Shown here: piece by piece, positions 1 through 64,000 of the stretch
Position numbering within the stretch: position 1 is the first letter of the stretch
Layout: every line of letters starts with the position of its first letter
Assembly: GCF_003790525.1 (NCBI RefSeq)
Contig: NZ_CP033635.1
Strand: one strand, 5' to 3'
Origin: Escherichia coli
GTDB taxonomy: Bacteria; Pseudomonadota; Gammaproteobacteria; Enterobacterales; Enterobacteriaceae
DNA: 64,000 nucleotides
Position numbers and translations under genes: made by a program
Notes under the pieces: generated by a model
What the model was told of the DNA's origin: nothing
Database searches by the model: none
What the model saw: the letters and a program-made list of their open reading frames with translations, nothing else

Positions 1-2
1 GT

Positions 3-395
3 CTGAAATTGCCGCTGTTTGACGGTGGACGGTTGAATGCCAATCTCGAAGGCACGCGCGCCGCCAGCAACATGATGATTGAACGTTACAACCAGTCAGT
101 ACTGAACGCGGTGCGCGACGTTGCCGTCAACGGCACGCGTCTGCAAACGCTTAACGACGAGCGAGAGATGCAGGCTGAACGCGTGGAAGCAACGCGCTTC
201 ACCCAGCGCGCTGCCGAGGCCGCCTATCAACGCGGCTTAACCAGCCGCTTACAGGCCACCGAAGCCCGGTTGCCAGTGCTTGCCGAGGAGATGTCATTAC
301 TGATGCTGGACAGCCGCCGGGTGATCCAAAGCATTCAGTTGATGAAATCGCTGGGCGGCGGGTATCAGGCGGCTCCCGTCGTCGAGAAAAAATAA
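3..395 (+). CDS. mdtP: Outer-membrane efflux factor (TolC-like), C-terminal fragment; 5' end lies outside the window
   Basis: ORF 9..395 translation ends in a typical OMF C-terminus and sits directly upstream of fdhF as in E. coli; reading frame is open to the window edge. Confidence 0.75.
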   Translation: MKLPLFDGGRLNANLEGTRAASNMMIERYNQSVLNAVRDVAVNGTRLQTLNDEREMQAERVEATRFTQRAAEAAYQRGLTSRLQATEARLPVLAEEMSLLMLDSRRVIQSIQLMKSLGGGYQAAPVVEKK

Positions 396-525
396 AATGT
401 CTACCGCGTGATGGCTGTCACGCGGTATTTCGTTTCGTCACGTCAAAACTGACGACAGCCTGTTTTTCGTCAGAGTTTTGAATAAATAGTGCCCGTAATA
501 TCAGGGAATGACCCCAAATAAAATG

Positions 526-541
526 TGGCATAAAAGATGCA
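526..541 (+). promoter_or_regulatory. sigma54 (-24/-12) promoter of fdhF
   Basis: TGGCATaaaagATGCA matches the GG-N10-GC sigma54 consensus about 50 bp upstream of the fdhF ATG; direct repeats containing CGTC/GACG at about 421..473 resemble the FhlA upstream activating site. Confidence 0.6.
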
Positions 542-592
542 TACTGTAGTCGAGAGCGCGTATGCGTGATTTGATTAACTGGAGCGAGACCG

Positions 593-2740
593 ATGAAAAA
601 AGTCGTCACGGTTTGCCCCTATTGCGCATCAGGTTGCAAAATCAACCTGGTCGTCGATAACGGCAAAATCGTCCGGGCGGAGGCAGCGCAGGGGAAAACC
701 AACCAGGGTACCCTGTGTCTGAAGGGTTATTATGGCTGGGACTTCATTAACGATACCCAGATCCTGACCCCGCGCCTGAAAACCCCCATGATCCGTCGCC
801 AGCGTGGCGGCAAACTCGAACCTGTTTCCTGGGATGAGGCACTGAATTACGTTGCCGAGCGCCTGAGCGCCATCAAAGAGAAGTACGGTCCGGATGCCAT
901 CCAGACGACCGGCTCCTCGCGTGGTACGGGTAACGAAACCAACTATGTAATGCAAAAATTTGCGCGCGCCGTTATTGGTACCAATAACGTTGACTGCTGC
1001 GCTCGTGTCTGACACGGCCCATCGGTTGCAGGTCTGCACCAATCGGTCGGTAATGGCGCAATGAGCAATGCTATTAACGAAATTGATAATACCGATTTAG
1101 TGTTCGTTTTCGGGTATAACCCGGCGGATTCCCACCCAATCGTGGCGAACCACGTAATTAACGCTAAACGTAACGGGGCGAAAATTATCGTCTGCGATCC
1201 GCGCAAAATTGAAACTGCGCGCATTGCTGACATGCACATTGCATTGAAAAACGGCTCGAACATCGCGCTGTTGAATGCGATGGGCCATGTCATTATTGAA
1301 GAAAATCTGTACGACAAAGCGTTCGTCGCTTCCCGTACAGAAGGCTTTGAAGAGTATCGTAAAATCGTTGAAGGCTACACGCCGGAGTCGGTTGAAGATA
1401 TCACCGGCGTCAGCGCCAGTGAGATTCGTCAGGCGGCACGGATGTATGCCCAGGCGAAAAGCGCCGCCATCCTGTGGGGCATGGGTGTAACCCAGTTCTA
1501 CCAGGGCGTGGAAACCGTGCGTTCTCTGACCAGCCTCGCGATGCTGACCGGTAACCTCGGTAAGCCACATGCGGGTGTAAACCCGGTTCGTGGTCAGAAC
1601 AACGTACAGGGTGCCTGCGATATGGGCGCGCTGCCGGATACGTATCCGGGATACCAGTACGTGAAAGATCCGGCTAACCGCGAGAAATTCGCCAAAGCCT
1701 GGGGCGTGGAAAGCCTGCCTGCTCATACCGGTTATCGCATCAGCGAGCTGCCGCACCGCGCAGCGCATGGTGAAGTGCGTGCCGCGTACATTATGGGCGA
1801 AGATCCGCTACAAACTGACGCGGAGCTGTCGGCAGTACGTAAAGCCTTTGAAGATCTGGAACTGGTCATCGTTCAGGACATCTTTATGACCAAAACCGCG
1901 TCGGCGGCGGATGTCATTTTACCGTCAACGTCATGGGGCGAGCATGAAGGCGTGTTTACTGCGGCTGACCGTGGCTTCCAGCGTTTCTTTAAAGCAGTTG
2001 AACCGAAATGGGATTTGAAAACGGACTGGCAAATCATCAGTGAAATCGCCACCCGTATGGGTTATCCGATGCACTACAACAACACCCAGGAGATCTGGGA
2101 TGAGTTGCGTCATCTGTGCCCGGATTTCTACGGTGCGACTTACGAGAAAATGGGCGAACTGGGCTTCATTCAGTGGCCTTGTCGCGATACTTCAGATGCC
2201 GATCAGGGGACTTCTTATCTGTTTAAAGAGAAGTTTGATACTCCGAACGGTCTGGCGCAGTTCTTCACCTGCGACTGGGTAGCGCCAATCGACAAACTCA
2301 CCGACGAGTATCCGATGGTACTGTCAACGGTGCGTGAAGTCGGTCACTACTCTTGCCGTTCGATGACCGGTAACTGTGCGGCACTGGCGGCGCTGGCTGA
2401 TGAACCTGGCTACGCACAAATCAATACCGAAGACGCCAAACGTCTGGGGATTGAAGATGAGGCATTGGTTTGGGTGCACTCGCGTAAAGGCAAAATTATC
2501 ACCCGTGCGCAGGTCAGCGATCGTCCGAACAAAGGGGCGATTTACATGACCTACCAGTGGTGGATTGGTGCCTGTAACGAGCTGGTTACCGAAAACTTAA
2601 GCCCGATTACGAAAACGCCGGAATACAAATACTGCGCCGTGCGCGTCGAGCCGATCGCCGATCAGCGCGCCGCCGAGCAGTATGTGATTGACGAGTACAA
2701 CAAGTTGAAAACTCGCCTGCGCGAAGCGGCACTGGCGTAA
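593..2740 (+). CDS. fdhF: Formate dehydrogenase H (selenoprotein, Mo-bisMGD); in-frame UGA at 1010..1012 read as selenocysteine
   Basis: ORFs 593..1012 and 1061..2740 are in the same frame and separated only by TGA; N-terminal CxxC..C Fe-S motif and molybdopterin oxidoreductase-like sequence; combined length 715 aa. Confidence 0.93.
1013..1057 (+). promoter_or_regulatory. Bacterial SECIS stem-loop directing Sec insertion at the fdhF UGA
   Basis: Immediately 3' of the UGA: CACGGCCCATCGGTTGCAGGTCTGCACCAATCGGTCGG can fold into a hairpin with a GGUC apical loop, as in the known fdhF SECIS. Confidence 0.8.
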
Positions 2741-2752
2741 TACAGTCCTTTC

Positions 2753-2783
2753 TACAGCCTCCTTTCGGAGGCTGTTTTTTTAT
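2753..2783 (+). terminator. Rho-independent terminator after fdhF
   Basis: ACAGCCTCCtttcGGAGGCTGT stem followed by a T7 run. Confidence 0.8.
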
Positions 2784-2833
2784 CCATTCGAACTCTTTAT
2801 ACTGGTTACTCCCTACCCAATCGTATTATCAAA

Positions 2834-3523
2834 ATGAAAAAAATTATCGCATTGATGTTGTTTTTGACATTCTTTGCCCACGCGAACGACTCCGAGCCTG
2901 GCAGCCAGTATTTAAAGGCAGCAGAGGCTGGGGACCGACGCGCACAATATTTTCTTGCCGACAGCTGGTTTAGCTCCGGCGATTTGAGCAAAGCCGAATA
3001 TTGGGCACAGAAAGCCGCCGACAGCGGTGATGCTGATGCCTGCGCGCTGTTAGCGCAGATCAAAATCACCAATCCGGTCAGTCTGGACTATCCACAAGCA
3101 AAAGTTCTTGCAGAGAAAGCGGCGCAAGCGGGCAGTAAAGAAGGTGAAGTAACGCTGGCGCATATTCTGGTAAATACGCAAGCGGGTAAACCGGATTATC
3201 CAAAGGCGATTTCGCTGTTAGAAAACGCCTCGGAAGATCTGGAGAACGACTCTGCCGTCGATGCCCAAATGCTGCTTGGTTTGATTTACGCCAACGGCGT
3301 GGGCATTAAGGCCGACGATGACAAGGCAACCTGGTATTTCAAACGCAGCTCTGCGATTTCCCGAACCGGTTATTCCGAGTACTGGGCGGGAATGATGTTC
3401 TTAAACGGTGAAGAAGGTTTTATCGAGAAGAACAAACAGAAGGCGCTGCACTGGTTGAATCTGAGCTGTATGGAAGGGTTTGATACCGGGTGTGAAGAGT
3501 TTGAAAAATTAACTAACGGTTAA
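2834..3523 (+). CDS. yjcO: Sel1/TPR-like repeat periplasmic protein
   Basis: 229 aa ORF with signal peptide and repeated Sel1-like A-x-A-Q/YxLA motifs; position between fdhF and gltP. Confidence 0.85.
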   Translation: MKKIIALMLFLTFFAHANDSEPGSQYLKAAEAGDRRAQYFLADSWFSSGDLSKAEYWAQKAADSGDADACALLAQIKITNPVSLDYPQAKVLAEKAAQAGSKEGEVTLAHILVNTQAGKPDYPKAISLLENASEDLENDSAVDAQMLLGLIYANGVGIKADDDKATWYFKRSSAISRTGYSEYWAGMMFLNGEEGFIEKNKQKALHWLNLSCMEGFDTGCEEFEKLTNG

Positions 3524-3675
3524 TGTAGGCCTGATAAGACGCGTTAATCGTCGCATCAGGCGTTGATGTCGGATGCGGCGTAAACGCCTTATCCGACCTA
3601 CAAAATCACGCTAAATCAGGCTATTGCGCTGTCTGACGTAGGCCTGATAAGACGCGGCAAGCGTCGCATCAGGCA
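3524..3675. repeat. REP/BIME cluster (palindromic units)
   Basis: Repeated GTAGGCCTGATAAGACGCG...CGCATCAGGC and GCCGGATGCGGCGTAAACGCCTTATCCG units in inverted orientation. Confidence 0.85.
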
Positions 3676-3714
3676 TCCACACATTGCCGGGTGGATATCC
3701 CCGGCAATCTTCAA

Positions 3715-5028
3715 TTATTGATCCGCAGTTTTATCAAATTTGCCCAGCACTTCGCGCTCATAAGCCAGCGCTTTCTTACGGTCAAATTTGTGTTCCCACT
3801 TGGCAATCACCAGCACCGCCAGCGCATTACCCACCACGTTCAGCGCAGTACGCGCCATATCGAGGATACGGTCAACACCGGCAATAAATGCCAGACCTTC
3901 CAGCGGAATACCTACGCTACCCAGCGTTGCCAGCAGCACCACAAACGACACGCCCGGCACGCCAGCAATCCCTTTCGAGGTCACCATCAGCGTCAGCACC
4001 AGAATGATTTCCTGCCAGATGGACAGGTCAATGCCATACAACTGCGCGATGAAAATAGCGGCAATACTTTGATACAGCGTCGAACCATCAAGGTTAAAAG
4101 AGTAACCGGTCGGCACCACGAAACTGGTGATCGACGCCGGTGCACCGTAGGCTTCCATCTTCTCAATAATTCGCGGCAGCACGCTTTCAGAACTGGCAGT
4201 GGAGTACGCCAGAATCAGCTCATCTTTCAGAATACGAATCAGGATCCAGACGCTTAACCCGCACAGGCGCGCCACAATTCCCAGCACTACCAGCGCGAAG
4301 AACAGAATGGCGAAATGCACCAGCAGCACCAGTTTCGCCAGTGGCCACAGAGAAGAGAAACCAAAGTTAGCCACCGTCACCGCAATCAGCGCAAACACAC
4401 CCACCGGTGCATAACGCATCACCATGTGAGTCACTTTAAACATGGTTTCAGAGATGGAGCGGAACACGGTCACCAGCGGTTCACGATGCGTCGCGGGCAG
4501 GGATGAAAGCCCCAGACCAAACAGCACCGAGAAGAAGATGATCGGCAGCATTTCGCCTTTCGCCATCGACGCCACAATGTTCGTCGGCACCAGCGACAAA
4601 ATCGTGCCCATAATGCCGTGGGAACTGCTTTGTACCGCTTCCGTAGTGCTCTGATATTTCGAGATATCGACGGTCGCCAGCTGCGACATATCCACCCCGG
4701 CACCGGGCTGGAAGACGTTCGCCAGAGTAATCCCCAAAATGATGGCGACGGTGGTGATCACCTCGAAGTAAATAATGGTTTTCGCGCCAATACGCCCGAG
4801 CTGTTTGGCATCACCAACACCCGCGATACCCACCACCAGCGTGGAGATCACAATCGGCACAACAATCATTTTGATCAGATGGATGAAGATATCACCCGCC
4901 GGAGAGAGCAAATTGACGACCAGCCAGTCGCGACTGTCGCTATGGTAGTGCAGGTAGCTTCCCAGGAGAATGCCCAGCACCATAGCAAACAGAATCTGCC
5001 AGGCCAGGCTGAATTTTATATTTTTCAT
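3715..5028 (-). CDS. gltP: Glutamate/aspartate:proton symporter (DAACS family)
   Basis: 437 aa polytopic membrane protein matching GltP; hairpin terminator at about 3685..3705. Confidence 0.92.
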   Translation of the reverse strand: MKNIKFSLAWQILFAMVLGILLGSYLHYHSDSRDWLVVNLLSPAGDIFIHLIKMIVVPIVISTLVVGIAGVGDAKQLGRIGAKTIIYFEVITTVAIILGITLANVFQPGAGVDMSQLATVDISKYQSTTEAVQSSSHGIMGTILSLVPTNIVASMAKGEMLPIIFFSVLFGLGLSSLPATHREPLVTVFRSISETMFKVTHMVMRYAPVGVFALIAVTVANFGFSSLWPLAKLVLLVHFAILFFALVVLGIVARLCGLSVWILIRILKDELILAYSTASSESVLPRIIEKMEAYGAPASITSFVVPTGYSFNLDGSTLYQSIAAIFIAQLYGIDLSIWQEIILVLTLMVTSKGIAGVPGVSFVVLLATLGSVGIPLEGLAFIAGVDRILDMARTALNVVGNALAVLVIAKWEHKFDRKKALAYEREVLGKFDKTADQ

Positions 5029-5369
5029 CAGAATAACTTCCTCAATGGAGCGCCGTTCCCCGTTCAGAAACGCGAGAACGTGACATACTGCCAGGGCATG
5101 AATTGTGTTGCGTTGGTTTGTAGATTTTTTTAACGCTTATGATCAGTATCATTTGCGCGGTATGTTGCGCAACCCTTTAACAACAGAGCTTTTCGCTGCA
5201 TTAATGCATAATAACGCGAGTTTATGGCAGGATTAATGAATAACCATTTGTTATAGAAAGATTTTTATTTGTTTAATTTGCAATAATACTGATTAGTGAT
5301 TATTTTGGGCATATGTTCATTCGATTATTTTTTATGCAGCTCAATAACATAATCTTCATCACCAGATGA

Positions 5370-5966
5370 TTAATCTGATCTCCGCTGCAACAGTTTCGCC
5401 AAATTAATCGACTCGACCAGCTGTGTCCGGTTGATCCGGGGTGAGTTGAGATCCATCACTTTTTGCCATAGTTCGATGGCTTGCGCGTAATTCGCCTGCA
5501 TAAACGCATCGGAAGCCAGCAGCATCAGAGCGGTGATTTCGTTAGAGTCCAGCGCGAGGGCTTTGTCGATCATTGCGCGAGTCTGGGCGGTCATATGCTG
5601 GCTGGCCTGGTAATAAAGCACCGTCGCCAGCGCCGCATACAGTTCAGCGTTCTCACCACGTAGTTGCAACGCCTGACGGTACGCCAGCAGCGAATTGCTG
5701 TAATCGTTTTGCCACAGATAATACTCGCCCAGTAACGCCCATTGTTCGCTGTTTTGTGGATTAGCGCGGATTTTATCCTGCAATGCCTGAAGCTGCGCTT
5801 CCGGGGTTTGCTGGCTGGCAAACTGATGTAGCGGATCGCGCTGACGTTGATACTCCGCACGTACCGCCTGCCATTTTGGGCTTAACAGATAACTGCCGAT
5901 ACAGAGAAATACCATCAAAATCGTGAGTGTTGTCAGCATTTTCACCGGTATTTGAGGCTGTTTCAT
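5370..5966 (-). CDS. nrfG: TPR-repeat heme lyase accessory protein for NrfA
   Basis: ORF 5370..6032 contains [13 protein letters not shown] start giving 198 aa; overlaps nrfF stop (ATGA coupling). Confidence 0.85.
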
Positions 5967-6346
5967 CGCTTCGCCCTCACTCGCCAGAGGATCAGTGCCA
6001 TCAGCAGTAACAACACCACTGGCAGAGCCCACAATACCAGCGTCTGACCCGTTAACGGTGGGTTATAGCGAACAAAATCTCCGTAGCGTTCGGTCATCCA
6101 GCCAATGATTTCGACTTCACTTTTCCCCTCTTCCACCATGCTGTAAACCTGATGGCGCATACTGACCGCCACCGGCGCATTGGATTCCAGTAAGTTCTGA
6201 TTCTGACACTGCGGACAACGTAACTGGCTGGCAATATTTAACGCCTGTTGCTGTTGTTGCGGATTGGCGAATTGCCAGGTGTCTACGACCTGAGCACGCG
6301 CAAAACAGGTAAATAACAGCAGTAGCGTGAGAAGTCCTTTATTCAT
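5963..6346 (-). CDS. nrfF: CcmH-like thiol-disulfide cytochrome c biogenesis protein
   Basis: 127 aa, signal peptide, CPQCQNQ motif. Confidence 0.88.
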
Positions 6347-6391
6347 CGCGCTTCCTCCCCCGCCATCCGCTTAACAATGCGCCCGCAATCA

Positions 6392-8020
6392 TCAACAATC
6401 CTCCCCCCAGATCCAGCGCACACCGCTTTGTACATACAAACGAAAAGCGTAACGATCCGGCCCAGTTTTCTCCCCCATGACCGCATACCAGTCATGGATG
6501 CCGTTCCAGCGAATTGACGGTTCCATCATTTGCTGACGGCGTGCTTCATAAAAACGCCGCTCCGGCGTCAGTTCACCAATACGTTGCTGATGGTCAAACA
6601 GTGCCACTATCGCTTTTTCGCTGGTGTAATTGCCTCTGGCTTGCAGATCGAGACGCTCAAAACGGAAGGCGTATCCTGCCAGCGTCACCTGCTGACCCGG
6701 CTGTAAATTCAGGCTGATCTCCTGACGGCTGACGCTGGAGACCACGATCCCTGCGGCAAATAACAGCACGCCCGCATGCGCCAGCAGCGCCGGAAGCTGC
6801 ACGCGTTTGCCAGAGACAAACGTCGCCAGCACAATCACCACCAGCATCAACAGACCAAACGGTAACGTCGCACGGTTAAAATACGGCGCGCCAACGGAGA
6901 GGCGTCCCCAGCCCAGCAGGCCGTAAATCATCGGATAAAGCGTTCCCACCAGCACGATCAGTAGCACTGCGCAAAACAGCAACAGCGTAGCGAGGATTAA
7001 CATTTCCCGCGATAACCCCGAAAAACGCACCGCCGGGCCACCGTCCCGCGCTCGCCAGCCATACAGAGTCAGAGACGCAAGGCTAATCAGTGCAAACAGG
7101 CTGAACAACGGCACGGCGCGAACGTTATCCAGCGCGAACGCATGAACCGAAACCAGAATGCCAGAACGGACAATTAAGGTGCCCAGCAGCGACAGCATCA
7201 GAGTAACTATCGCCAGTAACAGCGACCAGTGGCGGAAAATCCCCCGCTGGCGTGTCAGGGACAAACTGTGCAGCAGCGCAGTGGCAGAAAGCCAGGGTAA
7301 TAAAGAGGCGTTTTCCACCGGATCCCAGAACCACCAGCCGCCCCAGCCCAGTTCGCAATAGGCCCACCAGGAACCGAGGATGATCCCCGCCGTTAATGCC
7401 CCCCAGCCTGGTAGTGCCCAGCGCCAGCAAATTCGGGCGCAGGTACCATCAAACTCGCCGCGCAGTAAACTCGCCAGCGCCACGCTCGCCGCCACCATCA
7501 AACCGCCGTAGCCGAGATAAAGCAGCGGTGGATGAAAGATAAGACCGGGATGTTGCAGCATCGGATTGAGATCGCGGCCTTCGATTGCTGGCGGAAATAT
7601 CCGCACGAAGGGATCGGACCACAGCACTACAAACAGTAGCAGTGCGGCGAGCATGAGAGATAAAACGGCTAGCGTCAGCGGAAATAGCGGATCGGTTTGC
7701 TGCCGATAATGCCAGGCAAACAGCGCGCTCCAGGCGGAAAGCAGCAGCACCCAAAGCAGCAGCGAACCTTCATGACCGCCCCACACCGCCGCCAGTTTGA
7801 GTTCCCACGACAGCAGGCTGTAGCTATGTTGGGCGACATAAATGACCGAGAAATCGCTGATGAGAAAACAATACGTCAGTACGCCAAAGGCGAGCAGCAG
7901 GAGCGCGAACTGCGCCAGAATGCCGATGCAAGTGAGTCGCATCATGGCAGGCCAGCGCAACCGCACTCCCGCAAAGGCCGTCAACGGGGTCAACACGTTG
8001 ACCCCGAGACTTAACAACAA
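6392..8020 (-). CDS. nrfE: CcmF-like heme lyase (cytochrome c nitrite reductase maturation)
   Basis: Large polytopic protein with WGGWWFWDPVEN heme-handling motif; longest ORF starts with TTG at 8020, in-frame ATG at 7945 is an alternative start. Confidence 0.85.
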   Translation of the reverse strand: MLLSLGVNVLTPLTAFAGVRLRWPAMMRLTCIGILAQFALLLLAFGVLTYCFLISDFSVIYVAQHSYSLLSWELKLAAVWGGHEGSLLLWVLLLSAWSALFAWHYRQQTDPLFPLTLAVLSLMLAALLLFVVLWSDPFVRIFPPAIEGRDLNPMLQHPGLIFHPPLLYLGYGGLMVAASVALASLLRGEFDGTCARICWRWALPGWGALTAGIILGSWWAYCELGWGGWWFWDPVENASLLPWLSATALLHSLSLTRQRGIFRHWSLLLAIVTLMLSLLGTLIVRSGILVSVHAFALDNVRAVPLFSLFALISLASLTLYGWRARDGGPAVRFSGLSREMLILATLLLFCAVLLIVLVGTLYPMIYGLLGWGRLSVGAPYFNRATLPFGLLMLVVIVLATFVSGKRVQLPALLAHAGVLLFAAGIVVSSVSRQEISLNLQPGQQVTLAGYAFRFERLDLQARGNYTSEKAIVALFDHQQRIGELTPERRFYEARRQQMMEPSIRWNGIHDWYAVMGEKTGPDRYAFRLYVQSGVRWIWGEDC

Positions 8021-8075
8021 CGCCAGAAAACCGACTTCAGGAAGGAATACGTCCAGAAACCACCTCTGTTCTGGC

Positions 8076-9032
8076 TTACGCCACCGTTAACTGCCCGGCG
8101 TAGAGAATGAAAAAGCGCAGCATCAACACGCCGACCAGGCTGGCCCCACACGCCGCCAGCACGGCAGGAATGCCGGAACTACGATTCACCCACGGTTTGA
8201 GCAACATTGGCACAATCAACCCCAGCCCGGCGACACCAAGCCAGAACCACCACGTCCAGAAACCGCCGCCCAATGCCGCCACCAGCGCACGCACTTTACC
8301 GTCATCGCCCAGCGCCAGACCGACAAAAAACGCCACCAGCAGGAAGATTTCGCCCCATACCACAGGGATCTCCATACGGTGTACAAAGTGCGCTTCCGTG
8401 GAATGCGGGTTACTGCGTTGGCGTATCGCCATGGCGATCAGCGCCACCGCCGCACCGGACGAGATGCCGGAGAAGAGGAACAGCACCGGCAGGATCGGGT
8501 TATTGAGGAACGGATACGATTTCAGCGCCGATAGCAGAAAGCCGGTATAAGCCCCCAGCAGCACCGCCAGCACCAGCATCAATGTTTCCAGTCCGCGATG
8601 AACGGGCGTCAGCAGGCTCAGAACCTTTTGCACGATCCCCAGCTTCGGCAACCAGCGTTGTTGCAGGGCAAGCAAATCATGTTCAAAGATTTTCGCCAGC
8701 CACAGCACCAGCACCACCATGTAAAGCTGAAACAGCATCACCCCCATCGACATCACCGAGGTAAAACTGTAGTGGAACATCAGCTTCCAGAAGGTCCACG
8801 GTCTTGTCAGGTGGAAGACGAGGATCAACAGACCGAGGATCACCGCGCCAGGTCCGACAATCAGCGTGGTGCGCAGCAACGTACTGTCTGCACCGCCCGC
8901 CTGCGGGTAGAAGCGACGTAACAGCACGGCCAGCGTCACCAGACCGGCAGAAATACCAATCAAAAACAGGTAGATGGCAATCGGCCAGTCCCACACCAGT
9001 GATTCAAAATGAAATGCGGAAGTCTGCGTCAT
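8076..9032 (-). CDS. nrfD: NrfD membrane quinol-oxidising subunit
   Basis: 318 aa polytopic membrane protein; overlaps nrfC by 4 bp. Confidence 0.9.
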   Translation of the reverse strand: MTQTSAFHFESLVWDWPIAIYLFLIGISAGLVTLAVLLRRFYPQAGGADSTLLRTTLIVGPGAVILGLLILVFHLTRPWTFWKLMFHYSFTSVMSMGVMLFQLYMVVLVLWLAKIFEHDLLALQQRWLPKLGIVQKVLSLLTPVHRGLETLMLVLAVLLGAYTGFLLSALKSYPFLNNPILPVLFLFSGISSGAAVALIAMAIRQRSNPHSTEAHFVHRMEIPVVWGEIFLLVAFFVGLALGDDGKVRALVAALGGGFWTWWFWLGVAGLGLIVPMLLKPWVNRSSGIPAVLAACGASLVGVLMLRFFILYAGQLTVA

Positions 9033-9700
9033 TGGCTCACCTCCCCGTATTTAAACGGTACGCGGTACAGCTTCGGTTTGGTTCCCAGCGCCAGCTTGTA
9101 GCGGTAAGTAGGCTTCTGGTGCAGCAGTTGCGAAATCTCACTGTTAGGATCGTCCAGATTGCCAAACGTCAGCGCCTTCGTCGGGCAAGCCTCAACGCAC
9201 GCGGGCAGCTTACCGGCCTGCAAATTGGTCTTACGGCAGAAATCGCATTTGTCCGCTGTCTTCGTGACCGGATGGATAAAGCGCACGCGGTACGGACAGG
9301 CGGCGATGCAGTACTGACAACCGACGCAGAGATCCGGATTTACATCGACAATCCCGCTGGCGGCATCGCGAAAAGACGCACCGGTCGGGCAGACGTCAAC
9401 GCACGGCGCACGATCGCAGTGCTGGCAAGACTTACGGAAGAAGCGATATTTCACATCAGGAAATTCGCCCTGCGGCTCGCTACGAATAATCGTCAGGCGC
9501 GAGACGCCTTCCGGCACCTTGTTCACTTTCCGACAAGCATCCATACAGGCGGTACAGCCGATGCATAACGACTCGTCATGCACCATGCCGTAACGCACAC
9601 CATTGATATTCAACGTTTTCGCCACCACGCGCCCTGCGGTGCCGCTGACGGCGGCCAGCACACCGACGCCGGTGAGAAACTGGCGACGTGACCAGGTCAT
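9029..9700 (-). CDS. nrfC: 4Fe-4S ferredoxin-type subunit NrfC
   Basis: 223 aa with Tat-like N-terminus and four CxxCxxCxxxCP clusters. Confidence 0.9.
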
Positions 9701-10263
9701 GGCTGCTCCTTAAGCAACGGAACAGACGCTGGGTTAAAGTTCGGATTGGTGCGCTGATCGCTGTGGCAATCGACGCAAATCTTAATCCGTCCTTTGTCAC
9801 TTAACGTCTGCATCGTATCTTGCTGTGGATGCAGGGAATGGCAACTGGCGCACGCCACTTTGGTTACGTGGACATCGTGCGGCCAGAACGCTTTTTGCAA
9901 CTGTTCCGGCAGATGGCAGGACATACAGACGCTGTTCTGCTCTCCAACCTTGTACATCGGCTCGTTAAAGCGCATCACATCTTTCACCCCTTCGCGGTGT
10001 TGCGGTGATGGCTGGCCGTGACAGTTGGTGCAGGTGACCGGCAGTTTGTTATTCGGGTTGATAACGGAAGCATGTTTGCCATGCATACCTTCGGTATCTG
10101 GTTTATGACAGTCCAGACAGGCGGCATCCGGGTTACGCTGCTGGGTAACTTCATAGCGATCACCAGATGCCTGCGCCGCAGGGGTAGCGGTAATTCCGTT
10201 CAGGCTCCACAACAGGCCCGACGCCAGCACCCCGGCAGTTAATAACGAACGTAATACGCTCAT
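9697..10263 (-). CDS. nrfB: Pentaheme cytochrome c NrfB
   Basis: 188 aa from MSVLRSLL; multiple CxxCH heme motifs. Confidence 0.9.
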
Positions 10264-10308
10264 ATTCACTCCATTGTGTTTTCCGCCCCTTGCGAGGCGG
10301 AACGGGGG

Positions 10309-12137
<1,829 letters not shown>

Positions 12138-14096
12138 ATGAGTCAAATTCACAAACACACCATTCCTGCCAACATCGCAGACCGTTGCCTGATAAACCCT
12201 CAGCAGTACGAGGCGATGTATCAACAATCTATTAACGCACCAGATACCTTCTGGGGCGAACAGGGAAAAATTCTCGACTGGATCAAACCTTACCAGAAGG
12301 TGAAAAACACCTCCTTTGCCCCCGGTAATGTGTCCATTAAATGGTACGAGGACGGCACGCTGAATCTGGCGGCAAACTGCCTTGACCGCCATCTGCAAGA
12401 AAACGGCGATCGTACCGCCATCATCTGGGAAGGCGACGACGCCAGCCAGAGCAAACATATCAGCTATAAAGAGCTGCACCGCGACGTCTGCCGCTTCGCC
12501 AATACCCTGCTCGAGCTGGGCATTAAAAAAGGTGATGTGGTGGCGATTTATATGCCGATGGTGCCGGAAGCCGCGGTCGCGATGCTGGCCTGCGCCCGCA
12601 TTGGCGCGGTGCATTCGGTAATTTTCGGCGGCTTCTCGCCGGAAGCCGTTGCCGGGCGCATTATCGATTCTAACTCACGGTTGGTGATCACTTCCGACGA
12701 AGGCGTGCGCGCCGGGCGTAGTATTCCGCTGAAGAAAAACGTTGATGACGCGCTGAAAAACCCGAACGTCACCAGCGTAGAGCATGTGGTGGTACTGAAG
12801 CGTACTGGCGGAAAAATTGACTGGCAGGAAGGGCGCGACCTGTGGTGGCACGACCTGGTTGAGCAAGCGAGCGATCAGCACCAGGCGGAAGAGATGAACG
12901 CCGAAGATCCGCTGTTTATTCTCTATACCTCCGGTTCTACCGGTAAGCCGAAAGGCGTACTGCACACTACCGGCGGTTATCTGGTGTACGCGGCGCTGAC
13001 CTTTAAATATGTCTTTGATTATCATCCGGGCGATATCTACTGGTGCACCGCCGATGTGGGTTGGGTTACCGGACACAGTTATTTGCTGTACGGCCCGTTG
13101 GCCTGCGGCGCGACCACGCTGATGTTTGAAGGCGTACCGAACTGGCCGACGCCTGCCCGTATGGCGCAGGTGGTGGACAAGCATCAGGTCAATATTCTCT
13201 ATACCGCGCCCACGGCGATTCGCGCGCTGATGGCGGAAGGCGATAAAGCGATTGAAGGCACCGATCGATCGTCGCTGCGCATTCTCGGTTCCGTGGGCGA
13301 GCCAATCAACCCGGAAGCGTGGGAGTGGTACTGGAAGAAGATCGGCAACGAGAAATGCCCAGTGGTCGATACCTGGTGGCAGACCGAAACTGGCGGTTTC
13401 ATGATCACCCCACTGCCTGGCGCTACCGAGCTGAAAGCCGGTTCGGCAACACGTCCGTTCTTCGGCGTACAACCGGCGCTGGTCGATAACGAAGGTCATC
13501 CGCTGGAGGGGGCCGCCGAAGGCAGTCTGGTGATCACCGACTCCTGGCCTGGTCAGGCGCGTACATTGTTTGGCGATCACGAACGCTTTGAACAGACCTA
13601 CTTCTCCACCTTCAAAAATATGTATTTCAGCGGCGACGGCGCGCGTCGTGATGAAGATGGCTATTACTGGATCACCGGGCGCGTGGACGACGTGCTGAAC
13701 GTCTCGGGTCACCGTCTGGGAACAGCGGAGATTGAGTCGGCGCTGGTGGCGCATCCGAAGATTGCCGAAGCCGCTGTCGTCGGTATTCCGCACAATATTA
13801 AAGGTCAGGCGATCTACGCCTACGTCACGCTTAATCACGGGGAGGAACCGTCACCAGAACTGTACGCAGAAGTCCGCAACTGGGTGCGTAAAGAGATTGG
13901 CCCGCTGGCGACGCCAGACGTGCTGCACTGGACCGACTCCCTGCCTAAAACCCGCTCCGGCAAAATTATGCGCCGTATTCTGCGCAAAATTGCGGCGGGC
14001 GATACCAGCAACCTGGGCGATACCTCGACGCTTGCCGATCCTGGCGTAGTCGAGAAGCTGCTTGAAGAGAAGCAGGCTATCGCGATGCCATCGTAA
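12138..14096 (+). CDS. acs: Acetyl-CoA synthetase
   Basis: 652 aa, AMP-binding motif [12 protein letters not shown]-terminal acetylatable [11 protein letters not shown]. Confidence 0.95.
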
Positions 14097-14103
14097 CCCA
14101 CAA

Positions 14104-14222
14104 TTGCCGGATGCGATCCGGGCAACAAGTCGGAAACGATTTGTAGGCCTGATAAGACGCGACAGCGTCGCATCAGGCATTGATTGCCGGATGCGGCATA
14201 TAACGCCTTATCCAGCCTACAT
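14104..14222. repeat. REP/BIME cluster
   Basis: GCCGGATGCG... and GTAGGCCTGATAAGACGCG...CGCATCAGGC units between acs and yjcH. Confidence 0.85.
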
Positions 14223-14308
14223 TCGGCGAGGGTTACCTGGGCGTTAACCCGCTCCCATAAGGGCGCGGGAATTAAAACAATCCCTACATTACCTCTGGAG
14301 AATCTGTG

Positions 14309-16269
<1,961 letters not shown>

Positions 16270-16303
16270 TCTCCACTAGCCTCTGGTCACCTGACCAACG
16301 GTA

Positions 16304-16333
16304 AAAAGGTGCGATGTACTGCACCTTTTTACC
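16304..16333. terminator. Bidirectional hairpin terminator between convergent actP and yjcE
   Basis: AAAAAGGTGCgatgtactGCACCTTTTT, A-run and T-run flanking a GC stem. Confidence 0.75.
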
Positions 16334-16350
16334 GATTACACCGCCAAGCG

Positions 16351-18000
16351 TTATTGGTTCTCTTCAATCAGCAACGCTTCAAGCAAATCGAGATCGTGCA
16401 ATAATTTTTGCAGCGTTTCGTTACTGATCTCCCGCGTGGCGCGCAGGTGGTACAGTTCAGCACGTTCAGAACGCAATGCCGCCAGACGGAAGCGACGCTC
16501 CAGGTTCTCTTCCAGGATTGAACTTTCTACATCATTACGTCCATCGGCGCGACGACGCAGGTTACCAATGACGCGAGAACTAACCTCTGTGAGCAGCTGG
16601 TTATCGATATTCTCTTCGGTATCCGCCGCCAGACGCTCCTCCATTTTCTGGATCGCCACAATCGCCACTTCTGCCGTTGCCGCTCGCGCAATACGTTCCT
16701 CTTTCAATTGTTGCGAATGGTCCGCGACTTCAATGTGTTGTAGCAGAATAGGCAACATCACCACGCCGACAAACAGCGAGAAGAGAATGACACCAGCCGC
16801 CAGGAACACCAGCTCATAGCGCGCCGGGAAGACGTTACCATCCGGCAAGAGCAGCGGGATAGAGAGCACACCGGCCAGAGTGATCGCCCCACGCACCCCG
16901 GCGAAAGACGCGATCAGGATTTCTCGTGTAGTCCACGAACCAAACTCCATCGGCTTCTTCTTCAGGAAGCGGTTGCTGAACTTTTTCATCGTCCACAGCC
17001 AGCCGAAACGGACCAGCATCAGCGCCGCATAAATCAGAATGATATCGGTAAACAGCATCCAGATTTCGACGTTAGGGTCGATTTCTGCCGCCATCAGCGA
17101 CGTCTCCAGAATACCCGGCAGCTGCAGACCTAACAGCAGGAATACCATGCCGTTAAAGACAAATTCCAGCATCGCCCAGGTACTGTTTGCGCGCAGGCGC
17201 ATTGCCAGCGGCGCACGGCGCATCACACCGGAGCGGGTGATGGTCATCCCGGCGGCAACCGCAGCGAGGATGCCGGAAACGCCAATATGTTCGGCAATCA
17301 GATAAGAAGCGAATGGCAGCAAGAACAGTAGAACAATCTGCGTCGCGGGTTCATCACCGCCCCAGCGGCTGAGGAATCGCAGCGAGCGACCGTACAGCCA
17401 GCTCACCACAAAACCGGCGAGAATACCGCCAATGGCCACTTTCATAAATTCGACCGTCGCACCACCGACGGTGAAGATCATCGTCCCCATCGCCACTGCC
17501 ACGGCAAACTTCAACGACACCAGACCGGAGGCGTCATTCATCAACGCTTCGCCCTGCAAAATGCCCATGATTTTTTTCGGGATGCGCCCTTCGCCAACAA
17601 TCCCGGAGAGCGCCACAGCATCGGTCGGAGAAAGCACCGCCGCCAGCGCAAAGGCGGGGATCAGCGGAATGCCCGGCACCACCCAGTAAATAAGGAAGCC
17701 AATGCCGACCACGGTGACCACCACCAGCGCCAGCGCGAGGCCGAAAATCTCTCGCCCATGTTCGAGAAATTCACGGGTCGGCGTTTTCCAGCCATCAGCG
17801 AACAGCAACGGCGGGATAAACAAGACTAAAAAGAGTTCAGGATCAAACTCCACATGCAAACCAAACGTCGGCCACGCCAGTAGCGCACCGATGGCGATTT
17901 GCATAAGCGGAAGCGGGATCTGAAAGGGCATGACACGAGTGACCACCCCGGACAGCGAGACCACGAGGGTCATTATCAGTATGGTGAAGAAGATTTCCAT
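16351..18000 (-). CDS. yjcE: CPA1 family Na+(K+)/H+ exchanger
   Basis: 549 aa polytopic membrane protein with cytoplasmic C-terminal domain. Confidence 0.9.
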   Translation of the reverse strand: MEIFFTILIMTLVVSLSGVVTRVMPFQIPLPLMQIAIGALLAWPTFGLHVEFDPELFLVLFIPPLLFADGWKTPTREFLEHGREIFGLALALVVVTVVGIGFLIYWVVPGIPLIPAFALAAVLSPTDAVALSGIVGEGRIPKKIMGILQGEALMNDASGLVSLKFAVAVAMGTMIFTVGGATVEFMKVAIGGILAGFVVSWLYGRSLRFLSRWGGDEPATQIVLLFLLPFASYLIAEHIGVSGILAAVAAGMTITRSGVMRRAPLAMRLRANSTWAMLEFVFNGMVFLLLGLQLPGILETSLMAAEIDPNVEIWMLFTDIILIYAALMLVRFGWLWTMKKFSNRFLKKKPMEFGSWTTREILIASFAGVRGAITLAGVLSIPLLLPDGNVFPARYELVFLAAGVILFSLFVGVVMLPILLQHIEVADHSQQLKEERIARAATAEVAIVAIQKMEERLAADTEENIDNQLLTEVSSRVIGNLRRRADGRNDVESSILEENLERRFRLAALRSERAELYHLRATREISNETLQKLLHDLDLLEALLIEENQ

Positions 18001-18150
18001 GCGTTCCCTGTTTGCGATGTTTTTTATGATCTGAGAAAGGCGTTATGCCTGAATTCTCATTTTTTCAGAATATCGCAAAAGCTCACACAATGTGCGGAGA
18101 AAATAAAAACGGGCAGCCATTGCCACCCGTTTTCAGAATCCTATGTAAGA

Positions 18151-19500
18151 TTAGATAGCCCAGCCACCCGCATAGAAGGTCACCAGCGCCACGGCAATAA
18201 CGACCGTACCGATGTTCAACTTGCGCCATTCGCCGGAAACCAGACGACCAATCACCAGAGTCGCGAAGCCGATCATGATGCCTGTTACGATGTTACAGGT
18301 CAGCACGATGAATACCGCCGTAACCAGACCCGCCATCGCATCAACAAAATCAGCAAAGTCGATTTTCGCCACGTTGCTCAGCATCAGCAGGCCAACGTAC
18401 ATCAACGCCGGAGCCGTTGCGTACCCCGGAACGAGGTAAGAGAGCGGAGAGAGGAACAGAATCAGCAGGAACAGCACGCCAACGGTGATAGCCGTCAACC
18501 CGGTTTTACCGCCCGCCGCCGTACCCGCCGCAGACTCGATGTATACCGCTGCCGGAGCTGCACCCACCAGGCCAGAGAAAACGCTGCTCATGGAGTCAGT
18601 GGTCAGTGCTTTCCCGCCGTCGATGATCTGCCCGTCTTTATCCAGCAGGTTCGCCTGACCGGCGACGGCGCGGATAGTTCCGGTGGCATCAAATACTGCC
18701 GTCATCACCAGCGCCAGAACGCTTGGCAGGACTACAGGATTCAGCGCGCCCATAATATCCAGGCTGCCAATCAGTGAATTGCCGTTTTCATCGCTCAATG
18801 AAGGCATAGCGAAAACGCCGGAGAAATGGACGTTAGGATCGAAGATCAAACCGACAATTGAGATACCGATAATGGTCAGCAGAATGCCACCAGGGACTTT
18901 CAGTTTTTCCAGGCCGATGATCACCGCCAGACCTACCAGTGACATCATCACCGGAAAGGTCGTGAAATCACCCAGCGCAACGGGCAGACCATCAAGCGGG
19001 TTTTTAATCACCAGACCGACACCATTCGCAGCAATCAGCAGCAGGAACAGACCGATACCGATCCCCGTGCCGTGCGCCACACCGTGCGGCAAGTTGCGCA
19101 AAATCCAGCTACGGATACCCGTGGCAGAAATGACCGTAAACAGCACACCCATCAGGAACACGGCACCCAGCGCGACAGGTACGCTAATATGTTGCCCCAG
19201 CACCAGACTGAATGCGGTAAACGCCGTCAGGGAGATGGCGCAACCAATCGCCAACGGCAGATTAGCCCACAGACCCATCACGATAGAACCGAGTCCGGCA
19301 ACCAGACAGGTCGCAACGAAAACTGCCGCAGGCGGGAAGCCCGCTTTACCCAACATGCCTGGAACGACGATAACCGAGTAGACCATCGCCAGAAACGTTG
19401 TTAACCCGGCAACCACTTCCTGACGGACAGTGCTTCCACGTTGTGAAATTTTAAACCAGGCGTCGAGTGAACCGCCGGTACGCGCTGATGGCGTAGACAT
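18151..19500 (-). CDS. ghxP: Guanine/hypoxanthine permease (NCS2/AzgA-like)
   Basis: 449 aa polytopic permease matching YjcD/GhxP. Confidence 0.9.
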
Positions 19501-19614
19501 AAGAAAACATCCCCTGAGAGTTTAATTTTCGTCAAGATGCGTGGCGGACAATCCCCTGCCAGCGAAACGTTATCTTCCTGCTCCAGGTTTGCGACAAATT
19601 GGTGCGTCGCAAAA

Positions 19615-19630
19615 AAGCAAACGTTTAGCT
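19615..19630. promoter_or_regulatory. Putative PurR operator upstream of ghxP
   Basis: AAGCAAACGTTTAGCT resembles the PurR box core GCAAACGTTT; additional GCAAACG repeats at about 19658 and 19753. Confidence 0.35.
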
Positions 19631-19911
19631 CCGCGCATACAAAACGGGTGGTAAAAAAGCAAACGATTATCCGGCGATCATAGCGGCTTTTTCAACCGAA
19701 GTTTGCTGCTTTTTTCTCTTTTATTGTCTTGACGATGAAAAACCAGGCAATTGATGCGCAAACGTTATCGTCGATGCGCAAGATTGCAGCGTTATCGAAC
19801 CGTATACCGTTCAGGATTGCGATAAAAAATCGCCTGAGATGACAAAAATATTGCGGCTAAAAAGTGTACTTTTACACTGGCGAAGAAACGCCGGTGACAT
19901 ACAATTAAAGC

Positions 19912-20052
19912 ATCAACACCAACCGGAACCTCCACCACGTGCTCGAATGAGGTGTGTTGACGTCGGGGGAAACCCTCCTGTGTACCAGCGGGATAGAGAG
20001 AAAGACAAAGACCGGAAAACAAACTAAAGCGCCCTTGTGGCGCTTTAGTTTT
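19912..20052 (+). ncRNA. sraL: Small RNA SraL (RyjA), convergent with and overlapping the 3' end of soxR
   Basis: Intergenic ghxP-soxR region ending in hairpin AAAGCGCCCttgtGGCGCTTT plus T-run on the + strand; sequence matches my recollection of SraL; 5' end approximate. Confidence 0.5.
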
Positions 20053-20509
20053 GTTCATCTTCCAGCAAGCGTGCGCCTGTGCCTTCTTCTCCTAAGCGGT
20101 CGCCCGGGTTACGCAATGGGCAATCACTGCGCGAAAGGCAGCCACAACCAATACATCCGTCCAGTTCGTCACGCAGCGCCACTAAGGTATGAATGCGCCG
20201 ATCCAACTCTTCTCGCCATTGGGACGAAAGCTGTTTCCACTCTTTCGCACTTAATGTATGCCCTTCGGGCAACACGCCAAATGCTTCACGAATGGTCGCC
20301 AGCGGAATGCCAATACGCTGAGCAATTTTGATGATTGCGACATATCGCAACACATCACGTTTATATCGCCGCTGATTGCCACTATTACGGATACTGCTAA
20401 TCAACCCTTTGCTTTCATAGAAATGCAGCGCCGATACCGCCACACCGCTGCGTTTTGCCACTTCGCCGGGGGTTAGCAGCGCTTTAATGCGGGGTAATTT
20501 CTTTTCCAT
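20045..20509 (-). CDS. soxR: Redox-sensing MerR-family regulator with [2Fe-2S] cluster
   Basis: 154 aa, HTH N-terminus, C-terminal [12 protein letters not shown] cluster motif. Confidence 0.95.
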
Positions 20510-20520
20510 AAATCGCTTTA

Positions 20521-20538
20521 CCTCAAGTTAACTTGAGG
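20521..20538. promoter_or_regulatory. SoxR operator within the soxS promoter
   Basis: Perfect 18-bp palindrome CCTCAAGTTAACTTGAGG between divergent soxR and soxS. Confidence 0.85.
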
Positions 20539-20594
20539 AATTATACTCCCCAACAGATGAATTAACGAACTGAACACTGAAAAGAGGCAGATTT

Positions 20595-20918
20595 ATGTCC
20601 CATCAGAAAATTATTCAGGATCTTATCGCATGGATTGACGAGCATATTGACCAGCCGCTTAACATTGATGTCGTCGCAAAAAAATCAGGCTATTCAAAGT
20701 GGTACTTACAGCGGATGTTCCGCACGGTGACGCATCAGACACTTGGTGATTACATTCGCCAACGCCGCCTGTTGCTGGCCGCCGTTGAGTTGCGCACCAC
20801 CGAGCGTCCGATTTTTGATATCGCAATGGACCTGGGTTATGTCTCGCAGCAGACCTTCTCCCGCGTTTTCCGTCGGCAGTTTGATCGCACTCCAAGCGAT
20901 TATCGCCACCGCCTGTAG
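20595..20918 (+). CDS. soxS: AraC-family superoxide response activator
   Basis: 107 aa double HTH protein. Confidence 0.95.
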   Translation: MSHQKIIQDLIAWIDEHIDQPLNIDVVAKKSGYSKWYLQRMFRTVTHQTLGDYIRQRRLLLAAVELRTTERPIFDIAMDLGYVSQQTFSRVFRRQFDRTPSDYRHRL

Positions 20919-20920
20919 TT

Positions 20921-22507
20921 TTATTGCCCGCGCGTTAACTCCCGCGCGGGTAATTGCTCCATCCATTGCATAAACACCTGCGGCGGCATCGCCTTCGCAA
21001 AGAACCATCCCTGGCAATAGCGCACGCCGCGTTTGCGCAGCCAGTTAACCTGTTCCTCAGTTTCGACGCCTTCAGCGATCGTTTTTAACCCCAGACTGTG
21101 CGCCAGCTCGATGATGTGTTCCGCAATCAAATGACTGGTTTTATGGGTGGTCAGCGTCTCAACAAACGATTTATCGATTTTCAAAATATCGACATTCAAT
21201 GATTTAAGGTTATGCAAGTTAGAGTAGCCAATACCAAAATCATCAATTGCCACTTCGTAACCAGCCTGGCGGAAAGCCAGAATAATTGGTGTCATTTTGT
21301 CGACATCAAGAAATGCATGTTCAGTCACTTCAAATTTAATTTGCTGTGGACGCACCGCGTATTGCTCTGTTTTCTGATTGGTTCGCGCTATCAACCGTGA
21401 CGTATGAAAATCGGAGGCCGACAGGTTAATAGAAACATAGCGATCGGCATGTGTTGCCAGGTATGCGCCCAGATCGCGGAAGACATTATCAATAACATAA
21501 TCAGTTACCTGTCCGATCATCCCCTCCTTTTCTGCCAGCGGAATAAACTCTGCCGGATTCATTACTTGCCCCTGCTCACCAGGCCAACGTAACAATGCTT
21601 CAGCCCCGATACATTTTTCTGTTTTGATATCGATTATTGGCTGGTAATAAAGGCAAAGTTGATGTTTTTCGAGGGCGCGTTGCAATTTGCGTTTGGGAGA
21701 CAAATAGTTTTGTCGAATACGTAGCCAGAGTAATAGCAGAACAAGACTCCCCAAAATACCGGCGGGTAACGCAAAAATAAGATGATTATAAAAATGCGCT
21801 ATAAGACGTTGATATGAAGTCGCAACAATGGCCGCAATTGGGCGTTTTGTCGAATAAACTGTCGCATATAAATAGCCATTTCTTTGTACAGTTAAATCCT
21901 TCAAATGAATCAGTGGAGAAAACGTTGCTGCCGAGGCCTCGTTGCTTAACGAGAAAAAGGTTTTCGTTACCGTATCATATACACCCCATTGCAATGTCGG
22001 ATCATCAGACATCACTTCACTCCAGAAGAGAGGGTTGATGACCGCCACATAATTTCCCCGCTGCATATAGGTCATTTTATAGCCAGAGAAAAAAGGCGTA
22101 TCGCGGTAATAATAGATAGAAACGTTAGGTTCACGCTTATAATCGGCCGGTGCAATCGTATAGCCGTTTACAGGCGCTATCAGCGATGAGCATAAAAAAT
22201 GGTTATCACGGGCATAGATCAATTCATTAATATAAAGATAGCCACGAATAATATTCAACATTCGCTTTTGATGGGCTGGGGTGCAAACTTGCCCCTGATA
22301 GCGTTCAGCTGCATCGCTCACTAAATCTGCCTGACGAATGACCAGCTCAGATTTATCCAACGCCAGCTGAGCAAAGGTTCGGAGCTGATTATTCACTTCT
22401 GATTTTGCCCAAAAGAAGGCAATCCATAGCGACAGAATGATGGGAAAGAGAACTAAAAAGATAATGCCCGGCAACGCCAGTAATTGGTGTCGTGCACGAT
22501 GACTCAT
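20921..22507 (-). CDS. pdeC: c-di-GMP phosphodiesterase with periplasmic sensor (CSS) and EAL domain
   Basis: 528 aa from MSHRARHQ; two TM segments, C-terminal EAL-like domain. Confidence 0.88.
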
Positions 22508-22936
22508 TGCTATCAATTTCCTGCCTGTTTATACCCGGTCATTGCAAGGCGAGAACCCTGGTTATCGACGTCTTTAGATAAATCTTACGGTATAAATAGC
22601 ACTTTTGCCTGATTTGAAATTGATACCTTTTTAATCGTCACCTGAATAAAAATAATTCATTGATATTCAAAACTAATTTCCTACAGGAATGCAGAGGCGG
22701 TGGGAAGATATACCCTTAATGCCCCTGAAAAACCACATAATCTGTACAGCAATAAAAGTCACGTCCTAATATGGCTAACAAACAATCAATTGTGATATAG
22801 TTCACAAAATCAATGAAACAAAAAGAGTGTTTCATTTTTGTGTTCTGCAAGCCCCGCGATAGCCAGAGTGTACCACGCCTCCCGTGAACAACGCCGCGCT
22901 GTCCAGGGCATCGGCTCTTTTCAGAGGAATTGTTTG

Positions 22937-23218
22937 ATGGCTACCCTCACCACTGGCGTGGTTCTTCTTCGCTGGCAACTTCTTAGTGCCGTAATGATGT
23001 TTCTGGCCAGCACACTCAACATCCGTTTTCGTCGGTCTGATTATGTCGGGCTTGCAGTGATCAGCAGCGGTCTGGGCGTGGTTTCTGCCTGCTGGTTCGC
23101 AATGGGGTTGCTTGGCATCACAATGGCGGATATCACCGCCATCTGGCACAACATCGAGTCGGTGATGATAGAAGAGATGAATCAGACACCGCCACAATGG
23201 CCAATGATTTTGACTTGA
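22937..23218 (+). CDS. yjcB: Small membrane protein YjcB
   Basis: 93 aa from MATLTTGVV; hydrophobic; followed by terminator hairpin 23225..23253. Confidence 0.75.
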   Translation: MATLTTGVVLLRWQLLSAVMMFLASTLNIRFRRSDYVGLAVISSGLGVVSACWFAMGLLGITMADITAIWHNIESVMIEEMNQTPPQWPMILT

Positions 23219-23316
23219 TATGTAGAAGCCTCCATAACGGAGGCTTCTTTTTTATGGTTGGCAGATGCTTTAATCATCCACCTTAACACAATATAACCTA
23301 TTGTTTTAATGACAAA

Positions 23317-23853
23317 TCAGAACGGAATGTCGTCATCAAAGTCCATCGGCGGCTCGTTAGACGGCGCTGCCGGAGCGGACTGCTGCGGGCGAGACTGCGC
23401 GCCGCCGCTGAACTGATTGCCACCCTGCGGCTGCTGAGGCTGACCCCAACCGCCCTGCGGCTGACCACCACCGATATTGCCACCTGCCGGAGCGCCACCA
23501 CCCTGACGACCACCCAGCATCTGCATGGTGCCGCCAACGTTCACCACGACTTCTGTGGTGTAGCGATCCTGACCGGATTGATCGGTCCATTTGCGGGTAC
23601 GCAGCTGACCTTCGATATAAACCTGAGAACCTTTACGCAGATATTCGCTGGCTACTTCTGCCAGTTTGCCGAACAGCACAACGCGGTGCCATTCAGTCTG
23701 CTCTTTCATCTCGCCGGTCGCTTTATCACGCCAGGATTCGGAAGTAGCCAGCGTAATGTTGGCAACAGCGCCACCATTTGGCATGTAGCGTACTTCCGGG
23801 TCCTGACCCAGATTACCAACGAGAATAACCTTGTTTACGCCTCTGCTGGCCAT
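23317..23853 (-). CDS. ssb: Single-stranded DNA-binding protein
   Basis: 178 aa, OB-fold N-terminus, Gly/Gln-rich linker, C-terminal DFDDDIPF tail. Confidence 0.96.
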
Positions 23854-24006
23854 GTTCGTGTCTCCTGAAAAAAAATCGTTCTGAATAAGTGTAAACGCGC
23901 GATTGTACCATTACCAATAGCGCTTTTACTATGTTGTGACCTCGGTTCCGGGAAACAAACCTGGCCAGACATTGTTACACAACACTCCGGGTAATGCATT
24001 CCAATA

Positions 24007-24022
24007 CTGTATATTCATTCAG
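24007..24022. promoter_or_regulatory. LexA (SOS) box in the divergent ssb-uvrA promoter region
   Basis: CTGTATATTCATTCAG matches the CTGT-N8-ACAG class. Confidence 0.8.
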
Positions 24023-24107
24023 GTCAATTTGTGTCATAATTAACCGTTTGTGATCGCCGGTAGCACCATGCCACCGGGCAAAAAAGCGTTTAATCCGGGA
24101 AAGGTGA

Positions 24108-26930
24108 ATGGATAAGATCGAAGTTCGGGGCGCCCGCACCCATAATCTCAAAAACATCAACCTCGTTATCCCCCGCGACAAGCTCATTGTCGTGACCGGG
24201 CTTTCGGGTTCTGGCAAATCCTCGCTCGCTTTCGACACCTTATATGCCGAAGGGCAGCGCCGTTACGTTGAATCACTTTCCGCCTACGCGCGGCAGTTTC
24301 TGTCACTGATGGAAAAGCCGGACGTCGATCATATTGAGGGGCTTTCTCCTGCCATCTCAATTGAGCAGAAATCAACGTCTCATAACCCGCGTTCTACGGT
24401 GGGGACAATCACCGAAATCCACGACTATTTGCGTTTGTTGTTCGCCCGCGTCGGCGAGCCGCGCTGTCCGGACCACGACGTCCCGCTGGCGGCGCAAACC
24501 GTCAGCCAGATGGTGGATAACGTGCTGTCGCAGCCGGAAGGCAAGCGTCTGATGCTGCTCGCGCCAATCATTAAAGAGCGCAAAGGCGAACACACCAAAA
24601 CGCTGGAGAACCTGGCAAGTCAGGGTTACATCCGTGCTCGTATTGATGGCGAAGTCTGCGATCTTTCCGATCCGCCGAAACTGGAACTGCAAAAGAAACA
24701 TACCATTGAAGTGGTGGTTGATCGCTTCAAGGTGCGTGACGATCTTACCCAACGTCTTGCCGAGTCGTTTGAAACCGCGCTGGAGCTTTCCGGTGGTACC
24801 GCGGTAGTTGCGGATATGGACGACCCGAAAGCGGAAGAGTTGCTGTTCTCCGCTAATTTCGCCTGCCCAATTTGCGGCTACAGTATGCGTGAACTGGAGC
24901 CGCGACTGTTTTCGTTTAACAACCCGGCAGGGGCCTGCCCGACCTGTGACGGCCTTGGCGTGCAGCAATATTTCGATCCTGACCGCGTGATCCAGAATCC
25001 GGAACTGTCGCTGGCTGGCGGTGCGATCCGTGGCTGGGATCGCCGCAACTTCTATTATTTCCAGATGCTGAAATCGCTGGCAGATCACTATAAGTTCGAC
25101 GTCGAAGCGCCGTGGGGCAGCCTGAGCGCGAACGTGCATAAAGTGGTGTTGTACGGTTCTGGCAAAGAAAACATTGAATTCAAATACATGAACGATCGTG
25201 GCGATACCTCCATTCGTCGTCATCCGTTTGAAGGCGTGCTGCACAATATGGAGCGCCGTTATAAAGAGACGGAGTCCAGCGCGGTACGCGAAGAATTAGC
25301 CAAGTTCATCAGCAATCGCCCGTGCGCCAGCTGCGAAGGGACGCGTCTGCGTCGGGAAGCGCGCCACGTGTATGTCGAGAATACGCCGCTGCCTGCTATC
25401 TCCGACATGAGCATTGGTCATGCGATGGAATTCTTCAACAATCTCAAACTCGCAGGTCAGCGGGCGAAGATTGCGGAAAAAATTCTTAAAGAGATCGGCG
25501 ATCGTTTGAAATTCCTCGTTAACGTCGGCCTGAATTACCTGACGCTTTCCCGCTCGGCAGAAACGCTTTCTGGCGGTGAAGCCCAGCGTATTCGTCTGGC
25601 GAGCCAGATTGGTGCGGGCCTGGTTGGCGTTATGTACGTGCTGGATGAGCCGTCTATCGGCCTGCACCAGCGCGATAACGAGCGCCTGTTGGGTACGCTT
25701 ATCCATCTGCGCGATCTCGGTAATACCGTGATTGTGGTGGAGCACGACGAAGACGCGATTCGCGCGGCTGACCATGTGATCGATATCGGTCCTGGTGCGG
25801 GTGTTCACGGCGGTGAAGTGGTCGCGGAAGGTCCACTGGAAGCGATTATGGCGGTGCCGGAGTCGTTGACCGGACAGTACATGAGCGGTAAACGCAAGAT
25901 TGAAGTGCCGAAGAAACGCGTTCCGGCGAATCCGGAAAAAGTGCTGAAGCTGACGGGTGCACGCGGTAATAACCTGAAAGACGTGACGCTAACGCTGCCA
26001 GTCGGTCTGTTTACCTGCATCACAGGGGTTTCAGGTTCCGGTAAATCGACACTGATTAACGACACACTGTTCCCGATTGCCCAACGCCAGTTGAATGGTG
26101 CGACCATCGCCGAACCGGCACCGTATCGCGATATTCAGGGACTGGAGCATTTCGATAAAGTGATCGATATCGACCAAAGCCCAATTGGTCGTACTCCGCG
26201 TTCTAACCCAGCGACCTATACCGGCGTGTTTACGCCTGTGCGCGAACTGTTTGCGGGCGTACCGGAATCCCGTGCGCGCGGCTATACGCCGGGACGTTTC
26301 AGCTTTAACGTCCGTGGCGGACGCTGCGAAGCCTGTCAGGGCGACGGCGTGATCAAAGTGGAGATGCACTTCCTGCCGGACATTTACGTACCGTGCGACC
26401 AGTGTAAAGGTAAACGCTATAACCGTGAAACGCTGGAGATTAAGTACAAAGGCAAAACCATCCACGAAGTGCTGGATATGACCATCGAAGAGGCGCGTGA
26501 GTTCTTTGATGCGGTGCCAGCTCTGGCGCGTAAGCTGCAAACGCTGATGGACGTTGGTCTGACGTACATTCGCCTGGGGCAGTCCGCAACCACCCTTTCA
26601 GGCGGTGAAGCCCAGCGCGTGAAGCTGGCGCGTGAGCTGTCAAAACGCGGCACCGGGCAGACACTGTATATTCTCGACGAGCCGACCACCGGTCTGCACT
26701 TCGCCGATATTCAGCAACTGCTCGACGTGCTGCATAAACTGCGCGATCAGGGCAATACCATTGTGGTGATTGAACACAATCTCGACGTGATCAAAACCGC
26801 TGACTGGATTGTCGACCTGGGACCGGAAGGCGGCAGTGGCGGCGGCGAGATCCTCGTCTCCGGTACGCCAGAAACCGTCGCGGAGTGCGAAGCTTCGCAT
26901 ACGGCACGCTTCCTCAAGCCGATGCTGTAA
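24108..26930 (+). CDS. uvrA: Excinuclease ABC subunit A
   Basis: 940 aa, two ABC ATPase modules (GxSGSGKS x2) and zinc-finger CxxC motifs. Confidence 0.96.
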
Positions 26931-26935
26931 TCGTT

Positions 26936-26960
26936 AAGGCCGCTTTCTGAGCGGCCTTTT
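26936..26960. terminator. Bidirectional terminator between uvrA and yjbR
   Basis: AAGGCCGCTttctgAGCGGCCTTTT hairpin. Confidence 0.75.
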
Positions 26961-26964
26961 CCTT

Positions 26965-27321
26965 TCAGAGTTGCACCAGCAATTTACGTTTTTCTTCCGG
27001 CAGCAAATTCACCGCCTGCTGATAAGACGCATCCACCAGATAATAGATTTGCGAATCCGGTAGCGATCCGTCGAGATAAACCGTGCTCCAGTGCGCTTTA
27101 TTCAGATGGCGGCTGGGGCGCACATCGCTGTGCTGCTGACGTAGCAGCTCCGCCAGCTCCGGGCTGGTTTTCAGCGAAACCGCCGGGCGATTTTCTACTT
27201 CTTTCACCATCGCAAACAGTACATCTTCCACTTTGATCTGCGTCGCTTTCCAGTCATTATGCACGCTCTGTTCTGCGCCTGGTTTTGCCATGCAATATTG
27301 TAGCAACTCCGAAATGGTCAT
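26965..27321 (-). CDS. yjbR: MmcQ/YjbR-family protein
   Basis: 118 aa ORF in conserved position. Confidence 0.8.
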   Translation of the reverse strand: MTISELLQYCMAKPGAEQSVHNDWKATQIKVEDVLFAMVKEVENRPAVSLKTSPELAELLRQQHSDVRPSRHLNKAHWSTVYLDGSLPDSQIYYLVDASYQQAVNLLPEEKRKLLVQL

Positions 27322-27324
27322 TTT

Positions 27325-27741
27325 TTACTCCCCTTGTAGTGTCGCGATAATGCGACGCGATCCGCCGTGGATGCGATGTTCCCCCAGCCAGATGCCTTGC
27401 CAGGTGCCGGTCTGAATACGCCCTTTATGCACCGGCAATACAAGCGATGTTCCCAGCATTGAGGATTTGATATGAGAAGGCATATCGTCTGCTCCCTCAT
27501 AGTCATGCTCATAATTTCCGTTGTCGGGAACGGTGCGGAGGAAAAAACGCTCCATGTCGTGGCGTACGGTGGGATCGCAGTTCTCATTAAGTGTCAGAGA
27601 GGCGGAGGTATGTTGCAGCAACAGATGCAGTAAACCGATGTTAACGCGCGGCATATCAGCCAGCTGATTCAGAATTTCATCCGTTACCAGATGAAACCCA
27701 CGAGATTTGGCGCTAAGCGTGAGCGTCTTTTGATACCACAT
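27325..27741 (-). CDS. yjbQ: UPF0047/YjbQ-family protein
   Basis: 138 aa ORF. Confidence 0.8.
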
Positions 27742-27851
27742 GTGCTGCTCCTTGATAAAACTCTCTTAATCAGTTTGCAGCAAGACAGAGAAAGGATAAA
27801 GGTGTGATTAAAAAAACAGCATTCGGGAGAGTGTCACGCTCTCCCGCTCTG

Positions 27852-28754
<903 letters not shown>

Positions 28755-28965
28755 TCAATGAAGGATACATTAATTTTACGTTTATTATGATGAATCCTCT
28801 GCAAATGAGCGAAATTTGATAGAACATTTATCTGCTGTACGATTTAATGAACTTAATGATACAGCATTACAAAAACAATCGAAGTTTATAAAGATGATTT
28901 CTGGTTGACCAGAACCCTACCCTACAATGGTGACTAATTTTATTACTCTCGAAGGAGATGATGAT

Positions 28966-29469
28966 ATGAATATATCATATGTGAATAGCAACAAAATGAC
29001 ATCTTTACCTGTTGAGCTAGATGCACTAAATAATAAAGATATCTCTTATTCCAAAGATTTTTCTTATGCCAGAGATTTCTTTTTATATATAGAAACACAG
29101 TTAAAAATTGCAAAAGATTTTTGTAGACCTGGAGAAGAAGTATCAAGTTCTATTGCAAGTACAGTTTTTCATGCATTTATTGATTTAGTTAACAAAATCA
29201 GAGGCAAGAAAGATTGTATGTATATTTGCACACTTTGCTGTTTTGCCGAGGAGGTTAAAGGTGATTATTCTCATTACAGGACCTTTTTATTTGATATTGG
29301 TAATCAATATAAGGTTAAACTTACACAAAGCGGAAAAAAAGAGTTCTCTTTAACATTAGAATTTAACGATACTATAATTGAATCTCAGAAAGTCACAGGC
29401 AATAAGGCAAAGCATATTCTTGAGGATATAGAAATATTCTATCGTAACAAACCCGATACTTATTATTAA
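28966..29469 (+). CDS. Orphan hypothetical protein in AT-rich islet (167 aa; longest ORF from 28927)
   Basis: ORF with strong SD GAAGGAG 8 nt upstream of the in-frame ATG at 28966; AT-rich, atypical codon usage; Cys-rich CMYICTLCC segment; no recognisable family. Confidence 0.45.
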   Translation: MNISYVNSNKMTSLPVELDALNNKDISYSKDFSYARDFFLYIETQLKIAKDFCRPGEEVSSSIASTVFHAFIDLVNKIRGKKDCMYICTLCCFAEEVKGDYSHYRTFLFDIGNQYKVKLTQSGKKEFSLTLEFNDTIIESQKVTGNKAKHILEDIEIFYRNKPDTYY

Positions 29470-29691
29470 ATTTAATAATGGTTAGATGTGCAAAAATTAT
29501 TACTCCACACGAAAAAACAGGGAAAGGAATTCCAGATAATTGGGATAAACTTAACAATAAAAGAACTGACAACCTTTTATTATCCCTCACGTAAAACGAT
29601 GGCATCAAAAAAATCATCTATAAAGCAAGAGTGAAAGCGACGACAGTTTAATTTCACTGCAGGCTGGGTAGCTCCAGCCTGCTTTCCTGCA

Positions 29692-30885
29692 TTACATCAC
29701 CGCAGCAAACGCCTTTGCCACACGTTGTACATTTGCCGTATTTAACCCGGCGACACACATGCGCCCGCTAGTAATCAGGTAAACACCAAACTCCTCACGT
29801 AGTCGGTCAACCTGAGCGGCACTTAAACCGGTATAACTGAACATGCCGCGCTGATTAAGCAGATAATCGAAATTGCGTTCTGGCATCTCTGTGCTTAATA
29901 CCTTCACCAGTTCCTGACGCATTGCCAAAATGCGAGTACGCATCTCTTCTACTTCCGCCAGCCAGCTGGCTTTCAATGCCTCGTCATTCAGCACCGCTGC
30001 CACCACCTGCGCACCAAAATTCGGCGGGCTGGAGTAGTTGCGGCGAACTGTTGCTTTCAATTGCCCCAGTACGCGGTCTGCAGCTTCGGCATCTTCACAC
30101 AGAACAGAAAGTCCGCCGACGCGCTCGCCGTAAAGGGAGAAAATTTTCGAGAACGAATTGCTCACCAGAGCGGGTAATCCAGCGCTGGCAATGGCGCGAA
30201 TGGCGTAGGCATCCTCTTCCATACCGGCACCAAATCCTTGATAGGCAATATCAAGAAATGGGATAAGCTCGCGGGCTTTGAGAATTTCAATCACCGCATC
30301 CCACTGGTTATTAGTGAGATCGGCACCCGTTGGGTTGTGGCAACATGGATGCAGCAACACAATACTGCGGGCAGGTAATGTTTTCAGCGTCGCCAACAGG
30401 TCATTAAAGCGCACGCCGTTAGTCGCTTCGTCATACCAGGGGTAAGTACTTACTTCGAATCCAGCCCCGGCGAATATTGCTACGTGGTTTTCCCATGTAG
30501 GATCGCTGACCCAGACGCCTGATTCCGGGAAGTAGCGTTTCAGGAAATCTGCGCCCACTTTCAATGCCCCTGAGCCGCCAAGGGTTTGAATGGTTGCTAC
30601 GCGCTGTTGTTGCAGTACCGGATGGTCGGCACCAAACAGCAGCGGCGCAATGGCATGGCGATAGCTGTTAAGCCCTTCCATCGGTAAATAAAGCGAAGCG
30701 CCATGAGGCTGCGCATTCAGGCGCGCTTCTGCATCCGCCACGGCTTTCAGTTGTGGAATAATTCCCTCTTCGTTGTAGTACAGACCGATACTTAAATTCA
30801 CTTTGTCGCTGCGAGGGTCTTCTTTAAAACGCTCCATAAGCGTAAGAATCGGGTCGCCAGCGTAGGCGTCAACTTTTTGAAACAC
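29692..30885 (-). CDS. tyrB: Aromatic amino acid aminotransferase
   Basis: 397 aa from a GTG start ([13 protein letters not shown]); PLP aminotransferase class I motifs. Confidence 0.93.
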
Positions 30886-31080
30886 GCGATGGTTCTCCAG
30901 GTTTACGGGCAGGTGGTTAAAACACAATAAACCGGAAGAAGGCGAAGATCGAGTGGATGTTCAGGGGCGAACGGCAATTAGCAACAGAGTGAGACTCATG
31001 ACAAACGTACATCCGCCAGAGGCACGACCTTCATAAGAGCATGAAAGAATATCAACTTATTGAATTGGTAGGCTTTTATT

Positions 31081-31112
31081 GGCCGGATAAGGCATTCACG
31101 CCGCATCCGGCA
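31081..31112. repeat. Single REP element
   Basis: GGCCGGATAAGGCATTCACGCCGCATCCGGCA palindromic unit between tyrB and alr. Confidence 0.8.
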
Positions 31113-31137
31113 CAGACAATCAAATATTACAGAACGA

Positions 31138-32217
31138 TTAATCCACGTATTTCATCGCGACCCTTGAAGTCAGGCGCGTGATAAGTTCGTAAGCGCTTAC
31201 TTTCGTCATTTCAGCGATACGTTCTACGGGCAAACCTTCGCCCCATAAAATGACCGGGTCCCCGGCTTTATCCTGCGCCTGTGGACCTAAGTCTACGCAG
31301 ATCATATCCATCGCGACTCGCCCGACAATCGGCACTTCGCGACCGTTCACCAGCACTGGCGTACCGGACGGCGCGGCGCGCGGATAACCATCGCCATAAC
31401 CCATCGCGACTACGCCCAGGCGGGTATCACGTTCGCTTACCCAGGTTCCACCATAACCGACAGGCTCTCCGGCTTTGTGCTCACGCACGGCAATCAGGCT
31501 GGAGGTTAGTGACATCACTGGCTGACAGCCAAAATCGGCACCGGTGGAACGATCTTCCAGCGGCGAGACGCCGTAAAGAATGATGCCCGGACGCACCCAG
31601 TCAAAATGCGACTGTGGCCACAGCAGAATGCCACCCGATGCGGCAATGGAACGTTGACCTGGTTTGCCTTCGCAAAAGGTATTAAAGATAGCGAGTTGTT
31701 TCTCGGTTGCGCCGCATTTTGGTTCATCCGCGCGCGCAAAATGGCTGACGATATTCACCGGCTGACGAACGTTTTTACACTGGGTCAGGCGATGATAAAA
31801 CGCCTCAGCCTGTTCCGGCCTTACGCCCAGACGGTGCATACCGGTATCGAGTTTCATCCAGACGGTAACCGGCTCGTCCAGGCTGGCCTCTTCCAGCGCA
31901 GCCAGCTGTTCTTCGTTATGCACGGCGGTATGAAAATGTTGCGCAGAAATCGTCGGCAGATCTCTGGCATCAAAAAAGCCTTCGAGTAACAGTACAGGTT
32001 TGGTGATTCCCCCCGCACGCAGTCGCAGAGCTTCTTCGAGACGGGCTACGCCAAAGGCGTCAGCATCGGGGAGCGTTCGCGCGGTCTCAAGAAGACCGTG
32101 ACCATAAGCGTTCGCTTTCACCACCGCAACCATTTTACTGGCAGGTGCCAGTTCACGAAGACGTTGCAGGTTGTGTCGCAGAGCGCGGCGGTTAATCACA
32201 ACAGTTGCCGCTTGCAT
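31138..32217 (-). CDS. alr: Alanine racemase (biosynthetic)
   Basis: 359 aa, PLP-binding [10 protein letters not shown] motif. Confidence 0.94.
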
Positions 32218-32269
32218 TTGTGTTCCTTGATAAGTGTTTGCTTTAATTACCTAATTCATAAAATAATTA

Positions 32270-33685
32270 TTATTCGTCGTCGTACTGCGGCCCCGCATAG
32301 TTGTCGAAGCGCGACCATTGACCGTTAAAGGTCAGGCGTACCGTCCCGATTGGGCCGTTACGTTGTTTACCGATAATAATTTCCGCGATGCCTTTTAAAT
32401 CACTGTTTTCGTGATACACCTCATCACGATAGATAAACATGATCAAGTCCGCATCCTGCTCGATAGAGCCAGATTCACGCAGGTCGGAGTTGACCGGGCG
32501 TTTGTCGGCACGTTGTTCCAGAGAACGGTTCAACTGGGACAGCGCCACCACCGGCACGTTCAGTTCTTTCGCCAGTGCTTTCAGCGAGCGGGAGATTTCT
32601 GCAATTTCCAGCGTACGGTTATCGGAAAGCGCCGGTACGCGCATCAGTTGCAGGTAGTCGATCATGATAAGCCCGATGCCGCCGTGTTCACGGGCAATAC
32701 GGCGTGCGCGGGAACGCACTTCCGTTGGCGTCAGGCCGGAGGAGTCATCGATATAGATATTGCGTTTTTCGAGCAAAATACCCATGGTGCCGGAAATACG
32801 TGCCCAGTCTTCATCATCGAGCTGCCCGGTACGGATTTTAGTCTGGTCAACGCGCGACAGCGACGCCAAAGAACGCATCATAATCTGTTCTGATGGCATC
32901 TCCAGCGAGAAGATAAGTACTGGTTTATCCTGCAACATCGCCGCGTTTTCGACGAGGTTCATCGCAAATGTTGTTTTACCCATCGACGGACGCGCGGCGA
33001 CGATGATCAAATCCGACGGCTGCAAGCCAGCGGTTTTTTTGTTGAGATCGTCATAACCGGTGTTTACCCCGGTAACGCCATCGTGTGGCTGCTGAAACAA
33101 CTGCTCAATACGCGCCACCGTGGCGTCGAGCACATCGGCGATGTTCTTCGGCCCTTCGTCTTTGTTTGCACGACTTTCGGCAATTTTAAAGACGCGGGAT
33201 TCAGCCAGGTCCAGCAGATCTTCGCTGGTACGCCCCTGCGGATCAAAACCGGCTTCGGCAATCTCATTCGCAACCGAAATCATCTCGCGAACAACGGCAC
33301 GTTCACGCACGATGTCAGCATAAGCACTGATGTTCGCCGCACTTGGCGTATTTTTTGACAGCTCCGCCAGATAAGCGAAACCACCGACGCTATCAAGTTG
33401 CCCCTGGCGTTCCAGCGATTCCGCAAGGGTAATCAGATCGATAGGACTACCGCTTTCCTGCAAACGCGCCATTTCAGTAAAGATATGACGGTGTGGGCGG
33501 GTGTAAAAGTCGTCTGCCACCACACGCTCGGCTACATCATCCCAGCGTTCGTTATCCAGCATTAAACCGCCCAACACCGACTGCTCCGCTTCGATCGAGT
33601 GCGGAGGCACTTTCAGCCCGGCAACTTGTGGATCGCGTTCGCGGGGTTCAGCCTGCTGTTTGTTGAAGGGTTTATTTCCTGCCAT
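32270..33685 (-). CDS. dnaB: Replicative DNA helicase
   Basis: 471 aa, Walker A GARPSMGKTTF, DnaB family motifs. Confidence 0.96.
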   Translation of the reverse strand: MAGNKPFNKQQAEPRERDPQVAGLKVPPHSIEAEQSVLGGLMLDNERWDDVAERVVADDFYTRPHRHIFTEMARLQESGSPIDLITLAESLERQGQLDSVGGFAYLAELSKNTPSAANISAYADIVRERAVVREMISVANEIAEAGFDPQGRTSEDLLDLAESRVFKIAESRANKDEGPKNIADVLDATVARIEQLFQQPHDGVTGVNTGYDDLNKKTAGLQPSDLIIVAARPSMGKTTFAMNLVENAAMLQDKPVLIFSLEMPSEQIMMRSLASLSRVDQTKIRTGQLDDEDWARISGTMGILLEKRNIYIDDSSGLTPTEVRSRARRIAREHGGIGLIMIDYLQLMRVPALSDNRTLEIAEISRSLKALAKELNVPVVALSQLNRSLEQRADKRPVNSDLRESGSIEQDADLIMFIYRDEVYHENSDLKGIAEIIIGKQRNGPIGTVRLTFNGQWSRFDNYAGPQYDDE

Positions 33686-33767
33686 AGTGAATGGAGTTAC
33701 CGAGATAAAGAATGGGTCGAAACTTTACCATATGAAGCAGACCCTGACGATACGTTCTGGAGGACAC

Positions 33768-34751
33768 ATGGCAACACGAATTGAATTTCACAAGCACGGT
33801 GGCCCGGAAGTACTTCAAGCCGTAGAGTTCACTCCTGCCGATCCGGCGGAGAATGAAATCCAGGTCGAAAATAAAGCCATCGGCATCAATTTTATCGACA
33901 CGTATATCCGCAGCGGCCTTTACCCGCCGCCATCGCTCCCCAGCGGATTAGGTACCGAAGCGGCAGGCATCGTGAGTAAAGTCGGCAGTGGTGTAAAGCA
34001 TATTAAGGCAGGCGATCGTGTAGTCTATGCGCAGTCGGCGTTAGGCGCTTACAGCTCGGTGCATAACATTAATGCGGATAAAGCGGCGATTCTGCCTGCG
34101 GCAATTTCTTTTGAGCAAGCGGCGGCATCCTTCCTGAAAGGCTTAACGGTTTATTATCTGCTGCGCAAAACCTATGAAATTAAACCCGATGAGCAGTTCC
34201 TGTTCCACGCAGCGGCTGGCGGCGTTGGCTTAATTGCCTGCCAGTGGGCAAAAGCCCTGGGCGCGAAACTTATCGGCACCGTAGGAACCGCGCAAAAAGC
34301 GCAGAGCGCGCTAAAAGCCGGCGCGTGGCAGGTTATTAACTATCGTGAAGAGAATCTGGTCGAGCGATTGAAAGAGATCACCGCTGGTAAGAAAGTGCGC
34401 GTGGTGTACGATTCCGTGGGCAGAGACACCTGGGAACGGTCGCTGGATTGCCTGCAACGCCGCGGCTTAATGGTGAGTTTTGGCAACTCATCAGGTGCGG
34501 TTACCGGTGTGAACTTAGGCATTCTCAATCAGAAAGGCTCGTTGTATGTGACACGCCCTTCCCTGCAAGGCTATATCACCACGCGGGAGGAATTAACCGA
34601 GGCCAGTAATGAACTGTTCTCTTTGATTGCCAGCGGTGTGATTAAGGTCGATGTCGCCGAGCAGCAGAAATATCCGCTGAAGGATGCGCAGCGTGCGCAT
34701 GAGATTCTGGAAAGCCGGGCGACGCAAGGTTCCAGCCTGTTGATTCCATAA
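33768..34751 (+). CDS. qor: NADPH:quinone oxidoreductase (zeta-crystallin family)
   Basis: 327 aa from MATRIEFHKHGGPEVL; MDR fold; terminator hairpin 34760..34790. Confidence 0.93.
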   Translation: MATRIEFHKHGGPEVLQAVEFTPADPAENEIQVENKAIGINFIDTYIRSGLYPPPSLPSGLGTEAAGIVSKVGSGVKHIKAGDRVVYAQSALGAYSSVHNINADKAAILPAAISFEQAAASFLKGLTVYYLLRKTYEIKPDEQFLFHAAAGGVGLIACQWAKALGAKLIGTVGTAQKAQSALKAGAWQVINYREENLVERLKEITAGKKVRVVYDSVGRDTWERSLDCLQRRGLMVSFGNSSGAVTGVNLGILNQKGSLYVTRPSLQGYITTREELTEASNELFSLIASGVIKVDVAEQQKYPLKDAQRAHEILESRATQGSSLLIP

Positions 34752-34916
34752 AAGAAATAGGGCTTCCACCTGGGAAGCCCTTTCTTTTTATAGTTCGGCT
34801 GTATGTAGGGTACAGCACGATGAATCTGTTAGAGGCGCAATAGTGACAGATTTGATTATCAATTCCTATTTTGTTCTAAGGATAAAACCTTAGGTTGTGA
34901 TCATCCGCACAATCCA

Positions 34917-35159
34917 TTAGTAACGCCAGCGGTCATAACGCTGATATTTCGGCACTTTTGGTGCTTTAATCGCCTTAATAACCCACACCACCGCAACCGC
35001 CAGTAGTAACCACGGCAGCAACTTAATCATCAATGCCAGCATACCGCCGAGGAACATAATGGCCGTCGCCACAACCAGCGCGGCGATAATGCCCAGCAAC
35101 GAAACGCCGGTGACCATCAGCATGACAAAAAAGCCAATCACAAAAAGTAGTTCCAGCAT
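34917..35159 (-). CDS. pspG: Phage shock protein G
   Basis: 80 aa hydrophobic protein MLELLFVIGFF... ending KYQRYDRWRY. Confidence 0.85.
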   Translation of the reverse strand: MLELLFVIGFFVMLMVTGVSLLGIIAALVVATAIMFLGGMLALMIKLLPWLLLAVAVVWVIKAIKAPKVPKYQRYDRWRY

Positions 35160-35193
35160 GATGCTCTCCCAAATATGAAATCTCTTGCAGGCA

Positions 35194-35210
35194 TTACAAG
35201 AATCATGCCA
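35194..35210 (-). promoter_or_regulatory. sigma54 promoter of pspG
   Basis: Minus-strand TGGCATgattcTTGTAA (GG-N10-G[TC]) about 35 bp upstream of the pspG start. Confidence 0.55.
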
Positions 35211-35292
35211 AAAATAATCTATTGATTTAACAGCAAAACGCCCCGCGACGGTGCGCAGGGCGTGGTGAATTTGACTACTTTTTGGTGAAAAG

Positions 35293-36336
35293 TTAACGCT
35301 TATCCGCCACCAGTTTGAGCGCGTGTTCCAGCACATTAATGTCTGCACCCGCTTTATGGGCATTTTCACTTAAATAACGCCGCCACTGCCGCGCGCCAGG
35401 AATACCCTGGAACAAGCCCAGCATATGCCGGGTAATATGGCCGAGATACGTCCCCTGGCTGAGTTCACGCTCAATGTACGGATACATGGCGCGCACTACC
35501 GCCACCGGATCGGCATCGGTATCCGAGGAACCAAAAATCTCTCGGTCTACCGCCGCCAGAATCCCCGGATTCTGATACGCTTCGCGCCCGACCATCACGC
35601 CATCCATATGTTGCAAATGCGCTTTAGCCTCTTCCAGCGACTTGATACCACCGTTAATCGACATTGTCAGATGCGGAAAGTCACGCTTCAGTTGATACAC
35701 ACGCGGATAATCGAGCGGCGGGATTTCACGGTTTTCTTTCGGGCTTAACCCCGAAAGCCAGGCTTTACGTGCGTGGATGATGAACATCTCACACTCGCCT
35801 TTGCCGGAAACGGTGTTGATGAAATCGCAGAGAAATTCATAGCTGTCCTGGTCGTCAATGCCAATACGCGTTTTCACCGTCACCGGAATCGACACCACAT
35901 CGCGCATCGCTTTCACGCAGTCGGCAACCAGCTGCGCATTACCCATCAGACACGCCCCAAACATGCCGTTCTGCACCCGGTCAGACGGGCAGCCGACATT
36001 CAGGTTGATCTCATCATATCCGCGCGCTTCTGCCAGCTTTGCACACTGCGCCAGCGCCGCCGGATCGCTACCGCCCAGTTGCAATGCTACCGGATGTTCT
36101 TCTTCACTGTACGCCAGGTAATCACCTTTACCGTGAATAATCGCCCCTGTAGTCACCATTTCGGTATACAGCAACGTATTGCGGGAAAGCAGACGCAAGA
36201 AATAGCGGCAATGTCTGTCCGTCCAGTCGAGCATTGGTGCAACGCTAAACCGACCACTCCAGTGAACGTCAGTTTTTTCAGGCATTGCGCTGGTTTGGTT
36301 GATTTTTTGCATTTCAGAATTACCGTGCATTTTCAA
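35293..36336 (-). CDS. dusA: tRNA-dihydrouridine synthase A
   Basis: Dus family TIM-barrel flavoenzyme; longest ORF 347 aa, true start may be one of the in-frame Met codons a few residues downstream. Confidence 0.9.
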
Positions 36337-36691
36337 ATGTAGAGATTATTTTATCGATATATCATTGAGTTATGTTATTCAGCATCACTGTTCAGGAGGC
36401 TCAATAGCGGGGTACTATACCATAACAACAGGAAGCGCCTGTCTCATTGCAAAAGAAAATTGAGATCCTCTCAAGGCATGAAGCTCTCACGAAGTGATGG
36501 AAATAATCTTATTAGCCGTTAGCTTTGTTAAGGCCAATGATAAACAATCCAGGTTCGACGATAAATAAAAATCACACATTAAACTACGGTGATATCTCTC
36601 CCTGCTAATAGCACTGATAGAGAAAAAAGAACCCAATCAATATTGGGTTCTTTTATGTAAAAACTTCCATGCTATAGGGAAAATTCACATT

Positions 36692-37696
36692 TTATTTTTC
36701 TAACTCAGTACCTAATAGGACATAAATGAACTTAATAATATCTTCGTTAATTAGATCGTTGTCATTTATATTTTTGTCATCCATATCTTTACCAATTATA
36801 ATTGGTCCCGTTGAGTCCGGGTCAAATGATTGAATAAATTTAATTAAAGTCTCACCTGCAGCCTGCATTTTTGTAATGTTTTTGATGTCTTCTTTTTCTT
36901 CTCCGGCCTGATTTTTCATCTCCTGCAGAATTACATTAAAATCCAATTCTTTTTTATCTATCAAGTCTTTCAGCTCCGCCAGGTTTTTTTTCATCACTTG
37001 ACGAGATAATATTTTTATCTGACTTTTTATGTAGTTTTCACAATCATCATTAACTCTCTCTGCTGCTCCTATGATATCTGCTGATGCACTATCATATGAA
37101 AATGAAAGTAAAAGGGAGGCCAGGGGTTTTAAGCGAGTATCTTTCTTTACATTATATGCATTTTCCAAATTTAAAAAGCCTTCGCTTACTGTTTTTAGAT
37201 GTAATGACGCTACAGGTGCTTTACAATAGGATTTATCATAAAATAGCTGAATCGTGGAGGGAAGGCCATTATGATTTATTACGTCGAAAGTACACTTGTC
37301 TATTAGAGTTACATCGCTATTTTCCATTGGATTACAAACAAAATTCATCGCGTAATGAAAAATCGCCCGATCCACAAATGCAGAAATATAGTCACGATCA
37401 CCTAATTGCTCATTAGTGCACTGATCAATACACTCCTCAACCCAATTTTTGAGAGCATCTATTCGCTTAATTAAGGAAACATTATTATCACTTGCAGTCC
37501 ATAAATTATGGGTGATTCTCTGAATAAACAAATCTATTTTTGCAATAATCGCAGCGCGATTACTCATCGTTGCATAATCAACCGATTTATTATATATATC
37601 CTTTATTTTTTCTTTGCTCGCATCTTTAATTTCGTATTGATTTGAATGGAGTGTATTATTGAAGAATTCTGTTGCACTTGAAATTATACCTGACAT
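36692..37696 (-). CDS. Orphan hypothetical protein in AT-rich islet (334 aa)
   Basis: Single intact ORF, K/D/E/N/I-rich, no signal peptide or TM segment, visibly AT-rich with atypical codon usage; occupies the dusA-zur interval where K-12 carries the uncharacterised yjbL/yjbM (from memory). Confidence 0.5.
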
Positions 37697-50116: not shown

Positions 50117-51232
50117 TTAAACGCCCGGCTCCTTATGCAGTCGACGACATGCAGTGCCATCCTCACGGAACAGATGGCAACGCTCTGGCGGCAGGCCGAT
50201 AGCGAATGTGGCACCTTCTTCTACCAACACCACGTCGTTCTGGCGGTACACCAGGTTTTGACGAATGGAAGGGATCTGGATATGGATTTGGGTTTCGTTG
50301 CCGAGTTGCTCGACGACCTGAACTTCACCCTCAAGGATGACGTCAGCGATATCACTCGGCAGTAGATGTTCCGGGCGAATACCCAGCGACATATTGGCTC
50401 CAACCTGGACATCACGGCTTTCAACCGGCAGCCAGACTTGCTGACGATTTGGCATCGGCAGCTCCACCTGCACTTGATCGATTGCAGTGGCGGTCACTTT
50501 TACTGGCAGGAAGTTCATCTTTGGCGAACCGATAAATCCGGCGACAAAACGGTCTGCCGGATAGTGGTACAGCTCCAGCGGTTTCCCAACCTGCGCCACG
50601 CGACCAGCGTCCAGCACCACGATTTTGTCGGCCAGCGTCATCGCTTCGACCTGATCGTGGGTGACGTAAATCATTGTGCGGCCCAGGCGTTTATGCAGAC
50701 GGGAGATTTCGATACGCATTTGCACACGCAGTGCAGCATCGAGGTTGGAGAGCGGTTCATCGAGCAAAAATACGCTTGGCTCGGCCACCAGCGTACGGCC
50801 AATCGCCACACGCTGACGCTGACCACCGGAGAGCGCTTTCGGTTTGCGATCCAGCAAATGCGCCAGTTGCAGCACTTCCGCTACCTGGTTGACGCGTTGG
50901 TTAATCACCTCTTTTTTTGCGCCTGCCAGTTTCAGGCCAAATGACATGTTTTCTGCTACTGACAGGTGGGGATAGAGCGCGTAAGACTGAAACACCATAC
51001 CAACGCCGCGTTCTGCTGGCGGAGTGTCATTCATCCGTTTCTCACCGATGAACAGGTCGCCGCTGGTGATCGTCTCAAGCCCGGCAATCATGCGCAGTAA
51101 AGTCGACTTACCGCAGCCAGACGGTCCGACAAACACCACGAATTCACCTTCATGGATATCGAGATTGATATCTTTCGATACCACGACCTCGCCCCAGGCT
51201 TTCGTTACATTTTGCAGCTGTACGCTCGCCAT
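50117..51232 (-). CDS. malK: Maltose ABC transporter ATP-binding protein
   Basis: 371 aa from [14 protein letters not shown]; Walker [17 protein letters not shown] signature. Confidence 0.96.
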
Positions 51233-52787
<1,555 letters not shown>

Positions 52788-52798
52788 TGCTGTGAAAT

Positions 52799-52922
52799 GC
52801 CGGATGCGGCGTGAACGCCTTGTCCGGCCTACAAAACCGAAACGTATGTAGGCCTGGTAAGGCGCGTCAGCGTCGCATCAGGCAGTTGTTGTCGGATAAG
52901 GCGTGAAAGCCTTATCCGTCCT
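52799..52922. repeat. REP/BIME cluster in the malE-malF intergenic region
   Basis: Inverted palindromic units GCCGGATGCGGCGTGAACGCCTTGTCCGGCCTAC / GTAGGCCTGGTAAGGCGCG...CGCATCAGGC. Confidence 0.85.
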
Positions 52923-52940
52923 GGAATGAGGAAGAACCCC

Positions 52941-54485
52941 ATGGATGTCATTAAAAAGAAACATTGGTGGCAAAGCGACGCGCTGAAATGGTCAGTGTTA
53001 GGTCTGCTCGGCCTGCTGGTGGGTTACCTTGTTGTTTTAATGTACGCACAAGGGGAATACCTGTTCGCCATTACCACGCTGATATTGAGTTCAGCGGGGC
53101 TGTATATTTTCGCCAATCGTAAAGCCTACGCCTGGCGCTATGTTTACCCGGGAATGGCTGGAATGGGATTATTCGTCCTCTTCCCTTTGGTCTGCACCAT
53201 CGCCATTGCCTTTACCAACTACAGCAGCACTAACCAGCTGACTTTTGAACGTGCGCAGGAAGTGTTGTTAGATCGCTCCTGGCAAGCAGGCAAAACCTAT
53301 AATTTTGGTCTTTACCCGGCGGGCGATGAGTGGCAACTGGCGCTCAGCGACGGCGAAACCGGCAAAAATTACCTCTCCGACGCGTTTAAATTTGGCGGCG
53401 AGCAAAAACTGCAACTGAAAGAAACGACCGCCCAGCCCGAAGGCGAACGCGCGAATCTGCGCGTGATTACCCAGAATCGTCAGGCACTGAGTGACATTAC
53501 CGCCATTCTGCCGGATGGCAACAAAGTGATGATGAGCTCCCTGCGCCAGTTTTCTGGCACGCAGCCGCTCTACACACTCGACGGTGACGGCACGCTGACG
53601 AATAATCAGAGCGGCGTAAAATATCGTCCAAACGACCAGATTGGTTTTTACCAGTCCATCACTGCTGACGGCAACTGGGGTGATGAAAAGCTAAGCCCCG
53701 GTTACACCGTGACCACCGGCTGGAAAAACTTTACCCGCGTCTTTACCGACGAAGGCATTCAGAAACCGTTCCTCGCCATTTTCGTCTGGACCGTGGTGTT
53801 CTCGCTGATCACTGTCTTTTTAACGGTGGCGGTCGGCATGGTTCTGGCGTGTCTGGTGCAGTGGGAAGCGTTGCGCGGCAAAGCGGTCTATCGCGTCCTG
53901 CTTATTCTGCCCTACGCGGTGCCATCGTTCATTTCAATCTTGATTTTCAAAGGGTTGTTTAACCAGAGCTTCGGTGAGATCAACATGATGTTGAGCGCGC
54001 TGTTTGGCGTGAAGCCCGCCTGGTTCAGCGATCCGACCACCGCCCGAACGATGCTGATTATCGTCAATACCTGGCTGGGTTATCCGTACATGATGATCCT
54101 CTGCATGGGCTTGCTGAAAGCGATTCCGGACGATTTGTATGAAGCCTCAGCAATGGATGGCGCAGGTCCGTTCCAGAACTTCTTTAAGATTACGCTGCCG
54201 CTGCTGATTAAACCGCTGACGCCGCTGATGATCGCCAGCTTCGCCTTTAACTTTAACAACTTCGTGCTGATTCAACTGTTAACCAACGGCGGCCCGGATC
54301 GTCTTGGCACGACCACGCCAGCCGGTTATACCGACCTGCTTGTTAACTACACCTACCGCATCGCTTTTGAAGGCGGCGGGGGTCAGGACTTCGGTCTGGC
54401 AGCAGCAATTGCCACGCTGATCTTCCTGCTGGTGGGTGCGCTGGCGATAGTGAACCTGAAAGCCACGCGAATGAAGTTTGATTAA
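52941..54485 (+). CDS. malF: Maltose ABC transporter permease
   Basis: 514 aa from [10 protein letters not shown]; large periplasmic P2 loop; EAA motif region. Confidence 0.95.
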
Positions 54486-54499
54486 GGGAGATAACAAAA

Positions 54500-55390
54500 A
54501 TGGCAATGGTCCAACCGAAATCGCAAAAAGCACGTTTGTTTATTACTCACCTGCTACTGCTACTTTTTATCGCGGCGATTATGTTCCCGCTGCTGATGGT
54601 CGTCGCCATCTCGCTGCGTCAGGGGAACTTCGCGACTGGCAGCCTGATCCCGGAGCAAATCTCCTGGGATCACTGGAAACTGGCGTTAGGTTTTAGTGTG
54701 GAACAGGCTGATGGTCGCATTACGCCACCGCCATTCCCGGTACTGCTGTGGCTGTGGAACTCGGTAAAGGTCGCCGGGATTTCCGCGATTGGCATTGTGG
54801 CGCTCTCCACCACCTGCGCCTACGCTTTCGCCCGTATGCGCTTTCCAGGCAAAGCGACGCTGCTGAAAGGAATGCTGATTTTCCAGATGTTCCCGGCAGT
54901 ACTTTCACTGGTCGCGTTGTATGCGTTGTTTGATCGTCTGGGTGAGTACATTCCATTCATTGGTCTGAATACTCACGGCGGCGTAATTTTCGCGTATCTG
55001 GGCGGGATTGCGCTGCATGTCTGGACCATCAAAGGTTATTTCGAAACCATCGACAGTTCGCTGGAAGAAGCGGCGGCGCTGGATGGTGCGACACCGTGGC
55101 AGGCCTTCCGCCTTGTCCTGTTGCCGCTGTCAGTACCGATTCTGGCGGTGGTGTTCATCCTGTCGTTTATCGCTGCCATTACTGAAGTTCCGGTCGCGTC
55201 GCTATTACTGCGTGACGTAAACAGCTACACCCTGGCTGTGGGGATGCAGCAATACCTCAACCCGCAAAACTACCTGTGGGGTGACTTTGCCGCCGCTGCC
55301 GTGATGTCTGCATTACCGATCACCATCGTCTTCCTGCTGGCTCAACGCTGGCTGGTCAACGGCCTGACGGCAGGTGGTGTGAAAGGTTAA
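54500..55390 (+). CDS. malG: Maltose ABC transporter permease
   Basis: 296 aa; [23 protein letters not shown] loop. Confidence 0.95.
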
Positions 55391-55460
55391 AGATGTTGTT
55401 CTGCCAATGTTATGCCGCTGCACCCTCAACTTACGTTATCCCAACTTGTGACTGTTATTC

Positions 55461-55485
55461 GGCGCTCCACGGAGCGCCTTTTTTT
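55461..55485. terminator. Terminator hairpin between malG and psiE
   Basis: GGCGCTCCacggAGCGCC followed by T7. Confidence 0.75.
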
Positions 55486-55894
55486 ACTCCCGCTTCAGCC
55501 GTTTCGAATTACACAGCCACAGGGTGATCACCAGTAACAGGATCGCTGCCGAGTAGATCAACACATCCAGTGGCGATTTATGATCGACGATGATCAAGCG
55601 CACAATGGCGGTGATCCCAATATAGACAAAGTAACGTAGCGGGAAGTGAAAACCGGACTGAAAGTACTTCACAATCAGCGCGATAAATTCGAAATAGAGA
55701 AAGTAAACCACCAGCCCTTCTACCAGCTCATATTTGCTGGTTTGTTCTGGCGCGAACAGCACATCAGCCAGATGCACCGTTTCTTTGCCGAGGAAGACAA
55801 CCAAAATAAGGCCGAGGCACAGCAGGCCAAGATTGAGTACGGTCTGCAAAATGGTGGAGATAAACTCCACGCGCGGACGAGAGAGTGACGTCAT
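55484..55894 (-). CDS. psiE: Phosphate-starvation-inducible membrane protein
   Basis: 136 aa four-TM protein [14 protein letters not shown]. Confidence 0.92.
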
Positions 55895-56108
55895 AGCAGT
55901 ACCTCCTTCACAGTGGCGAGCTTCCTGTATAACGCAAAAATGTGACGGAGATCTATATTTTTTGTGTATGTTTTGTTCAGCTCAATTAAGTGGGCATCTC
56001 CCATCAACGTCGCATCTGGCAAAACACACAGCCCAAAAAAATCACCCATTCAGGTGATTCCCAGCCACCAGCAATGCGCGAAAAATCGACAATGTTCCTC
56101 TGGAACAA

Positions 56109-56387
56109 ATGAAACGTAACCTGATAAAGGTGGTAAAAATGAAGCCTTATTTTGCTGCTTTGATGTTATCAGTCTCTGTTCTTCCTGCTTATGCCGGTCC
56201 GCTCGGTACTGCTGATAAAGCCGACCTACCGCAAAGCAATGTCTCCAGCCCAATGATGGCCCAGTCGCTCAGGCAACCAGACCTGCAACCAATATCGACG
56301 GACAGGAAGACAGAATGTTTTCGCCTTTACACACCAGATCGCAAACCGGGGGTGAACTGCGTTCCTGATGGCTCGACAGGCCATTAA
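56109..56387 (+). CDS. yjbT: Small secreted protein YjbT
   Basis: 92 aa ORF with signal peptide (second Met at 56139 is an alternative start); two Cys. Confidence 0.6.
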   Translation: MKRNLIKVVKMKPYFAALMLSVSVLPAYAGPLGTADKADLPQSNVSSPMMAQSLRQPDLQPISTDRKTECFRLYTPDRKPGVNCVPDGSTGH

Positions 56388-56433
56388 GAATAAAGGTGCC
56401 AGTGAGTGCGAAAACTGGCACCTTTCCCATGAC

Positions 56434-58530
56434 TTAGCGGAAATTGACGCTACGGTCGCTGGTCATGTCATACAACTGGAACTTACGCCCAAGTTGCTGA
56501 CCACCGTCACGCGTCAGCGGCGTCCAGCCAATTGCCGCACGACTGCGTGTTGGGCCAGACGAGAAGAGATCCAGCGGTACAGAGACATATACGCCTTTGG
56601 TGAAGTCCCCTTCGCCGTACTCCTCTTTCGAAACATTGGTGATCGTGGCATAGCCACCCACCACCACGCCGCTATCAAAGCGTTTGGCGATCTCCAGCGT
56701 GCCGCCTTTATCCCCTGCCAGATACTGCCCGATGCTGGCTTTCACTAACACATCCTGAGCGAAAGATGGCGTCCAGTAGGCGGTCAGATGTCCGGTTTTC
56801 ACGCTGTAATCGGTGAATTTCATCATATCTTTTGCGCTACGCCAGTCGCGCTGTTTAACGTAGTTGGCATCCAGACCAAACGCCCAGTTGCTGTCCAGCG
56901 GGCGATACAACACTTCAGCCCCCACGCCGCCAAACATGGTTTCGAGATAACCTCCGTAGACCTGACCGTAGAAGCCGTTGCCCAGATGCTGGAAGTAGTT
57001 GGCTTGCAGGTTATTCACATAGACATCATTCTGCACATACTCGCGCACATGGGTACGAACGCGCGGTAAGTGCGAGTCCTGCGGTGGATTGGTGTAGTTA
57101 AACTTGTCGTAGTTGTTGGCAAGGTTAGCAAACAGGCTGCCGGTGGTGAGCAGATGCTCCGTCAGCCACAAATCCGCCGTTCCCATCACGCCCAGCTGAT
57201 ACATGTAAAAGTTTTCCGGGCCACCGACCGACTGGTTCAGCACCGGATCGATATGGAAATCAAAGCGTGATTTGTCAATATACCAGCCCTGCTCGGTGGA
57301 CTTCGGAACCACTGGCTCGACGCGTTTTTGCGCCAGCTTCGTTTCGTGGCCCAACGGCTCTCCGGCGAGATGATTTTTCAGGCTGGCGACATCGGTTTCC
57401 GTCGTCACCTGCGGCATGTTAAGGCGATTTTCCGTAATGCGGATCGTTTTGATCCCATCCGGCAGATCGTTCATCACGATCCGATTAGCACGGATGATCC
57501 CTTCGCGCGAATCACGATATTTCACCTGCTCGCCGGTAACATACAGCGTATCGCCTTTCGCCTGGATCTGCGGATCGGCCAGTCCGGCGTTGTATTTCAA
57601 CAGCGTTAACTGATTCGCCACCACCGAATGCTGCAAAATGGCATCCTGTGGCTGCGGTTGATATTGCGGGCGGGCGTTATCGTTATACGAAGGACGCAGA
57701 TCGTTAAAGTTGGTGCGCAGCGTGACGCCAAACATAAAGGTGTTGCCACGTTCATAGCTAAGGTTAACGTCGGCCCAATCGGTAACGCGATAAATCGCCC
57801 CGACGTTAAACTTACTTTTTTGCTCCAGCTTCCCGGCAAAATCCTGCTGATAATTATTGCCTTCATACTCCAGTTTCAGGCGCAGCGGTTGCCAGGGCGT
57901 CTGGTATTCCACGCCGCCAAACAGTGAGGCCGGGCCGTGGAACATCTGGCTACCGTCGATAGATCCCGCCTGTTTATAGCTGTTATCGCGATAGCAATAT
58001 TTATCACTGGCTGAACAGAGCGGATTTTTCACATTACCGCTGGTGCCCAGATATCCCCAGCCCAGGCCGAGCGTAAAATCGAACGGCCCCCAGGCTTTGC
58101 TGGCGACAAGATATTCCGCATCAAACAGCCCCGTACCGCCGATATCCCGCGCACCAACCGCCACTTGCGGCAGCCAATAACTCTCTTCCCACAAACGCAG
58201 TTTGAGATCGAAGGCTTTATCTTTATACGTTTGATCACCAGAGAACGCTTCGACGCTGCTGTACTGCCGGGTGCGCACGTCGGTGTAGCGCAGCGTTGTT
58301 TCCAGCCACGGGAAGAGTTGCACTGAAGCTGAGTAATAACGGTACTGATCGTTATCGCGATAGTTCAGGCTCAACTCCCCTTCCCGCGCCATGCGCGCGG
58401 TGGGCGTTTGTAATAATCCTACGCCACCGAAATCCGACTGCGACGGACCAATGGGCGCAGGATATGTTTCGCCGTAGCAAGCTGTGCTAATGCCCAGCGC
58501 CAGTAAGCTAAGCAGATGTCTTTTTTTCAT
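56434..58530 (-). CDS. yjbH: Outer-membrane beta-barrel lipoprotein-like protein (exopolysaccharide locus)
   Basis: 698 aa, signal peptide with lipobox-like LGISTAC, C-terminal aromatic residue. Confidence 0.85.
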
Positions 58531-59267
58531 TATTGAGGTATCCGCTGCGTCAGAGTCTGAAGAATGTCGGCGTTAAGGGCATCAGACGTCTCACTCCAGA
58601 CGGAGTCCGCGAGGCCAACATAAATAATGCTGCCGGGCATCGGCTCTACGTGACGCTTGTTCCAGTAAGCCACCGGCGCTTTTTGCGTGCGTCCGTCCGG
58701 GTAAACCACCCACGCGTAGCTGCGATCCGCACCGCTAAGCAGGTTCTGCCCGGAGAGATAGCTCGCCACGTCGCGACCTGGAGTGAATGGCTGCTTGCCA
58801 GGACGGCTTATAAGCCCGAATAACGTGACCGTGGACGGCGGTGGTCCGACCCACAGCGTGTAGTTGCCCTGCAACGGCGGGTTACCGCGTTCGGCAACGC
58901 GGACGATATCAGGATCAAGATTGATTTTTTGCCTGCCCGTCACTTTCAACGCCTGAATTTGCTGGCGTAAGGCGTTAATTGCGGCGGCATCGTCGGCGCT
59001 GGAATCTGCAGCCAGTTCTGCCAGCCGTGTCAGCAACGCCTGCTGCTGACGCAATGCTGCCGCCGTGGCCAGCTCTTCGCTAATCACCGCACCAGGCCAC
59101 CAGCTGTTTGCCAGCTGCGGTTGGCCTACCAGATCGATTAAATGCTCTGCGCCCGTCAGCGTTTTAGCCTCACTGCTGCCATTGCTGAACACCTTGACGG
59201 TTCCCGCCGCGAAGACTGATGACGCCCCCGCACTCAAAAGCAACGCGACAATAGTTTGTTTAATCAT
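58530..59267 (-). CDS. yjbG: Periplasmic protein YjbG
   Basis: 245 aa with signal peptide; 1-bp stop/start overlap with yjbH. Confidence 0.85.
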
Positions 59268-59932
59268 TGTTTTGCCGCCTTGATGAGGGTGGTTTTCACC
59301 GGGAAATAATCCGCGCCGAGATACTGTTCCGACTGGCGAATTTGCCCTTCGCTGTCGATCCAGTAGCGGTTATGCCAGCGCGCCTGGTCGGTGGAGACTT
59401 CTTCGTCCAGCATGCGAACCGGGGTTTCATCGCTGCCGACCTTGACGGTATCGGTGCCATCCCATTTGAAGACTGAGCGTGCGGTGGCGTAGCGTACCTG
59501 CTGGTACTCGGTCCAGCCCATCGTGCGCGTCCAGGTTGCACCATCAACAATTTGTGCGGGTTTAATCAGCGGGTCGGCAGCAAGGTTATTCACTTCAATC
59601 AGGTTGTCGCCGCCAAGCAAAGTCTTCACCAGACGACCATGTTGTGTGACAAGGGTGGCCTGATCCTGAGTGACCCATTTTTGTTGTCCGTCTTCAGCGA
59701 AGGCCAGCACCACAAATAACTGCGGCCCGCCATTAAGCTGCATGTACTGGCTGGCGTAGGGCATATTTTGAATATCATCGTCCGTCAGTTGTACGCCTGG
59801 CGTACCGAACAGACTGTCCCACAGTGAATTGCCCAGCTCTTTAGTCGTGGCTGAACAGGCCTGTAATAGCAGGCAGATAAGAATGAGTGCAGGTCGCTTC
59901 ACGACTCTTCTCCAGAGGGGCAGAATAACCAC
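59264..59932 (-). CDS. yjbF: Lipoprotein YjbF
   Basis: Lipobox LLQAC; overlaps yjbG by 4 bp; N-terminal start uncertain. Confidence 0.82.
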   Translation of the reverse strand: MVILPLWRRVVKRPALILICLLLQACSATTKELGNSLWDSLFGTPGVQLTDDDIQNMPYASQYMQLNGGPQLFVVLAFAEDGQQKWVTQDQATLVTQHGRLVKTLLGGDNLIEVNNLAADPLIKPAQIVDGATWTRTMGWTEYQQVRYATARSVFKWDGTDTVKVGSDETPVRMLDEEVSTDQARWHNRYWIDSEGQIRQSEQYLGADYFPVKTTLIKAAKQ

Positions 59933-60015
59933 ACCGGAGTGTGGTTATGGTAAATCCCTTCATACTTCAAGCCACAGATGCGATGACTCGAATTATTTTG
60001 GGGATACATACTTTA

Positions 60016-60258
60016 TTACTGGGTACTGGTGGTCGTGGTTGTGGTGGTCCCGGTATTAGAACCATCACCGCCACCGGTTGCCGCGAGCGCGACACCCACC
60101 GCCGAGCTTACGGTGCTGACGCTGGTCGCGGAGGAACTCCCCGCCGAAACCGACGTTGCTGCCGACCCTGCCGCTTCGCCCACCTGTACAGGTGCAGCCC
60201 ACGCAGAAGTCGCCGCAAGCGCAGATATGGCAAAAATGCCATACAGAACTTTTTTCAT
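60016..60258 (-). CDS. yjbE: Secreted low-complexity Ala/Ser/Thr/Gly-rich protein YjbE
   Basis: 80 aa, signal peptide then [15 protein letters not shown]...[10 protein letters not shown]; first gene of yjbEFGH. Confidence 0.8.
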
Positions 60259-60568
60259 AACAATTTCCCTTCATTGAATGAATGGAGATTTACCCAAAAA
60301 CATTTCGGGCGGGATCGAGTATACACAACTAAAGCATGCGAATTACGGCGCGGGTAATTAGTGATGGGGTTTTAGGATAATTGGAATGAATATCAAATAT
60401 AAGCTTCAGATTATATATAAATAACACTAAAAATCATAAGCTTAAAATAAAAATAAAAGTAATTAATCTGCGTATTTTCCGAAATCAATCACGATTAAAA
60501 ATCTATTTTAGGATTAACCTCACGGTATGATTTCCGTTAAATCACAGACAAGGGGATTTATCTGATAA

Positions 60569-60600
60569 AAAATGCCGACATAACGTCGGCATTTTTATTA
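60569..60600. terminator. Bidirectional terminator downstream of pgi
   Basis: AAAAAATGCCGACataaCGTCGGCATTTTTATT. Confidence 0.8.
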
Positions 60601-60611
60601 GGGTTATTTAA

Positions 60612-62261
60612 TTAACCGCGCCACGCTTTATAGCGGTTAATCAGACCATTGGTCGAGCTATCGTGGCTGCTGATTTCTTTGTCATCTTTCAGCTCTGGCA
60701 GAATACGGTTCGCCAGTTGTTTACCCAGCTCCACGCCCCACTGGTCGAAGGTGAAGATGTTCAGGATCACGCCCTGAGTAAAGATTTTGTGCTCATACAG
60801 CGCAATCAACGCACCCAGGCTGAACGGAGTGATTTCACGCAGCAGGATGGAGTTGGTCGGGCGGTTACCTTCGAACACTTTGAACGGCACCACGTAGTCA
60901 AGCGTTGCCGGATCTTTACCCTGATCGCGATATTCCTGCTCAACCACTTCGCGGGATTTACCAAACGCCAGCGCTTCGGTCTGAGCGAAGAAGTTAGACA
61001 GCAGTTTCTGGTGATGATCAGAGAGCGGGTTATGGGTGATAGCCGGAGCGATGAAATCGCACGGTACCATTTTGGTTCCCTGGTGGATCAGCTGGTAGAA
61101 CGCGTGCTGACCGTTAGTACCTGGTTCACCCCAGATAATCGGGCCAGTCTGGTAATCCACAACGTTACCGTTACGGTCAACATACTTACCGTTGGACTCC
61201 ATATTGCCCTGCTGGAAGTACGCCGCGAAACGGTGCATATACTGGTCATACGGCAGAATCGCTTCAGTTTCCGCACCAAAGAAATTGTTGTACCAGATGC
61301 CAATCAGCGCCAGCAAGACAGGCAGGTTTTTCTCGGCAGGCGTGGTGGAGAAATGCTTGTCCATCGCGTGTGCGCCAGAAAGCAGTTCAACGAAGTTATC
61401 AAAGCCGATGGAGAGAACAATCGACAGGCCAATCGCTGACCACAAAGAGTAACGACCGCCGACCCAGTCCCAGAATTCGAACATGTTGGCAGTATCAATA
61501 CCAAACTCGCCAACGGCTTTGGCATTGGTGGAAAGCGCCGCAAAGTGTTTCGCAACGTGTTTCTCATCACCTGCCGCTTTCAGGAACCAGTCACGCGCGC
61601 TATGGGCGTTGGTCATGGTTTCCTGAGTGGTGAAGGTTTTAGATGCTACCAGGAACAGCGTGGTTTCCGGGTTTACTTTTTTCAGCACTTCCGCGATGTG
61701 AGTCCCATCGACGTTAGAAACAAAGTGCATGTTCAGGTGGTTTTTGTACGGACGCAGTGCTTCGGTCACCATGTACGGGCCGAGGTCAGAACCACCGATC
61801 CCGATGTTCACTACGTCAGTGATTGCTTTGCCGGTATAGCCTTTCCACTCACCGGAAATAATCGCTTCCGAGAAGGTTTTCATCTTCTCCAGCACCGCGT
61901 TGACTTCCGGCATAACATCTTTGCCATCAACCAGAATCGGGGTATTGCTACGGTTACGCAGCGCTACGTGCAGTACGGCGCGGTTTTCAGTGCGGTTGAT
62001 CTTCTCGCCAGAGAACATCGACTTAATCGCGCCCGCCAGATCGCACTCTTTCGCCAGATCTTGTAATTTCGCCAGCGTCTCTTCAGTGATGCGGTTTTTG
62101 GAGTAATCCACCAGCATCTGATCGTCGAAGGTTACGGAGAACTTAGAAAAACGATCGCCGTCTTTAGCAAAAAGATCGGCGATCGTAACGTCTTTCATTT
62201 CATCGAAGTGTTTCTGTAGTGCCTGCCAGGCAGCGGTCTGCGTTGGATTGATGTTTTTCAT
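60612..62261 (-). CDS. pgi: Glucose-6-phosphate isomerase
   Basis: 549 aa from [15 protein letters not shown]; PGI family signatures. Confidence 0.96.
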
Positions 62262-62504
62262 TAGCAATACTCTTCTGATTTTGAGAATTGTGACTTTGGA
62301 AGATTGTAGCGCCAGTCACAGAAAAATGTGATGGTTTTAGTGCCGTTAGCGTAATGTTGAGTGTAAACCCTTAGCGCAGTGAAGCATTTATTAGCTGAAC
62401 TACTGACCGCCAGGAGTGGATGAAAAATCCGCATGACCCCATCGTTGACAACCGCCCCGCTCACCCTTTATTTATAAATGTACTACCTGCGCTAGCGCAG
62501 GCCA

Positions 62505-62700
62505 GAAGAGGCGCGTTGCCCAAGTAACGGTGTTGGAGGAGCCAGTCCTGTGATAACACCTGAGGGGGTGCATCGCCGAGGTGATTGAACGGCTGGCCAC
62601 GTTCATCATCGGCTACAGGGGCTGAATCCCCTGGGTTGTCACCAGAAGCGTTCGCAGTCGGGCGTTTCGCAAGTGGTGGAGCACTTCTGGGTGAAAATAG
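62505..62700 (+). ncRNA. Lysine riboswitch (L-box) in the lysC leader
   Basis: Long structured 5' leader (about 320 nt) upstream of lysC containing AGAGGCGC...TTGCC...GGAGGAGCCAG L-box-like core; aptamer boundaries approximate. Confidence 0.65.
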
Positions 62701-62785
62701 TAGCGAAGTATCGCTCTGCGCCCACCCGTCTTCCGCTCTTCCCTTGTGCCAAGGCTGAAAATGGATCCCCTGACACGAGGTAGTT

Positions 62786-64000: not shown

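Follow-up and report, generated by a model that had tools for sequence, protein, structure and literature searches.

The DNA between pgi and lysC in this Escherichia coli window (the whole stretch of 64,000 nt that was analysed) carries the E. coli lysine riboswitch. With a probability of about 97%, we assign positions 62480-62785 to a 306-nt lysC mRNA leader in which this riboswitch acts by the mechanism set out below. An Rfam scan of the whole window returned a match to the Lysine family (RF00168) at 62498-62694 on the + strand, spanning the full model (positions 1-182 of 182) with a score of 99.5 bits against a gathering score of 30 (E = 3e-25). The match lies 91 nt upstream of the ATG of lysC, which is likewise on the + strand and serves lysine biosynthesis. 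An initial annotation, made from the letters alone, had read the long structured lysC leader as a lysine riboswitch and had named a search with the RF00168 covariance model as the way to check it. The search returned a match far above threshold and bears that reading out, showing that an L box can be recognised by a reader from the raw sequence alone.

This element has already been described in full detail: it is the one characterised in E. coli K-12 MG1655. The pgi-lysC spacer (524 nt, 62262-62785) is identical to MG1655 at 524/524 positions, and the first 134 nt of lysC contain one synonymous-region difference (62884, A versus G). It is therefore base for base the spacer of the K-12 lysC riboswitch (Caron et al. 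2012, as represented in PMC10946432), whose transcription start numbering, RNase E Site1, rut site and termination sites all map here, with no difference within the leader. The published experiments used MG1655 and demonstrated lysine-dependent control of lysC by the leader (PMC10946432). All but one of 5426 complete E. coli genomes (5425) contain the same spacer, with at least 99% identity in 5420, and the automatic RefSeq annotations under the match read ‘riboswitch’ and ‘lysC: lysine-sensitive aspartokinase 3’. The metabolite-sensing control of aspartokinase III that the initial annotation had proposed is thus backed by an MG1655-identical sequence, by published lysine control and by the RefSeq riboswitch feature. 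The window itself adds no new information on one of the best-characterised riboswitches of E. coli.

Leader layout and the lysine aptamer

The promoter, leader and aptamer features, together with the start of the gene, are as follows.

62445-62474, + strand: lysC sigma-70 promoter, read from the sequence
62480, + strand: lysC transcription start (+1, G), inferred from the published numbering
62486-62501, + strand: 5′ hairpin CCUGCG/CGCAGG directly upstream of P1, present in all constrained and free folds
62498-62694, + strand: lysine riboswitch aptamer, a five-helix junction (P1-P5), from RF00168 and covariation
62502-62508, + strand: P1 5′ strand CCAGAAG, from the Rfam structure line and the P1-forced fold; 100% paired in six species
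62541-62546, + strand: L2 loop GCCAGU, complementary to L3 (kissing loop)
62592-62597, + strand: L3 loop GCUGGC, complementary to L2
62684-62690, + strand: P1 3′ strand CUUCUGG, from the Rfam structure line, folds and alignment; overlaps the ON-helix 5′ strand
62786-64000, + strand: coding sequence of lysC (aspartokinase III), truncated where the window ends; RefSeq annotation, and homologues with Pfam AA_kinase and ACT domains
G62788, + strand: published pause and Rho termination site G309 (PMC10946432)

The lysC ATG occupies 62786-62788, where RefSeq likewise places the start of lysC in an identical E. coli genome; pgi lies on the opposite strand with its start codon ending at 62261. Because the G of the lysC AUG is numbered G309 by Ghosh et al. 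2024 (PMC10946432), +1 is placed at G62480 and the leader measures 306 nt. With this offset, the Rho termination sites reported in the same study, G349, U354-357 and A364, fall on G62828, TTTT 62833-36 and A62843, all of them the right bases, and the published numbering matches the correct base at five separate positions overall. The initial annotation was therefore right to describe a long leader, but its estimate of about 320 nt was too great, and position 62465, taken there as the edge of the pgi promoter region, falls within the lysC promoter.

That promoter consists of a −35 element TTGACA (62445-50), an 18-nt spacer and a −10 element TATTTA (62469-74), and all 11 relatives examined retain the TTGACA-N18-TATTTA block. 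Where it lies with respect to the published +1 suggests that it serves as the lysC promoter. Having A as the sixth base of its −10 hexamer, it escaped detection by a consensus promoter scanner. Downstream of +1, the 5′ hairpin takes a longer form with changed bases in Scandinavium and in a JGI contig. The hairpin is set apart from P1 by additional DNA in E. albertii and Cronobacter: approximately 85 nt in the former (about 823-908; aptamer 99 bits) and approximately 200 nt in the latter (about 690-897; aptamer 83 bits), in both cases between the promoter with its 5′ hairpin and P1. The Cronobacter insert contains ...AATCCCCAGGAGC...GTGACTGGGGTGAGCG... and presumably resembles an ERIC repeat.

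The orientation of the locus bears on a transcriptome study of Klebsiella, which assigns a lysine riboswitch to pgi (KPHS_02470; PMC10949472). This is likely a nearest-gene error, since the riboswitch here faces lysC and pgi lies on the opposite strand. Elsewhere in the window, Rfam matches on the + strand comprise the sRNA sraL (19912-20052, 153 bits), a SECIS_2 selenocysteine insertion element (1005-1059, 87 bits) and STnc430 between yjbE and pgi (60455-60603, 84.5 bits). Three repeat-derived naRNA4 elements also score above threshold on the − strand (48622-48692, 14146-14217 and 3528-3598).

For comparative analysis, a LysC homologue search, a 90% identity cluster and contig look-ups yielded the lysC loci of eleven Enterobacteriaceae (protein identity 88-99%). 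The same E. coli LysC 90% cluster holds truncated members of 308-309 aa that are named ‘zeta toxin (family protein)’ in NCBI, probably a naming error. A 714-aa ENA protein that fuses LysC to PF17862 and PF01434 is probably an assembly or gene-calling chimera. A contig pattern scan, AGAGGCGCN{55,80}CGCCGAGG, with 16 fixed bases and a wide gap, gave mostly chance matches in GC-rich genomes among the matches listed, and none was used.

Five of the eleven relatives have an RF00168 match upstream of lysC (83-99 bits), and these five together with the window form the six-species aptamer alignment, from which one Scandinavium insertion was taken out. When the Rfam structure (six helix segments, 51 pairs) is laid on this alignment, 91.7% of cells are standard pairs, compared with 40-48% in a slid control in which the 3′ partners were moved by 1-3 columns. 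Compensatory changes, affecting both sides of the pair, occur in nine aptamer pairs. Neither value was reached in any of 500 shuffles. P1 and P5 themselves are nearly invariant. The junction nucleotides AGAGGNGC, GCCGA, UGUCA and GGAG are all found in the Rfam alignment and do not vary among the six species. The predicted L2-L3 kissing contact keeps its four core pairs in five of the six species but not its outer two, a comparison that draws on few sequences; its one compensation is at the pair 62541-62597, where G-C becomes A-U in two species.

The E. coli aptamer shares with the RF00168 family (L box or LYS element) the five-helix architecture and the core strings AGAGGCGC, CGCCGAGG, UGUCAC and GGAGCAC. 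It differs from the model in an 18-nt insertion in the P5 loop, which folds as an extended P5 hairpin. The initial annotation had quoted three L-box-like strings, AGAGGCGC (62507), GGAGGAGCCAG (62535) and GGTGATTGAACGG (62580). All three are located where it had put them, yet just one, AGAGGCGC, is a signature of the whole family (Rfam consensus AGAGGuGC). The P2 loop is represented by GGAGGAGCCAG, which holds the L2 kissing bases, and GGTGATTGAACGG makes up the 5′ strand of P3, a strand that differs from species to species and covaries. It had also pointed to multiple complementary G/C-rich segments and suggested secondary-structure prediction. The structure is real, but free-energy folding beats shuffled sequences just mildly (z = −2.1), so it is the covariance model and covariation, rather than G/C-rich complementarity, that carry the case.

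Expression platform and mode of control

Downstream of the junction, the following elements make up the expression platform.

62669-62693, + strand: ON-helix 5′ side (GCAAG, GGAGC, UGGGUG), from the free minimum-energy fold and the P1-forbidden fold
62710-62745 (about +231 to +265), + strand: C-rich, G-poor tract, the predicted rut (Rho loading) site, from the composition profile and the published rut site at approximately +240
62723-62747, + strand: ON-helix 3′ side (CACCCG, GCUCU, CUUGU), from folds and alignment
62729-62732, + strand: RNase E cleavage Site1 UCUU (+250 to +253), from PMC10946432, mapped with +1 = 62480
62742-62748, + strand: OFF-helix 5′ strand CCUUGUG, which by its sequence forms an uninterrupted run of seven pairs with 62774-62780
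62774-62780, + strand: OFF-helix 3′ strand CACGAGG, containing the Shine-Dalgarno (SD) GAGG (62777-80), from folds and conservation

Folding resolves this region into three mutually exclusive pairings: P1, an anti-P1/antisequester (ON) helix and an SD-sequestering (OFF) helix. The existence, exclusivity and conservation of these helices are shown by the present analysis, as are the aptamer and its covariation. The ON helix is long and interrupted (62669-73/62743-47, 62678-82/62735-39 and 62688-93/62723-28) and forms in the minimum-energy fold obtained without constraints. Because it uses the 3′ strand of P1, we equate it with the published anti-P1/antisequester stem (PMC10946432). By the same overlap with the ON-helix 5′ strand (62688-62693), the P1 3′ strand is the switching sequence, and the exclusivity of ON and OFF follows from 62743-62747, which are common to the ON-helix 3′ side and the OFF 5′ strand.

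Across the six species, 98.9% of ON-helix cells are pairable, with one-sided changes only and none compensatory. The OFF helix reaches a pairing probability of approximately 0.35 when P1 is forced and is invariant in the six aptamer-containing species; it also dominates the folds of leaders that lack the aptamer, and CCTGACACGAGGT is invariant in 12/12 species. Neither helix shows covariation, since both are too conserved, and the comparison is compatible with the ON and OFF helices without proving them. Drift of the ON-helix partner strand in the aptamer-less species would have supported the ON helix, but none is clearly seen: GCUCU becomes GUUCU or GUUUU, which can still pair, and four of five columns are invariant. 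This comparison is not counted as evidence.

No other part of the leader is as rich in C and as poor in G as the C-rich tract, which peaks at 56% C and 12% G (62720-44) and lies close to the published rut site at approximately +240 (= 62719; PMC10946432). Both the predicted rut tract and Site1 lie in the strand that the ON helix hides. Thermodynamic folding by itself fails to recover a difference between the two states at the SD: the predicted unpaired probability is similar with P1 forced (0.12) and with P1 forbidden (0.15), because both ensembles are dominated by a spurious pairing of the SD with the 5′ end. This 5′ end-SD helix (ACUACCU 62482-88/AGGUAGU 62778-84, a perfect 7 nt) is broken in five of the six aptamer-containing species and was judged a chance complementarity. 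The P1-forced fold is approximately 12 kcal/mol less stable than the free fold in an energy model that omits ligand binding and tertiary contacts.

In two genomes, insertions interrupt the region downstream of the aptamer. In the blood isolate E. coli EECO1006 (locus 2944-3641), an IS1 lies directly after the aptamer, at approximately 62692-62694 of the window, and splits it from the expression platform and lysC, making this a natural uncoupling mutant. In Scandinavium, a 133-nt insertion (1052-1184) separates the platform from the SD. With its inverted ends (CTTAAGAC/GTCTTAAG) and near-duplicated flank (CCTGGCTCC / CCAGGCTCC), it looks like a miniature transposable element.

Taken with the published work, these elements give the following mode of action. 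When lysine is absent, the 3′ part of the aptamer (62669-93) would pair with the C-rich segment 62723-47, leaving the SD free and burying the RNase E and Rho loading sites, so that lysC would be translated. Lysine would bind the aptamer (62498-62694), the five-helix junction of which is closed by P1 (62502-08/62684-90); P1 would then keep its own 3′ strand and 62723-48 would be released. CCUUGUG (62742-48) could now pair with CACGAGG (62774-80) and block ribosome binding. The exposed C-rich tract would be cut by RNase E at Site1 (62729-32) and would load Rho, with the help of NusG, leading to termination at G62788 and at points deeper in lysC. Of these steps, ligand binding by the aptamer, the repression of translation, the RNase E cut and Rho-dependent termination are taken here from published experiments on the identical sequence. 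In purified in-vitro transcription, 1 mM lysine alters Rho/NusG termination, and this termination needs both Rho and NusG (PMC10946432). More than one conformation of the lysC riboswitch has been detected by in-vivo DMS ensemble mapping (PMC13271884), and a covariation study of whole lysine riboswitches describes an aptamer-platform overlap that matches the E. coli translational variant (PMC13273304). The thiC and ribB riboswitches of E. coli share the principle that a rut site inside the riboswitch is exposed in the ligand-bound fold, with termination at or near the start codon, and differ from lysC in their ligands and aptamers. The half-life of the lysC pause at G309 is ligand-independent, whereas the thiC pause is ligand-dependent.

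The L box of Bacillus subtilis lysC has the same aptamer class, likewise targets an aspartokinase and is likewise an OFF switch; its platform is an intrinsic terminator. That such a terminator forms in the E. coli leader is scarcely credible. The common aptamer class would fit, and the lysine-riboswitch covariation models in the literature derive mostly from terminator-type examples (PMC13273304), but no terminator-like G+C-rich hairpin followed by a T run was found on the + strand of 62480-62785, the platform ends in an SD-pairing helix, and the Rho and NusG dependence in vitro is not that of an intrinsic terminator. E. coli lysC thus differs from the B. subtilis switch in having no intrinsic terminator and in an output made up of SD sequestration, RNase E and Rho.

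We also consider it very unlikely that the switch is purely translational, with the drop in mRNA a passive result of its being untranslated and no direct control of access for RNase E or Rho. Such a scheme would accord with the SD-sequestering helix being the most conserved part of the platform and with its survival of aptamer loss, by which it may be the core output. However, deletion of Site1 leads to more RNA polymerase occupancy early in the lysC ORF (PMC10946432), an effect that speaks for direct access control. The C-rich tract, moreover, sits exactly in the strand hidden by the ON helix. Enteric amino-acid biosynthetic operons often use leader peptides, and a 57-codon ORF is present on the + strand at 62585-62758; it contains no lysine codon, however, and falls within the aptamer. 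A chance resemblance to an L box is excluded by the E value of 3e-25 together with the nine pairs that carry compensatory changes. We therefore give a negligible probability to leader-peptide attenuation or chance structure, and the lysine riboswitch with joint control of ribosome, RNase E and Rho access is the explanation that we retain.

Relatives that lack the aptamer

The remaining six of the eleven relatives, namely Salmonella enterica, Citrobacter amalonaticus, C. braakii, Enterobacter asburiae, [Enterobacter] lignolyticus and Trabulsiella odontotermitis, have no RF00168 match anywhere in the lysC locus. For the Salmonella locus, nothing relevant appeared in the Rfam scan even at E values up to 10. 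The aptamer-containing class comprises Escherichia, Kluyvera, Cronobacter and Scandinavium, and Klebsiella appears to belong to it as well, given the lysine riboswitch reported next to pgi (PMC10949472). The absence from Salmonella is implicit in databases, as an Rfam-derived review table lists the lysine class for Shigella and not for Salmonellae (PMC7824784). In the literature searched, we found no description of the aptamer-less junction or of the retained platform.

The aptamer-less leaders, of which that of Salmonella is 85 nt long, measure 78-86 nt (about 1115-1200 in each locus, corresponding approximately to window 62487-62721). In each, the conserved promoter and approximately 8 nt of transcript run into CTGCGCC...CCUUGUGCC...CCUGACACGAGGU, so that the promoter, a C/U-rich tract, CCUUGUG and the invariant CCUGACACGAGGU are retained. 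The missing block amounts to approximately 229 nt of E. coli sequence, from 62487/93 to 62715/21, and is bracketed exactly in E. coli by a direct repeat of CTGCGC (62487-62492 and 62716-62721, 229 nt apart). This arrangement is compatible with a repeat-mediated deletion of the aptamer block, although a 6-nt repeat could also be a product of chance. The short leaders fold as a hairpin around the SD and AUG, with two compensated pairs and a negligible covariation term. A conserved leader peptide was considered for these leaders and rejected, an ATG being present in only three of the six.

In a neighbour-joining lysC tree, which has short internal branches, taxa without the aptamer are interleaved with those that carry it, and the bipartition by aptamer presence or absence was recovered in 0/100 bootstraps. 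It is possible, though we regard it as doubtful, that the lysC leader of Enterobacteriaceae exists as two allele classes whose interleaving reflects repeated loss or lateral exchange, and that the surviving platform is a lysine-independent or differently controlled translational/Rho element. Relatives that have lost the aptamer and kept the platform represent a natural deletion experiment on the platform parts that work without ligand sensing, and they could show how a riboswitch is lost or exchanged among closely related genomes.
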